Of a stretch of DNA of 55,149 bases, positions 1-55,149 are shown one piece after another (within the stretch, counting starts at the first letter, position 1; each line of letters opens with the position of its first letter). The DNA lies in the IMG/VR virus record IMGVR_UViG_3300037149_000085, positions 1-55,149 of that record; one strand, 5' to 3'. The DNA comes from a virus (taxonomy: Duplodnaviria > Caudoviricetes). The position numbers and the translations under genes were made by a program. The notes under the pieces are model-generated. The model ran no database searches and was not told the DNA's origin. It saw nothing but the letters and a program-made list of their open reading frames with translations.

Positions 1-1450
1 GAAGTTTGGGAGACTTCAAGGGGATAAACCTGCCAATGTGCTTACCCATAATTTAGGAGACGCAATCAAACAAGCGCTGATCGATTCTAACAACCTCGAT
101 ATGCACCAGAAGTTGCAAGCTAATGGGAATTTAGTTCAGTATGGTGCTTCTCGCCAAATGACTCCAACAAACCCCATGCTTCAAGCACTGGATAATAGCG
201 CAATAATAAAATTCATCGCTCAAAAATCTGAGGTTCGGGAGGAGGACCTGTTGAATGATCCTCATAAGATGAATTCCGCAGCCGCACCACTCATGTCGTT
301 ATTGATGGAAAAATTTCACGTCACCCAAGATCAAGTAGCGAGTATAAGCCCAGCCTTCCATGGGGGTGTGTCCACTTTTGTTAACGAAGCGACAAAAGCG
401 CGAGGGGAAAATGAGTATGATCCAGTTACCAATGAGCAATACAAGAAGCTCGCGGCCATTGCAGAACACGAAGCCAAGATAAAAAGAGAGAAAGGGCTGG
501 ATGATAAGTCATTCGTAAAGTCTATTAAGGGGGAAGATATAGACAAACTGATGGGGGCGGTATCGAAGACGGCGGATGCGTTCCAGCTTGTAATGAAGGA
601 AGTTCAGGAAGTCATGGCGAAGGAGGTGGCGAAGGGGGAGACTAAGAAACAAATGGAAGTAGCAGAACAAACTAAGTTGGCAGCCGATATTTTTGCAAAT
701 GCGTTCCAGCATATGTTTAACTGGATTTCCGATGCTATTAATTTGTTCTCTCGTCCGTTACTTGACTTCCTTCATGCCCGTGGGGCAAAAGATGACACAG
801 CAGGTGAGGGCGCTGTAAATGAGTACAAAACTTATGCCAATGATGAGTACGTGGGGAAAGGTATCGGGTTTTTAACCAACCAAATCAAACAGTTGAATGA
901 GGATAAGAACACCGAATCCAATAAGAGCGCCCCAGATAAAAAGCTCTTATCCACATATGATGAGGCGATAGCAAATTCAAACTTTGCGCTTAAACAATTA
1001 ACTGAGGGTAGGGATTTAGCTAATCGCGGTAGTGTGATGACGAATACAGAAATTAGGGATAATCATAAAAAATTAAGTGAAGGGAGAGAGTTTGTTAATA
1101 CGCAGTTGACAAACACCACCTCTATTCCGGGGACAGTTTTTGATCTTCAGCAAAAGGCGAATAGAGAGCAGAATGCTACTGCAGCGGCACAACAGCAAGG
1201 AGCGGCCACTGCAGCGGCGGACGACCAAGCTAAGACTGACAAGACAGCGCCGTCTGGGACAGCGTCCTCCGGTGCTACAACAAAAACTCCTGACCAACCA
1301 AAAGGCCCGGTCACCTATAACAATTTTGGCACCGCGTACCAGCAGGTTCATATGAATAATGATTTGACCACTCGTCCGGCTGATTATCAGTCGAGTCCCA
1401 CTACAGTGGCGGACCATATGACAGGATTGAAGTTGGGAGGTACTCCGTAA
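1..1450 (+). CDS. Tail tape measure protein, C-terminal part (5' truncated by window)
   Basis: Long helical Ala/Lys/Gln-rich ORF open toward the window start; lies directly upstream of SLT, tube-initiator and hub genes, the usual myovirus order. Confidence 0.55.
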   Translation, partial: KFGRLQGDKPANVLTHNLGDAIKQALIDSNNLDMHQKLQANGNLVQYGASRQMTPTNPMLQALDNSAIIKFIAQKSEVREEDLLNDPHKMNSAAAPLMSLLMEKFHVTQDQVASISPAFHGGVSTFVNEATKARGENEYDPVTNEQYKKLAAIAEHEAKIKREKGLDDKSFVKSIKGEDIDKLMGAVSKTADAFQLVMKEVQEVMAKEVAKGETKKQMEVAEQTKLAADIFANAFQHMFNWISDAINLFSRPLLDFLHARGAKDDTAGEGAVNEYKTYANDEYVGKGIGFLTNQIKQLNEDKNTESNKSAPDKKLLSTYDEAIANSNFALKQLTEGRDLANRGSVMTNTEIRDNHKKLSEGREFVNTQLTNTTSIPGTVFDLQQKANREQNATAAAQQQGAATAAADDQAKTDKTAPSGTASSGATTKTPDQPKGPVTYNNFGTAYQQVHMNNDLTTRPADYQSSPTTVADHMTGLKLGGTP

Positions 1451-2962
1451 ATGTCAAACCCCTTTTCAGCGTATGGGATGCCTGATAGTTACTGGCAGAT
1501 GGCCCAGACAGCCGGGGCTAATTATGGGGTGGACCCTATGGCCATAGGTACCATAATGTGCTTAGAATCCGGGTGTGTTAATAGTAATACAGGTAGTTTC
1601 CAGATGGGAAATTTCAACCCCCTCGCTGTGAATTCAGATTCAGGAGCAACGGGGTTGATGCAGATCATGCCTGCGAACTTTGCACACCTCGGTCTCGACG
1701 CGGGTAGCGCATTAAACGCGCAAGACAGTATAGATGCGGGAGCTCAGTTTCTAGGAGATAGACTCGATAGTAATGGTGGAAATATTGTTGCGGCAGCTCA
1801 GTCTTACATGGGTTCCGGCCCTGTGGCAGTAGCGTATGCAAATAACTTCTCTACACTTTATAAGACGGCAGGGGGGTCAGACCCATCAACTCTCGCCCAA
1901 GCACAGAACGCTCAAGCATCTCAGGCTCAGGGAACCCCCACAGGAACCTCAGCTAATTTCAATCGGTCTATCGTAGCGGCTACAGGGCTGCCCCCAGTCT
2001 CAGCTAGCGCTGATGATGTCGCAGCGTTAATCCCTAAGCTGTACATCGAAGCCGGACTCGATGTAACCCCGTGGTATAAAGACCCCAATCTTCTAACAGG
2101 GAATCCAAGAGTCAGCAAGACTAAGGCACCCGTTGTTTTCAAGGTTATGCTGAAGCGAGACGGTAGTCAGTGGCTCCCGGTTAATCCCTCAGCTAATCCC
2201 ATCAATCAGATTCCGTTAGAGATTCGTTTGAACGCTTCTATGAAAGAGTTCAACATTACATCGAAGCATAATTTTCATCAGCAACAAACGCGCACCGGAT
2301 GGCACCTCACAATGTGGGGGATGCAGGCTGATACGATTGAGGGTCAGTGTACAACGGGTGTATTCATGAACCAGATGGGGTTGACTGATTTCTACAGTAC
2401 TTCGACGGTGAGCGATACCCTCCAGCAGCTACTTATGAGCGGGTATCGCTTTCGCTCAGCCCCTAATGGTCAGGTGATCACTACTTACGCCCCAGCGGGG
2501 ATGGGAGGAGCTCCAGCAGCAGGGCCTGTCCAACCGGGAGCGGCCTCTCCCACCACTCCCAGCGATTACACAATGCTGATGCAAAACGAGAGAGTTCCGG
2601 ATATTTCGGAGGCTATGCGTGTGGCAGCTCAGGACGCGTTCGTAGAATTTCTGTCCCTATTTAAGATGAACGGGAATGTGTGGTATCACAATGCGGGGTA
2701 CCAGAATACCGGACAGGATTTAACCCAAGCCGGGACTTCACTGTATTCTTCTACAACTGGTATATCAAATACTCAAATGAACGCCCGAAATAATGACATC
2801 CTGACCCGTGGGTATGTCACAATGCGGTACAAGTCAAACACGTATTATGGATTTTTTAAATCGCTCTCGTGGCAAATGAGCGCGGAAAAACCATTTCAAT
2901 GGACGTTTTCCTTTGTGTTTCAAGTGGAACGGACGATCAACCAGCTTTACTTACCGAGGTAG
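1451..2962 (+). CDS. Tail-associated lytic transglycosylase (SLT domain) fused to a tail-tube-initiator-like C-terminal domain
   Basis: SLT motifs CLES, GATGLMQIMP and AAAQSY in the N-terminus; the C-terminal half resembles the next ORF (QTRTGW..MWG, YYGFFKSLSWQMSAEKPF). Confidence 0.8.
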   Translation: MSNPFSAYGMPDSYWQMAQTAGANYGVDPMAIGTIMCLESGCVNSNTGSFQMGNFNPLAVNSDSGATGLMQIMPANFAHLGLDAGSALNAQDSIDAGAQFLGDRLDSNGGNIVAAAQSYMGSGPVAVAYANNFSTLYKTAGGSDPSTLAQAQNAQASQAQGTPTGTSANFNRSIVAATGLPPVSASADDVAALIPKLYIEAGLDVTPWYKDPNLLTGNPRVSKTKAPVVFKVMLKRDGSQWLPVNPSANPINQIPLEIRLNASMKEFNITSKHNFHQQQTRTGWHLTMWGMQADTIEGQCTTGVFMNQMGLTDFYSTSTVSDTLQQLLMSGYRFRSAPNGQVITTYAPAGMGGAPAAGPVQPGAASPTTPSDYTMLMQNERVPDISEAMRVAAQDAFVEFLSLFKMNGNVWYHNAGYQNTGQDLTQAGTSLYSSTTGISNTQMNARNNDILTRGYVTMRYKSNTYYGFFKSLSWQMSAEKPFQWTFSFVFQVERTINQLYLPR

Positions 2963-2965
2963 TTT

Positions 2966-4165
2966 ATGTCGATCATCACAAATCCCGATGGTACTACATC
3001 CACTGTTCTCCCTAATGGGCAGGTGGTGCCGAACGTTCAGCCGACCGTGGGAAGCATTACTCCCGCAACAACCCCCGCCATCGGGACGCTACCCCCGGCT
3101 GCTTCCTCCCTATATATTGACCCCACGGCAAACCCCGATCCTAATGATCTTAGCGACTTCTCCAAGGCAACGTCGGGGGCTACCATCCAGTTACCAATTA
3201 GGGGTGAGAAACAATTCATTCCAAATCAAGTATCGATCCCTAACCAGAGCACCACACCGAGTGGTGGTATTAACGCGTTTAGTGCTCAGCCTAACAGTAT
3301 CTTGGCTGCAGGACAAACGAACATATCCCGAGCTAACCCAAATACAGTAACCGCTAGCAGCTTCTACCTTAAAGCGGCGAAGGCAGCGTTTAAAGACTAT
3401 ATAACAGTTCGCATCCCACATCGAGGATTTGATTCGAGCGGAAACCCGAATCTTAATAACACCGCTACTTTTCGGTTTCTAGTCAACCCCACCACCATAC
3501 AGGTTAACAGGGAGACCATTGATCAACAAGCACTAACCCGCGATGGATGGCAGTTTGGAGTATGGGGAGAAGGGCTTGGACGAGTTAGTATGTCAGGAAC
3601 GACGGCGGGAGAATATTTCTCTCTAGGGTTGGCAGATGAATATTCCTATTTTACCAAATCATATCGCAACCTCATGGCCTTGACTTCCTTTTATGAAAGT
3701 AATGGGTATTTCTGGGAAGGGGAGCAGGCATTCTCGGGGACGTTACAAGGGGTGTCTCGCAAATTTATTAAATGCCATCAGGATGTGTTGTTGACAGTAG
3801 GGAACTTTGTTTGGAGCGGGATGTTCGACTCTTTCAGTGTCCATTTTGACGCCGAGAAGCCCTACTCTGCAACCTTTGAGTTGTCATTTATCTCATGGAG
3901 GGAACGATTCCTCTCAACATCCCCCTACGATAGCAATTTGTTGGACACAGATACTCGGAGAGGGCACTCTTACAGCAATTACTATACAACAGCAACACAG
4001 CAGGAGATGCAGAGACTTCAACAAGGAACACCTTCTATGACTGCATTACCTTCACCCAACTTCCACATGCCTAATACGCTGTTGAGCTCCACCGCTGCTG
4101 CAGCGATGCAAGCAACATTGAATTGGTCTCCAGCCCAGATAGCAGCTAAGGTAGACGGCAGTTAA
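2966..4165 (+). CDS. Putative tail tube initiator/baseplate protein
   Basis: FLVNPTTI..TRDGW..WGEG..SMSGTT..GMFDSFSVHFDAEKPY pattern typical of tube-like initiator proteins; paralogous to the C-terminus of 1451..2962. Confidence 0.55.
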   Translation: MSIITNPDGTTSTVLPNGQVVPNVQPTVGSITPATTPAIGTLPPAASSLYIDPTANPDPNDLSDFSKATSGATIQLPIRGEKQFIPNQVSIPNQSTTPSGGINAFSAQPNSILAAGQTNISRANPNTVTASSFYLKAAKAAFKDYITVRIPHRGFDSSGNPNLNNTATFRFLVNPTTIQVNRETIDQQALTRDGWQFGVWGEGLGRVSMSGTTAGEYFSLGLADEYSYFTKSYRNLMALTSFYESNGYFWEGEQAFSGTLQGVSRKFIKCHQDVLLTVGNFVWSGMFDSFSVHFDAEKPYSATFELSFISWRERFLSTSPYDSNLLDTDTRRGHSYSNYYTTATQQEMQRLQQGTPSMTALPSPNFHMPNTLLSSTAAAAMQATLNWSPAQIAAKVDGS

Positions 4166-4182
4166 AAGGAACTTATTACTAA

Positions 4183-6969
4183 ATGAGTACAAGTAATACA
4201 ATTCGCAATATTTCTCAAACGGCGCAATCTCGCGAAATAATCAAAACGAGTCCCGACGTCTTGGTGTACCTAGATAATTCTCCCTACATCAATAACTACT
4301 TTGTGAAAGATGAGGGTCAGCCGTACACGACCGTCAGCTTTAACGATCACCTCAGCTCGTTCCAAGCTAGTTATGACGTAGATAATCTAACCCCCTCGTG
4401 TAGCATCACCTTGATTGTGCCCGCACAGGATAAGCATCTTTATATGGCTCCGGGGGGAAACAATCTCATCGAGAGCATGATGCATGTAAAAGCGTTCGCA
4501 AAAGGATATTATCCCTCTAAATCGGGATTAGCGACGTCGTCTTCAGGGATTATGGTCAAGAACACAATTTACTATAGAGTCTTCAACGGTGTGACTACCC
4601 ACATTTCTCATCAGGATACAGGGTCTACCTTGACTATTTCTATTCAATGCATTGGAGTACTACAGTTTCTAGCGTTCACTTACCAAGACTTGAACCCCTC
4701 CGGTATGTCCAACTCACCTAATAAGATGACTGGGGCTATTACTCGTTACAACAATATGAATGTGTATGATCAGCTTGCGGCAGAGTTCGCTGAGGCACTT
4801 TCTTTTGATCAATTTCAGTTGAATGCGTTGACAGGGGTAAAGGCAAGTAGAGATGAGTTTTCAAATGCAGTAGAGAAGGGGTATATTAATAAATGGAACG
4901 GCATTCTCCTAAGTGTGCTTAAAGATACTAGGGTACTAGGTAACACTCTATTCAATCCGAGCAAACAGTCACCCGATAACCCCATACATCCTGTACCTTT
5001 ATCTAAAGATCAGTGCACAAATGCAACCGATGCCAAGGGAAGTGCAAGTAGTTCAAAGATGGCGTCGGAGTCCGACCGTGTGGGGAAGAAAAGCCCCACA
5101 GACGCTCGCTATGGGGATGGCTCTGCAGCAGACCCATTCTTAGCTACATTAAGGGAGTATTTACCAGACTACGGCGTTGGAGATGTAACTCTCGTTAATG
5201 GAAACATTACGTGTCGCCTCGACCGAATTCGCACTCTTACTCAAATTATTGGATTCGAGGGGTACCAAGATATTGATGGGATGATTATCTTCAAGCCCCC
5301 TCTCTATAATCTGGACGTGACTAAACTCGGAAATGAAAAATCACCTGCAGGGGGAAACACCCCCGTGGATAACATCACCTCCGATAACAACCCGTTTATA
5401 GTGCATCTATCAGAGATAGAGAGTGAGTCGGAGTCCGAGGATCAGGCTGCGATTAAATTCACTCGTATTAATATGCAGCCCGCGTGGACAAACTCGGGGA
5501 TTGGGCCAACTGTGGATATGACCAATCAAATTGTCACTCACACAGATATCCCAAAATTAATTAGATTCGGGCTTCGAGAACAACCCGCTACTCCCATTCC
5601 CTGGTTAAGATATCATGATAAGGTTGCCGCCTATGCATTTGCTGTAAGCGAAATGAATCGTCAGAACAGGGGATTCCGCACCTACAGCATCACGATTCCT
5701 ATGCGGCCTGAGTTGCGTCTTGGGTTTCCCATGTACATCCCTCACAAAGATATGTACGGGTACATAAAAATGGTCAGCCTAAATTATCAACAAGGTGGTG
5801 TTGCTACAATGACAATCACCTTAGACACCATTCGTAAGCGGCCAATGTTCAACACAACTAGCGCAGAGACGGGGAAGGATGTCTTGGCAACTCAACCAAA
5901 CTTGGTAATGCAGTGGTCAACTACCACGTCTGCAGCGGCGGGTGCGTATACCGCCGCCGCTAATGCAGCCTCTAACCCAACAGCTTTGTTCAAGCAGACC
6001 CCGTTTAAAGTGTCCATTGATCCAAACTCACTTTTGACAAACCCCGTGGCGACTTTGAAAACTCTGCCACAGGAGCAACCTACTCCGTCTCAACAAGCTT
6101 TAAGCGATTTCTATAAGAAAAATATGGGGACATCGTGGGCTACTGCGTCAGATACTGATGTGGCGTGTTTCCGCCCACAGGTGGATAAAGTAGTTGCTAG
6201 CGATTTGACATACAAAGCTGATAAATCTGTTGGGGGGGCTACTGTTACTGCAAGAAATGCTTCAGGTGGGGTGCTTAAGGTTGGAGCCCCATTCTTTACT
6301 AAGGAGAACTGGACTGGTGGTGGGTTGAATATGACCTATTACCAAAAAATTCTATCCTCTCAGCCTTACACTGATGAGAAGGGGTATGAATTGGTGACCC
6401 CGTTCCCGTGGGGTCGATGGCGCAGCCTTAAAAAGGCCTACTATGAGACCCGTGCAGGTATCATCCTAGACGCCACGGGGGGTAAGGGGTATTCGAATCC
6501 TGCAAATGCGGTGATCTTGGACGGAGTGAACGCCTTCTTATTTGCTGGTGTTAGTAACCCAACCTCATTAGAAGCGGGAGCACAACTCAGTGACGCTCTC
6601 ACTAAGGTAAGCCAGAGTGTTGTTGAGAATACTTCATTCGAGTTGAGTGACAACACCCCAATTTCCCCGACTTCGTCTTCGACACCCTCTTACGCCAACC
6701 CAGTCAGTGCCGCTACGGCTGCCGATAACACCAGCGCTAGGTTGAATGGGAATTCAACATCAGACGCACTCAATATGTTCTTAGCTGGAGGGACAAAGCC
6801 ATCCACCCCAATGATGAACGCCCTTAACACAGTATTAAATGAGAATGGCACAGGGGTAAACAGTCTACCAAGCACAGCCACTGTAAATGGAATAGGGGTT
6901 GCCCCAACAAACAACTCTTCTTCCTCTTCCCCTACGACCAACATGCTCACTAAGTTATTCGGAAGCTAA
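4183..6969 (+). CDS. Baseplate hub protein (T4 gp27/Mu gp44-like)
   Basis: YQDIDGMIIFKPPLY, FGLR and ITIPMRPELRLGFP motifs characteristic of hub proteins; position before the spike gene. Confidence 0.65.
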   Translation: MSTSNTIRNISQTAQSREIIKTSPDVLVYLDNSPYINNYFVKDEGQPYTTVSFNDHLSSFQASYDVDNLTPSCSITLIVPAQDKHLYMAPGGNNLIESMMHVKAFAKGYYPSKSGLATSSSGIMVKNTIYYRVFNGVTTHISHQDTGSTLTISIQCIGVLQFLAFTYQDLNPSGMSNSPNKMTGAITRYNNMNVYDQLAAEFAEALSFDQFQLNALTGVKASRDEFSNAVEKGYINKWNGILLSVLKDTRVLGNTLFNPSKQSPDNPIHPVPLSKDQCTNATDAKGSASSSKMASESDRVGKKSPTDARYGDGSAADPFLATLREYLPDYGVGDVTLVNGNITCRLDRIRTLTQIIGFEGYQDIDGMIIFKPPLYNLDVTKLGNEKSPAGGNTPVDNITSDNNPFIVHLSEIESESESEDQAAIKFTRINMQPAWTNSGIGPTVDMTNQIVTHTDIPKLIRFGLREQPATPIPWLRYHDKVAAYAFAVSEMNRQNRGFRTYSITIPMRPELRLGFPMYIPHKDMYGYIKMVSLNYQQGGVATMTITLDTIRKRPMFNTTSAETGKDVLATQPNLVMQWSTTTSAAAGAYTAAANAASNPTALFKQTPFKVSIDPNSLLTNPVATLKTLPQEQPTPSQQALSDFYKKNMGTSWATASDTDVACFRPQVDKVVASDLTYKADKSVGGATVTARNASGGVLKVGAPFFTKENWTGGGLNMTYYQKILSSQPYTDEKGYELVTPFPWGRWRSLKKAYYETRAGIILDATGGKGYSNPANAVILDGVNAFLFAGVSNPTSLEAGAQLSDALTKVSQSVVENTSFELSDNTPISPTSSSTPSYANPVSAATAADNTSARLNGNSTSDALNMFLAGGTKPSTPMMNALNTVLNENGTGVNSLPSTATVNGIGVAPTNNSSSSSPTTNMLTKLFGS

Positions 6970-6973
6970 TTAA

Positions 6974-9355
6974 ATGTCAGTACATGTAAAAGACAACTCG
7001 TTGATGTACCGCCCCGGCCCCACTGATGTTAGTAGGACAGAACATGCGCATCAAGTATTTCGCGCCCGAGTTCTCACCGTCGATAATGAGCGTATTGTGT
7101 GCACAATTCAAGATGTGCGTTCTAGAGCAATCTACTCCGACGTTGATGCTGTTCCGTCCCACGCCTCTTGTTTAGAAGGCACGGATATCCAGATGCCAGA
7201 AGTTGGCTCCAGCGTGCTCGCTGTCCCAATCGCCTACGACTCGGGCTACATGCAAATTGCTATTCTCACCTATGTTGCAGAGGGCACCATCCGAGGACTC
7301 GGAGCGATTGCCACCCGAGGTCCGGAGGATGTGGGGGGGTATAACGTACGCCACCGTAGTATTTATCGGAAGGCTTATCCCGGACAGAAGTCAGCCACAT
7401 ATTCAGGTGGGTACACAGAAAAATTTGACACAGGGTGGGATAGATCAAGTCGTGACCTTTCTCGTGACAAACTTGATCCCGACCGTCGCGAGTGGACTCG
7501 GATCACGGGTCGTAAGGTTTCCTACACCGACGCAGGGGTCTGTTTTACAGGCGCAGTAGATCGCGATGAAGCGGCAGGGTTGCAGCCGACAATGATGCCC
7601 GATGGAAGCCAGCAATACCCTGTATTCCTACAACCGGGAGCCGCCTTAACCGACCGCTATTTTCTTGGAAAGAATGATGTTATTCAGTTCTCAGAACACA
7701 TTGAACGAATTCAAGAATTCTCCCTCGACTACCCGCTTCCAGTAGAAGTATTGGAGACTGATCTTTTCGACGAGGTTCTAGGTACCACATCCAGCCCCTG
7801 GGGAAAGACCTCCATCACCAAAACGGGAACAATGTCTCACGACGATCAAACCTACGGGATTGATCAGAGTGTGGACAGCCCGTATGGAAAAGCGGGGCGT
7901 CTCGTCGTTGGACCCTCCACAAATGAGGGCACCACACCTCAACGCAGGGCATTCATTGTAGAGCGCTCCACAGGCACACTGGTGGGCTACAACCGCTTCG
8001 ACAAGGATACCTACGGCAAAGTCCTCAAGCCGACGTTGTTCACCCCCACAAACACAACCCAACCGAAGATGGGTCGCTTCTCGGCCAATACATCCTCCGG
8101 TTACGCCGTCGTCGTAGATTCCGCCGACCATTTAGAGGCACGCCTCGCAGCCTCTTGCCACTCGGTGAGGTTCCCCCACGAGTACAACAGTACACGCTGG
8201 GACATCACAAAAGAAGGGTTTGTTTCTATGGAGATAGGCTCTACTATCCCTAAGGAAAATATTGGCTGGAGCGGTACCTACGAACACCCTCACGGCGCTG
8301 GGCGTTCCCTTGAAGCACACTTCGTGGGGAGCGTGAAAGCGGTGATCGGAAAGAATCGGGATGAGGAGGAAGCCATTGATTTACAGGCACTTGGGCAGGT
8401 GGTTATTCGCCTCGGTGCCGACGACACTTCACTCCCAACCTCCGGTCGAACCGTGCTTACCCAGATTCGCGGCAGCAAAGACCTCGTTCAACCCCGCTCC
8501 CTTCAATACTGGACGGCAGCAAATCGAGCCCTTAGGAATCTAGGAGATGCGGGTTCGCTGACCAATAAACAAGCGGGGGAGAATATCAGCCTTCGTGGAG
8601 CGTTGGATGGGGGTATTGTGCTCCGTGTGGGAGGACGGGATAAGAATGTCAAGCGTAGGCATATTCAGAATGGGTACGATATTAGTGGAAATTACCTTGC
8701 TCCCGGCATCCCCGTCACCCCCGGCACCCCGGGTCGCCTTGACTCTAAGAGCCCAGATCGACCGACGTACCCACCGGGCGATAGTAATTATCAATTCCAT
8801 GATTTAACAACTGCGGGGCAATCCCAACTCATCAAGTCCAGTCCTCCGGGGCCTTTCAGCCCCTACTACTGGAGCGGAGCCCCTATCACTAACATGGACG
8901 CCCAAGGGCAGTCGGCTGATCTACATTTTGTCCGTGATATCTTACTCCGTATTGGCAAGAACGAAATCTCACAGCAGTCCCTGACGATGGACTTAGACGG
9001 TGGGATGGTGATGTCGGTCGGCATGGACGCACAGAAGCGTTCCTTCACTTTCTCCGCCGATGGTGGCGCTGAGATCGTCATCGGTGCCAACTCCCAGAAC
9101 CGTGGACTCCAACTAGAGATCAATGGCGACGTCAACATGTTTGTTAAAGGCAACTGGCACCAGACCATCTCTGGGGACTATGTTGTCGAGTGCACTAACA
9201 AGTTGAGCGTAACGAAAGTGAACAGCATTGAGACTTGCCAGAATAAACGAGTAGCGGCGTTGGGTTCCTGCGTAACTGAATCTCCAGTACTAGGGAATCT
9301 AGAGGGCGGCAACTACGACAAGATAAATGAATTGAATGTGATGGGTAGTGATTAG
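6974..9355 (+). CDS. Baseplate central spike (gp5/gpV/VgrG-like)
   Basis: N-terminal OB-fold-like segment (ARVLTVD..MPEVGSSVL); C-terminal beta-helix-like repeats (EINGDVNMFVKGNWHQTISGDY); follows the hub gene. Confidence 0.6.
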   Translation: MSVHVKDNSLMYRPGPTDVSRTEHAHQVFRARVLTVDNERIVCTIQDVRSRAIYSDVDAVPSHASCLEGTDIQMPEVGSSVLAVPIAYDSGYMQIAILTYVAEGTIRGLGAIATRGPEDVGGYNVRHRSIYRKAYPGQKSATYSGGYTEKFDTGWDRSSRDLSRDKLDPDRREWTRITGRKVSYTDAGVCFTGAVDRDEAAGLQPTMMPDGSQQYPVFLQPGAALTDRYFLGKNDVIQFSEHIERIQEFSLDYPLPVEVLETDLFDEVLGTTSSPWGKTSITKTGTMSHDDQTYGIDQSVDSPYGKAGRLVVGPSTNEGTTPQRRAFIVERSTGTLVGYNRFDKDTYGKVLKPTLFTPTNTTQPKMGRFSANTSSGYAVVVDSADHLEARLAASCHSVRFPHEYNSTRWDITKEGFVSMEIGSTIPKENIGWSGTYEHPHGAGRSLEAHFVGSVKAVIGKNRDEEEAIDLQALGQVVIRLGADDTSLPTSGRTVLTQIRGSKDLVQPRSLQYWTAANRALRNLGDAGSLTNKQAGENISLRGALDGGIVLRVGGRDKNVKRRHIQNGYDISGNYLAPGIPVTPGTPGRLDSKSPDRPTYPPGDSNYQFHDLTTAGQSQLIKSSPPGPFSPYYWSGAPITNMDAQGQSADLHFVRDILLRIGKNEISQQSLTMDLDGGMVMSVGMDAQKRSFTFSADGGAEIVIGANSQNRGLQLEINGDVNMFVKGNWHQTISGDYVVECTNKLSVTKVNSIETCQNKRVAALGSCVTESPVLGNLEGGNYDKINELNVMGSD

Positions 9356-9379
9356 AGGGGATAGTCTAAAGGATAATTT

Positions 9380-12300
9380 ATGAGTAGTGCAATTAACCCG
9401 ATTACAGGTGCAATTAGCTCCGCCACCAGCTTGCTTACCAACACGCTGACGTCCACTAATGGAATTATTAACACGGCTTCAGGAACGAGCGGGGCGGCTA
9501 CACCAATCTCTGACCTTAACGATAAGTTGATGTACCCCATCAGGTGCAAGGGTAATCTTACGTTGGTACGGGACGTCCAGAAATTTAATCCGCTGGGTGA
9601 TCCTACAATTGAGACCTATTACCACAAGGCATTAGAGGCGGGCCGATTCTCCGAGAAAAGCATTGCGGATGCCCAGCACTTCCTACAGCAGAAACAGGCC
9701 CTTTTGATGAAACACATCGAGGGGTATTTCCATATGAACTCCCTCGCGGTGGACGGGCAGCTTTCGGACAAGCCTAGGGCTTTTAAATACGTCATTGATT
9801 CAATCAACATTTTAAAGACAGTGCAAGCATATCAGAAGGAAATCATTGGGCTCGTCGGAGCTCTTACAAAGAATATTGGCATCCTCTCGATGATTGAGCA
9901 GAACATGTTGGGGGTGATTCAGCAGAATCTTAACAGCATCGCAATGCTGATGAATGAAATCTGTAATTGGTGTCTCCCAAAAAACATCTCTCTTCCTAAT
10001 ATTCTCGGAGCTGGTTTATGGAGGTTCAATGGTTTTAATTTTCCCCTATCCGCGTTCAAACCAAATCTGAAGTTCGATTTGAATTTTGCATTTAGTTCAT
10101 GTAAGTTGAGTGCACCTAGTGTCAGCTTGGGACAATCTTGCCCAAGTTCGGTTGTGATCTCTGGGCTTTCCTATGGCTCTGCTCCCTTTGCTCCCCCACT
10201 AGGTGGGGTGATGCCTACTGCTGATCAATTATCTGACCCCACATTTGTGGCGAGCTTGCTGGCTCCTTCTACATCAGCGCCAGTGTATAACCCGAGTACG
10301 AATCCCGCCGTGTTGCTGATGGGTAGTGTGCCGAACCCGGTTGCAATTATTTCAAACTACTCCATGCCTCCGGCTACCTACGCGGAGAACATAGTCTCCA
10401 TTTTACCAAGCACCCAGCCGCTCGTTAGTGATGTTGCCCCAACTGCAGCCACTTATGCAGATTTAAGAAAATTGCTGGTACAGAATGTAACTCTTAATGC
10501 GGTGGTGGCTTCGGAATTTGAACCAGTGTTAACCTCAACTTGGCTGCTGTACATAAACTCATGCCGTACCGGGAGAGAGGGTCAGTGGTTGCAGGAGTTT
10601 CAAGCATCATACGATCAATGGCTTCAGCCTGCTATTACCGAGTTGGCTCAAACCCCAGTACCGTGGAATAATGTGGTAGATGGAACAGGAACTGTCGCCG
10701 GACCCCGATCTACTTTATTAGGATCACTGCTGCTCCCCATGTCAATTGGGGACCAAGGTGCAATCCTGTGGAAATTGTCCTACATTGAAGCCGCCGTGTT
10801 GGGGTACCCTCGCAGCACGGCATGGGACGCTTACTCAGACTCTCGCTACATTTCTAGTTTCACTCAACAGGATTTGGATTATTCAACTACGGTGCTCACT
10901 TCCGCGACAGCCTCTATCTCCCTTGGCGCAAATGAAGCAACATACCCGGTCACTTGCACATACCCCACTGCCATCGGAAATGTACTTCAACAGGTGATCG
11001 CGATGGCAGATAAAAACATCCAAGCCAACTCCTCTTGGAAGAGCAGTCAAGCCCAGTTACGCTATACGTATAACCAATTCGCTGAAGCGGTAGAAGTGGA
11101 TCGGTTCTCTCAGTTCTGGCGCGAGTTTAATTCAAACTTGGCTACCCTCCTGGTGCAGGACCCTTATGTAGTAGGGTTTGTGGTGAGTTACCCGGCCTCG
11201 CTGGATTCTGCCATAGACCCACTCGGGGACTCATCTATCTACAATAGAATACAAACAGATGCGGCAACTCGTAATCGAAGCTGGACGCCGGGGACTCCTT
11301 TATTGCCTATCCCTACGGCACCTTATCTGACGAGCAACGCAATATCTTCGTACATCTGCCTGCAGGGGAACACAGATGAAGCGCCGACTAACACCCAGTA
11401 TTGGAGACCGTTTACTCCAGCCGATGATGCTTCTCTATTCAACTGGGTGGGAATTTGGGGAGCTAGTGGGGTGTACAATGTCAACGACGCTGTGTATTAC
11501 ACACCCACTGGGTGGACAGTTAACCAAGGGGAGTATAATTTTGACCCAGCAACGTTTCTCCTACGCCCGGATGTACAGTCACTTTCGATACCAACACAGA
11601 TGGCAATGTTGGACACCAACCAGACTTACGCCAGTTTGCTGCTGCAACAGAATAATATCTCTACCGTGGTTCAGAATGCTATCGCTACCTCCCAGCAACA
11701 ATTGGCAACTTTCCAAAGCTTCGGGTTTGGGGTGGAGTTAGATGGTAACCCATTTTTAGTGCCCGTGGGCAACGGGATTCCAGTTACGTTTGACACAGTT
11801 GATTTTGATTTGACCGGAAACGTGACTTCACTCTCCCAATTCACTATCCAAACAGCCGGAAACTATGCGGTCACCGGAGCTCTTAATTGGGATATCGGGG
11901 ATACCGGAACTCGCTCGGTTATTGTGCTAAATGGCACTACTGTGATGGCGTCCGCGTCTCTCACGGGGGCAGGACCAGAAACTTTGTCGTTTAGTGCTAA
12001 CTATTATTGTAATCAGGGAGATGTAATCACAGTTGTTGCCAGCCACAGTTTGTCTGTTGGGCAACAAGTAATTGCGGGGAGCGCCTTTAGCATGATGCAG
12101 GTCTCCACAACTGCAGACACTCCGGTTCCAGCACAAGACAACACCCCCGCACCCTCTTCAGGTTCTACCACAGCCACGTTTACATCCTCAGAAGCGTTCC
12201 CGGCACTTACAGTCGTGGGGGTTTCCTCTACGGGAACTATTGCTCCGATTGATCCCACTACAGTGCAATTTGATAGCAATGGTAACGCAGTTTATCCATT

Positions 12301-12565
12301 CTCCGATGGCGTTGCCTTGACCGCATCCACAGCAGCCGGGGCTAGTGTTAGTGTGGCCACTCAGTATGGAGTTGTGTACACAGCAACAGGGGCGAACTTC
12401 ACTACAGGTGGGTTGCTCTACGCTACGGTCGGTGGGGCTTTGACTCAGGACTTCAGCAACTTGACGACTTCGGTACAGTGGGTTGTTTGTGTGGGCAAGG
12501 CCTTGTCTCCCACCACATTCCTGTATGAACCACAAGTGCCGACTCGAATAATTGTTGGATTCTAA
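9380..12565 (+). CDS. Virion structural protein (helical N-terminus, C1q-like and beta-rich C-terminal domains)
   Basis: 1061-aa ORF in the tail operon; VTFDTVDFD..FTIQTAGNYAVTG C1q-like pattern near the C-terminus. Confidence 0.5.
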   Translation: MSSAINPITGAISSATSLLTNTLTSTNGIINTASGTSGAATPISDLNDKLMYPIRCKGNLTLVRDVQKFNPLGDPTIETYYHKALEAGRFSEKSIADAQHFLQQKQALLMKHIEGYFHMNSLAVDGQLSDKPRAFKYVIDSINILKTVQAYQKEIIGLVGALTKNIGILSMIEQNMLGVIQQNLNSIAMLMNEICNWCLPKNISLPNILGAGLWRFNGFNFPLSAFKPNLKFDLNFAFSSCKLSAPSVSLGQSCPSSVVISGLSYGSAPFAPPLGGVMPTADQLSDPTFVASLLAPSTSAPVYNPSTNPAVLLMGSVPNPVAIISNYSMPPATYAENIVSILPSTQPLVSDVAPTAATYADLRKLLVQNVTLNAVVASEFEPVLTSTWLLYINSCRTGREGQWLQEFQASYDQWLQPAITELAQTPVPWNNVVDGTGTVAGPRSTLLGSLLLPMSIGDQGAILWKLSYIEAAVLGYPRSTAWDAYSDSRYISSFTQQDLDYSTTVLTSATASISLGANEATYPVTCTYPTAIGNVLQQVIAMADKNIQANSSWKSSQAQLRYTYNQFAEAVEVDRFSQFWREFNSNLATLLVQDPYVVGFVVSYPASLDSAIDPLGDSSIYNRIQTDAATRNRSWTPGTPLLPIPTAPYLTSNAISSYICLQGNTDEAPTNTQYWRPFTPADDASLFNWVGIWGASGVYNVNDAVYYTPTGWTVNQGEYNFDPATFLLRPDVQSLSIPTQMAMLDTNQTYASLLLQQNNISTVVQNAIATSQQQLATFQSFGFGVELDGNPFLVPVGNGIPVTFDTVDFDLTGNVTSLSQFTIQTAGNYAVTGALNWDIGDTGTRSVIVLNGTTVMASASLTGAGPETLSFSANYYCNQGDVITVVASHSLSVGQQVIAGSAFSMMQVSTTADTPVPAQDNTPAPSSGSTTATFTSSEAFPALTVVGVSSTGTIAPIDPTTVQFDSNGNAVYPFSDGVALTASTAAGASVSVATQYGVVYTATGANFTTGGLLYATVGGALTQDFSNLTTSVQWVVCVGKALSPTTFLYEPQVPTRIIVGF

Positions 12566-12623
12566 AATTTCTCTCTTTGTATTTGTATCAAGGTGTATAC
12601 TTAAAAAACGGGAGGAGGGTCAA

Positions 12624-13715
12624 ATGCTAAAGACATACAAATACAAGTTAGAACCAAACAAGCAACAGCGATACGCACTTGCCCGCACTCTCGATGTGTG
12701 CCGCGAGTTGTACAATGATGCCCTCTATGAGCGCAAGATGCACCGAGTTAGTTGTTACGATCAGTGTAAAGAATTGCCAGCACTCAAGGCTGCTTTTCCT
12801 GTTCACAAGAATGTCTACTCGCAAGTGTTGCAATCAGTACTGGATAAACTGGATAAGTCATTCAAGAACTTCTTTCGCTCTGGCTTCGGCTTTCCGAGAT
12901 TCAAGAGTGCTCGACGCTTTGACTCATTCACATATCCGCAAAGTGGATTTGAACTATCAGGTAAGCAACTGTCGCTGTCGAAGATTGGCAACATTCGCGT
13001 GCATCTCAGTCGTAAACCCCCTGCCGACGCCGTAGTCAAAACCTGCACCGTAAAGCGCTCTGTCAACGGATGGTTTGCAACACTCGTATTTGAGTACACA
13101 GCACAACCCCTCCCCGCGTCAGACTTGGCTGTCGGCATCGACGTTGGTGTCACGACCTTCGCAACGTTCTCTGACAGCACTGAGATACAGAACCCTCGAA
13201 TCTACCAGAATGCGCAAGCAGAACTGCGTGTGGCCCAACGTCGTGTTGCTCGACGTGTCAAAGGCAGCAACCGAAGACGCAAAGCAGTCATACTGCTTAA
13301 GAAGTTGCACGAGCGCATTGCGAACTCTCGTAAGGATTTCCTGCATAAGCACTCGACCGCTGTCATCAGAAAGTACGGAACAATCGTAGTCGAAGCACTG
13401 AACGTTTCAGGAATGTCACGCGGCACCCTTGCTAAACAGATACTAGATTGCAGTTGGTCGGAGTGGTTTAGACAGTTGACGTACAAAGCGGAAGATGCTG
13501 GTCGCCAGTTCACTGCCGTAGACCCGAAGTACACAAGTCAAACTTGTCCTAAGTGTAGTTTCGTCAGTCGTGAGAATCGCAAGACGCAAGCAGACTTCGT
13601 TTGCATCTCTTGCGGATACTCAGCGAATGCCGACTACGTTGGGTCAGTCAACATATTGGCTCGGACAGAGCCATCAGGCGCTAACGTCGGGAGATTAAGC
13701 CCATGCGTAGCCTGA
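12624..13715 (+). CDS. tnpB: IS200/IS605-family TnpB RNA-guided endonuclease (orphan, no tnpA)
   Basis: MLKTYKYKL..ELYN N-terminal HTH; RuvC I GIDVG, II VVEAL, III NADY; CPKC/CISC zinc ribbon; SD GGAGGAGG before the ATG at 12624. Confidence 0.95.
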   Translation: MLKTYKYKLEPNKQQRYALARTLDVCRELYNDALYERKMHRVSCYDQCKELPALKAAFPVHKNVYSQVLQSVLDKLDKSFKNFFRSGFGFPRFKSARRFDSFTYPQSGFELSGKQLSLSKIGNIRVHLSRKPPADAVVKTCTVKRSVNGWFATLVFEYTAQPLPASDLAVGIDVGVTTFATFSDSTEIQNPRIYQNAQAELRVAQRRVARRVKGSNRRRKAVILLKKLHERIANSRKDFLHKHSTAVIRKYGTIVVEALNVSGMSRGTLAKQILDCSWSEWFRQLTYKAEDAGRQFTAVDPKYTSQTCPKCSFVSRENRKTQADFVCISCGYSANADYVGSVNILARTEPSGANVGRLSPCVA

Positions 13716-13805
13716 GAAGTGTCCCGCACACATTGGTCGCCGCGAGGCGACTAGAATCTCCGCTATTTTTAGGGCGGGGGAGTGTCACCGATGCTCTAAG
13801 AAAGC
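13650..13805 (+). ncRNA. Putative omegaRNA/right end of the first TnpB, with guide after TCAC
   Basis: Hairpin GTCGCC-GCGA-GGCGAC, then GAAT-CTCCGC..GCGGGGGAGTGTCAC (TCAC at 13785-13788), typical of IS605/IS1341 right ends; 5' boundary approximate. Confidence 0.65.
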
Positions 13806-13937
13806 TAACTGCTCGCGTTTTCAGTTACATACAAAAATAGTCTCGGTCGTGGTATTATACAGAGTGCCTTAAATTGAAAGGAGTACGCACGCACAAGCGC
13901 CAACCACACCCGGCGAGACTTCGCCAAGGAGATTGTT

Positions 13938-14513
13938 ATGACAAAGATCACACTTTTAGCAGTAGTATTAGTCGCAATTACATTAGGGTTTCCGGCTCAT
14001 AGGTTGATGCAGAAGAATAGAGCGCTAACCCACCAACTAGAACAGAAGGACAAACAGCTCAATCAGGTGCAGGTTGAGCTGATGCAAGTGAAGCACCTTC
14101 TAGAGACCTCGGAGCAGAAGCTCGGATATCTAGCGGCTCATAAGACTCCGGTGCAGGTCACTGCTTTTTGCAAGCAGCCACACTCTAATCGATTCGCGAA
14201 CGGACACAATGTTCATTCCGCTTATGCTGTTAAGAAGCGTACTCTTCCCGACGACGTCATCGTAAACGTCGCCCTCTCCCCTACTACTCAGCGGAGACTG
14301 AATGCACGGATGGGGGATTTGATCGTGATCATGGATAAGAATGGACATCGGAAGACTGTTGCCCGGTTTGTGGATACTACATTTGCCGGAGAGTCTCGTG
14401 CGGTTATCGACGTGTACTTCGCCAATCCCGAGAACGCTCGTCACTGGGGTCGAAAAGACGGGTATTACGCCGTAAATATTTCAGGAAAGGCGTCCCCATT
14501 CAGGGTGAACTGA
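13938..14513 (+). CDS. Membrane-anchored 3D/RlpA-like domain protein (putative cell-wall lytic or binding)
   Basis: N-terminal TM helix, coiled coil, then VTAF..VALSP..VDT..IDVYF..ARHWG pattern of 3D domains; SD AAGGAG. Confidence 0.6.
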   Translation: MTKITLLAVVLVAITLGFPAHRLMQKNRALTHQLEQKDKQLNQVQVELMQVKHLLETSEQKLGYLAAHKTPVQVTAFCKQPHSNRFANGHNVHSAYAVKKRTLPDDVIVNVALSPTTQRRLNARMGDLIVIMDKNGHRKTVARFVDTTFAGESRAVIDVYFANPENARHWGRKDGYYAVNISGKASPFRVN

Positions 14514-14525
14514 GTATTAGGTAAC

Positions 14526-14759
14526 ATGAAAATCATTTCACTAAACGACGACTTGTACGATTACCTAGGGTTGGTGGTTAAGCGGTACGCAGGCGGGGGT
14601 ATAGACCCGGATGAAGGTTTGGGCCTTTACCATCTATGGCAAGCGCTTAAAGGCGCGGTCGATACGGCAGAGCTCCTCCCTCAAAGAGAGAACTCGATGA
14701 AGCAGGAAGAGGGGGACTCGGAACCTATCACTGCCAAGTCCCCGTCCGGAGCTGTGTAG
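14526..14759 (+). CDS. Hypothetical protein
   Basis: 77-aa ORF preceded by the AGTATTAG-N5-ATG motif; 3' end overlaps the convergent lysozyme gene. Confidence 0.55.
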   Translation: MKIISLNDDLYDYLGLVVKRYAGGGIDPDEGLGLYHLWQALKGAVDTAELLPQRENSMKQEEGDSEPITAKSPSGAV

Positions 14760-15183
14760 CCAGCCTAGTTGCCCTATCTCCAACTTCAGTTGCCCATTTA
14801 CTGTCAAGTAATTGGGCGGCGGCAGCCGCATACTGGCCTTCTTTTATGAAGTCCAGTGTGTGGGTGAACGCCAACAACCCTGATTTGCTGGGGATTCCTA
14901 TACCCATATTGAAAACTAGGTTTGTTATGACCCCTCTATACACATCGGGGAGCGCTAGTGCCCATGGCAGGTGTGTTGTGATTTCAGCCGTTGCGTGCGC
15001 GATGTCAGCCGTCAGGAAAGCCTCAGCTTGTGCCAGTGTAATGGGAACTAATGCCCCTCCGTCATCGGTTAAATTATGACCCCACCCTACCGTGATGCGC
15101 GGGGGCGTTGCCGTGTCCTTATACGGAACCAATCTCAGGCCTTCGTCCCTACGTAGCTGATCGTTAATGTTAGAAATTTTCAT
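14728..15183 (-). CDS. T4-type lysozyme (GH24 endolysin)
   Basis: DEG.RL.PYKDT..TVGWGH catalytic pattern; FNMG, LLDSKWA and RATRL motifs; SD AGGAG. Confidence 0.92.
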   Translation of the reverse strand: MKISNINDQLRRDEGLRLVPYKDTATPPRITVGWGHNLTDDGGALVPITLAQAEAFLTADIAHATAEITTHLPWALALPDVYRGVITNLVFNMGIGIPSKSGLLAFTHTLDFIKEGQYAAAAAQLLDSKWATEVGDRATRLATQLRTGTWQ

Positions 15184-15200
15184 ACAATTCTCCTAAAGTT

Positions 15201-15698
15201 TTATCCCGGGGGTAATGCACTGGTTGAATATATTTGATCCGTCGAAAAATCGAGGGTAATAACCAAGCTGGTCTGTATTGCACTCCCTGCCTCGGGGGTG
15301 TATATAACCGATAACTTCCCATTTGCGTAGGTAAGCCCACTAGGGGTATACCCAGCCAGCAGCCCACTATTGTTTCCCCCAAGAGCTAGCCCATCGGACA
15401 CCAACGCCTGCATCCAAAGGTTTAGAGCGGGGGTGGTTTCATCAAGAATCACTAGTGATACTTCGGACAAAAGAACGAGGCAAGCCGCAGGGAACGTCTG
15501 GGAGCTACCCCGATAGGTTCCGAATGCTTCGCTGTACCATGAGGCTGGGGAATCCCCTGTGGGCTCCCCATCGAGATACTTCTGTCCGTCTGCCGCAAAC
15601 CCGGTGTGGTTTCCTAGCGGGTAGAAAAATGAGTCGGCAGGGTTTGGCGAGATTACGAGGGTAGAGATTATTGATTGATTGAGATACGAGTACGCCAT
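15201..15698 (-). CDS. Hypothetical (possibly structural) protein
   Basis: ORF with SD GGGGAG before the ATG at 15698; co-oriented upstream of the lysozyme. Confidence 0.7.
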   Translation of the reverse strand: MAYSYLNQSIISTLVISPNPADSFFYPLGNHTGFAADGQKYLDGEPTGDSPASWYSEAFGTYRGSSQTFPAACLVLLSEVSLVILDETTPALNLWMQALVSDGLALGGNNSGLLAGYTPSGLTYANGKLSVIYTPEAGSAIQTSLVITLDFSTDQIYSTSALPPG

Positions 15699-15787
15699 TG
15701 AGACTCCCCTATAAAGGGGGTGTATAGACAAAACGCAGGCGCTGTAATGAAAACTGACTATCTAATTCGTTAGAGAGGTCAAGACCT

Positions 15788-18700
15788 GTGATTCAATACG
15801 AAAATACTTCGCGTACGCTGGACGCCACCGGGAAAAGCCTTCTCGGACTTATCTATCTTCATGATCAGGAAGCTGCAGACTGCGACCTTAATCTTTCGAG
15901 TGCAATACAAACTCTTGCTCGTCAGCGGCTGTTGAATGACCAAGTAACTTCCGGATGTTTGACTTACAGCCCTATGGTTTTTAACACATCAGTAGAAAAC
16001 ACGTTCACAATTCCCTCGTTTGACGTCCTATTTAACGGCGAGGTAGTGACTATTACCGGAAGCCAGTCCACAGACTTAACTTTGAACCGGATTATTATTC
16101 CTCCCCCCTCGATGTATTTACCCGAGACCCCCGCTAGTCTCTACGTTGTATTCCTCGAAATTTGGTATCAAAACCTTGACCCTACGACTGGGCAGGGGTA
16201 CTACACTGACCCAGTATCCGGTGCACTTTATTACTTTCCATACGGGGGTGTCAGCCCAGACCCTTCAGCATTTACAGGCACTACATGGGACGACGATTCA
16301 TTATCGTTAGACGCAAACAACCAATCCGTGTACACCACTGCCCGGGCTCAAATACAGTGGAGATTGAATGTGCAGGAAGTTGCCCTCACCTACGATTTCA
16401 CGAAGTACCAATACGGTATTGATCCCGGCGCTATTCCTACAGAGATTGTTTATGCACAGGCAGCTTTACCCACGGCTACGCTTGGGATGTCTCCCCTTAA
16501 TGGAGACCCCACTTATCAATTCATTAATATGGGTACTGTGACAGGGGATACCGGATTATGGCAAGCCGGAGATGGGAATGTTAATAATTCTCTAGGCACA
16601 ATGGATGGTTACTCTTATGCCATGCCAATTGCGGTGGTTTTTCAAAAGAATTCTGGGGCATTCGATCTTTCAACTAACATTTTCGGCTGCGCCGACGCTC
16701 AAAGCTCCACTCCTACCGGATTGATTGCATACGGAGTGTCCGGAAGGTTTGACTCAAAACTTGCTGACCAGATTTTTGCCGATGATGTTGTGGATACTAG
16801 ACAGACGGTGCAATTAGATGGCTGGGACTACGATAAACTTGTAAGAGATGGGTTCTCCGATCTTGTGCTAGGTAACAGTCGAAACAAGATAGCCAGAGGC
16901 GAGGCCCCCGGTATGAATTCAACAGCGCTGGGATCAATCCTTGATTATTACGTAAGTGTCGCTCCCGTTAATACCTCGGGAGGGGTTGATATTGTCGGTA
17001 CATGGGATGGGTTTGCAAATGGCTTTAGTTCTGATGCTCGTTCTTATACAGTGTCAAAACGAGTAGTCACTACACAGAAGACTACGGGCATTATTGGGGG
17101 CAACTGGGCACAAGGAGATACCTTTATCGTCGCCCTGCCTGTATCTTCCTCCGCAGCGATTACTTCGTTGAGTATCCAAGCGTTAGTTAGCAGATTAGGG
17201 GGTGGGGTAACCCCCGTGACTATTCTTCCGGGACAGGTGACCATCACAGGATTGGGGACAACATCGGTTGCCGTAAACTTGTCATCCAACTTGACCAACA
17301 CCCCCTTTGATCCGGGATCGAATCCAATCTATGTTGCATTGACCGTACAATATCCCGCAGGAACGGGAATTGATCTAAGGAAGACCCTAATATCAGTCCA
17401 AGGAGGGGTACTTACAGACTCAACTTTAGGGCAAGGCATTCCGATTTTCGGGGTCTCAGAGTACGCGGTTCAGTCCGACCATAAACCTACACAGGCGTTG
17501 CGGGTTACCAGCATCAATCCCAAGTACTCCGATACTTTTCTAGGGACTAAAATTTGGGTTACAGTTGCGGGGGCACTCGGGGTTTCCATTACAACAGGAG
17601 GGGTTACTCTAACCACGTTCTCAATAGACAGAACTGGAGGAGGAAACGGACTAGATAACGGGATTAACGGGTTTTACCCCACCCATGTTTGGGACTATGC
17701 AACGGGAGCACAGTACACGATTTATAAGTGTGCGATGAACGCAAGTCAGTGCGTCATTACCCTTCAAGGCGGAGTTCCTACAACTTCTACGTTAGTGATG
17801 AGTTTCCTTGCTCAAGGGACCGCCCAGCTCGCATACAATGCCCCAGTACGAGGCGTGACGGAAATTGAAGAGACAGTGTTGTTCGGAAATTACACGGGAA
17901 CTACTCAGTTCCCGATGGACACTCGCGTTACTGTTCCCTCGGTTAGCTATGATCCTTTGTCTAACTCATCTACTGTGGTTCTAGCGGCTACCGAATGTGT
18001 TATCAAAGGAATCTCAGGTAACAACATCAACAAATACATCTGGCTGTCGGATAGTGTGGGTAACTTAACCTGCTGCCCCGTTGCCCAACCTAATTTCAGC
18101 GGTGGGGTGGTGTCGGTAGTAGTTCCGGGGGTCAATTTAATCCCTTCTACGGGTGCGATTAATTTCCTGTTTTGCGGTTCCATTCTTCCCGCACTTTCTG
18201 CCGCGTCTTCGCTGGTGATTCAAGAACAGTATGTTCCCTACCAAGGTGTAGGTGTATCGGGTCGGGATTATGAAGTGGTTCATACCGAAGACAATGCTCT
18301 TATTACTACAAATGGGACAGGGGCCGCGCCCGTTCCCGGGATTTCCGATGTTTATCCCTACAACCGAGAACTGCCTATTGTCACCATGCTGCCTGCACAA
18401 GTCACGTGGCAGGATTCTACATTGACCAATTCCCCGTTGTCCACATATTTTGATTCTAACTATGTGGCAATGAGAATGAGTAACGTTGAGCACACATTCT
18501 TAGCGCCACTTCATGTGAATGATTTTATTCAGCCAATTACTCGCGATATCAAGAAATCTATACGGTTGGTGACTGAGGGGGGTAATCGAGGATTTTCTAT
18601 TGCCACTCCACACGTTGGTTTTGCCATTGCTCCTCCAGCACTACGCTCGGTGCTGGGACAGAACCTTCAAGCCACTACGACACCAGTGACGCTGTACGTG

Positions 18701-19588
18701 GATAACGTGAATGGCAACGATACATACGACGGTGCAAGCAGCCAAACAGCCAAGGCAAGTTTTATGGCCGCAGTGAACGCTCTGCCTAGTGCTCTTCTAC
18801 ACCCTTGTGCTATTCGTATAAGGAACACTGGGGTTGCTTACTCTCTTACTAATCTTCAAACTATAGCATTAGGAGATGGGGCGATTCAACCGTTGAAATA
18901 TTATGCGTTGGCTAATATAGCTTTTACTATTCAACAAGAAGGGCGCTTGATTATTACTAGGGACACGGATAGTTCCGAGGGAACAGTGACGATTGACGCA
19001 ACTGGGTTTGCGGGGTTTGGAGATGGACAAACAACAGCGTTTTTCATTAATGACAGCAGAGTGTTGTTCAATGGAATTCAATTCAAAGGGTTCTCCACTG
19101 CTACAACCTCCACTGCAGTCACAGCAATTGATTCAGATGTAGAGTTTATCTCATGCTCATGGGTGGGAAACTTGCAAGCGGGGGCGTTTGAAGAAGGTTC
19201 GGGGGTCATCATTTCCAACAGCGCTATTACCCTCTCCGATAATACTAACGGTATTGTAGTGTCTCAGTCTTCTCTGACTGTCTCTAACACACAGTTAGAG
19301 GTCGATGCGGTAACTTCGATCCCGGGTGGATTTTTTGTTGGAGAGAGAAATTCTTCAGTTAGTTTACAAACCCATTCAGCCTCCGCTGAAATTAATGTGT
19401 CTAACTCTACAGTAATCGCAGAAGCTCAGTTCAATAGCAGTATTGAAGTAACAGGGGATTTTTCGTCCAACGGTATGGCAGCGCTGCAAGCTGCTTCAAC
19501 CCTTTCACGTACGATGAAGGTGACCCCGTTTGCGGGTGGCATTACATCTGATGCCTCATGTAGCGTGGTAACTCAATTGCAAGGTTAA
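15788..19588 (+). CDS. Large tail/baseplate structural protein with C-terminal beta-helix
   Basis: 1266 aa; VVFLEIWYQ..RAQIQWRL motif seen in large-phage tail proteins; LYVDNVNGNDTYDG followed by parallel beta-helix-like repeats. Confidence 0.6.
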   Translation: MIQYENTSRTLDATGKSLLGLIYLHDQEAADCDLNLSSAIQTLARQRLLNDQVTSGCLTYSPMVFNTSVENTFTIPSFDVLFNGEVVTITGSQSTDLTLNRIIIPPPSMYLPETPASLYVVFLEIWYQNLDPTTGQGYYTDPVSGALYYFPYGGVSPDPSAFTGTTWDDDSLSLDANNQSVYTTARAQIQWRLNVQEVALTYDFTKYQYGIDPGAIPTEIVYAQAALPTATLGMSPLNGDPTYQFINMGTVTGDTGLWQAGDGNVNNSLGTMDGYSYAMPIAVVFQKNSGAFDLSTNIFGCADAQSSTPTGLIAYGVSGRFDSKLADQIFADDVVDTRQTVQLDGWDYDKLVRDGFSDLVLGNSRNKIARGEAPGMNSTALGSILDYYVSVAPVNTSGGVDIVGTWDGFANGFSSDARSYTVSKRVVTTQKTTGIIGGNWAQGDTFIVALPVSSSAAITSLSIQALVSRLGGGVTPVTILPGQVTITGLGTTSVAVNLSSNLTNTPFDPGSNPIYVALTVQYPAGTGIDLRKTLISVQGGVLTDSTLGQGIPIFGVSEYAVQSDHKPTQALRVTSINPKYSDTFLGTKIWVTVAGALGVSITTGGVTLTTFSIDRTGGGNGLDNGINGFYPTHVWDYATGAQYTIYKCAMNASQCVITLQGGVPTTSTLVMSFLAQGTAQLAYNAPVRGVTEIEETVLFGNYTGTTQFPMDTRVTVPSVSYDPLSNSSTVVLAATECVIKGISGNNINKYIWLSDSVGNLTCCPVAQPNFSGGVVSVVVPGVNLIPSTGAINFLFCGSILPALSAASSLVIQEQYVPYQGVGVSGRDYEVVHTEDNALITTNGTGAAPVPGISDVYPYNRELPIVTMLPAQVTWQDSTLTNSPLSTYFDSNYVAMRMSNVEHTFLAPLHVNDFIQPITRDIKKSIRLVTEGGNRGFSIATPHVGFAIAPPALRSVLGQNLQATTTPVTLYVDNVNGNDTYDGASSQTAKASFMAAVNALPSALLHPCAIRIRNTGVAYSLTNLQTIALGDGAIQPLKYYALANIAFTIQQEGRLIITRDTDSSEGTVTIDATGFAGFGDGQTTAFFINDSRVLFNGIQFKGFSTATTSTAVTAIDSDVEFISCSWVGNLQAGAFEEGSGVIISNSAITLSDNTNGIVVSQSSLTVSNTQLEVDAVTSIPGGFFVGERNSSVSLQTHSASAEINVSNSTVIAEAQFNSSIEVTGDFSSNGMAALQAASTLSRTMKVTPFAGGITSDASCSVVTQLQG

Positions 19589-19591
19589 AAT

Positions 19592-22500
19592 ATGACGCTT
19601 TCGTTGCTAGGTACTTTTGTTAATTCCGTTAATTCTACTCTACCCTTGGCTCAAAATGCCAATGGGCTCGCCATCCGTGTAGCTACACAAGCCAGCGGAA
19701 CCCTCGGAAGTCTAACAGCGGTTACCCCGGTGTCGGCCCCTACGTGGACACTATCCAACAACCCCAGTTGGTTGACTCTTTCATCCACGGGTAATGATTG
19801 CATTCTAAGCTTTTCTAGCGCAGCGTATTCTCCGACTCCTTACGAATTTTATGTGACGTGTACAGATGGGGTGAGTACGGTGTTTTACCCCATCTTTATG
19901 GAGGTGCGAGACCCTTTCATTATCGCTCCGGTGGCTGTGAATGAGCCGAATTTGATGGTGAGCGGAAACTCTGTTTCTATTCAATCAAATGATAGTACGG
20001 TAGCTGATGTGCAGATTCGCGGGTACGGGGTGTTTAATACCCCGTTGAGCGGTGTGAATTTCATTCTCCCCTCAAACCTCCCGTCCGGGTTGAATTTTGT
20101 GACCTCAAACGGGGGTGATTTAGTTCTACGTGTTCAGCAACCATCAGAGTCTAACACTGTTGGAGGGCTCCAACTCTACTCAGGTGCCCCCGCTGCTACG
20201 ACAGTAACTATTCAGGCGTACCAACCCACTTCGTTTTACGATACACCTGCACGCGCCTATAATCTTACACTGACAGTAGGCTCCCTTGCCCAGAGCCAAG
20301 GTACGTTGGATTTTGGGTTAGGCGCTCAGTACAACAGTGCAAGCAATTACTTGGAGGTAGACGCTGACGTCGCCGTGTTAAACGGAGTTCTTCAGAACGG
20401 AGGAGCAGCAGTCTCCCTTCCGCTTCAATATATTTGGAGTAGTACGGGGCCACTTTCATTGGTGAGTTCTACCAGTACTCACGCTCTCTACTCAATCACC
20501 GGGTCAGCAGCAGCGGCAGTAACCCTGACAATTGAAGATGCCCACAGCAACCCAGTTTTGAATGGGTCAAAAACAGTAAACTTCCTAGCAGTCTCTCCCA
20601 GCAACACGAATTGGCTGTCGGGTGCGGTTAAAGTTCATATATCCGAGACCAACTCATTGGGAGCTCTAGTAGAAGCGAATGTTATTCAAGGGTATGCAGG
20701 TAGCGTCGTTCCGGTCACAGTCTCAGTGCATGCTGCTGATATTAATTCAGGGGAATCATTCACATTTACCCCTTCCGCAATTCCGATGTCATCCTTAGAG
20801 CCTGCGGGGAGTTTTTCCTTTTCTCCGGTTACGATCAACGCAACCCAACTGTCTCAGGTAGTAAACTTCACGATTCCTACTACTGCTGCATTAGGAACAA
20901 AGTGGGTGCTAGAGGTCGCTACCGCTGCGGGAGCAAGAGCGGGTAACGCTCAGGTTGTGGTAGAGAGTTTGGGAGCTCCAATTCTAACCATAGCCGTCCC
21001 GTCAAGCGTCACTATGAACACTGGGACTCCATTTACTACTCAGGCACTAGCCACGAACGGGACCTTAGCAGTGTCAAATGTGGTGTATGAGTTACAAGGA
21101 GCACCGGATGGTGTGACAATAAATGCGGCGGGTCAGATCACGTGTAATGTGTTAACCCCCGGAGTTTACTCATTTAGTGTGCTTGCTACGGCATCAGGGT
21201 ACGCTCGTAGTCAAAGTGCAGCCATTGCTTTGGTCGTTGTTGCGACTAATAGCCCCCTCTCGATCATGACGGCTTCATCTTCTTTATCCGCTGTGACCAG
21301 CAGTACGGTATTTCAGATTTCATGGGCCTCAACAGGAGTTGCCGACGCGTTATTTCTAGCACAGTATCCCTCCCCGTCTCCAGTAAGAATAGTTACAGGG
21401 GGGACATCAGCGAGTGTTCAGCAGGCAGCGACTTCGGTGTACGCAGTGTACGGCAGTAATTATTACGGGTATACATATTCGGTCCCACTTCTGTGCACCC
21501 TAAGTTCAATTCAACAAGGAGCCGCACTTCTCCCCTCCCCCACGATTGCCAGTATCGACGTTACAAATACACTCAGGGTGAATTGGATGCCTTATCCGGT
21601 TGATGGTGGGTATAGTATCTATCGTGGTTGGGATATTATATTAACTACAGGGGGAGTCACCACCACTACCTTGGTTGGAGGGGGAGCCCTATCAGCGTTA
21701 GCCGCTGCTTCTTACACCACAGTCGTGCCCTCGGGGGACTACATGATGGATATGGTCGCTTTATCCAGCAATCTAGTAGAGGCCCTGAATAGCCCGAACT
21801 GGGATAATCCCCATGCATTCCCCTCCGCGCTTCAGTCGTCATCTGTGCTGTTTTCTTCAGCTACAGTGCAGCTCGGCCAATCTTTCAATGTTTCCCTAAA
21901 TTCCTCCTACACGACGGCAGATATGTGGCGAGTGGACTTCCCGGATAACACTTCTACGGGGTGGATACCTGTAAGTAGTAGGACGGTGCCAAAGTCATTT
22001 GCTTCAGTTCCTCCTAGCACCACTGTGGTCGTTACAGTGCAAAAAAACTACGGCACAAATAATCCTCCAGTGTACCTTCAGAGATCAATCGAAGTTCCGA
22101 TTGTTGTTTCTCCCTCTCAGTACGTGTCCCCCACAGCAACTGAGGATACGTTAACAACCATGGAAGGAATGGGGGGCAACCAAGGGTTTGAAATTACAAG
22201 TTCAATTACAAGTACGGCTCCTCCGGAGCCATACGAGGTAATTGTTCGTATGCTTGTACGGGACACAGTGACCAACGAGCTGGTTTTAATGTTGCCGACG
22301 TCGCGTTATTCGAATGCTAGCTCCCTCGAAGGCACTATGGCGATTGATGTATTTCCAATTTACGGGCGTCCCCATGTTAAGGAGTTGATCAAACCCACAT
22401 TAGCTTTATCCACCAACTCCAACTCATCCATAATCCCGGTGAGTATTGAAACCATATCGCTACCTTCAAATTATTACATAGGCAAGCCAATTCCCTCTGC

Positions 22501-25500
22501 ATTTACTATGTCAGCAGTAGGTGGTACCGCTCCCTATTGCTGGTACGCAAGCAATTTACCCTCAGGGTTAGAGATCAACATTGATGGAACAATATCGGGG
22601 GTTCCCACCCAGTTAGGTAATTTTAGTGTGACATTTGTAGCGATGGATAGTAGTTCTCCTGTTTACATCGCCGAAACTACACTTGTGTTTCCTATTCTCA
22701 CTGATCTTGGAATTGTAACATCCTCCCTATCTTCCATGACTGTGGGTACTCCCTACGCTTGTCAGTTGACAAACACAGGGGGAATCTTACCGTTCTCTTG
22801 GAGCTTGGTAGGTGGCAGTCTGCCCCTAGGATTGAGTGTGAATAAGAACACAGGGTTGATTAGCGGGACTCCGTGCACCTACAACTCTACAGTGGATTTC
22901 ACTACTCCTTATACACCTACGATTCAAGTACAGGACGCGGTCGGGGCAATCGCAACTCAGACCTATAACTGTTCGCTCCAACCCACTGCACTAGGGTTTG
23001 GTGTATTGGATCAGCCGCGAATCAGTGCACAGGAAGAATTCAAATTAGTAGTTCCGGTTAAAGGAGGGGCGTCCCCTTATACTTTGACCCAGTTCACGGA
23101 TAAGGGAATAATCGGGCAGGGATTGCAGATTATCAACCCGTCCAAGATTTCGGTGTTAGCAGGAGTAAATCCTGCCGCTCTGCAATTAACTACAGTGAAT
23201 CAGACGGTGTACCCACAAGGATACCCGGCCAATGTGGTTATAGAGCTAGCCGCGTCAGGTGGAGTTCCGTGGAATTCGGGTCTACCGACTGCACAAAGTT
23301 ACAAGTTCTATGTTGATCCGACAGCTATTGCGGCCAACAATACGTTACCCGGAGCAGCGGTATACGGCTCTCTACTCGTAGCAAGCCCAACGTCAAATGG
23401 AGTTTACACCGTCACTATCAAGGTGATTGACAGCGCGGGGCATTACACAACCCAAACACTCATAATCACCGTGCAGCAGTTAAATAGTGGGACATACACT
23501 CTAGCCCCTTACAGCATTAACACAAATGGTAATGTATCCAACCCGACTACGTGGACACTAACTCCTATTTCCGCGTTTCCAGATGCAACCACCGGGTCAG
23601 CGTATACACCGGGTTCTGGGCAGTACTATGCCCTCGTGCTGATGAAGAACGGAGCCCCGCTGGTAAATCTTAGCTCAGCTCCTTCTTTCTCAATTATTAA
23701 CGGTAGTATCCCAGTGGGAATTAATTTTGCGTCTCCTTCGACAAACGCAAATTCCGTACTCGTGTTTAGCGGCACCCCCACTGTCTTAGGGTCTTCAAGT
23801 TTTGAATTCCAGATTACAGGGGTAGACGCCGCTGTGACATTTGCAGCAGCTACACGACAGAGTATCACATCTACGGTAACAGGGGGTGGCACCACCACTG
23901 TAGTGACCCTTACGCGGAATATGGAACTTGATCTTGATCTTAATATGGTTCAAGTGGGTGCGGTGAACAATACTTATAATTGGGCATATCCTATAATTAT
24001 GGAAGGCGGAACTCCTCCATACAAACTCAATGTTCTAACAGGCACCACGTTACCCGGGGTGAACACAACCACAGTGAACCAGCTCCCCGTCATAGTATCC
24101 AACACTTCGATTGTGGGGGATTACACTGTGGTGGTGGCGGCTACCGATAGTACGGGGGTGTCTTCACCTTCCGCGAGTATTCCTGTGCGTATTGTTCAGT
24201 CTACTGCACAATTAACCTACGTGATTAATAACAACATCCCGACCTATTGGTACGTGGACTCGCCCTTGCCGGAGAATACTTACTATATGGATTCAAATCA
24301 GGTGTCCAGTTGGTCAGCATCTGGGCTTCCGACGGGCGTAAGTTTGCGTAGTACAATTGGAACTCGGGTCTATCTAACGGGAACCCCCACAGTGGTTAGT
24401 CAGAGTAACTTATTTACGATTACAGCTACCTCGATTGTTTATGGAACCAGTGGGTCATCTACTTCCACGAATTTCGAAATCAATGCTCAGTCGGCAGTAG
24501 TTGTTGTCACTCCCACAGCTTTTACTCCAATCGTCGGGAATACCTACCGGGCAATTAACGGAAGTTCCTTCTTATCGGTAGTGTACACCGGGTACCAGCC
24601 CAATAGCCCCAACCTTCCCATACTAACTAATTCTCTTGTGGGCGCAGTGCTGGGCTCCCCGTCTACTACCAGCGGTGGCCAACCTACTACAGAAAATGTG
24701 AACGTCACATTTGACGGGTTCACCATGCTCTTCGACTACACTACAACTACGGCAGGAACCGATGTTATAACTCTGAGTCAAAGTGGGATTCCGATGACTT
24801 CGGTAAACCTTACGGATATGTATTCAGCTCTCTTAGCAATTCCTCAGAATATCGTACAGAGTGTTAGTGAGTACACAGCCTCCGCCATCCTCCCCCTACC
24901 TGTTACCTTATCGGGTGGTGCTGCCCCCTATTCAATCATTATCCCGGCGATAAATGGCATATCGGATGCTCGATTTATTCCAGTTAACTCCTTGGGTGTG
25001 CCTGTGGAGGCAAACACTCCGTGTACGGGAATTATGATTTCGGCCAGTGGGTTCACTGCAGGGGGGACGTACTCCTGTACTGTTCCTATGTTAATCACAG
25101 ACAGCAGCAATCAGTCGGCTGCGGTCTCAGGCTCCCTTACTGTGAGCATTACTCAAGGGACGACGATTCAGGTTGCGTTTACCAGTGCGGTATGGAACAT
25201 CGTACGGAGTTCTGTTGAACCTTACACAGGATCGTTCGTGCCTAACTTTTCCATGAGCACCCCCACAGTGGGTCACAAACCCTATAGTTATTATGTTACA
25301 AGCCTACTAATTCCTACAGGACTGGTAGGGTTTATTCACCCGTCTCCCTCAAATCGAGTGTTGGCATTTAATGAGAATGAGACTAGCACATCCATTAGTG
25401 TGGTTGATCTAGATGCCACGTTGACAGGGACAGTTTTATCAGGAAGTTACGCGGTCCCAGCGACGAACCATGCATCACTTCCCGTTGCAGGAACCTACCA

Positions 25501-25582
25501 GATTACGGTTGGGCTGAAAGTTACAGATAGCTTGGGAATTTCATCTACGTCAACTCAGACAATTAACGTTGTTGTGAGTTAA
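19592..25582 (+). CDS. Giant Ig-like (He_PIG/putative Ig) repeat virion protein
   Basis: 1996 aa, S/T/V-rich; repeated GG.APY.W..LP.GL.....G.ISG.PT units. Confidence 0.8.
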   Translation: MTLSLLGTFVNSVNSTLPLAQNANGLAIRVATQASGTLGSLTAVTPVSAPTWTLSNNPSWLTLSSTGNDCILSFSSAAYSPTPYEFYVTCTDGVSTVFYPIFMEVRDPFIIAPVAVNEPNLMVSGNSVSIQSNDSTVADVQIRGYGVFNTPLSGVNFILPSNLPSGLNFVTSNGGDLVLRVQQPSESNTVGGLQLYSGAPAATTVTIQAYQPTSFYDTPARAYNLTLTVGSLAQSQGTLDFGLGAQYNSASNYLEVDADVAVLNGVLQNGGAAVSLPLQYIWSSTGPLSLVSSTSTHALYSITGSAAAAVTLTIEDAHSNPVLNGSKTVNFLAVSPSNTNWLSGAVKVHISETNSLGALVEANVIQGYAGSVVPVTVSVHAADINSGESFTFTPSAIPMSSLEPAGSFSFSPVTINATQLSQVVNFTIPTTAALGTKWVLEVATAAGARAGNAQVVVESLGAPILTIAVPSSVTMNTGTPFTTQALATNGTLAVSNVVYELQGAPDGVTINAAGQITCNVLTPGVYSFSVLATASGYARSQSAAIALVVVATNSPLSIMTASSSLSAVTSSTVFQISWASTGVADALFLAQYPSPSPVRIVTGGTSASVQQAATSVYAVYGSNYYGYTYSVPLLCTLSSIQQGAALLPSPTIASIDVTNTLRVNWMPYPVDGGYSIYRGWDIILTTGGVTTTTLVGGGALSALAAASYTTVVPSGDYMMDMVALSSNLVEALNSPNWDNPHAFPSALQSSSVLFSSATVQLGQSFNVSLNSSYTTADMWRVDFPDNTSTGWIPVSSRTVPKSFASVPPSTTVVVTVQKNYGTNNPPVYLQRSIEVPIVVSPSQYVSPTATEDTLTTMEGMGGNQGFEITSSITSTAPPEPYEVIVRMLVRDTVTNELVLMLPTSRYSNASSLEGTMAIDVFPIYGRPHVKELIKPTLALSTNSNSSIIPVSIETISLPSNYYIGKPIPSAFTMSAVGGTAPYCWYASNLPSGLEINIDGTISGVPTQLGNFSVTFVAMDSSSPVYIAETTLVFPILTDLGIVTSSLSSMTVGTPYACQLTNTGGILPFSWSLVGGSLPLGLSVNKNTGLISGTPCTYNSTVDFTTPYTPTIQVQDAVGAIATQTYNCSLQPTALGFGVLDQPRISAQEEFKLVVPVKGGASPYTLTQFTDKGIIGQGLQIINPSKISVLAGVNPAALQLTTVNQTVYPQGYPANVVIELAASGGVPWNSGLPTAQSYKFYVDPTAIAANNTLPGAAVYGSLLVASPTSNGVYTVTIKVIDSAGHYTTQTLIITVQQLNSGTYTLAPYSINTNGNVSNPTTWTLTPISAFPDATTGSAYTPGSGQYYALVLMKNGAPLVNLSSAPSFSIINGSIPVGINFASPSTNANSVLVFSGTPTVLGSSSFEFQITGVDAAVTFAAATRQSITSTVTGGGTTTVVTLTRNMELDLDLNMVQVGAVNNTYNWAYPIIMEGGTPPYKLNVLTGTTLPGVNTTTVNQLPVIVSNTSIVGDYTVVVAATDSTGVSSPSASIPVRIVQSTAQLTYVINNNIPTYWYVDSPLPENTYYMDSNQVSSWSASGLPTGVSLRSTIGTRVYLTGTPTVVSQSNLFTITATSIVYGTSGSSTSTNFEINAQSAVVVVTPTAFTPIVGNTYRAINGSSFLSVVYTGYQPNSPNLPILTNSLVGAVLGSPSTTSGGQPTTENVNVTFDGFTMLFDYTTTTAGTDVITLSQSGIPMTSVNLTDMYSALLAIPQNIVQSVSEYTASAILPLPVTLSGGAAPYSIIIPAINGISDARFIPVNSLGVPVEANTPCTGIMISASGFTAGGTYSCTVPMLITDSSNQSAAVSGSLTVSITQGTTIQVAFTSAVWNIVRSSVEPYTGSFVPNFSMSTPTVGHKPYSYYVTSLLIPTGLVGFIHPSPSNRVLAFNENETSTSISVVDLDATLTGTVLSGSYAVPATNHASLPVAGTYQITVGLKVTDSLGISSTSTQTINVVVS

Positions 25583-25596
25583 GTACAGAGGATTAA

Positions 25597-28500
25597 ATGG
25601 CTACTTCGAATATTATCACAATACAATTGACGGGAGTCGGCGGGACAGCTCCCTATGTGTTCCTAGCACCATCCAGTCCGAACACCTCACTCCAAGTGGG
25701 GACATATAGTATATCAGGGATTAACTCGGATCAATTAACGGTGAATGCCACCACCCTGACCCCCGGACAATATGTCGTGTACGTCATTGTAATTGATAGC
25801 AATTTAAACACCGCAAGTAGTCTCGTCAATGTGAATGTCGTTCCGGCTGACGTGTTCACCATCCTGAACGAAGACCAGAATTTTGAGCCAGCAAGTTTTC
25901 CCTATAACGCAACAATCCCGTTGTTAAGTAGTGGACAAATGGGAACAGGGGCAGTTACTTGGTCTCTCATTCCTGCAATCACTACCATGCCGGGGGCTTC
26001 AATAGCGGCGGCTTCCCTTACGTTTAGTTTGACAGCGTTTGGGTCTTGGACGGTTGGGGTGTCGGCAACAGATTCCTTTGGTAACGTAGTCAACAAAGTT
26101 CTGGTGTTTCAGGTGTTATCTTCGGCAGTCTATCAGTTGGTCGATGGGCAAGTAGAATTGAAAGTGACAGCCCCCGTTACAAAGGTGGGAGTACAGAGTT
26201 TTTCGTTGTCAGTAACCGACAGCAATAATACCGTGGCTACTCAGACGTTTAACTACACTGTGGCACCCCCAGTAAGTAGTATTGATATCTCGGAGTACAG
26301 TTTTGACCATTATTGGGGTGCAGGAGATACCACTACGGTAGCCCTTCCGGTATTCGGGGATTTATCCGGGTTTTCTTTTGGAGAATTATCTCTCCCATCC
26401 TTATCGGATGGGCTTACAGTGTCTTTCGATGCCCTCGATGCCATCGTTGAAATCGGCGGCCCTCCCGCGCTGTTTCAAAACACCGAATTAGCTATCCCTA
26501 TCGCGGTCATGCAGGGGGGAATTCAGGTGGCCACTATCACCCGTGAATACACGTTACTCAGCCATAACGGGACTAACAATTTAGGCCAGTTTGCTTGCTA
26601 CACCAAGCCATATTTTGTAGGGGATAGTGTTGGGCTCAACCCATTAAAGCCGTTCTTTAACTCACCCACCGTTTCCAAGCCTGCGGGCGCGGTAGTATCA
26701 ATTCCGTTCGGATCAGCACTTCCGGCAGGGCTCTCACTGGACGCTAACACAGGGTTGATCTACGGTACGATTGTCTCAACCTTTAGCGGTTCATGCACCC
26801 TGCAATACAACGATTCAAATAATACCGCACTCGGCACGGTTAGCATTTATTGGGATATTCAACAGAATAGCTTTTCATTGCTGGACAATCTCACGGATGG
26901 GCAGATTCAGCAGGCGTACAACGGAAGCCTCCTGATAAATGGGGCTTCATCATTTGCACTGGCTTCTGTTGGTGTCTATCGAGGCCGATTACCAGCAGGA
27001 CTATCCTTGACAATTTCAAGCAACCAGCAAGCAGTCAACCTAACGGGAGTACCACAAGAAGCAGGTCAGTTTGATTTGTGGATTCAGGTGGTTAATAATT
27101 CGGGGAGTACGTCCTGCGTTTACCATCGTCTATTGATTGAGTATATTCCAGTTTTATCAGTACTGACCACTTCCCTCCCTCCTCTAACTACCGGGGTATT
27201 CTACCAACAAGTGCTTCAGGGATTTGGTGGAATTCACCCTTATACTTGGTCTTTGAATCCAGCGTCCCCGGTGCTTCCTGCGGGGCTTTCACTCACGTCG
27301 TCAGGGGTATTATCAGGAACCCCTACGGGCTCCTCTTACAACCAAACCATTTTGGTGAACTTGACAGATAGTCGGTCACCTGCTGTGGTGTCATCTCAAG
27401 GGCTCCCTCTAGTGATGGACAACTCATTAAAGATTTCAACTACAGCCTTGCCTAATATCATTCCCGGTCAGTGGTACTCCTTCCAGTTGTCTGCGACGGG
27501 GGGAACCGGAAGTTATTCATGGTCACTCCCGGTCAGCGGATTTACATTGCCTGCTGGGATAACGTTCAGTAGCACCACGGGAGTATTTACCGGAGTATTC
27601 TCCGGCGTTCCGACCCCTAACTACAGCAGCAGTGTAACCATCACGGTAACGTCCGGAAGTTCTACTCAGACGAAAGTATTCACTTTAGCCACGGGAACAG
27701 CCGAACTTCTCATCGACACAAGCGGGGTGGGGTTGATCAATAGGGGCAATCCCTACCAAGGCATTCTGCGTTCGTTCAACGCGGTTCAGCCTCCAGTGCA
27801 ATGGCAAGTCACCCCCAACTCCCCTAATGTGCTGCCTGCAGGGCTGTCCTTACAAGCAAACAGCGGCGACAATGGCGTAACTGCAATTATTTCGGGTACA
27901 TCGGTAGTCAAGGCGGATGGCTCTACCGGGTACCCCCAGATTCCGATCACTGTGAGTGCGGTGGATAGTGCTCAAAACTCCGCTCAGACCTTTTTGTTGC
28001 TAACCACTACCAGTAGTTTGGCAATCACTACCCCCGCTTTGCCTATTGCAACGGTTGGAGGTATTTACAACGTAACGTTGAACGCTACCGGAGGTGCCCC
28101 CCCGTACACGTGGGATGTTGACCCAACTTCTCCCAATACTCTAGCTGGGTCGGGTATGACGCTAACATCCGCAGGGGTGTTGTCGGGGTCCGGGGTATCA
28201 GTAATGTCACCTAACATCCTGTTTAGGGTTAGGGATAGTTTGACTCCCGCCAATGCGGACAGCCAAATGCTTGCGCTTAAGATTGTGAGCTCTACCTTGG
28301 CTATCGCAACGACCGCGCTGCTTCAAGCGGAGGCTAATCGCACATACACCATGCAATTAGTGGCGACGGGGGGAACCGGAAGTTATTCATGGTCAATTAC
28401 AGGGGGGCAACTTCCACTGGGGTTGACCTTAAACCCGGCTAGCGGATTAATCTCGGGACTTACTCAAGTGGTGGGGACTACTTCATTGACGTTAACTATT

Positions 28501-28950
28501 AGCGATACAGTGAATCAAATTTCAATCACCTTACCGCTGGTTGTAACCAACGGTCTAGCCCTTTTATCCGGAATAGACTATATCCAAGGGGGTACGCCTA
28601 CAAACAGTTTAGGTTTTGTGGGGTTAAACGGCGTGGTGAGCGCAATCAACCCATGCCCCAACTTGTCGTTCTTCGTAGTTGCGACAGGGGTTGTTTCGAC
28701 TGCCCCCGAAAGTATTGTGGTGTCGTTACCTACAGGATTTAGCTACACCATCAGCAAACTAACGGGCGGGGTAGCTTATATCCAGCTAGCGGGGGGGTTC
28801 AACACATACCCTCTTGGTTCGAATTCTATAACTGTAATTGTGAATGACGCAGGTGTGGTTGTGACTAACAGTTTTTCATGGACGGTGTATAACGATGGAG
28901 TCTTATCGGCTGCGCCTACTAATACGCTTCCAGTGCGGACTTTGGCTTAA
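25597..28950 (+). CDS. Ig-like (He_PIG) repeat virion protein
   Basis: 1117 aa; multiple ITT..LP...G..Y...L.ATGG...Y.W..LP.GL.L...G..SG repeats. Confidence 0.85.
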   Translation: MATSNIITIQLTGVGGTAPYVFLAPSSPNTSLQVGTYSISGINSDQLTVNATTLTPGQYVVYVIVIDSNLNTASSLVNVNVVPADVFTILNEDQNFEPASFPYNATIPLLSSGQMGTGAVTWSLIPAITTMPGASIAAASLTFSLTAFGSWTVGVSATDSFGNVVNKVLVFQVLSSAVYQLVDGQVELKVTAPVTKVGVQSFSLSVTDSNNTVATQTFNYTVAPPVSSIDISEYSFDHYWGAGDTTTVALPVFGDLSGFSFGELSLPSLSDGLTVSFDALDAIVEIGGPPALFQNTELAIPIAVMQGGIQVATITREYTLLSHNGTNNLGQFACYTKPYFVGDSVGLNPLKPFFNSPTVSKPAGAVVSIPFGSALPAGLSLDANTGLIYGTIVSTFSGSCTLQYNDSNNTALGTVSIYWDIQQNSFSLLDNLTDGQIQQAYNGSLLINGASSFALASVGVYRGRLPAGLSLTISSNQQAVNLTGVPQEAGQFDLWIQVVNNSGSTSCVYHRLLIEYIPVLSVLTTSLPPLTTGVFYQQVLQGFGGIHPYTWSLNPASPVLPAGLSLTSSGVLSGTPTGSSYNQTILVNLTDSRSPAVVSSQGLPLVMDNSLKISTTALPNIIPGQWYSFQLSATGGTGSYSWSLPVSGFTLPAGITFSSTTGVFTGVFSGVPTPNYSSSVTITVTSGSSTQTKVFTLATGTAELLIDTSGVGLINRGNPYQGILRSFNAVQPPVQWQVTPNSPNVLPAGLSLQANSGDNGVTAIISGTSVVKADGSTGYPQIPITVSAVDSAQNSAQTFLLLTTTSSLAITTPALPIATVGGIYNVTLNATGGAPPYTWDVDPTSPNTLAGSGMTLTSAGVLSGSGVSVMSPNILFRVRDSLTPANADSQMLALKIVSSTLAIATTALLQAEANRTYTMQLVATGGTGSYSWSITGGQLPLGLTLNPASGLISGLTQVVGTTSLTLTISDTVNQISITLPLVVTNGLALLSGIDYIQGGTPTNSLGFVGLNGVVSAINPCPNLSFFVVATGVVSTAPESIVVSLPTGFSYTISKLTGGVAYIQLAGGFNTYPLGSNSITVIVNDAGVVVTNSFSWTVYNDGVLSAAPTNTLPVRTLA
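27493..27525 (+). repeat. 33-bp exact direct repeat, copy 1 (copy 2 at 28363-28395)
   Basis: GCGACGGGGGGAACCGGAAGTTATTCATGGTCA is identical at both positions and encodes ATGGTGSYSWS. Confidence 0.9.
28363..28395 (+). repeat. 33-bp exact direct repeat, copy 2
   Basis: Identical to 27493-27525. Confidence 0.9.
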
Positions 28951-28959
28951 GGGGGAAAG

Positions 28960-30804
28960 ATGGCAACAGAGTATATGACAGGTGTAGTTACAGTTACGGG
29001 GGCGAACCCACAATCCCTCCCCTTCACGGCCAGTGTTGACACCACGACGGGAGCGGGCTCCACCTCGGTTTCTTACACAGGCTCATCGGTTGGAAACGAT
29101 AACTTGGTAGCTACGGCTACAATTGCGGGGGCTCCTTACACCTCCAACCCTGTCGGGATTGGTTGGCAGATTCCAGATGTTACGGGTTGGTGCACTGTCA
29201 ACGAGGGGTCAACGGAGTTGTACACTTTTGTTGTCATTGCATACTTCCCTAACGGAAATACGGGCGCTTCCAAACCGTTCTCTGTTAACGCCCACCACTT
29301 TAACGTGGCTTGGACTAATGTACCCGGTGCCACGTCCTACGAAATCTACTGCACCGTTTCAGGAGGAGGTACAGCGTCGTACGGGAGGCTCACCGGAGTC
29401 GGCAGTAAGACTGGGGGTGCCAACTCATGGTCAGTATGCCCAACACAGAATGGAGCATTAGGGGTTTATATGGATGATGGTACGTGGTATCCATATTCCG
29501 GGGATGGAAACCTCCCTCCTAATAACACGACCTGTACTGTTCCGGTCAATAACAGTGGGACAGGGAATCTGGTGCTTTCTCCCTCGGGTGCTTCGGTTCT
29601 TTTAGAAGGTGGCACCGTATCCTTGAACATTGTAATTTCCAACATTCCTTTTACCTTCACATCGTACGTCCCCCTTTATGAAGGAGTGGCGGGGTCATTA
29701 TTCATCACCAACAACCCTAATGGTGGGGAGCTGATGTCTTTTCAGACTTACAATGGGAATACGGTTGACCCTGCAGCCGCGCTACAGACCTTTCAATTGT
29801 CAGGTGATAACTCCGCGTATCAAGGGTTGTTGACAGTCAACTACTCCGCCCCAAACTATCAACTGGCATACAACGGTGGAGCTTTCGTGGGAAACACAGC
29901 TACCACTACAGTGACCCTCACTAACTCAGATGTGGCTTGGTACAATTCAGCTAATAAGAGCTTTGATTTATACACAGTATCTTCCACCGGAGGGGGAGGT
30001 ATCGCTTCGGTGGAATTTGATTATATGGTCGCTCCTGTTGTGGTTAGTATGTTCCCCACGTTTGTGGTCAACGGGGGTTCTTACCAGTTTAAAGTTATGC
30101 TAGAAAAGCCCCTGTCCCCTCAACAACAAGGTGCGTTTGCAACACCAAATTCGGTAACAGCCTCTGCATCACTGACCAACGGAACAGTCCAATCGGTAAA
30201 CCCTATCTGGGTCAATGGGTGGCTTACAGGGTGGACGGTGAACGCCACGATTCCAGCCTCCACTACCACCACCACCTGCCAGTTAAGCATGACGGTCACG
30301 GGGGTGCTTACATACCTGCAGGGAACCACGATTCAGGCGTCTCAGAGTATGACCTATATTACTGGCGCAGTGGGGGCTCCTATCACAGCCGTAAGTGCGA
30401 GTGCAACTCCTCCAATGTACTACAGTTTTTCCGTTACCCCTGTGACTGCGGGGACTGCTCCAGTCGTCATCCCATCGACTTGCACTATGACTGCGACGGT
30501 GTATCTTCCAACTCAGGACGCGGTATCTCTTAACTTCATCTCGCGAACAAATGGAGTACAGAGTACTCTCGGGCCGGGGCGGCAGATTAGTGCTACTACA
30601 GGTACCGTACAGGGGTCAACCGTATACTTGAAGACGTTCCAGTTAACCGGAGTAAACCCTTTAGCATTTTCGGGAACATACCTCGGGTACACAGCTACAG
30701 ATTCAGTGAATGGGCAAAGCGCCACTTGGTTTAATTCTCAAGATTACTCAGGGGTCTCAACCTCAGGTAACCAGTCTACCGCACCATCTGGAAGTGGGTT
30801 TTAG
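28960..30804 (+). CDS. Beta-rich virion structural protein (Ig/FN3-like)
   Basis: 614 aa, T/S/G-rich; VAWTNVPGATSYEIY FN3-like motif; within the structural operon. Confidence 0.55.
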   Translation: MATEYMTGVVTVTGANPQSLPFTASVDTTTGAGSTSVSYTGSSVGNDNLVATATIAGAPYTSNPVGIGWQIPDVTGWCTVNEGSTELYTFVVIAYFPNGNTGASKPFSVNAHHFNVAWTNVPGATSYEIYCTVSGGGTASYGRLTGVGSKTGGANSWSVCPTQNGALGVYMDDGTWYPYSGDGNLPPNNTTCTVPVNNSGTGNLVLSPSGASVLLEGGTVSLNIVISNIPFTFTSYVPLYEGVAGSLFITNNPNGGELMSFQTYNGNTVDPAAALQTFQLSGDNSAYQGLLTVNYSAPNYQLAYNGGAFVGNTATTTVTLTNSDVAWYNSANKSFDLYTVSSTGGGGIASVEFDYMVAPVVVSMFPTFVVNGGSYQFKVMLEKPLSPQQQGAFATPNSVTASASLTNGTVQSVNPIWVNGWLTGWTVNATIPASTTTTTCQLSMTVTGVLTYLQGTTIQASQSMTYITGAVGAPITAVSASATPPMYYSFSVTPVTAGTAPVVIPSTCTMTATVYLPTQDAVSLNFISRTNGVQSTLGPGRQISATTGTVQGSTVYLKTFQLTGVNPLAFSGTYLGYTATDSVNGQSATWFNSQDYSGVSTSGNQSTAPSGSGF

Positions 30805-30807
30805 CAC

Positions 30808-31470
30808 ATGGCAGAATACCCTTATAAGTACGCGCAGAAGACAGCTCCTTTCGACTTCTTAGGCACCTTCTGTGTCACACAGAAGGCGGCGTTGAAATCA
30901 TGGATAGCGGCTCGAAAGGGCAATTTAGGGGACATTCAGAAGTTCCACCAGATTAGAGCCCAACAGTTGCGTAAATCGGCGGGGTTGCTGGAGGAGTACT
31001 ATGCCGTCTACAACGATCAGATGATGACTCCTACTTTTAAAAAAGACTCTTGGCAGCCGGGTCCGTCGGGGCATTTCCCTAGTAACGTCGATAATGATCA
31101 TCTCCCCATGGTTGTTATGAGCAAAATAAAAGATAGGTTTAAGGAGCAGCTACAGCGGGATGAAGAGGGTATGTTCTCGATGAACCGGATTCGCTGTTTG
31201 ATTGAGAAACATGAAGATGCTGCTCAGTACGCGAACGAGGCGACCGACTCTGCAAATACAGAGAACATCGCTGCATTACTCGCGAGTATTGATAGCTACT
31301 TCAACAAGCCAGAGTACACAAGTGTTCTCGTGGATGACACATTAATGTACCCGGCAGGAGGGACTCAGCCCTATTTCCGGGTGAATCCGTTTGATACACC
31401 GACTCAGTTTGAGTTGGAGCAGATGAACCATAGTGCACCAGGTGTACCAATCAAATTGAAACAGGGGTAG
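30808..31470 (+). CDS. Hypothetical protein (baseplate region)
   Basis: 220-aa ORF tightly spaced within the operon. Confidence 0.7.
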   Translation: MAEYPYKYAQKTAPFDFLGTFCVTQKAALKSWIAARKGNLGDIQKFHQIRAQQLRKSAGLLEEYYAVYNDQMMTPTFKKDSWQPGPSGHFPSNVDNDHLPMVVMSKIKDRFKEQLQRDEEGMFSMNRIRCLIEKHEDAAQYANEATDSANTENIAALLASIDSYFNKPEYTSVLVDDTLMYPAGGTQPYFRVNPFDTPTQFELEQMNHSAPGVPIKLKQG

Positions 31471-31475
31471 GTATA

Positions 31476-32246
31476 ATGGCTTTTGACCTAAATACACAAA
31501 TGGTTAGTTGCGATCACTCCATTAGTTTGGAGAGATACTATGTCGATTCTGCCGATTTTCGCACCCTAAAATTAGCCGCTAACCCCTCATTACGGTTTCG
31601 TGCCCCCATTAACGGGCAGGCACTGGTTAAACTTTTTGTGTCAGGGGTGTCAGTACCTCCCGGTCACCCAACTCTTGGGTGGTCGATTCTACCTGATACA
31701 AATAGGGTGGGGACTTCTGACCAATTTTACAAAATAATGTTTAACAACCCAGTGAGATGGTTTATTCCGCTAATAGAAATAAGCTACACAACCCTACAGG
31801 ATTACTGCTTGAAGTGCAGTACAACGGGACAGCTCAATGATTTGGTCCCCTCTAATTCCGGGAGTGTTTTGCACGTAACGGATACCAGTAAGTTGGTGCA
31901 ATCAGTCTTAAAGTTAGTGCTTACGAGTGTCTGTCCGTTTTACCCTCAATTTACCTGTCCGGTGAAGACCTATATCGGACGGAAGATGACAGGAAGCGTG
32001 TCCGAAGATGACGTCTCCTCTTCCATTGTCACGGCTCTGGGTAATTTAATCAACATACAGAGCGCTCAGCAGGCGTTTCAAGCATTGACCCCGTTGGAGA
32101 CGCTGCGCGATGTGACTAACATTTCAGTAAATATGCCCGACCCTATGACAATCGAGGTTGCGGCCAGTATTGTATCTTATGGGACACTTAATTCGGTGCC
32201 TGTCAATTTTTTGCTTTCGTCTAACTATGGTTTGGTGGGAAATTAA
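31476..32246 (+). CDS. Baseplate wedge/sheath initiator (gp25/gpW-like)
   Basis: CLKC..KLVQSVLKLVLT..PFYPQF pattern; lies immediately upstream of the J-like gene. Confidence 0.6.
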   Translation: MAFDLNTQMVSCDHSISLERYYVDSADFRTLKLAANPSLRFRAPINGQALVKLFVSGVSVPPGHPTLGWSILPDTNRVGTSDQFYKIMFNNPVRWFIPLIEISYTTLQDYCLKCSTTGQLNDLVPSNSGSVLHVTDTSKLVQSVLKLVLTSVCPFYPQFTCPVKTYIGRKMTGSVSEDDVSSSIVTALGNLINIQSAQQAFQALTPLETLRDVTNISVNMPDPMTIEVAASIVSYGTLNSVPVNFLLSSNYGLVGN

Positions 32247-32249
32247 CTT

Positions 32250-35200
32250 ATGTCAACACCTTTAGCTAACCTCGTGTTCATTACCCCCGTTGTTCCTTCG
32301 GGAACTAATGTCATTTCGGTGGATTCTTCTGTCTTCCCGTTTACCATTCAAGCGGACTTGAACACAGTTAGCCTGACTATAACTTATGGGAATACCTCAT
32401 TTAGCTTTGCTCAACCTACTCAAGTAGGGGGGTACAACCAATTTACGGGCTCAATACCGCTGGTGCTAGGGGATAGTGCACTCCAGTGTATTGGATGGAA
32501 TTTTGATCGAAGCCTTAACACACAAACCAGCACGTTGAATATCTTGTTCGTGTCCACCGGGGATGCAGTGGTGATTGGGCCTCCCTCCGGAGTTAGCTCA
32601 TATAAAGCACAGAATTTGTGTCAGTTGGAGTGGGTTCAGCCTATTTACACGGGAACAATCGGGGTTAGGGTTATGCTTTCCACTGACCCGACTGGGGTGA
32701 CCACTCCATTCACTCAGTATGGTGACCTCGTCCCTCCGAGTGCAGTTTCACGCACTCAAAACGCTGTAATAAGTACTAATTCAAACACTGTCACTACCAC
32801 GAACTCTACCACGACTACAACCGTGCAGAACACTGTTCCAGTTACTTACTGCAGTGTTACAATCCCTAGTTCCAGCATGAACGGGGTGACCCAGTTTTAT
32901 GCTATGCTCTCCACAGTCATTCAAGACCCTAATAGCGGGGCTATTTATGAATCGCAGCAAATAGGTCCGGTTACATGCGGATTTGTTTCCCTTAATGTTG
33001 TCGCTCCCACCGACTTCTTAGCCCTTCAACGGAAAGAGGATGTGGCCGGACGTTACATGGGTCACGTATACAACATTTACCCTAATCTGGATATGACCCC
33101 GCGAAAGGAACTGCGTGATTTATTCATCGACCCGTTCTCTCTGGAAGTCTCCAACCAAAGTGTGCGAGAGTGGTTCTCTAGAGTCTCAGTTTCAGTCTCA
33201 GCCCTAAGTCAAATTGACGATGCAAATGCGGATGGAATCAGCGATTCCTTCGATTCGTCACCTATTAAGCAGCAGATTGCTCGGGCGTACGGGCTTACCA
33301 ATTCGACCGACGTTCAAAATTTTATTGATCAGCAGTTCGATATCAACGGAGAGAAGGTAGGACGCCCGCGTAAAGGGGAGGTGGCGTCCGTTGTAACTTT
33401 GACTTGTTACACCTATATCTTACCTACTAGTACCGTGACAATTCCCGTAGGAACGCTTGTTGGCACCTCCGCCAATTCGGAGACTACGGCTCTTACGTTT
33501 GTTACGACGGGAAGTGCAGTGGTTACGGCTGCTAGTGCTGCAAGTTTTTACAATTCGGCGTATGGGTGGTGGAGTGTCAACATCCCAGCTCAGTGCACAT
33601 CAACAGGCAGCGTTACGAATGTCAACGAGGGGGCTATCACTAATACAGTCACCCCATTGCCAGCAGGATGGGGTGTCACCAACCTGAACGCGGCTGAGTT
33701 CGGAGATGATCAAGAACTGAACTCCAAGTATGCTGCTCGAATTGAGAATCGCTACATCACTGGGATTGACAGCGGAACCCGTGGTGGGCTTTTAGATACT
33801 GCACTAGCAACCCCGGGAATTATCTCGGCTCAAGTTGTAGCGGCGGGCGATCTGTACATGTTACGCGACTGGGATTCATTACGTAGAAAGCATGTGTACG
33901 GGTGTGTAGATATCTATACACAAGGTACCAGCTCTTCGCAGCAGACAGACTCCGTTCCGTACAGCTACGTTAATAGCAGCCCGGATACCGCAGCTTGGGT
34001 GAATTCACTAACGTTCACTATCTCTCCGGCTGTCTCGGACCCAAGTTACCCCTATTACACTCCGCTGGAGTTTGCAGTGAATCGGACAGGGTCTGCAACG
34101 GTGTATTTCGGGGTTACCTCAGCCCAGTACAATAATTCAACAGGGCAGATCATCCTGAATGGGAATGACTTGGCGTATCAGTATGTAGGGGATGCTAACT
34201 CCCGAGCAAAGGTACCAGTTCTCATCACATTACCGGGGGCCTCAGTCGCGACCGCCGCGACGAACACTCAGCTTTTAAGTATCGTTAAGGCTTCGGGTTC
34301 CTACCAAGTTACATCGCGTTATCTATCTCCGCTACTGGATACGCCGGGGTACCAACCGTTGTTGAATGTTAACTCTGTGGTTGGGGCAGGGGTTACAGGG
34401 GCGGTTGCTACCAACCTTATCACATTAACTCACACCTCAGATTTTCTTCTGTACGGGGGCTCTAATGAGGCGGGCGATTATGTTAACGTCGCTACCAACT
34501 CTTCAGTCCCGGTGACTAAGACGATTACAGTCTCAGCTTCAACCCCGACTGTGATCGACAGCGCCATGGATGTCCCCTTGAGCACCGTTGGTGTTCCTTT
34601 AGGCATCAATTCGGTGTTGAGCACAGACTTGTCCACGGTATACAGCAGTGGAATTGATTACAATATTGTCCCTATGGGGTTATACCATCAGTATGGCATT
34701 GAGCTTATTCCTGTAACCACAAGTATCACAGGACTTTCGGTGTCTAATAATATGCTCACCCTCGTGACCAACAATAATTTTCAAGTGGGGTCAGTGGTTA
34801 CAATTGAGGGTATTCCGGATACTCCAAGCACAAACCCAACCTATCTTAATGGGGCTAGTTTTACAATAGCGACAAGCAACAATGCGGGGGTGACAGGTAT
34901 TTGCCCCGTTCAGCCGGGTGTTCCGGTCTCCCTCACTTCCCTAACCGCAACTTTGACCGGAACTCGGATTCTGCATGGGCAGCAACTAACTGTTGGGTAC
35001 AACCAATTTCCAATCAGCGAGAATCTGACATTCCAAACAGAGTCACTTCAAGTACTCGCATCAGGGGTGCTGTTGTCAAACACCGGATTTGTGTACAACG
35101 TCGCCGTTCCAGAGAGTTACGGTTACACCGCGCTTACGCTGGACGGTTGGAATGGTAATTTTACCCACGACAGTAATGGTAATATAACTGGATTAGACAC

Positions 35201-36194
35201 TACTAATTCCACGGGGTTGGTTGGAAACGGGGTTCCTTACACAAGTCGCTATATTAAAGTGGTGTACAACGGCAGCATCATGCGGGAGAATACAGATTTC
35301 ATGTTGTCAGTGGATGCTGCAACAGGGACAGCAGGGGTCGCGAGAATCGTTGGTGGTGGAATCCCGGAAGGTGGGCTATGTATCATCAGTTACTATACTA
35401 ACGAAGTATTTTCCATAAGCACACAATATCCTGCGTTTGTTGAAGCACTAGTGACCCAAATAGCCCAGACACAACATGCTTGCGGGGACGTGATTGTAAA
35501 ATCAAAATTAGCTTCCCCTGTAGACATTACATTAATGGTGGTGCTTGAAAACAACGCAACCCCGGAGACTATGGACCCGATTATCCGGACGGCGGTGGGT
35601 GTTTGTTTGAGTAACGCCAACGGCACTCTTGACCAATCAGAAATTGTGGGTCAGGTGCGAGCCTTGACGGGAGTGAAGAAGGTCGTCCTACCCCTTATCA
35701 AGTGTGCAAAAAGTGATGGGGCGTATGACGTGGGAGTGACGATTCCAACTCAAACTAATTGGATTCCAATCGGGCAAGACCCGGCATTTGCGAAGTACAC
35801 AGGTAGCTCATACTCGACGTTCTACATCAGCGCCAATCAAGTATTGAGTGACAGCACGATTCCATCAGGAGGTGCAGCGGGCGCATTTGTAAACATTCTT
35901 GATCAAGGGGATGGGTACACTCGCACAATGTCAATAACGGAGTTCTTAACTAGCCCTCCTCAAAGTTTCTACATCATCGGATCGAACGACAGTATCAACG
36001 CTTCGACACCACTAGATTACAGCTATTCCCGCCGTGTGATGCTTCACACGCCCGTGGGAATCACCCCTGCGTTGGAATCCTTTTTGGTCACGTACCAAGT
36101 GTATGGTGAAGGCGGGGTTAGTGACATCTCGATTTCTCCCATTGAATACTTGAGCGCAGGTAGGATTACAGTATTGTATGGGACGGGGAATTAA
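32250..36194 (+). CDS. Baseplate wedge protein, baseplate J/gp6-like, with large insertions
   Basis: Baseplate_J motifs: IPVGTLV, IPAQCTSTGSVTNV, VTNLNAAEFGDDQE, DSGTRGG, ATPGI, GCVDIY. Confidence 0.85.
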   Translation: MSTPLANLVFITPVVPSGTNVISVDSSVFPFTIQADLNTVSLTITYGNTSFSFAQPTQVGGYNQFTGSIPLVLGDSALQCIGWNFDRSLNTQTSTLNILFVSTGDAVVIGPPSGVSSYKAQNLCQLEWVQPIYTGTIGVRVMLSTDPTGVTTPFTQYGDLVPPSAVSRTQNAVISTNSNTVTTTNSTTTTTVQNTVPVTYCSVTIPSSSMNGVTQFYAMLSTVIQDPNSGAIYESQQIGPVTCGFVSLNVVAPTDFLALQRKEDVAGRYMGHVYNIYPNLDMTPRKELRDLFIDPFSLEVSNQSVREWFSRVSVSVSALSQIDDANADGISDSFDSSPIKQQIARAYGLTNSTDVQNFIDQQFDINGEKVGRPRKGEVASVVTLTCYTYILPTSTVTIPVGTLVGTSANSETTALTFVTTGSAVVTAASAASFYNSAYGWWSVNIPAQCTSTGSVTNVNEGAITNTVTPLPAGWGVTNLNAAEFGDDQELNSKYAARIENRYITGIDSGTRGGLLDTALATPGIISAQVVAAGDLYMLRDWDSLRRKHVYGCVDIYTQGTSSSQQTDSVPYSYVNSSPDTAAWVNSLTFTISPAVSDPSYPYYTPLEFAVNRTGSATVYFGVTSAQYNNSTGQIILNGNDLAYQYVGDANSRAKVPVLITLPGASVATAATNTQLLSIVKASGSYQVTSRYLSPLLDTPGYQPLLNVNSVVGAGVTGAVATNLITLTHTSDFLLYGGSNEAGDYVNVATNSSVPVTKTITVSASTPTVIDSAMDVPLSTVGVPLGINSVLSTDLSTVYSSGIDYNIVPMGLYHQYGIELIPVTTSITGLSVSNNMLTLVTNNNFQVGSVVTIEGIPDTPSTNPTYLNGASFTIATSNNAGVTGICPVQPGVPVSLTSLTATLTGTRILHGQQLTVGYNQFPISENLTFQTESLQVLASGVLLSNTGFVYNVAVPESYGYTALTLDGWNGNFTHDSNGNITGLDTTNSTGLVGNGVPYTSRYIKVVYNGSIMRENTDFMLSVDAATGTAGVARIVGGGIPEGGLCIISYYTNEVFSISTQYPAFVEALVTQIAQTQHACGDVIVKSKLASPVDITLMVVLENNATPETMDPIIRTAVGVCLSNANGTLDQSEIVGQVRALTGVKKVVLPLIKCAKSDGAYDVGVTIPTQTNWIPIGQDPAFAKYTGSSYSTFYISANQVLSDSTIPSGGAAGAFVNILDQGDGYTRTMSITEFLTSPPQSFYIIGSNDSINASTPLDYSYSRRVMLHTPVGITPALESFLVTYQVYGEGGVSDISISPIEYLSAGRITVLYGTGN

Positions 36195-36195
36195 A

Positions 36196-37608
36196 ATGCC
36201 TACGCCAGATAGTTTTTACTCTTTATCACGCGAAAATTTATTGCTTTACGAGGACGCATTATTTACTAGTCTCATTAACTCGATGGCCGATTACTACTCG
36301 ACCCGTAATGATCAAAGCGTATGGGGGGCGTTTCTTCGCGGAGCTGCGATGGAGATGGCGAGGTTAGAATTTGACTACGCATATGACTTGGTCAGCAAGA
36401 ACCCCCAATACTTGACACCTCCAGATATCAAACGTCAGTACGCAGACTACCTTCAGCTCCCAAATAACTACCCGCAACCTACTCAATTTGACGCGGGCGA
36501 CTTAACAGGCTCCACCACCCCTATGCAATACCCCATCGGGTACCGTGATATGATCTTGAACCTCATTAATGCATACCAACAGGGAGCAACGGTGGGGGCA
36601 ATTGCAGATATCATTTATGCATATACGGGAAAAACCATCGTCGTGCAAGAGTTCTTTCGGAATATCCCTAGGAATGGCACTTCGGGTTACTATGACGCGA
36701 GTTACCGCAACACGCTAGGTGTTGCAGTGAACGTAGGTGGAAGCAACCTGTCCAGTGATATTCAGAATGTAAACCAGCTTCAACAGATTACCCAATCACT
36801 CTACGCTGCAATGGACCTCGCAAAGCCTGCTCATGTGGGTATTGATTTCTCTTTAGTGTTTGGAGAAGGTGAAACTCTCGATACTTATATTAGTGGCATC
36901 ACCGATACATTAAAGATCACATTCAACTTCGTTGACGGTGGGAACTTTAATCCCATGCTCAATGTGGCTCCTATTCGTAATTTGAAAAATCCGACTACAA
37001 CATTAGCAGCGTGGGGATTGGCATTCACTCCAACGTTGAGTCCGGCAGCGTGGACTGCATTAGCCCCGGCTGCTTGGAGTTCCTCTACGACGTATATCAA
37101 AGGCAATGTGGTGCAAGAAGGTTCAGTAGTCTACCGAGCCAAGAAGGCGTCTACGAATGTAGCCCCAGCCACAAATAATGCTGCATGGTTAGCACTCGCA
37201 TGCCCAATTCCACAGCAAGCGTACACTTTTGATGGGACTAATTATAACGTAGGTGTTGCTCCGTGGACGCCGAGTACGAACGTCTTCCTCGGACAACTGG
37301 TGGTGGATGTAAATGGTAATACTCAAGTGGCTACAACAGCGGGGATGACGGGAAGCGAGACGCCTACATACGAGACATTTAGTACAGAAGTCGGTGGGGT
37401 AACGAATGAGGGTAGTGTTACTTGGGAATGCTTGGGAGTGGCTGCGTATACCAACCCAGCGACATGGATTCTCATCGCGGATAAGAACGGTAATCCGACT
37501 GGGGAAGTATCGAATTGGTCGATGGAACACCCCACAGGTTTGCTTGCACCTCGGATGGACACTGTCTGGGAAATAAAAAATGACAGTTTTGATGGAGATG
37601 TGTTTTAG
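36196..37608 (+). CDS. Baseplate wedge protein (gpI/gp7-like) with CBM5/12-like carbohydrate-binding modules
   Basis: QGAT..I and AKPAH motifs of P2 gpI-like proteins; WSSSTTYIKGNVVQEGSVVYRA CBM-like repeat. Confidence 0.65.
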   Translation: MPTPDSFYSLSRENLLLYEDALFTSLINSMADYYSTRNDQSVWGAFLRGAAMEMARLEFDYAYDLVSKNPQYLTPPDIKRQYADYLQLPNNYPQPTQFDAGDLTGSTTPMQYPIGYRDMILNLINAYQQGATVGAIADIIYAYTGKTIVVQEFFRNIPRNGTSGYYDASYRNTLGVAVNVGGSNLSSDIQNVNQLQQITQSLYAAMDLAKPAHVGIDFSLVFGEGETLDTYISGITDTLKITFNFVDGGNFNPMLNVAPIRNLKNPTTTLAAWGLAFTPTLSPAAWTALAPAAWSSSTTYIKGNVVQEGSVVYRAKKASTNVAPATNNAAWLALACPIPQQAYTFDGTNYNVGVAPWTPSTNVFLGQLVVDVNGNTQVATTAGMTGSETPTYETFSTEVGGVTNEGSVTWECLGVAAYTNPATWILIADKNGNPTGEVSNWSMEHPTGLLAPRMDTVWEIKNDSFDGDVF

Positions 37609-37617
37609 TAAAACAAC

Positions 37618-37648
37618 TATGAACTCCTTCTTATAGGAGGAGTTCATA
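37618..37648 (+). promoter_or_regulatory. RBS-sequestering hairpin upstream of the GIY-YIG gene
   Basis: TATGAACTCCT (37618-37628) is the perfect reverse complement of AGGAGTTCATA (37638-37648), which contains the SD and the first base of the ATG. Confidence 0.75.
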
Positions 37649-38514
37649 TGTTCGTCTATCTCATCACCAATTCCGTCACAGGTAAGATTTATGTTGGGCA
37701 ACACAAGGGTAACAACTTAAAGAAGTACCTTCAACAGAAAATTTCCCACGCTAATGCTAAGAATAAGCCCAGCGGTAGTTCTCACCTCTTTGCTTCTATG
37801 CGCAAGCATCCGAAGGAAGTGTGGGAAATTGCCCCTCTAGTATCCGATGTTACGACCCGGGAAGCGCTCAATGCTTGGGAACAAACGTTAATTGAGTTGT
37901 TTAATACTCAAACCCCTGAGGTCGGCTACAACGTCTGCCGAGGTGGAGAAGGTTTTACGGGTCCCCACTCCCTTGAAACCAAACTGAAGATGTCTGAATC
38001 CCATATGAGGTACTATTTAGATAATCCTAGGAGTGCGAATCCCTGGGTGACTAAGGTTTGCCCCGAATGCGGTAACCCTTTCTCTCGTCCATTCAGTGAA
38101 AGAGACTCTATCCTATGCTCCATCTCCTGTCTTACTAGTAAATTCAGAAGTGAAGAGGTACAAAACAAGCGGAAGGAAAATCAACGTACTGCCATGCAGT
38201 TGCCGGAGGTTCGCGCCAATTTATCTAAGGGACAACTCCTTAGACGGGCACAGGAAAGAGAGTTAGGGATTAAACCTATTGTACCGAATTACGTCTGGAC
38301 GGAAGAGCACCGACAAAAAATGAGCGATAGGATGAGGTTGGTTAACACCGGAAGGGTTATGCCAGACTCCCAGAGGGCTGCTATTTCCAAAGCACTCCAT
38401 GGGTTGGTTTGTGACAATAAACGGAAGGATACGTTGGATAAGGGTCGGCACACTCGTTGGCACTCGTCTAAGGGTATAGTCAAAGATGGCTGCAAGTTCT
38501 GCCTTTCGGGGTGA
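37648..38514 (+). CDS. Free-standing GIY-YIG homing endonuclease with NUMOD3 and zinc-ribbon DNA-binding modules
   Basis: FVYLITN..GKIYVGQ, E...I, GYN..GG; NUMOD3-like HSLETKLKMSESH; CPEC, CS.SC and C-terminal CKFC motifs. Confidence 0.9.
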   Translation: MFVYLITNSVTGKIYVGQHKGNNLKKYLQQKISHANAKNKPSGSSHLFASMRKHPKEVWEIAPLVSDVTTREALNAWEQTLIELFNTQTPEVGYNVCRGGEGFTGPHSLETKLKMSESHMRYYLDNPRSANPWVTKVCPECGNPFSRPFSERDSILCSISCLTSKFRSEEVQNKRKENQRTAMQLPEVRANLSKGQLLRRAQERELGIKPIVPNYVWTEEHRQKMSDRMRLVNTGRVMPDSQRAAISKALHGLVCDNKRKDTLDKGRHTRWHSSKGIVKDGCKFCLSG

Positions 38515-38539
38515 TTAGTTGACTTTTGGATTCATAAGT

Positions 38540-40219
38540 ATGGAAAAGCAAAGTTATTTATCGCCAAGTTTAGGCTTACTCGAACTGACTATCATCAGGG
38601 ATGCTCACCCCACCGTCTCTATTTTACTTGATCTGGGGATTCCAAATTTCACTGTATTTTCTTTAAAATTTCCTTTCATTGAAGAGGAGCCTACGTCAAC
38701 GAGCGCCTTGGTTGCGGAGAGTATCCATATTCTCCTCGATGAGATGAGTGCATTCATGCTTAGCATGGAGTTTGATAACGACGTCATCGTCAGCATGTAC
38801 AGCACGATACTTGACTGCTTCAAGAATATGACGGCAGAGTCTGATCCCAATGCCAACAATTCCCCCGCCAGCCAAGATGCTTCCATTAAAATGTTCGAGG
38901 GCACGTTTAAGTTGCCTATGGCATTCGTTAACGAGACTTATGACAAAGTGGTAACAGCGGCTACGAAGATTCAACGTACTCCGGCTGTACGGCACCTCCA
39001 GTTGGATTATTCTAAGCCAATTAAACCTAGTGTGAGTGATGCGCAGCGGATCATCCGTCAGTACCAGCACCGCAGCCTGAAGACACAGCCCCAACCCCTT
39101 TACGTTGTTGTGTACGACACCAAGGGACGTCCTCGGGGAACAATCCCATTCGACAATACCCTAAAGAATAAGCTCCTCAAGTCCATTTATGCTGCTAAGA
39201 CTCCAGAATACACCGCTACGGTGAAATTCCTAACCGAGATGGATATGAAGCTCACTAACGTAGACGGAATCCCTAAAAATCTTTTCGTGGGTGAGGTTCA
39301 ATTTGATCCCGAGGCTTACTGTGGTAATGACATGGCGCTGTATCGAGGAGGAGGAGGAGATACATATATTGTAAAACTCCCGGACGGTCGCTGTGTCGGC
39401 TTCCCGTTGAAGCGCCCCTCTATTCTGTTTTTGAAAGCCAACAACTTCCCGGTTCCGGGTGAGTACGGGCGCTGGAGAATGATTCACGAAGAAGAACCCG
39501 AAGAACAGAGTGAGGACGCTGTTGATAGTGTGGGTAAGGAGTTGAATGAGACTGATCCAGAGTTTGACGCAGGCACAGAAGGTAGTAAGACTGCCGCCTC
39601 TGGCTATGGGTTCAAGCGACAGAGCCCTGAGAACTCGTATCTACCCCAACTAGAGCTGATGCGGATGGGTAAGAACGTAGGGGTAGGCGATGCGGTACAG
39701 GCGTCGGCGAAGACTGGAGATTACCACGACTCCCAGGGATTCTGGGCAGGAGAAGGGGGAGGTGCAAGTGGGATTCTACCCATATGCTCTAAAACCAAGC
39801 GTATCTGCCTAGCATGGCGCTCATCAGCGGTGCAACAAGGAGATTGTTGGGGCACCTTGGGTGGGGCCATTCAAAGGGGGATGGAACCTGCCGCCAGCGC
39901 CCAGGAAGAGATGGCGGAGGAAACCGGGTATCGAGGAGCTGTACAACTTCACCCGGCATTCGTGTTTAAAAGTGGAACATTCTCCTATTTCAACTTTATC
40001 GGAATCGTACCCAACGAATTTGGATTCCACCCCCACTCGGGCGCGAGTTGGGAAACTTACGAAATAAGATGGGTTTCATACGAAGAGGTTCTAGAAATGA
40101 TGCGGATGGAGCCCGGGCTATTTCATACGGGGCTTATCGTGTTATTCAAAAATTCAGGTGAATTAATCAGGAATTTATGTGCAGAGTCCAGTACTAATCA
40201 GAAGGAGAACTCCAAGTGA
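38540..40219 (+). CDS. Multidomain protein with C-terminal NUDIX hydrolase
   Basis: Nudix box variant GG..QRGMEP..SAQEEMAEETG; N-terminal region unassigned. Confidence 0.75.
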   Translation: MEKQSYLSPSLGLLELTIIRDAHPTVSILLDLGIPNFTVFSLKFPFIEEEPTSTSALVAESIHILLDEMSAFMLSMEFDNDVIVSMYSTILDCFKNMTAESDPNANNSPASQDASIKMFEGTFKLPMAFVNETYDKVVTAATKIQRTPAVRHLQLDYSKPIKPSVSDAQRIIRQYQHRSLKTQPQPLYVVVYDTKGRPRGTIPFDNTLKNKLLKSIYAAKTPEYTATVKFLTEMDMKLTNVDGIPKNLFVGEVQFDPEAYCGNDMALYRGGGGDTYIVKLPDGRCVGFPLKRPSILFLKANNFPVPGEYGRWRMIHEEEPEEQSEDAVDSVGKELNETDPEFDAGTEGSKTAASGYGFKRQSPENSYLPQLELMRMGKNVGVGDAVQASAKTGDYHDSQGFWAGEGGGASGILPICSKTKRICLAWRSSAVQQGDCWGTLGGAIQRGMEPAASAQEEMAEETGYRGAVQLHPAFVFKSGTFSYFNFIGIVPNEFGFHPHSGASWETYEIRWVSYEEVLEMMRMEPGLFHTGLIVLFKNSGELIRNLCAESSTNQKENSK

Positions 40220-40437
40220 TCACACAAATGTTGTTGCACCACGGTATTAGTTTGGATGAAGTGCATTGGGTAAAGCATCACCCCTATGACGGTGAAATTA
40301 TAAAAGAAGGCTACTCGATCACGTTAGTAGGGAGCTACCCAGTGTGGACAGTGAAGCAGATTTTTATCTCTGTACCAGATGGTACGGTGCTTCCCCCAGC
40401 AAAGGTATCCCAAGTTTTTGAGATTCACGAGGTCTAA
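40216..40437 (+). CDS. Hypothetical protein
   Basis: GTGA overlap with the upstream stop; SD AAGGAG; abuts the next gene. Confidence 0.6.
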   Translation: MITQMLLHHGISLDEVHWVKHHPYDGEIIKEGYSITLVGSYPVWTVKQIFISVPDGTVLPPAKVSQVFEIHEV

Positions 40438-41061
40438 ATGAAAGAGACATTCAAACTAAAGTTGAAGGGCCAAGTACGTATCTACCGAATGGATAACGGA
40501 GTCGTTCTATTTGAATCACCCAATGTTATCTGTACAGGCAGTAAATATTTATTCTCTCAATTACTAGCCAATATAAACCCCACAGGAGACTACGTTCCGC
40601 CGTACCCTTTAGGTCATACGGTTCAGTACGCGGTATGGGGGTTGGCTATTGGGGCAGGTTCATCCAGTTGGGCACCAGACCAGCCCCCACCGAGTGCCGT
40701 AGCCAGTCAGACATCCCTTATTACGGAGTTTCTCAGGAAGCCGCTTAGCCAAGTAACCTTTGTGGACGACCCAGTCTCCAGAAATCCTCTTACCACCATT
40801 TCAACTAATGTCAATTTTCAGACGACAGTCAATGCTACCTCGGACAACATCACACAGCCGATTAGAGAGATGGGACTCATTGGAGGTGGATCAGCGGGAA
40901 TTAATATGTGGACAGCTCCGTACTTTAACGGAAACCCAAGCTCCTATAGTAGTGCATCGGCGTCTCAAGCGACTGTAATACTTATCAATGCACTTAACAT
41001 TCCTCCTCTTAATTTACCTAGTGGTATAGATGTTAATTTTTCTTGGGTACTCCAAATGTGA
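40438..41061 (+). CDS. Tail collar/fibre-attachment-like structural protein
   Basis: NVIC.G, LAIGAG, QTSL..E, IREMGL and W..C-terminal pattern typical of tail-fibre N-terminal/collar domains. Confidence 0.55.
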   Translation: MKETFKLKLKGQVRIYRMDNGVVLFESPNVICTGSKYLFSQLLANINPTGDYVPPYPLGHTVQYAVWGLAIGAGSSSWAPDQPPPSAVASQTSLITEFLRKPLSQVTFVDDPVSRNPLTTISTNVNFQTTVNATSDNITQPIREMGLIGGGSAGINMWTAPYFNGNPSSYSSASASQATVILINALNIPPLNLPSGIDVNFSWVLQM

Positions 41062-41237
41062 CCAATCATTTTAAAGAGGGTATACGGCGCTGTGTCTTCT
41101 GGGCGATTGTACTGTTTGATCTAGGGGATGAGTTTGTCGCTTACCCAGGAACCTTGAAATTTAAATTTTTGAATTGGTTGTACGACGGCGGTGCAGAGCC
41201 GGAGTTTGATTGCCAGTGGCCGGAGGACGAGTTGTGA
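41058..41237 (+). CDS. Small hypothetical protein
   Basis: GTGA overlaps at both ends. Confidence 0.4.
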   Translation: MTNHFKEGIRRCVFWAIVLFDLGDEFVAYPGTLKFKFLNWLYDGGAEPEFDCQWPEDEL

Positions 41238-41686
41238 ACGAGAATGTGCTCTGTGTAAAAGTTGGCGAAGATCAGGAGTGGGGCAACGGTGTTGAGGACA
41301 CCGGGTGCCGCGCTGTTCTCGGAGTCTCCAAAATCGTGGGGAAAGTTCAATCTACCATTTTTTACGGCAATACATTGAATCTCCTCTGGATGGAAACGGC
41401 TGTCATGAATCCAGTGCTTGCGTTCCAGTTCTTCTGTAATCAGTTTATCGGTAAACCAAAGCAATGGTCTCAATGGGCAGCGCCCCCGCCGAACCCGATT
41501 GTTCTCTCTCGTCAAATATACCTGATCCCGACTCCCGAGCCCGAGCCACCTGTCTCCAAAGGCAGGATGACAGTGATGGCAAGTGGGTACGATCCACTTC
41601 GCGGTTACTGGGTTGAGTTCGAGGGTAATTTCTGGCTGCACATTCCAATCTTTGGTGGGTTCTCTAACCTAGAGAGGGTCTTCTAA
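41234..41686 (+). CDS. Hypothetical protein
   Basis: GTG start with SD GGAGG; 150 aa; the opposite-strand ORF 41141..41641 cannot be fully excluded. Confidence 0.45.
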   Translation: MNENVLCVKVGEDQEWGNGVEDTGCRAVLGVSKIVGKVQSTIFYGNTLNLLWMETAVMNPVLAFQFFCNQFIGKPKQWSQWAAPPPNPIVLSRQIYLIPTPEPEPPVSKGRMTVMASGYDPLRGYWVEFEGNFWLHIPIFGGFSNLERVF

Positions 41687-41725
41687 TTCTTCCAATACGG
41701 AACCCCTATACAGAGGCTCCCGTGT

Positions 41726-42559
41726 ATGCGTAATCCCCTGCTTCAAAAACAAGCTAACGGTTGGACGGTTCCCATCAGAGGGGACAAACAGTATGATGGG
41801 TACTACCCGGAGGCAGTTGGGGGTAAGTGGAATCCCAGTGATGGGAATGACATTTCATCCTCCATTTCAGCCCAATGCGGCGGCTACATGGGCGGCACGC
41901 GTACCTCTACCCCCCTGCATAACTATATTGATGATACGTACCGCGCCTCGCAAGACATCTGGGATAAGAATGAAGACTCGGAGCATGCCAAGGCTCAAAC
42001 AGTGCCTATGGTGCAGAAGAAAACAGCAGAAGACTATGCGAGTCCTTCCGGTCGTTATCGAATGAATGTCACTCCGGAGACTTTTGAAAAAGAAATGCAG
42101 GACCTCCAGTACCAGTCTAGCCATTGTGGACAAAACGCGCGCCTTTACTACCAATCCCAGTTGAGGGAAGTAATGTCTGATTACGATGAGTATAAGCGAT
42201 CTCACCCACCTCTCAAGGTAGGCCAACGTCGGTCGTCGGTAAAGAAGGCGGAAATAGATGAGTTCATGAAGAGCAGGTCCCCAGAGGATTTGTCGGCGCG
42301 TCTGGAGTATCTTAAGTCTCGACGTGATCTCGGTGGAGATAAGCAACATCAGTACTGGCAAAAGAAGGTGGATGAAGTCGAATCCCTGTTGGTGACCGCC
42401 TCTGTCCCTACTGCTATCAAGCGCCATGGTCTTACCCCAAAATGGATCAAGGAGAACAAGGCGGGAAGGTTGGTGTTGGTAGCGGGTAAATACGTTGTTC
42501 GAAGTGACGCCGACACCGCTACACGTAGAATGGCGAAGTTGGCAAATAAGAATATGTAG
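41726..42559 (+). CDS. Hypothetical protein (possible head-packaged polyprotein)
   Basis: 277 aa, hydrophilic, punctuated by K-x-A motifs (KQA, KTA, KKA, KLA). Confidence 0.7.
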   Translation: MRNPLLQKQANGWTVPIRGDKQYDGYYPEAVGGKWNPSDGNDISSSISAQCGGYMGGTRTSTPLHNYIDDTYRASQDIWDKNEDSEHAKAQTVPMVQKKTAEDYASPSGRYRMNVTPETFEKEMQDLQYQSSHCGQNARLYYQSQLREVMSDYDEYKRSHPPLKVGQRRSSVKKAEIDEFMKSRSPEDLSARLEYLKSRRDLGGDKQHQYWQKKVDEVESLLVTASVPTAIKRHGLTPKWIKENKAGRLVLVAGKYVVRSDADTATRRMAKLANKNM

Positions 42560-42586
42560 GGCAATCTTCTCTCAGTATTAGTGGGT

Positions 42587-43150
42587 ATGGAACATCCATC
42601 ACCCGTTATGCAAAGTATCCTCGAAAATATGTCCGACCTTTATGAGGCTGGGCTCTTCACAGGTCAGGAACACACCTCAGCTAAAACATGCGTCCGGCAG
42701 ATTCCCGCCGCCTTCAAGAAGATCAATTGGGAGCCCGACACCATCAACCTCGACTACGGCGGCGGCTGCTACTGGGACACTACCGAGTACCTTTTCGATC
42801 TGGGTGTTGCCAACATCGTGATCGACCCCTACAACCGCCCACCTGAACATAACAGACTCTCCATAGAGATGCTGACCTCGACTCGCCTCGCTGATACGGC
42901 GACGATCTGCAATGTTCTCAACGTGATTAAAGAACATATTGTTCGCCTTGGAGTACTTTTCCGGGTGAAATGTCTCGTCTTGCCGGGCGCTACCGTGTAC
43001 ATTAGCTGCTACCGTGGAAACGGCACCACGCCTACTTTAACGTCGCGAGGTTGGCAGGAGAATCGACCGCTTAAGACCTACCTTGACGAGGTGAAGGAAA
43101 TTTTTCCCGATGCAGAAATAAAAAACGGAATGATCATTGCAAGGAACTAG
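42587..43150 (+). CDS. Class I SAM-dependent methyltransferase-like protein
   Basis: NLDYGGG motif I, IDPYN, ICNVLNVI, GWQ.N motifs; start preceded by AGTATTAG-N5. Confidence 0.75.
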   Translation: MEHPSPVMQSILENMSDLYEAGLFTGQEHTSAKTCVRQIPAAFKKINWEPDTINLDYGGGCYWDTTEYLFDLGVANIVIDPYNRPPEHNRLSIEMLTSTRLADTATICNVLNVIKEHIVRLGVLFRVKCLVLPGATVYISCYRGNGTTPTLTSRGWQENRPLKTYLDEVKEIFPDAEIKNGMIIARN

Positions 43151-43169
43151 AATTGTGGTACTATCTTTT

Positions 43170-43355
43170 TGATGCCTACTTCACCGCTGTACTAGACGGC
43201 TATTGAAGGGAGGCAGGATCATGTATTCTAGTTGATGCATGGCTGGATCAGGCTGCCCGTCCTCATTACCTTGGGGCTAGCGGGGCTTCGTTACCGGGAG
43301 GCGACGGGCTTAAACCGAGAAAACCCTGAACGAGTAGCGCCTCCCAGTAATTTTA
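43170..43355 (+). ncRNA. Candidate structured small RNA
   Basis: Follows TTGCAA-16-TACTAT with an extended TG; long irregular hairpin 43184-43283; second stem 43291-43350 followed by a T-rich tract; no ORF of note. Confidence 0.35.
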
Positions 43356-43367
43356 TTTAAATTTATC

Positions 43368-43396
43368 TTGAAATTCTCTCTCACCTGTTTTATACT
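43368..43396 (+). promoter_or_regulatory. Sigma70-type promoter, leaderless gene
   Basis: TTGAAA-17-TATACT with an AT-rich UP region; ATG 7 nt downstream. Confidence 0.75.
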
Positions 43397-43403
43397 AATC
43401 TAC

Positions 43404-43913
43404 ATGGAAAACAATGCCCCTTTAGCCGCTCGGTGTCTTCACTGCAAGAAGCAACGTGGTGTACACAAGGCACGTAAAGTGACTATTACCCCCGACGAGT
43501 TGCTTGACGAGGACTTAACCGACGGGGCTAAAGCCCTACTCCGCCCGCTGTATGAGCGTTACCTCAAACGGGCGCAGGAAGTTTGGTGCGGGCGGAATCG
43601 AGCAGTCTTCGATATGGGCTCTTATGTGGTGAAACTACCGCGTAATAGTCAGGGCTTTGGTGACAACGACTGGGAAGGCAGCATCAGCAACGGCCCGGAC
43701 TCCGACCCTGCGGAAGACATCCAATACGCCCGGACGCGCATGTTCTACGTAAAGCTTCCGGAGCACGACTACATCCCCATCCTATTCATGGAGAAAGTGG
43801 TGTACGCCGAAAGGCAGGAACACCTCCCAGACTGGGTAATGAGTGTGGACTGTGGACAGGTCGGCTGGAGTAAGAACGGAAAATTAGTCGCTTTTGATTA
43901 TGGGTACAACTAG
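43404..43913 (+). CDS. Hypothetical protein (possibly kinase-like fold remnant)
   Basis: Leaderless ATG; G.NRAVF..YVVKLP..N..E..LFME..QVG..LVAFDYG resembles small phage kinase-like proteins. Confidence 0.55.
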   Translation: MENNAPLAARCLHCKKQRGVHKARKVTITPDELLDEDLTDGAKALLRPLYERYLKRAQEVWCGRNRAVFDMGSYVVKLPRNSQGFGDNDWEGSISNGPDSDPAEDIQYARTRMFYVKLPEHDYIPILFMEKVVYAERQEHLPDWVMSVDCGQVGWSKNGKLVAFDYGYN

Positions 43914-43950
43914 GAATTGAGGACGATTTATAATTATTTTTTAAAATGCC

Positions 43951-43979
43951 TTGCAAATTTGTTCTGACTCCCGTATAGT
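43951..43979 (+). promoter_or_regulatory. Sigma70-type promoter, leaderless gene
   Basis: TTGCAA-17-TATAGT; ATG 6 nt downstream. Confidence 0.75.
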
Positions 43980-43985
43980 AATCAT

Positions 43986-44300
43986 ATGGCACTCGGAAAC
44001 AATCGCGACTACGTCAAGACCGCCCGCATCGCCGAACAGAGCTTAGCCAAGCATGCGGCACGGATGGCTGCGCTGATTGCAGGGGGCATGAGTAAGGAAG
44101 ACGCCTCTAAGCAGGCATATGATGAGATTGTGGCGTCGGGACGAGCCAAAACGGTAGCTCGTATAGAACGCGAGATTAAGAAGCGGGAACGGATGATCGT
44201 GATGGGGATATACGACTGTTGCACCACAAACGAGGTTGAAGCCCGGGAAGAAATTGCCCGGTTGAATCGCTGGAAAGAACGCAACGGAGGGAAGGTATAG
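43986..44300 (+). CDS. Hypothetical protein
   Basis: 104-aa ORF at the promoter. Confidence 0.7.
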   Translation: MALGNNRDYVKTARIAEQSLAKHAARMAALIAGGMSKEDASKQAYDEIVASGRAKTVARIEREIKKRERMIVMGIYDCCTTNEVEAREEIARLNRWKERNGGKV

Positions 44301-44302
44301 TT

Positions 44303-44545
44303 ATGGCACATACTTATATTACAATTGACGACAAGCGCGAGTTGGCGTGTGACGACGACTGCCGCGACTGCGACCATGAGTTTTCCCGGTTCAGCCGTGA
44401 GACCATCTTGCGGAAGGCCATTGCCTTTATGCTGGGCGAGTGCCAAGACAACGAATGCTCTATTTACACTTCCGCTAAATCTGATTTTAGTGAACCTTGT
44501 TACTCGTGTGCAGTAGGCTTGAAGGCGCTAAGGGAGACGCGATGA
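44303..44545 (+). CDS. Small Cys-rich hypothetical protein
   Basis: 80 aa with CxxC motifs; SD GGAGG/GAAGG upstream. Confidence 0.6.
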   Translation: MAHTYITIDDKRELACDDDCRDCDHEFSRFSRETILRKAIAFMLGECQDNECSIYTSAKSDFSEPCYSCAVGLKALRETR

Positions 44546-44585
44546 ATCGCGAAGATTACCTATTCGAACACCCGGTCTCCGAGGA

Positions 44586-44819
44586 GTGGAACTAATGACT
44601 CAAAATTATATGCAGTTCCGCTGCGGGCTCACGCGGTTTGAAAAGCAGCTACGCAAGGCGAAGCCCTCACCTGAGGCCCTATCTGCCTTCCTTTTGTGCC
44701 GGGATGACGCAGTCCGAGCCTACGGGCGGAAGGAATACGAGCTGGCGCAAGGACACTACATCGTGTGCAGCAACATGGCCAAGGGCGAAATCATCCCCTA
44801 CGCCGAGGAGAAGAGATGA
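44586..44819 (+). CDS. Hypothetical protein
   Basis: 77-aa ORF; ATGA overlap with the next gene. Confidence 0.55.
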   Translation: MELMTQNYMQFRCGLTRFEKQLRKAKPSPEALSAFLLCRDDAVRAYGRKEYELAQGHYIVCSNMAKGEIIPYAEEKR

Positions 44820-45031
44820 GCAACGAGTGGGTACCTGTGAAGCAGAAGGCGCACCCCGAACACGGTGGTCAGGTTCTTGTGACCTTCCACATCAACGATG
44901 CATCCAAACCCGCCGTCACCTCAGCTCGTTATGATTGTGGCCGCTGGGATTGGGGCACCGCACACGCGAACGCCTCGCGTAAAGATAGCGACATCCTCGC
45001 ATGGATGGAGTATCCGAGCCCCCCTACGTGA
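44816..45031 (+). CDS. DUF551-like small phage protein
   Basis: WVPVK..P...QVLV...W...ILAWMEYPSPP pattern; SD GGAG. Confidence 0.7.
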   Translation: MSNEWVPVKQKAHPEHGGQVLVTFHINDASKPAVTSARYDCGRWDWGTAHANASRKDSDILAWMEYPSPPT

Positions 45032-45070
45032 CCCCCGGCATCCTGCCACACACCTACATCAACGCCAGCG

Positions 45071-45520
45071 GTGACATCGCCGCCTATATGGCGGGACCAG
45101 TGTGGACGGCAGGCGGTAACTGCTGAGTTCGCCTACGAGCACCTTTGTGACGAGGCTCTTTATGTATTTATGCAGGGTGGGTATGAGGTAGGCATGGAGC
45201 CGTGGCTCACAATCGAGGGGATGGATAAAGTCCCCTCAACCCGCGAGTACATTCTGGAATATGGGAGAACCGGAGAAAAGGTTGTATCCCCATCTTTCAG
45301 GGTTTTTGTTGCCAAGAAGGTGTTGGCAAAGATTATTACGCCTGCCCCGAACCCGTTCCTGCTCTACACAACTCAGGAGCAGAAAGCCACGGAATGGCGT
45401 TGTTTGGACTTCTCCATGGCGGCATCGATCATCAACGCTGTTCAGCCTGATACATGGGAAGTGCACGACGAATTCAGACCCGGTTTGACCGAGGAATTGA
45501 AAGCTTGGATGAAATCATGA
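45071..45520 (+). CDS. Hypothetical protein
   Basis: 149-aa ORF; start uncertain; ATGA overlap with the next gene. Confidence 0.55.
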   Translation: MTSPPIWRDQCGRQAVTAEFAYEHLCDEALYVFMQGGYEVGMEPWLTIEGMDKVPSTREYILEYGRTGEKVVSPSFRVFVAKKVLAKIITPAPNPFLLYTTQEQKATEWRCLDFSMAASIINAVQPDTWEVHDEFRPGLTEELKAWMKS

Positions 45521-45897
45521 AGAAGCTAACCAAAGAGGAGTGGAAGTCAGTGAGGGTCACCAACTCTCACAACCTCTGTACCCTTGGAGGTGGGGACTTG
45601 TTTATTTCCTACGGTACCCGTGTCACCGGACGAGGGGGTTCTCCTCCTAAATGGCAAGTTATCGGGATAACCAAGAAAACTGATCCCACCGCACCTTGGT
45701 ATGACTATGGACAAAAAACATGGAACATCTTCGACTACACAAAAAAGGCCACCCTGCTTGCTGAGGCTAAAGAGTGGGTCGCGCAGACCTACGGAATCAA
45801 GGAGTGGGTTCGCGATGTGTTCGGTGACTGGCAGGCGGCTGAAGTATATGCCAAGGCTGACGTCAGGGCTAGGGAGTTGCTTGAGGAGAAGAAATGA
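45517..45897 (+). CDS. Hypothetical protein
   Basis: 126-aa ORF, translationally coupled to the upstream gene. Confidence 0.65.
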   Translation: MKKLTKEEWKSVRVTNSHNLCTLGGGDLFISYGTRVTGRGGSPPKWQVIGITKKTDPTAPWYDYGQKTWNIFDYTKKATLLAEAKEWVAQTYGIKEWVRDVFGDWQAAEVYAKADVRARELLEEKK

Positions 45898-45991
45898 AGA
45901 AATGTGAAATCCAAGAGCTAGTCAGTTTGCAGCAGAGGGTGCTCAGCTCCTTATAAGATTGAGACGCCAGACGACGAGGAAGGAGTAGCTT

Positions 45992-46342
45992 ATGAATATC
46001 GTATACGATACTTTCGGTGGGGCCGAGGGAATGACCGATGCCGTCTTCATTATGGATGGTGACCGGATCGTCGCCACCATTGACCTCGCTGGGTTTGGGC
46101 AGGAACCTTGTCAGTATATCCCGGACGAGAAAACAGCCAGAAGACTGTATCCCGAGGCGTTTGTCTATGCGCATAAGCTGGCAGCCGCCGACGACTTGTT
46201 GGACGCCCTGAAAGAGATTGCGGCGTTCTACGGCTCTTATCATGAGGTAGAATGCCCATGCGATGATACCTGTCGCTGCAAGCACAAACCGTTCAACGAC
46301 CGGGTAAACAGGGCGATTAATAAGGCCGAGGGTGAGGATTAG
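45992..46342 (+). CDS. Hypothetical protein
   Basis: SD AAGGAG; LAAADDLLDALK..RAINKAEG motif common in small phage proteins. Confidence 0.7.
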   Translation: MNIVYDTFGGAEGMTDAVFIMDGDRIVATIDLAGFGQEPCQYIPDEKTARRLYPEAFVYAHKLAAADDLLDALKEIAAFYGSYHEVECPCDDTCRCKHKPFNDRVNRAINKAEGED

Positions 46343-46374
46343 GGAAAATTTCGTAAAATTAATTAAAAATTATC

Positions 46375-46403
46375 TTGCTTTTCCAACTACTCAGTACTAT
46401 AGT
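46375..46403 (+). promoter_or_regulatory. Sigma70-type promoter, leaderless gene
   Basis: TTGCTT-17-TATAGT with an AT-rich UP element; ATG 6 nt downstream. Confidence 0.7.
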
Positions 46404-46409
46404 AGAGGT

Positions 46410-46610
46410 ATGGAAAACATGACGAAAACGAAGAAGACCGCAGCCGAGAAGCTAGCCGTGAGGAAGTACGCTGCAGAAGTGAAAGCCGCCGAGGAATTGT
46501 TAGCCCCTGCATTTGCCGAGCGTGACGCAGCTCCTGAAGGCTCACCCGAGCGAACCGCCGCTGCTGAAAAAATCCTCGGCATTATGTTTTCCTATATGAA
46601 GAAGGGTTAA
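46410..46610 (+). CDS. Small helical hypothetical protein
   Basis: 66 aa; resembles the next ORF (F..R/M...PEGSPE/QPGSPE..AEK). Confidence 0.6.
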   Translation: MENMTKTKKTAAEKLAVRKYAAEVKAAEELLAPAFAERDAAPEGSPERTAAAEKILGIMFSYMKKG

Positions 46611-46649
46611 GATGGCTGCCGTGTATAGCAGAGGTACTGGAGAACAGGT

Positions 46650-46832
46650 ATGAAAAAGGACTTCAAGAAAATCGCCGCCCAGAGGAAAGCAGCCACCGAG
46701 CGTTCCGACTCTATCCGAGTTAAGATTGAGGCAGCTTTTGCCCAGATGTGTGAGACCCAGCCGGGCTCCCCGGAGGAGGCCGTTTTGGCAGAAAAACTAG
46801 CCAACCTGACCTTTATGGGAAGGGAAAAGTAG
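46650..46832 (+). CDS. Small helical hypothetical protein (paralog of upstream ORF)
   Basis: 60 aa; SD GGAG; shares AFA..GSPE..AEK with 46410..46610. Confidence 0.6.
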   Translation: MKKDFKKIAAQRKAATERSDSIRVKIEAAFAQMCETQPGSPEEAVLAEKLANLTFMGREK

Positions 46833-47424
46833 TGTCGGTCTGCAGGGTAGACAAGAATCTTGATAGGTACCCTCCCGAGTTGAGGAAGCACATCAACGAA
46901 CGTATGACCGACCGCACCTTCCTCCCTCCTATGCGCGTCGAGCTTCAAAATTGGTTAGATACTCTACCCATCGCTCCCGACCTAGATGAAGCCCCTCAAG
47001 GTATGGGGTGGAAGCAAAAATTCGAGTCTTTCACCATTTACGGTGAGGGTAAGCTGGTTAAGACCTTAGGCACCATCTATAACCCGATTACCGACCGCCC
47101 TGCCGCTATTGATCTTCGAGAGTGGGTAATGAAACAAAAGGCGGGCAGGTATGAGCATATTATGGTGGCAAATGAGTACCTTGATGGGCTGCGCAAACAA
47201 GGATATAACAAGGCATACGTCTACCACACATCCGGTGACAGCGTTTACATCGCGCTCTTTTCTGACCCTAATAACAAGAATAGACCCGGTGTTGTCAAGC
47301 TTAACGGAAAACCTGTACAGGTGTTGGTCCGATTCAGCAACGACACCAGCGGAATCAAGGAAAAAGAATGTCTACAGGAGTGGAAGGGTGAGACTGCTTC
47401 CGCTTTGGTGGAGCGCACCATGAA
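46832..47424 (+). pseudogene. 5' part of a gene interrupted by IS605-type element A
   Basis: Removing 47425-48589 joins ..VERTM to KWFKTLKN.. in frame with 48590-49292. Confidence 0.7.
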
Positions 47425-48589
47425 CGGTAGTTGAGGAGCGCAATCCCAGATTTTTAATCTGGGTAAGCGACGACTTTGATTGAGAAAGGAGGATACCGTG
47501 ATTCAGACACAACTAAAACTTCGGATGTGCAAGACGCAAGAGAAGACTGCTGAGTCATGGCTTCCTATTCTCGGCTCTGTTTTCAATTTTGCAGCCAGGA
47601 AGGTAGAACTCAACGCCAAAGACAAAATCTATTTCTCCAAGAACGATTTCCAGAACCTACTGGCGAACCACGGAGAGCGACTGGGGATTCCTAGCCACAC
47701 GTTGCAGGGAGTTCTCTGCACTGTGCACGATGCGTGGAAGCGTTGCTTCAAGAAGACTGCTGGCAAGCCACGTCTTAAAGGAATGCGGAACAAACTCACC
47801 AGCATTCCGTTTCCTGACCCCATCAAGGCTCCGAAAGGTAATCGCATCACTCTGCCGAGTCTGGGTAGTGTCCGCTTCTACAAGATGGACATTCCAGATG
47901 GTAAAATCAAGTGCGGTCGCATGGTCAAACGTGCATCGGGTTGGTATCTCTGCCTGTTCATAGATGCAGAGCCGAGGAAGATTGAGCGGACTGGGTATGG
48001 AGAAATTGGAATCGACTCAGGCTTCTCGAATCTACTGACAACTTCGGACGGAGAAATCATCGAACACCCACGGGAGTTGGAAGCCAGTGCAAAACGATTG
48101 GCACAAGCACAACGTGGCCACGACAAACAGTTGGCAGCAAGGATTCAGGAACGGGTTGCCAACCGCAAGAAAGATAGAAATCACAAAATCACGACACGGC
48201 TAGTCAGTGAGAACGTGATAATCGTATGGAGCAAAGATAACCACAAGGGAATAGCCAAGAAGTTTGGGAAGAGCGTAGCGAGTTCTGCTCACGCACAGAT
48301 TCGAGGAATGCTGTCGTACAAGTCGCCCACAAGCGGTACGACGTTCATCGAGACTGCTTCAAAAGATTCCACCAAGACTTGTAACGAATGTGGTAAGCCA
48401 ACTGGCCCCACAGGACTCGCAGGATTGTCGGTAAGAAGTTGGGTGTGTAGAGACTGTGGAGCCTCGCACGATAGGGACGTAAACGCCGCTATCAACACCC
48501 TCAACATCGGGGCAGGATGTGCCCACGAGGTTGCCTATGTCTAACATCGGCAAGTCAGGAATCCCAGACTTTAAGTCTGGGAGCATCAA
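47425..48589 (+). mobile_element. IS605/IS1341-type element A (tnpB only), inserted after ATGAA
   Basis: LE CAAT-CCCAGATT..AATCTGGG; RE GAAT-CCCAGACT..AGTCTGGG-AGCATCAA; ends closely match element B. Confidence 0.85.
47498..48544 (+). CDS. tnpB: TnpB with non-canonical RuvC-II
   Basis: GTG start with SD AGGAGG; GIDSG (RuvC I), DRDVNAAIN (RuvC III), CNEC/CRDC zinc ribbon; RuvC-II reads IVWSKDN. Confidence 0.9.
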   Translation: MIQTQLKLRMCKTQEKTAESWLPILGSVFNFAARKVELNAKDKIYFSKNDFQNLLANHGERLGIPSHTLQGVLCTVHDAWKRCFKKTAGKPRLKGMRNKLTSIPFPDPIKAPKGNRITLPSLGSVRFYKMDIPDGKIKCGRMVKRASGWYLCLFIDAEPRKIERTGYGEIGIDSGFSNLLTTSDGEIIEHPRELEASAKRLAQAQRGHDKQLAARIQERVANRKKDRNHKITTRLVSENVIIVWSKDNHKGIAKKFGKSVASSAHAQIRGMLSYKSPTSGTTFIETASKDSTKTCNECGKPTGPTGLAGLSVRSWVCRDCGASHDRDVNAAINTLNIGAGCAHEVAYV

Positions 48590-49292
48590 GTGGTTTAAAA
48601 CTCTCAAGAATGCTTCACAAAAGAAGGTAAGTATGGCGGATATTTTAGGCTCAATGGAAGAGGACAATTTCGATGGTGTAAACAGCCATCCCAGTGATCT
48701 GGGATTGAGTAAGAAGCCCGAAATTAGAGGAGACGAGGATAACGACCCCTGTTTCCTATCCCTTCCCAATCGCCGGAAGTCGAAGAAAGCATCCACTCAG
48801 CCGTCTACATATGTGCTGACAGTTAAAAATAAATTTCCAAAGGCGTTTGTAAAGCCTTCCTTTCCTTCTCCCTATATTCGCCGACCAAAATCCTACACCG
48901 TGATGGATGGTGTGGTTACAAGTCCGGAGATTGATGAAGAGGGCTTTCCTGCATGCACCCAGATTTCCGATGAGTGTGACACTGCAATCGCCGCTTGGGA
49001 GAGTGCCGCTTCTCGCTTGAAGGCGGTAGAAGACCCACCGAAGAAAGCACCGGAAGTGACCGAGGTTGTGTTTACTAATCTCGCTGTGGCCAGTACAGTA
49101 GTGAACACGTATCAACACCTCGGGATGACCAAAGAGATGCTCCCTAAGAAGGGTATGGCTGTATGGCTGGTGCCCCCAATCGCCTCCGGTTATATTCCAG
49201 TGAAGGTTAGTTGGACAGATACCAAGTCTACTCATGGCGAGAGACTCTATCGCTGCGAGCACTGTAAACCTATGTCAGAGAAGCACCTTGAG
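48590..49292 (+). pseudogene. 3' part of the gene interrupted by element A (original end probably ..EKHLEG* at 50040-50045)
   Basis: Open frame continuous with 46832-47424 after IS removal; ends at the first copy of the 26-bp repeat. Confidence 0.6.
49267..49292 (+). repeat. 26-bp direct repeat, copy 1
   Basis: AACCTATGTCAGAGAAGCACCTTGAG, identical at 50014-50039. Confidence 0.95.
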
Positions 49293-49328
49293 CAGGGGAA
49301 AGCGGCTACCAGCCGCATGGAGAGCAAG

Positions 49329-49979
49329 ATGACAACTACTACAATCACAGTTGGAGAGGTAACAGCGGAAGTCCGGCCTAGCGGCTGGAATATCTCGCTC
49401 GACATCTACAAATCCGGAAAGCGCGTTTTTAGGGTTTTGATGGCCAACGGCCAAACCAGCCGAGAGCCCAGCTCTTCCGAAATCGCTAAAATCAAAGCCG
49501 CTGGATTTGACCCGGCCACCAAGCGTGTGTTGATGAGCAACCCGCCTTGCACACTAGGTACTGAGCTTGCGCTCGCTATCGATGCTGTGAGTTTGCAGAT
49601 TAAGGCCGATGCCGACGCTGCCACCGCCGAGGAGAAGGCAGCTATCGATGGTATCGAAGGGCTCAAGGAGCTGCGTGCAGCACTCAATGAGCGTGAGCGC
49701 TACAGCGAGCAATTCGCGAAAATGATGGACGATGAGCACAATGATGGCGTCCGGCCTCCTCGGCCCGCCGCCGGAAACACTGACGACCTTCGCGCCCGCT
49801 ATCCCCGCGCCGCTGCCTACATCCTCGCTGAGGCTTGGGGCGGAGCAGCTCACGATGTCAAAGCATCGGCTGGTAACAAGGCCGTCAAACGCATCCTAGC
49901 TGGGGACGATTATGCGGAAGCAATTGCCGAAATGAAAGCCACCTGGGCCGCGCATTGCGATCAGCACGTTTGGGACTAA
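49329..49979 (+). CDS. Hypothetical protein on a cassette flanked by 26-bp direct repeats
   Basis: SD GGAG before the ATG at 49329; Ala-rich, visibly more GC-rich than its flanks; 216 aa. Confidence 0.7.
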   Translation: MTTTTITVGEVTAEVRPSGWNISLDIYKSGKRVFRVLMANGQTSREPSSSEIAKIKAAGFDPATKRVLMSNPPCTLGTELALAIDAVSLQIKADADAATAEEKAAIDGIEGLKELRAALNERERYSEQFAKMMDDEHNDGVRPPRPAAGNTDDLRARYPRAAAYILAEAWGGAAHDVKASAGNKAVKRILAGDDYAEAIAEMKATWAAHCDQHVWD

Positions 49980-50013
49980 TTCTATTCCGGGGCGCGACGG
50001 ATACGCGCAGAGC

Positions 50014-50039
50014 AACCTATGTCAGAGAAGCACCTTGAG
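50014..50039 (+). repeat. 26-bp direct repeat, copy 2
   Basis: Identical to 49267-49292. Confidence 0.95.
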
Positions 50040-50050
50040 GGGTAATCAAT

Positions 50051-50224
50051 ATGAGTGACCCAGCAGAACACAGCGAAGCCATCATCAAAGAAATTGAAAT
50101 GCGGTCAATTACGTTTGTCCACGACAACATCAAAGAGCCCACTTCTATGGACTTTCTGATGATCAAGAATGCGATGTTGGTTGGGGCGTCGGTTGCGCTG
50201 GAGCGGGAAGCGGATGAACTATAG
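50051..50224 (+). CDS. Small hypothetical protein (57 aa)
   Basis: ATG at 50051 after GAGGGG; reads MSDPAEHSEAIIKEIEMRSITFVHDNIKE.. Confidence 0.5.
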   Translation: MSDPAEHSEAIIKEIEMRSITFVHDNIKEPTSMDFLMIKNAMLVGASVALEREADEL

Positions 50225-50245
50225 GGTTTATTTTTAAACTAGTCA

Positions 50246-50274
50246 TTGAAATTTTTTAGGGGTACAGGTATAGT
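50246..50274 (+). promoter_or_regulatory. Sigma70-type promoter, leaderless gene
   Basis: TTGAAA-17-TATAGT; ATG 6 nt downstream. Confidence 0.75.
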
Positions 50275-50280
50275 AATTTT

Positions 50281-51246
50281 ATGGTTGAGACACCCAAGAT
50301 CGACGCTTTCGCCGCTACAAGCCACTACGCGGCCTCATTCTCCGAAGCTAAGAATGCCCTTGTTTCCGGAATTGCCGACCAGCAAATCTTCAACGCAGAC
50401 TTTGTGGCTGCAAAAGACGTCATCGTGCACGTTGTGGAAGCAGCTATGGACAAGGCCCAAGACGAGTCCCGGTCTCTCCGTCGCAGCCTCGGCCTCGACT
50501 ACCCTCAGTGGGAGAACAACGACCCTCGTTGGAGCATCATCTACCCCCCGCAGCTCAATAACATGCCCGGGGCGGCGAAGAAACTTCAGAAGTTCAAAGG
50601 TGAGGGGTACATCGGCGTTGTCCTTCAGATAATGGAGGAGGCTGCAGTTCTGGCTGAGTTAGTCAAGAACGTAAAACCCTACATCGTGAAGGGCCGCAAA
50701 CCTCCCGTCCTCACTGATGAACAGAAAGTTCAGGCTGAGCGTGACAAGCTGAACACGGGCATCTGCCCAGTGTGTATGCGTCGGCAGAAGCTGACCTTCG
50801 ATGGAAGCCTGGTTGCCCACGGCTATGAATTGAAGTGGGGCATGCGCAACGGTGTTTGCTTCGGACACGGTTACAAAGCGTGGGAACTGTCTCCCGAGGG
50901 AGCTATCGAGTTCGTCACCGCGTTGAAGAACAGCCTCAAGAATCTTAAAGCGCACCTGATTAAGTTGGAGGCCGGAGAGGTCGATTTGGTGATGGGGACG
51001 AAGCGCGTGAAGGAAAAGCAGTTTGGGTACAGTCGGGAAGTCCCCTGCGAGTATCACAAGGGTGAGGAAGGGTTTGAGGAAGCGCTGGTGACCACTATAG
51101 CGATGACCCGCCGCGATATTGTGGGTATCAAAGGTACCATCCCGGAAGTTGAGACCCGGGTACAAAGCTGGAAAGCGCAGCCGCTGCAGTTCGGCGGAGC
51201 TGAAACACAAGATCGTTGGAAGAGTCGGCTTTTGAATAAGAAATAA
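50281..51246 (+). CDS. Hypothetical protein with zinc-binding motif
   Basis: 321 aa; GICPVC..LVAHGY..CFG motif. Confidence 0.75.
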   Translation: MVETPKIDAFAATSHYAASFSEAKNALVSGIADQQIFNADFVAAKDVIVHVVEAAMDKAQDESRSLRRSLGLDYPQWENNDPRWSIIYPPQLNNMPGAAKKLQKFKGEGYIGVVLQIMEEAAVLAELVKNVKPYIVKGRKPPVLTDEQKVQAERDKLNTGICPVCMRRQKLTFDGSLVAHGYELKWGMRNGVCFGHGYKAWELSPEGAIEFVTALKNSLKNLKAHLIKLEAGEVDLVMGTKRVKEKQFGYSREVPCEYHKGEEGFEEALVTTIAMTRRDIVGIKGTIPEVETRVQSWKAQPLQFGGAETQDRWKSRLLNKK

Positions 51247-51261
51247 ATATTTGCTAGTAGA

Positions 51262-51291
51262 TTGACAAAAGATGACTTTCAGCAGTATTGT
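51262..51291 (+). promoter_or_regulatory. Promoter for the leader/tRNA locus
   Basis: Perfect TTGACA (51262-51267), 18 nt spacer, TATTGT. Confidence 0.65.
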
Positions 51292-51467
51292 TAGAGAGTA
51301 CCTCTTCGAGACCTCTTGACTGGGTGGGACTCGGAGATATAAGCCCAGCGGAGGATGGTTCACTCCAGAGTAAGAACCTTGCAAGGGAATTCTGAGATTG
51401 CAGGAATCCTTGCGAAAACAAAGCAATCGGGATCAGCTCCTGCCCAAAATGGGGGCACACCAAAATC

Positions 51468-51551
51468 ATGACGATGACTACACAAACTCGAATTACGAAA
51501 ACCACTATCCAAACGGGTAGCGGCTTCGAGTTTTGGTTGGGCAACTGGTAA
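51468..51551 (+). CDS. Thr/Ile-rich attenuator leader peptide MTMTTQTRITKTTIQTGSGFEFWLGNW
   Basis: 27 codons; 8 Thr and 2 Ile among the first 16; ends TAA TAG TAG; overlaps alternative hairpins. Confidence 0.65.
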   Translation: MTMTTQTRITKTTIQTGSGFEFWLGNW

Positions 51552-51575
51552 TAGTAGCCCGAGTCAAAGAGCTTG

Positions 51576-51605
51576 AAGCCGCCCTTAACCGGGCGGTTTT
51601 ACTTT
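51576..51605 (+). terminator. Intrinsic terminator (attenuator 3:4 hairpin)
   Basis: AAGCCGCCC-TTAACC-GGGCGGTTT followed by TACTTT. Confidence 0.8.
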
Positions 51606-51676
51606 GACCCATACAGCGGGTGTTTAAGCTGTAAATGACCCCTATATGGGTACAGTCGTACCTAATTAGGGGTTAC

Positions 51677-51753
51677 AGGCGCATAGCTCAGCCCGGTAGA
51701 GCCCTCCGCTGATAACGGAGAGGTCGGTGGTTCGAATCCACCTGCGCCTACCA
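51677..51753 (+). tRNA. tRNA-Ile(GAT)
   Basis: Acceptor AGGCGCA/TGCGCCT, anticodon arm CTCCG-CTGATAA-CGGAG, T arm GGTGG-TTCGAAT-CCACC, encoded CCA. Confidence 0.97.
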
Positions 51754-51882
51754 AGATTATGGGCAGATGACTTGGTTCCTCACTGCCAGAGCCGGGGGCA
51801 ATGGTGCCGCACGGTGAGCAAATGAGGCACTCGACTCCTGCGGCGTGAGTTACGCCTCTGCCGTAGGAGAAACGTTATTAAG

Positions 51883-51944
51883 GCGCAAGTATCGCGCAAT
51901 ATAAATATGATACGCGCAATATACGACAAGTTTAATTGCGCGTA
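51883..51944. repeat. CGCGCAAT direct and inverted repeats (putative protein-binding sites)
   Basis: CGCGCAATATA at 51893 and 51913 (20 bp apart); inverted ATTGCGCGTA at 51935-51944; partial GCGCAA at 51883. Confidence 0.6.
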
Positions 51945-51983
51945 TAAAAAGGCCGGGTTAGCTCACACTCAGTATTAGTCCTA

Positions 51984-52148
51984 ATGAGGACAAAGGTACT
52001 GTGGGCCATTAGAGCGAAGGATGGACGCTGGACTATACGTAATGACGACGAGGTTGACCCCAGCAAAGTGAACCCTGATGAATGGGCACTCACAAAGTTC
52101 GAGCTCCTCGTGTTCAAAGAAGACCCTCCCAAGTGGAGACCAAGTTAA
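51984..52148 (+). CDS. Small hypothetical protein (54 aa)
   Basis: MRTKVLWAIRAKDGRWTIRNDD..; preceded by AGTATTAG-N5; stop codon abuts the tRNA. Confidence 0.55.
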   Translation: MRTKVLWAIRAKDGRWTIRNDDEVDPSKVNPDEWALTKFELLVFKEDPPKWRPS

Positions 52149-52227
52149 GTTGGCGTGGCACAGTGGCCGACTGCACCTGATCCGTACTCAGGAATCACCG
52201 GGGGTTCAAATCCCTCCGCCAGCTCCA
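52149..52227 (+). tRNA. tRNA-Thr(CGT), atypical
   Basis: Acceptor GTTGGCG/CGCCAGC, anticodon arm CCTGA-TCCGTAC-TCAGG, T arm GGGGG-TTCAAAT-CCCTC, T73 then CCA. Confidence 0.8.
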
Positions 52228-52237
52228 AAGGACACAT

Positions 52238-52426
52238 ATGAACGACAGACAGTACTGGAATAAACGGTTGGATGAAGCGTACGCAAAGCGACCTAGGACC
52301 GCCGAGGAGTTCGCGGATGAACAAGTTCGCGAAATGCTTCACGCTATTCATCAACGATACGACGCTGATAAGGTGACTAAATCTTTAGCCGCCCGACTTC
52401 AGGGATTAAGGGCAGCACAGTATTAG
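52238..52426 (+). CDS. Small hypothetical protein
   Basis: 62 aa; SD AAGGA. Confidence 0.55.
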   Translation: MNDRQYWNKRLDEAYAKRPRTAEEFADEQVREMLHAIHQRYDADKVTKSLAARLQGLRAAQY

Positions 52427-52431
52427 ATCGT

Positions 52432-52628
52432 ATGTCATATGAAAGTGAAACTCGAAGAACGTTTAACCGGAATCGCAAGCTGTACCTCAACACAGTGAAG
52501 GTGGGTAATAAGCATTTACCCGACCCGGTTCATATGATATATGGCTATGATCCGGACGGTACCAGAGGAGCCGGGACAAGGTTATCGGTGCGGCAGGCGA
52601 ATAAAGTTCTGAAGCCCTTCAACATGAA
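52432..52628 (+). pseudogene. 5' part of a gene interrupted by IS605 element B
   Basis: Removing 52629-54152 gives ..KPFNM-NPKLRARLL.. in frame with 54153-54300. Confidence 0.7.
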
Positions 52629-52664
52629 CGGCTCGACGAGCGCAATCCCAACCTTTAGGTTGGG

Positions 52665-53141
52665 TTAGCGAGTGCCTTGGTTCTCAACATAACGCTTGAG
52701 GACCTCAAGAGTCACGCCGCCAGTAGAGGCGGCAAAGTAGCCAGAGTTCCAAAGAGTGCGGGAATGGTCGCCCCAGAACATTGAGCCGTAGCGGTTAAGG
52801 AAGAATTTTGAGGACACGGATTTGAGTCTAGCAACCACAGTGGAAACAGAAGCGGACGGCGGAACCTCCAGCAGAAAATGTATGTGGTCAGACTCACCAT
52901 TCACTTCGATTATTCGGTACTTGTAGTAAGAGGCGATGCGAGGAAACAGGGCAAGCAGGTATCTGAGACGGGAAGGAGACAACACTTGGCGACGGAATTT
53001 TACGACGAAAACGATGTGGAAAATCAGCCGATGGACACTGTGGCTACTTGTTGCGTAATCGGCGTTCCCGATTCGTTTGCTCCCGTACTTGATGTCTTGC
53101 TGGTTCGGACTCGGAAGGACGTTCTGCCTCGTATGCTTCAT
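52665..53141 (-). CDS. tnpA: IS200/IS605 Y1 (HUH) transposase TnpA
   Basis: HIVFVVKFRR, DHIHFL (HUH), LKSVSS, LWNSGYF, RYVENQ (catalytic Tyr). Confidence 0.95.
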   Translation of the reverse strand: MKHTRQNVLPSPNQQDIKYGSKRIGNADYATSSHSVHRLIFHIVFVVKFRRQVLSPSRLRYLLALFPRIASYYKYRIIEVNGESDHIHFLLEVPPSASVSTVVARLKSVSSKFFLNRYGSMFWGDHSRTLWNSGYFAASTGGVTLEVLKRYVENQGTR

Positions 53142-54110
53142 CTGCGGGAATGCTCCTCATCCAAGTATTACCCAGAAATCCCTTGTGTCATAGCAAAATC
53201 GCTCATCACCAAATACCAGCGTAACAAGAAGCTGGTTACGGTCAGCCACATCGTTCTGCCCATCTGCGGGGACAAAGGTAAGCAAATCAAGCGGGAGAAG
53301 AATGGACTCAGGATTCCTGCGCTGTTCAAGAAGGAAATCTTGCCAATCACATTCCCTAAGCCTGTAGTTGGTTGGGTGAGAAGCATCGAGTTTTTCAAAC
53401 GCAAAGGTCAATGGCTTGCATCGGTGTGCTATAACACCCACGCCCAGCCGCAAATCGAAGTCAAAGGTTGCATCGGAGTAGACCGTAATTCTGTTGGAAA
53501 TGTCGCTGTATTGGCAGACCCACAGAACGGTCAGGTCAGACACCTTGGCTTCAATCCCGCTGCGACAAAGGACAACTGGCGTCGTCGCAGGGCAACACTC
53601 AAGAGTCAAGGGAAGATTCGTACTCTGCGACAGTTGAGCCAAAAGCAGTCAAGACGTACAAAGCACGAGAATCACATAGTGTCTAAAGCAATCGTTTCCT
53701 ACGCCAAAACACACCGCAGAGCAATCGCCGTGGAAAACCTTGAGAGCGTCCGCAAGCCTAAGAGCAAAATCCGTGGCTATGTCGAGCGTTCACAGTGGGC
53801 TTTCTACCAGCTATTGCAGTACATCACGTACAAAGCTGCCTTGCTTGGCGTTCCCGTAATCAAGGTCAATCCCGCTTATACATCGCAGGATTGCTCAAGG
53901 TGCGGACAGCGGACAAAGCCGAACGGGAAAGCATTCGTTTGTGCTTCTTGCGGACACAAAGACCACAGGGATAGCAACTCAGCCTTCAACATCGGCATGA
54001 GTGGCAATCGGACAATCGACGTGGAATTACTTGCGGACTCAGCGAGCCGCAGGTCGGGTGTACTGGTGACCCCGTTTCTGGCGACTACGGAGGCATACGC
54101 TTATGCCTAA
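53031..54110 (+). CDS. tnpB: TnpB RNA-guided endonuclease (divergent N-terminus; start uncertain)
   Basis: IGVDRN, IAVENL, HRDSNSAFNI RuvC triad; YTSQDCSRC/CASC zinc ribbon. Confidence 0.9.
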   Translation: MDTVATCCVIGVPDSFAPVLDVLLVRTRKDVLPRMLHLRECSSSKYYPEIPCVIAKSLITKYQRNKKLVTVSHIVLPICGDKGKQIKREKNGLRIPALFKKEILPITFPKPVVGWVRSIEFFKRKGQWLASVCYNTHAQPQIEVKGCIGVDRNSVGNVAVLADPQNGQVRHLGFNPAATKDNWRRRRATLKSQGKIRTLRQLSQKQSRRTKHENHIVSKAIVSYAKTHRRAIAVENLESVRKPKSKIRGYVERSQWAFYQLLQYITYKAALLGVPVIKVNPAYTSQDCSRCGQRTKPNGKAFVCASCGHKDHRDSNSAFNIGMSGNRTIDVELLADSASRRSGVLVTPFLATTEAYAYA

Positions 54111-54152
54111 CCAAGGTTCAAAGAATCCCAGAGTTTACTCTGGGAGCATCAA

Positions 54153-54300
54153 TCCAAAACTTAGAGCTCGGTTATTGCGTGCATGGCGACGGAAGCAAGC
54201 GATAGAGTATTTCACAAACGCCAACTTTGTAAATTTTCGGCGTTGTGGAAAGTCTGGGTTGCAGGCGAGATTGTTCTGTTATCACTTGAGGTGGCTGTAG
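54153..54300 (+). pseudogene. 3' part of the gene interrupted by element B
   Basis: In frame with 52432-52628 after IS removal. Confidence 0.65.
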
Positions 54301-54618
54301 ATGAGCCCAAAGGTTAAGAGCATGTTCAATCAGCAGAAACAGAACCCTTGTGGAGGATGTGGTGGGTGCCTAGATTGCCTCTTGATTGAACGGCATGCAG
54401 GGTTTAGTATGGACGAGCATCTGGAAGCTTTTGGTCGGCAGCTTGATGTTAAAACTGCAGAAGATGTACAACGACAGCAAGATGAGGATAGGTTTACTGA
54501 GTTCCTCCGCGCACAGAAGATTGCAAGGTTCCCGCGAGCGTATGTGGAGTTACTGGTGCAGTGTGGAGAGATCAGTCAGGAAGCGGCAGAGCAGATGTTA
54601 AGGGAGAACGTGGAATGA
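54301..54618 (+). CDS. Hypothetical protein with CxxCxxCxxC motif
   Basis: 105 aa; SD GAGGT; CGGCGGCLDC. Confidence 0.65.
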   Translation: MSPKVKSMFNQQKQNPCGGCGGCLDCLLIERHAGFSMDEHLEAFGRQLDVKTAEDVQRQQDEDRFTEFLRAQKIARFPRAYVELLVQCGEISQEAAEQMLRENVE

Positions 54619-54619
54619 A

Positions 54620-55043
54620 CCAATTCGCCCCGCAATCCCTCCGCTTGCGGTGGGTAAGGGGCGAGGCTATTTACCTTGATTCTCAATATATTTCTTGAGA
54701 ACTTCCAAAGTAGCTCCTCCTACGGAACAAAGGAAGTAACCGCTGCTCCACATGGTTCTTTTATGGTTGCCCCAGAAGAAAGAGCCGTAGATGTTAAGGA
54801 TAACTTGAGCGGACTTGGATTTGAGGATGGAAACGATTGTGGATAACTGGACGGTGGGCGGATAGGACAAAAGAAAATGGATATGGTCTGCTTCTCCATT
54901 TATTTCAGTAATAGAACAGTGTAGTTCTTTAGCGAGTTCACCAAGCACAAAGTAAAGAGACTTGCTAATTGTAGGTGTAAGGATTTTTCTACGGAACTTA
55001 GTGCAGAGCACAACATGGACAGTGAGATGATAAATACAGTGAA
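54620..55043 (+). mobile_element. Truncated IS605 element C (LE and tnpA remnant; tnpB and RE missing)
   Basis: Follows ATGAA (54615-54619); LE CAAT-CCCTCCGC-TT-GCGGTGGG; tnpA homology stops near 55040. Confidence 0.7.
54667..55041 (-). pseudogene. tnpA: 5'-truncated IS200/IS605 transposase TnpA
   Basis: HCIYHLTVHVVLCTKFRRK..DHIHFL..KYIENQ; no plausible start upstream of the HCIY segment. Confidence 0.8.
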
Positions 55044-55149
55044 ATTTCAGAGCCTCGTTGAGCAGTGGAAGAAAGAGCGGGGCGCGAGATCGTCAATCTC
55101 GGAAGCGGCAATATTGAATCCTTATCAGAGGATCATCGGAATGGGCGAA
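55027..55149 (+). CDS. Hypothetical protein, runs off the window
   Basis: (MINTV)KFQSLVEQWKKERGARSSISEAAILNPYQRIIGMGE reads like a conserved small-protein family (F..L...W..YQ.IIGMG). Confidence 0.5.
   Translation, partial: MINTVKFQSLVEQWKKERGARSSISEAAILNPYQRIIGMGE

What the first reader, a model, noticed from the sequence alone, without database searches (positions are those of the whole stretch)
51262..52227. Phage tRNA locus apparently controlled by a Thr/Ile-sensing ribosome-mediated attenuator
Seen in sequence: a TTGACA promoter; a 27-codon uORF (51468-51551) with 8 Thr (three ACG) and 2 Ile (ATT, ATC) in its first 16 codons, with TTIQTGSG recalling E. coli thrL TTITITTGNGAG; and three mutually exclusive helices. 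Helix 1:2 pairs AAACTCGAA/CTATCC over the Thr codons with GGGTAG/TTCGAGTTT. The 2:3 antiterminator pairs GCGGCTTCGAG (51520-51530) with CTTGAAGCCGC (51572-51582), extends inward, and has the stop codons in its loop. The 3:4 terminator is at 51576-51600. Established: this is the layout of thr/ilv-type attenuators, which normally control amino-acid biosynthesis or synthetase genes. Here the downstream genes are tRNA-Ile(GAT) and tRNA-Thr(CGT), which read the leader's ATT/ATC and ACG codons. Inference: a feedback circuit that makes phage tRNAs when charged host tRNA-Thr/Ile runs out, through starvation, heavy demand from the Thr-rich virion proteins, or tRNA-cleaving defences. I know of no description of such a circuit in a phage. 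Caveat: tRNA-Thr lies about 400 nt past tRNA-Ile and may have its own promoter (51971).
Basis: partly seen in the sequence, partly recalled or inferred. Interest (0 to 1): 0.9.

Follow-up and report, generated by a model that had tools for sequence, protein, structure and literature searches.

The report
Codon-sensing attenuators before phage tRNA genes
A giant soil phage puts a tiny test gene rich in threonine, isoleucine and glutamine codons, followed by a transcription stop signal, in front of the tRNA genes that read those codons, so it probably makes its own tRNAs only when ribosomes run short of them; its relatives do the same for each of their tRNA groups.

Summary
Observation confirmed. 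A promoter-like site, a 27-codon uORF (8 Thr, 2 Ile, 2 Gln in codons 2-16), three mutually exclusive helices and an intrinsic terminator lie upstream of tRNA-Ile(GAT) and tRNA-Thr(CGT).

The window is a fragment of a jumbo phage. Its family includes the cultured Tunturiibacter phage Tunturi_5. In relatives, tRNA genes are grouped by amino acid. Most groups are preceded by a short ORF whose stop lies 19-31 nt before a terminator.

The ORF's residues match the tRNAs that follow. All 23 leaders in metagenomic relatives, and all 3 in Tunturi_5, score best with their own cluster's amino-acid set. Homologous Ile/Thr/Gln leaders keep the 1:2, 2:3 and terminator helices although the sequence changes.

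Most likely mechanism: ribosomes stalling at codons read by the downstream tRNAs prevent termination, which gives feedback control of phage tRNA supply.

Limits: there is no experiment, and thermodynamic tests give a clean switch in only some leaders. I found no description in print.

Verdict: a new variant of leader-peptide attenuation, of high interest.

The parts
51262..51291 (+). Sigma-70-like promoter (-35 at 51262-51267, 18-nt spacer, -10 at 51286-51291)
   Evidence: 10 of 12 matches; the pattern occurs once in the window, 0.07 expected. The same pattern lies upstream of leaders in G001 (twice) and G002. A variant contig joins this piece directly to the uORF.
51299..51461 (+). Structured 5' untranslated insert between promoter and uORF; variable and not essential to the module
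   Evidence: Folds into hairpins. Absent in a variant contig of run X3, which joins 51298 to the uORF region. G004 and G009 have no 5'UTR at all, with the -10 element 7 nt before the ATG.
51468..51551 (+). Leader ORF of 27 codons; codons 2-16 hold 8 Thr, 2 Ile and 2 Gln; two more in-frame stops follow at 51552-51557
   Evidence: Cognate residues make up 12 of the first 16 residues after Met and 0 of the last 10. Homologues in G004, G009 and G003.
51484..51510 (+). Region 1 (outer arm 51484-51492, inner arm 51505-51510), lying over the Thr/Ile codons
51515..51534 (+). Region 2; pairs with region 1 (51515-51520 and 51525-51533) or with region 3 (51520-51530)
51537..51562 (+). Hairpin B, with the stop codon (51549-51551) in its loop; forms the top of the antiterminator
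   Evidence: A hairpin with the stop codon in or next to its loop recurs in the related leaders.
51563..51584 (+). Region 3; pairs with region 2 (51572-51582) or forms the 5' arm of the terminator
51576..51605 (+). Intrinsic terminator (stem 51576-51584 with 51591-51599, 6-nt loop, T-rich tail)
   Evidence: local hairpin -18.2 kcal/mol. The stop-to-stem distance is 22-24 nt, as in the relatives (19-31 nt).
51612..51676 (+). Two further hairpins between terminator and tRNA-Ile; role unknown, possibly processing
51677..51753 (+). tRNA-Ile(GAT), with encoded CCA
51984..52148 (+). 54-codon ORF in the spacer, ending at the base before tRNA-Thr
   Evidence: Similar small ORFs abut tRNA genes in the relatives.
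52149..52227 (+). tRNA-Thr(CGT), with encoded CCA

Best explanation
The locus is a ribosome-mediated transcription attenuator that sets the output of a phage tRNA operon.

Transcription starts at the sigma-70-like promoter, and a ribosome translates the 27-codon leader behind RNA polymerase.

- If aminoacyl-tRNAs for Thr, Ile and Gln codons are plentiful, the ribosome runs on to region 2 and to the stop codon in the loop of hairpin B. This keeps region 2 and the start of region 3 apart. The terminator 22-24 nt further on folds, and transcription ends before tRNA-Ile.
- If decoding of those codons is slow, the ribosome stalls on region 1. Region 2 then pairs with region 3, the antiterminator with hairpin B on top ties up the 5' arm of the terminator, and polymerase reads into tRNA-Ile(GAT), tRNA-Thr(CGT) and whatever follows.
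- Without translation, helix 1:2 forms and the terminator acts.

Because the products are the tRNAs that read the leader's own codons, the circuit is a negative feedback loop on decoding capacity. The phage makes these tRNAs when host supply is too low for its Thr-rich proteome, is degraded or is uncharged, and stops when supply suffices.

Shown here: the sequence elements, the alternative folds in silico, their conservation, and the match between leader residues and downstream tRNAs across a phage family.

Inferred: that the uORF is translated, that the hairpin terminates transcription, and the direction and cause of the response.
For: 1. Anatomy and alternative folds in the window. In the footprint scan, stalls on codons 1-13 give the antiterminator and positions from codon 14 to the stop give the terminator.

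2. The window belongs to a jumbo-phage family. It is syntenic with G001 at about 45-55% amino-acid identity. There are 26 related viral contigs, some of 187-456 kb with 31-64 tRNA matches each. The cultured Tunturiibacter phage Tunturi_5 is a relative, at 52.6% identity over 97% of a 793-aa protein.

3. In these relatives, tRNA genes are grouped by amino acid. A screen blind to composition (a short ATG-ORF ending just before a hairpin plus T run, ahead of a tRNA) found leaders before most groups. Stop-to-terminator distances were 19-31 nt.

4. Leader residues match the cluster that follows. The enrichment matrix is 2.0-2.8 on the diagonal and 0.2-1.4 off it, and 23 of 23 leaders score best with their own set out of 5. 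Tunturi_5 groups its tRNAs differently, and 3 of 3 leaders still score best with their own set (p = 4e-4, 5e-3 and 2e-7, against 0.36 or more for foreign sets). For example, tRNA-Cys sits with Leu/Tyr/Ser there, and that leader has two Cys. Watson-Crick codons are present for 6 of 9, 11 of 12 and 11 of 14 anticodons.

5. The window's leader carries codons for every anticodon species of the full homologous cluster: Ile GAT; Thr CGT, GGT, TGT; Gln TTG.

6. Cognate residues lie ahead of the last 10 codons: 343 of 520 against 62 of 260 pooled, and 12 of 16 against 0 of 10 in the window. This is what the stall-gives-read-through polarity requires.

7. Structure is conserved among the four Ile/Thr/Gln leaders. 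RNAalifold keeps helix 1:2 and the terminator, and 4 of 23 pairs change on both sides. Each sequence forms its own long 2:3 antiterminator with hairpin B on top although the arm sequences differ.

8. The terminator's 5' arm is more paired with upstream RNA than in shuffles in 22 of 22 leaders (mean 0.82 against 0.59). At most 5 of 100 shuffles reach the observed value in 11 of 22 leaders.

9. A variant contig keeps the promoter piece and an in-frame uORF with a different start region and one extra codon.

10. In three strains, the stretch 51254-51795 shows no listed difference, while 51796-52394 holds all 18 differences of one contig.
Against: - No experiment bears on any member. Translation of the uORF, termination at the hairpin and any response to tRNA supply are all inferred.
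- The window's start codon has only a weak, distant purine run as a ribosome-binding site, and it sits behind a 165-nt structured 5'UTR.
- Minimum-energy footprint scans gave a clean switch in only 2 of 15 leaders (the window and G004). They gave partial loss of the terminator in 4. In 9 the terminator never fell below half of its pairs. In partial transcripts the terminator arm is often paired even with the ribosome at the stop or absent. The discrimination must therefore be kinetic, as in classical attenuators, and was not modelled.
- Leaders are not universal. The Ile/Thr/Gln cluster of G002 follows a protein gene directly. The Val/Ala/Gly cluster of G007 follows an HNH gene. G005, which has 37 tRNAs in one mixed array, has none.
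- The Pro/Met/Phe leaders were picked by content and have weak terminators or none nearby.
- The structural screen is not specific on its own. In the window, 4 of 13 terminator-like sites have a short ORF before them, and in G001 13 of 38 do.
- Leaders of one type are homologous, so the independent comparisons number about 5 types plus 3 Tunturi_5 units, not 26.
- The window shows only two of the expected tRNAs, and an IS element follows tRNA-Thr.
Confidence: 0.78

Rival explanations
1. The leader ORF does sense translation of the cognate codons, but the output is not intrinsic-terminator read-through of the classical 1:2/2:3/3:4 kind. Stalled or passing ribosomes might instead control Rho access, RNase cleavage and stability of the tRNA precursor, or polymerase pausing. 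The hairpin plus T run would then serve mainly as a processing or stability element.
For: - The minimum-energy scans do not give a clean switch in 9 of 15 leaders.
- The Pro/Met/Phe leaders lack a canonical terminator nearby.
- The window has 75 nt with two extra hairpins between terminator and tRNA-Ile.
Against: - Strong GC stems followed by T runs sit 19-31 nt after the stop in the leaders of types a-d and in Tunturi_5.
- In most relatives they lie 4-21 nt before the first tRNA.
- Their 5' arms pair with the ORF's 3' part more than shuffles do.
- The four Ile/Thr/Gln leaders all form an antiterminator.
Confidence: 0.11
2. The leader RNA senses tRNAs directly, without a ribosome. Runs of cognate triplets would bind anticodons of uncharged tRNAs and stabilise an antiterminator, in the manner of a T-box.
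For: The regulated genes and the matched triplets both concern tRNAs, and alternative helices exist.
Against: - No T-box or other Rfam leader family matched at E up to 10.
- The triplets always lie in one open frame with an ATG, and a stop sits at a fixed distance from the terminator.
- Some leaders have a strong Shine-Dalgarno sequence, and others start at a leaderless ATG 7 nt after the -10 element.
- A variant keeps the frame through a three-base length change.
Confidence: 0.04
3. The short ORFs are ordinary small phage genes with their own terminators, or the region is a small non-coding RNA. The Thr/Ile richness would then be a by-product of local base composition.
For: - The structural pattern alone is common: 4 of 13 terminator-like sites in the window and 13 of 38 in G001 have a short ORF before them.
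- The third Tunturi_5 leader is annotated as a hypothetical protein.
- The 5' part of the window's transcript is structured.
Against: - Five leader types of very different base composition each match the tRNA set behind them (23 of 23).
- The match follows the regrouped tRNAs of Tunturi_5 (3 of 3).
- Cognate residues avoid the last 10 codons.
- No PHROG or other family matched the small ORFs that were tested nearby.
Confidence: 0.04
4. Chance: a terminator of the upstream operon happens to lie next to a random Thr-rich ORF.
For: Thr is the commonest residue of this phage's proteins, at 10%.
Against: - The fold has z = -6.0, with 0 of 200 shuffles as stable.
- The promoter pattern is unique in the window.
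- Homologues exist in G004, G009 and G003.
- The match extends across the family.
Confidence: 0.02

Closest known systems
Leader-peptide attenuators of amino-acid biosynthetic operons in enterobacteria (thr, ilvGMEDA, trp, his, leu, pheA). Recalled knowledge; a passage on pheL was read in PMC3082878.
   Same: A promoter-proximal short ORF enriched in regulatory codons; helices 1:2, 2:3 and 3:4; an intrinsic terminator before the regulated genes; a stalled ribosome on region 1 favours the antiterminator. The multi-amino-acid leader recalls thr (Thr and Ile) and ilv (Leu, Val, Ile).
   Different: - The regulated genes are tRNA genes, not enzymes, so the product acts directly on the sensor.
- The system lies in a phage.
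- One genome carries several such leaders, each tuned to the tRNA set behind it, with up to seven amino acids per leader.
- The stop codon sits in the loop of a hairpin at the top of the antiterminator.
- There is no sequence homology: no Rfam leader family matched.
pheST leader (pheM) of E. coli, where attenuation controls an aminoacyl-tRNA synthetase (recalled)
   Same: A leader-peptide attenuator that regulates a component of the decoding apparatus according to the supply of charged cognate tRNA.
   Different: It controls a synthetase, not tRNA genes, and it senses a single amino acid. E. coli's own tRNA-Phe gene pheV has a plain promoter and no leader, which I checked here.
T-box riboswitches (recalled)
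   Same: A transcription antiterminator that reports on the state of a specific tRNA, with a triplet that specifies which tRNA.
   Different: T-boxes bind uncharged tRNA directly, without translation. They have a conserved scaffold and regulate synthetase, transporter and biosynthesis genes. No T-box match was found here, and an ORF is present in every case.
Leaderless cysteine-rich short ORFs that attenuate downstream operons in mycobacteria (recalled, not looked up)
   Same: A regulatory short ORF that starts at or next to the transcription start, as in G004 and G009 and in the variant contig.
   Different: They regulate cysteine metabolism genes, not tRNA genes, and they occur in a different host phylum.

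Membership tests
Ribosome-mediated (leader-peptide) transcription attenuator | A short ORF with a start codon close behind a promoter | tested here: met
   The uORF 51468-51551 lies behind promoter-like site 51262-51291. Relatives have a strong Shine-Dalgarno sequence (G001) or an ATG 7 nt after the -10 element (G004 and G009). In the window itself the ribosome-binding site is weak.
Ribosome-mediated (leader-peptide) transcription attenuator | Regulatory codons concentrated in the part of the ORF that forms region 1 | tested here: met
   12 of the first 16 residues are cognate, against 0 of the last 10. Pooled over 26 leaders the figures are 343 of 520 against 62 of 260.
Ribosome-mediated (leader-peptide) transcription attenuator | An intrinsic terminator between the leader ORF and the regulated genes | tested here: met
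   GC stem plus T run at 51576-51605. Present in the leaders of types a-d and in Tunturi_5. Weak or absent in the Pro/Met/Phe type.
Ribosome-mediated (leader-peptide) transcription attenuator | Mutually exclusive helices 1:2, 2:3 and 3:4, with the choice set by ribosome position | tested here: met
   For the window. For the family the result is inconclusive. The switch is clean in 2 of 15, partial in 4 and absent in 9 by minimum-energy folding. However, the terminator arm pairs upstream more than shuffles do in 22 of 22 leaders.
Ribosome-mediated (leader-peptide) transcription attenuator | Read-through responds to the supply of the cognate charged tRNA | not testable with these tools
   Needs reporter, Term-seq or in vitro coupled assays. 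Only contigs of sequencing runs could be laid.
Rfam Thr_leader and other curated amino-acid operon leaders (homology) | A match to the family's covariance model | tested here: not met
   cmscan of 51000-52500 at E up to 10 lists only tRNA and insignificant hits; no leader family other than rnk_pseudo at E = 6.5. The whole window at gathering scores gives 2 tRNAs only.
T-box riboswitch | A match to the T-box model (specifier loop and T-box sequence in the antiterminator) | tested here: not met
   No T-box hit at E up to 10.

The most novel reading that the evidence does not exclude
A family of jumbo phages of Acidobacteriota, including the cultured Tunturi_5, sorts its tRNA genes into operons by amino acid. 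It fits each operon with its own multi-codon leader-peptide attenuator, so the phage measures the ribosome's decoding speed codon class by codon class. It then tops up exactly the tRNAs that are limiting. This would be a modular, self-correcting control of translational capacity during infection. It could also serve as an alarm against host defences or starvation responses that cut or uncharge particular tRNAs.
Probability: 0.7. Interest if true: 0.92.

Novelty: new variant of a known kind. Interest (0 to 1): 0.88.

Why it matters
- Why phages carry tRNAs, and how they express them, is an old question. Answers so far rest on codon usage and, more recently, on escape from tRNA-targeting defences (recalled). 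How phages regulate their tRNA genes has hardly been addressed.
- If these leaders work as inferred, tRNA genes can be placed under the same codon-sensing logic that bacteria use for amino-acid synthesis, with the product feeding back directly on the sensor.
- The leader would then be a written record of which codons the phage regards as limiting.
- The system would supply ready-made, orthogonal sensors for the decoding of up to seven amino acids at a time.
- It is directly testable, because a cultured phage-host pair (Tunturi_5 and Tunturiibacter psychrotolerans; abstract and passages of PMC11924767 read) carries three such units.
- It also gives a rule for annotation. Short ORFs before tRNA clusters, one of them now labelled a hypothetical protein, are probably regulatory.

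Tried and rejected
**Searches for close relatives of the leader by exact DNA patterns**
- Viral contigs: 0 hits.
- Metagenome contigs: 10 hits, all chance matches with unrelated flanks.
- A pattern from the G004/G003 leaders found 4 loci. Three were already known and one was identical to G004.

**Neighbouring genes as handles**
- The 321-aa upstream gene has one viral relative (L001 in G001), whose downstream region holds no tRNA.
- The 62-aa downstream ORF has none.

**Other checks**
- blastn against cultured phages matched only the tRNA-Ile body: 37 records, at most 7% of the query.
- No copy of the leader or of its 5'UTR insert occurs elsewhere in the window.

**Laid sequencing runs**
- All four were contigs, so they show no starts, ends or levels.
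- The RNA-library contigs covered 51332-51445, 51810-52078 and parts of the tRNAs but not the uORF. A part without cover is not evidence either way.

**Leads that did not hold**
- My recollection that E. coli tRNA-Phe genes have a Phe-rich leader was wrong. pheV has a plain promoter.
- A T4-late-like octamer at 51900-51907 is no commoner than chance: 1 found, 1.37 expected.
- Mapping the 2:3 helix of G009 onto the alignment columns gave no usable covariation table, because the sequences pair in different registers.
- Two hits of the structural screen (L064 13773, L069 11932) have no match to the tRNAs behind them and lie 127 and 300 nt from them. I dropped them as probable chance hits. In L056 the screen picked a longer ORF in another frame; the leader there is the ORF at 1298.

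**Literature**
- Searches found nothing on attenuators or leader peptides before tRNA genes in phages (listings and abstracts only, apart from passages of PMC3082878).
- The Tunturi paper contains neither the word 'leader' nor 'attenuat'.
- Subscription journals and supplements were not seen.
Full report
**What is in the window**

ARAGORN and Rfam find two tRNA genes: tRNA-Ile(GAT) at 51677-51753 and tRNA-Thr(CGT) at 52149-52227. The features upstream are as follows.
- A sigma-70-like promoter site lies at 51262-51291, with 10 of 12 matches. Its pattern occurs once in the 55-kb window against 0.07 expected.
- A structured stretch of about 165 nt follows the promoter.
- A 27-codon ORF lies at 51468-51551. 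Its codons 2-16 hold 8 Thr, 2 Ile and 2 Gln, and it ends in three in-frame stops.
- The stretch 51460-51610 folds at -57.6 kcal/mol, z = -6.0, with 0 of 200 shuffles as stable.

I masked a 30-nt ribosome footprint codon by codon.
- With the A site on codons 1-13, the best fold is the antiterminator (7-11 of 11 pairs), and the terminator is broken (0-6 of 9 pairs).
- From codon 14 to the stop, the terminator is whole (9 of 9 pairs).
- The two states differ by about 1 kcal/mol.

**What the window is**

The window is a whole IMG/VR record, estimated at 18% of a genome, and it is found in peat metagenomes. Its large virion genes are syntenic, at about 45-55% identity, with a 100-kb record, G001.

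A profile of one 793-aa protein found 26 related viral contigs. These include records of 456, 332, 224, 221 and 187 kb, which carry 64, 49, 39, 39 and 31 tRNA matches.

The same protein matches one cultured phage at 52.6% identity over 97% of its length. This is Tunturiibacter phage Tunturi_5 (308,711 bp; host Tunturiibacter psychrotolerans, Acidobacteriota; soil). The authors report 43 tRNA genes in it, and their text contains neither the word 'leader' nor 'attenuat' (abstract and passages read).

**The decisive comparison**

In G001 the tRNA genes form two clusters.
- The first holds Val, Gly, Ala, Cys, Asp and Glu tRNAs. Before it lie the same promoter pattern, a Shine-Dalgarno sequence, a 38-codon ORF in which 25 of 37 residues are Ala, Val, Gly, Asp, Cys or Glu, and a terminator 6 nt before the first tRNA.
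- The second holds two Tyr and seven Leu tRNAs. Before it lies an ORF that uses all six Leu codons and both Tyr codons, again followed by a terminator.

I then fetched the tRNA regions of nine further relatives and called their tRNAs. The genes fall into recurring groups:
- type a: Ile(GAT) x2, Thr(CGT, GGT, TGT), Gln(TTG) x2;
- type b: Val/Ala/Gly/Asp/Cys/Glu;
- type c: Tyr/Leu, sometimes with Ser;
- type d: Gln(CTG)/His/Arg/Asn/Lys, with Trp and Met in one genome;
- type e: Pro/Met/Phe.

I ran a screen that ignores composition. It looks for an ATG-ORF of 10-70 codons that ends shortly before a hairpin plus T run, ahead of a tRNA. In the regions I fetched (not all tRNA regions of these genomes; the list was cut), leaders were found as follows.

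| Type | Genomes with a leader | Exceptions |
|---|---|---|
| a | 4 of 5 | G002 has none |
| b | 6 of 7 distinct | G007 has none; G008 and G010 repeat G006 |
| c | 6 of 6 | none |
| d | 2 of 2 | none |

In nearly all of them the stop lies 19-27 nt before the terminator stem. Type e leaders were recognised by content in an ORF scan of 81 unit starts. They occur in 5 of 6 distinct genomes, but their terminators are weak or distant.

**Match between leader and tRNAs**

I read the ORFs from the stored loci and scored each against the five amino-acid sets.
- Enrichment over the phage's protein composition is 2.4, 2.0, 2.4, 2.2 and 2.8 on the diagonal, and 0.2-1.4 off it.
- All 23 leaders score best with their own set.
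- Leaders of one type are homologous, so this amounts to about five independent comparisons.

Tunturi_5 adds an independent test, because its tRNAs are grouped differently. The compositions of its three units are:
- Leu, Cys, Tyr, Ser;
- Gln, Gly, Thr, Pro, His, Ala, Phe;
- Trp, Asp, Met, Lys, Val, Arg, Glu.

The composition-blind screen found a leader and terminator before each unit. Each leader scores best with its own set (16 of 31, 23 of 36 and 29 of 48 residues; p = 4e-4, 5e-3 and 2e-7; foreign sets give p of 0.36 or more). Watson-Crick codons are present for 6 of 9, 11 of 12 and 11 of 14 anticodons.

In all 26 leaders together, cognate residues make up 343 of 520 positions before the last ten codons, and 62 of 260 within them.

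The window's leader carries codons for every anticodon species of the full type a cluster, including Gln(TTG). Either more tRNA genes lie beyond the IS element and the contig end, or they were lost.

**Structure in the relatives**

The four type a leaders (window, G004, G009, G003) align.
- RNAalifold keeps helix 1:2 and the terminator. Of its 23 pairs, 4 change on both sides.
- With the ribosome on codons 5-12, every one of the four pairs region 2 with the stretch between hairpin B and the terminator. If the 3' arm is withheld, this pairing extends into the terminator's 5' arm. The stop codon sits in or next to the loop of hairpin B, at the top of this long hairpin.
- The arms differ in sequence between the window, G004 and G003, yet stay complementary (read by eye). 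A column-wise count was not usable because the registers differ.

Across 22 leaders, the terminator's 5' arm is more paired with upstream RNA than when the intervening sequence is shuffled (mean 0.82 against 0.59, higher in 22 of 22). At most 5 of 100 shuffles reach the observed value in 11 of the 22.

Some results cut against a simple thermodynamic switch.
- Minimum-energy scans show a clean change in 2 of 15 leaders and a partial one in 4. In 9 there is no loss of the terminator below half its pairs.
- In partial transcripts the arm is often paired even with the ribosome at the stop.
- As in the classical trp attenuator (recalled), where the terminator is the more stable helix, the choice must be kinetic. 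I did not model co-transcriptional folding.

**Strain data**

All four laid runs were contigs.
- A low-depth contig of run X3 joins the promoter piece (51260-51298, 3 differences) to the uORF region. It replaces 51299 to about 51464 with a short different stretch. By my reading, the ORF stays open in the same frame, with changed codons 2-4 and one extra codon.
- Two other strains show no listed difference between 51254 and 51795. One contig carries all of its 18 differences between 51796 and 52394.
- G004 and G009 have the -10 element 7 nt before the ATG, which implies a leaderless or nearly leaderless leader ORF.

The 5'UTR insert of the window is therefore dispensable for the module.

**Mechanism**

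The best-supported reading is classical ribosome-mediated attenuation applied to a tRNA operon.
- Slow decoding of the codons that the downstream tRNAs read holds the ribosome on region 1. This frees region 2 for region 3 and lets polymerase through.
- Fast decoding brings the ribosome to region 2 and to the stop inside the antiterminator, so the terminator forms.
- Because the products relieve the stall, the loop is self-limiting.

Shown: the elements, the in-silico alternatives, their conservation, and the leader-to-cluster match. Inferred: translation of the leader, termination at the hairpin, and the polarity and trigger of the response. I put this reading at 0.78.

The rivals are:
- the same sensor acting through Rho, pausing or RNA processing (0.11);
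- direct tRNA binding in the manner of a T-box (0.04; no T-box match, and an ORF is always present);
- ordinary small genes or a small RNA (0.04);
- chance (0.02).

**Limits and controls**

- The structural screen alone is unspecific. In the window, 4 of 13 terminator-like sites have a short ORF before them, and in G001 13 of 38 do. The weight therefore rests on the composition match.
- Leaders are missing before some clusters: type a in G002, type b in G007 behind an HNH gene, and all of G005's mixed array.
- No sigma-70-like promoter and no terminator was found between tRNA-Ile and tRNA-Thr. This is consistent with co-transcription but does not prove it.

**Known relatives and novelty**

The system works like the thr, ilv, trp, his and pheST leaders. 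It is not homologous to them: no Rfam leader family matched at E up to 10.
- Seven full-text searches found no report of a leader-peptide attenuator before tRNA genes, in phages or elsewhere (listings and abstracts only).
- The paper describing Tunturi_5 does not mention one.
- E. coli pheV, which I had wrongly recalled as a precedent, has none.
- Subscription journals and supplementary files were not searched.

I rate the finding a new variant of a known kind of system and of high interest. It explains how a phage might regulate its tRNA genes, and a cultured phage-host pair is available to test it.

Noticed in passing
window 12552-13715, 47480-48544, 52665-54110, 54667-55011: The phage fragment carries several IS200/IS605-type genes: three TnpB-like ORFs and two Y1-transposase-like ORFs. 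One element lies directly after the tRNA-Thr locus and may have cut the tRNA cluster short.
   Followed up: no
window 51299-51461: This structured 5'UTR piece is missing from a variant contig of run X3. A contig from RNA library X20 covers 51332-51445 and then continues with unlike sequence. The piece may therefore be a separate, possibly mobile or expressed, element.
   Followed up: partly
L062, L063, L066, L067, L078 (G004, G005, G003, G002, G009): ARAGORN calls tRNAs with anticodon CTA (labelled Pyl), which look like amber suppressors, in five related megaphages. This hints at TAG recoding. The window's leader ends in TAA followed by two TAG codons.
   Followed up: no
window 51984-52148; many spacers in L056, L057, L071: Small ORFs of about 25-65 codons lie between tRNA genes and end 0-7 nt before the next tRNA. 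They appear to be protein genes embedded in tRNA operons.
   Followed up: no
L023 minus strand, about 6475-6250: In G001, three tandem repeats, each with a hairpin and a short repeated motif, lie between a phage sigma-factor-like gene and the promoter of the Val/Ala/Gly leader. A second copy of the same promoter pattern precedes them.
   Followed up: no
G001 about 3141-3203 (in L024): A 21-codon piece, 90% identical to the 3' end of the window's 321-aa gene, lies just after G001's Tyr/Leu tRNA cluster. This suggests that tRNA modules have moved by recombination at this gene end.
   Followed up: no
L072 upstream of 3191; L087 10649-11170 and 25864-26229: HNH endonuclease genes sit beside or inside tRNA clusters in G007 and Tunturi_5. 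In G007, one replaces the place where the leader would be expected.
   Followed up: no
L087 (PP885688.1 229500-257000): The feature table shown for Tunturi_5 lists no tRNA genes in this stretch, although 38-41 are found there. It labels the third leader ORF (L087 22074-22223, gp308) a hypothetical protein.
   Followed up: partly
window 51612-51676: Two further hairpins lie between the terminator and tRNA-Ile, the second directly abutting the tRNA. In most relatives the terminator lies only 4-21 nt before the first tRNA.
   Followed up: no
window 51882-51960: Short direct and inverted repeats of an AT-rich motif lie in the spacer before the 54-codon ORF. An RNA-library contig differs from the window at many of these positions. 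The T4-late-like octamer at 51900-51907 is no commoner than chance.
   Followed up: partly
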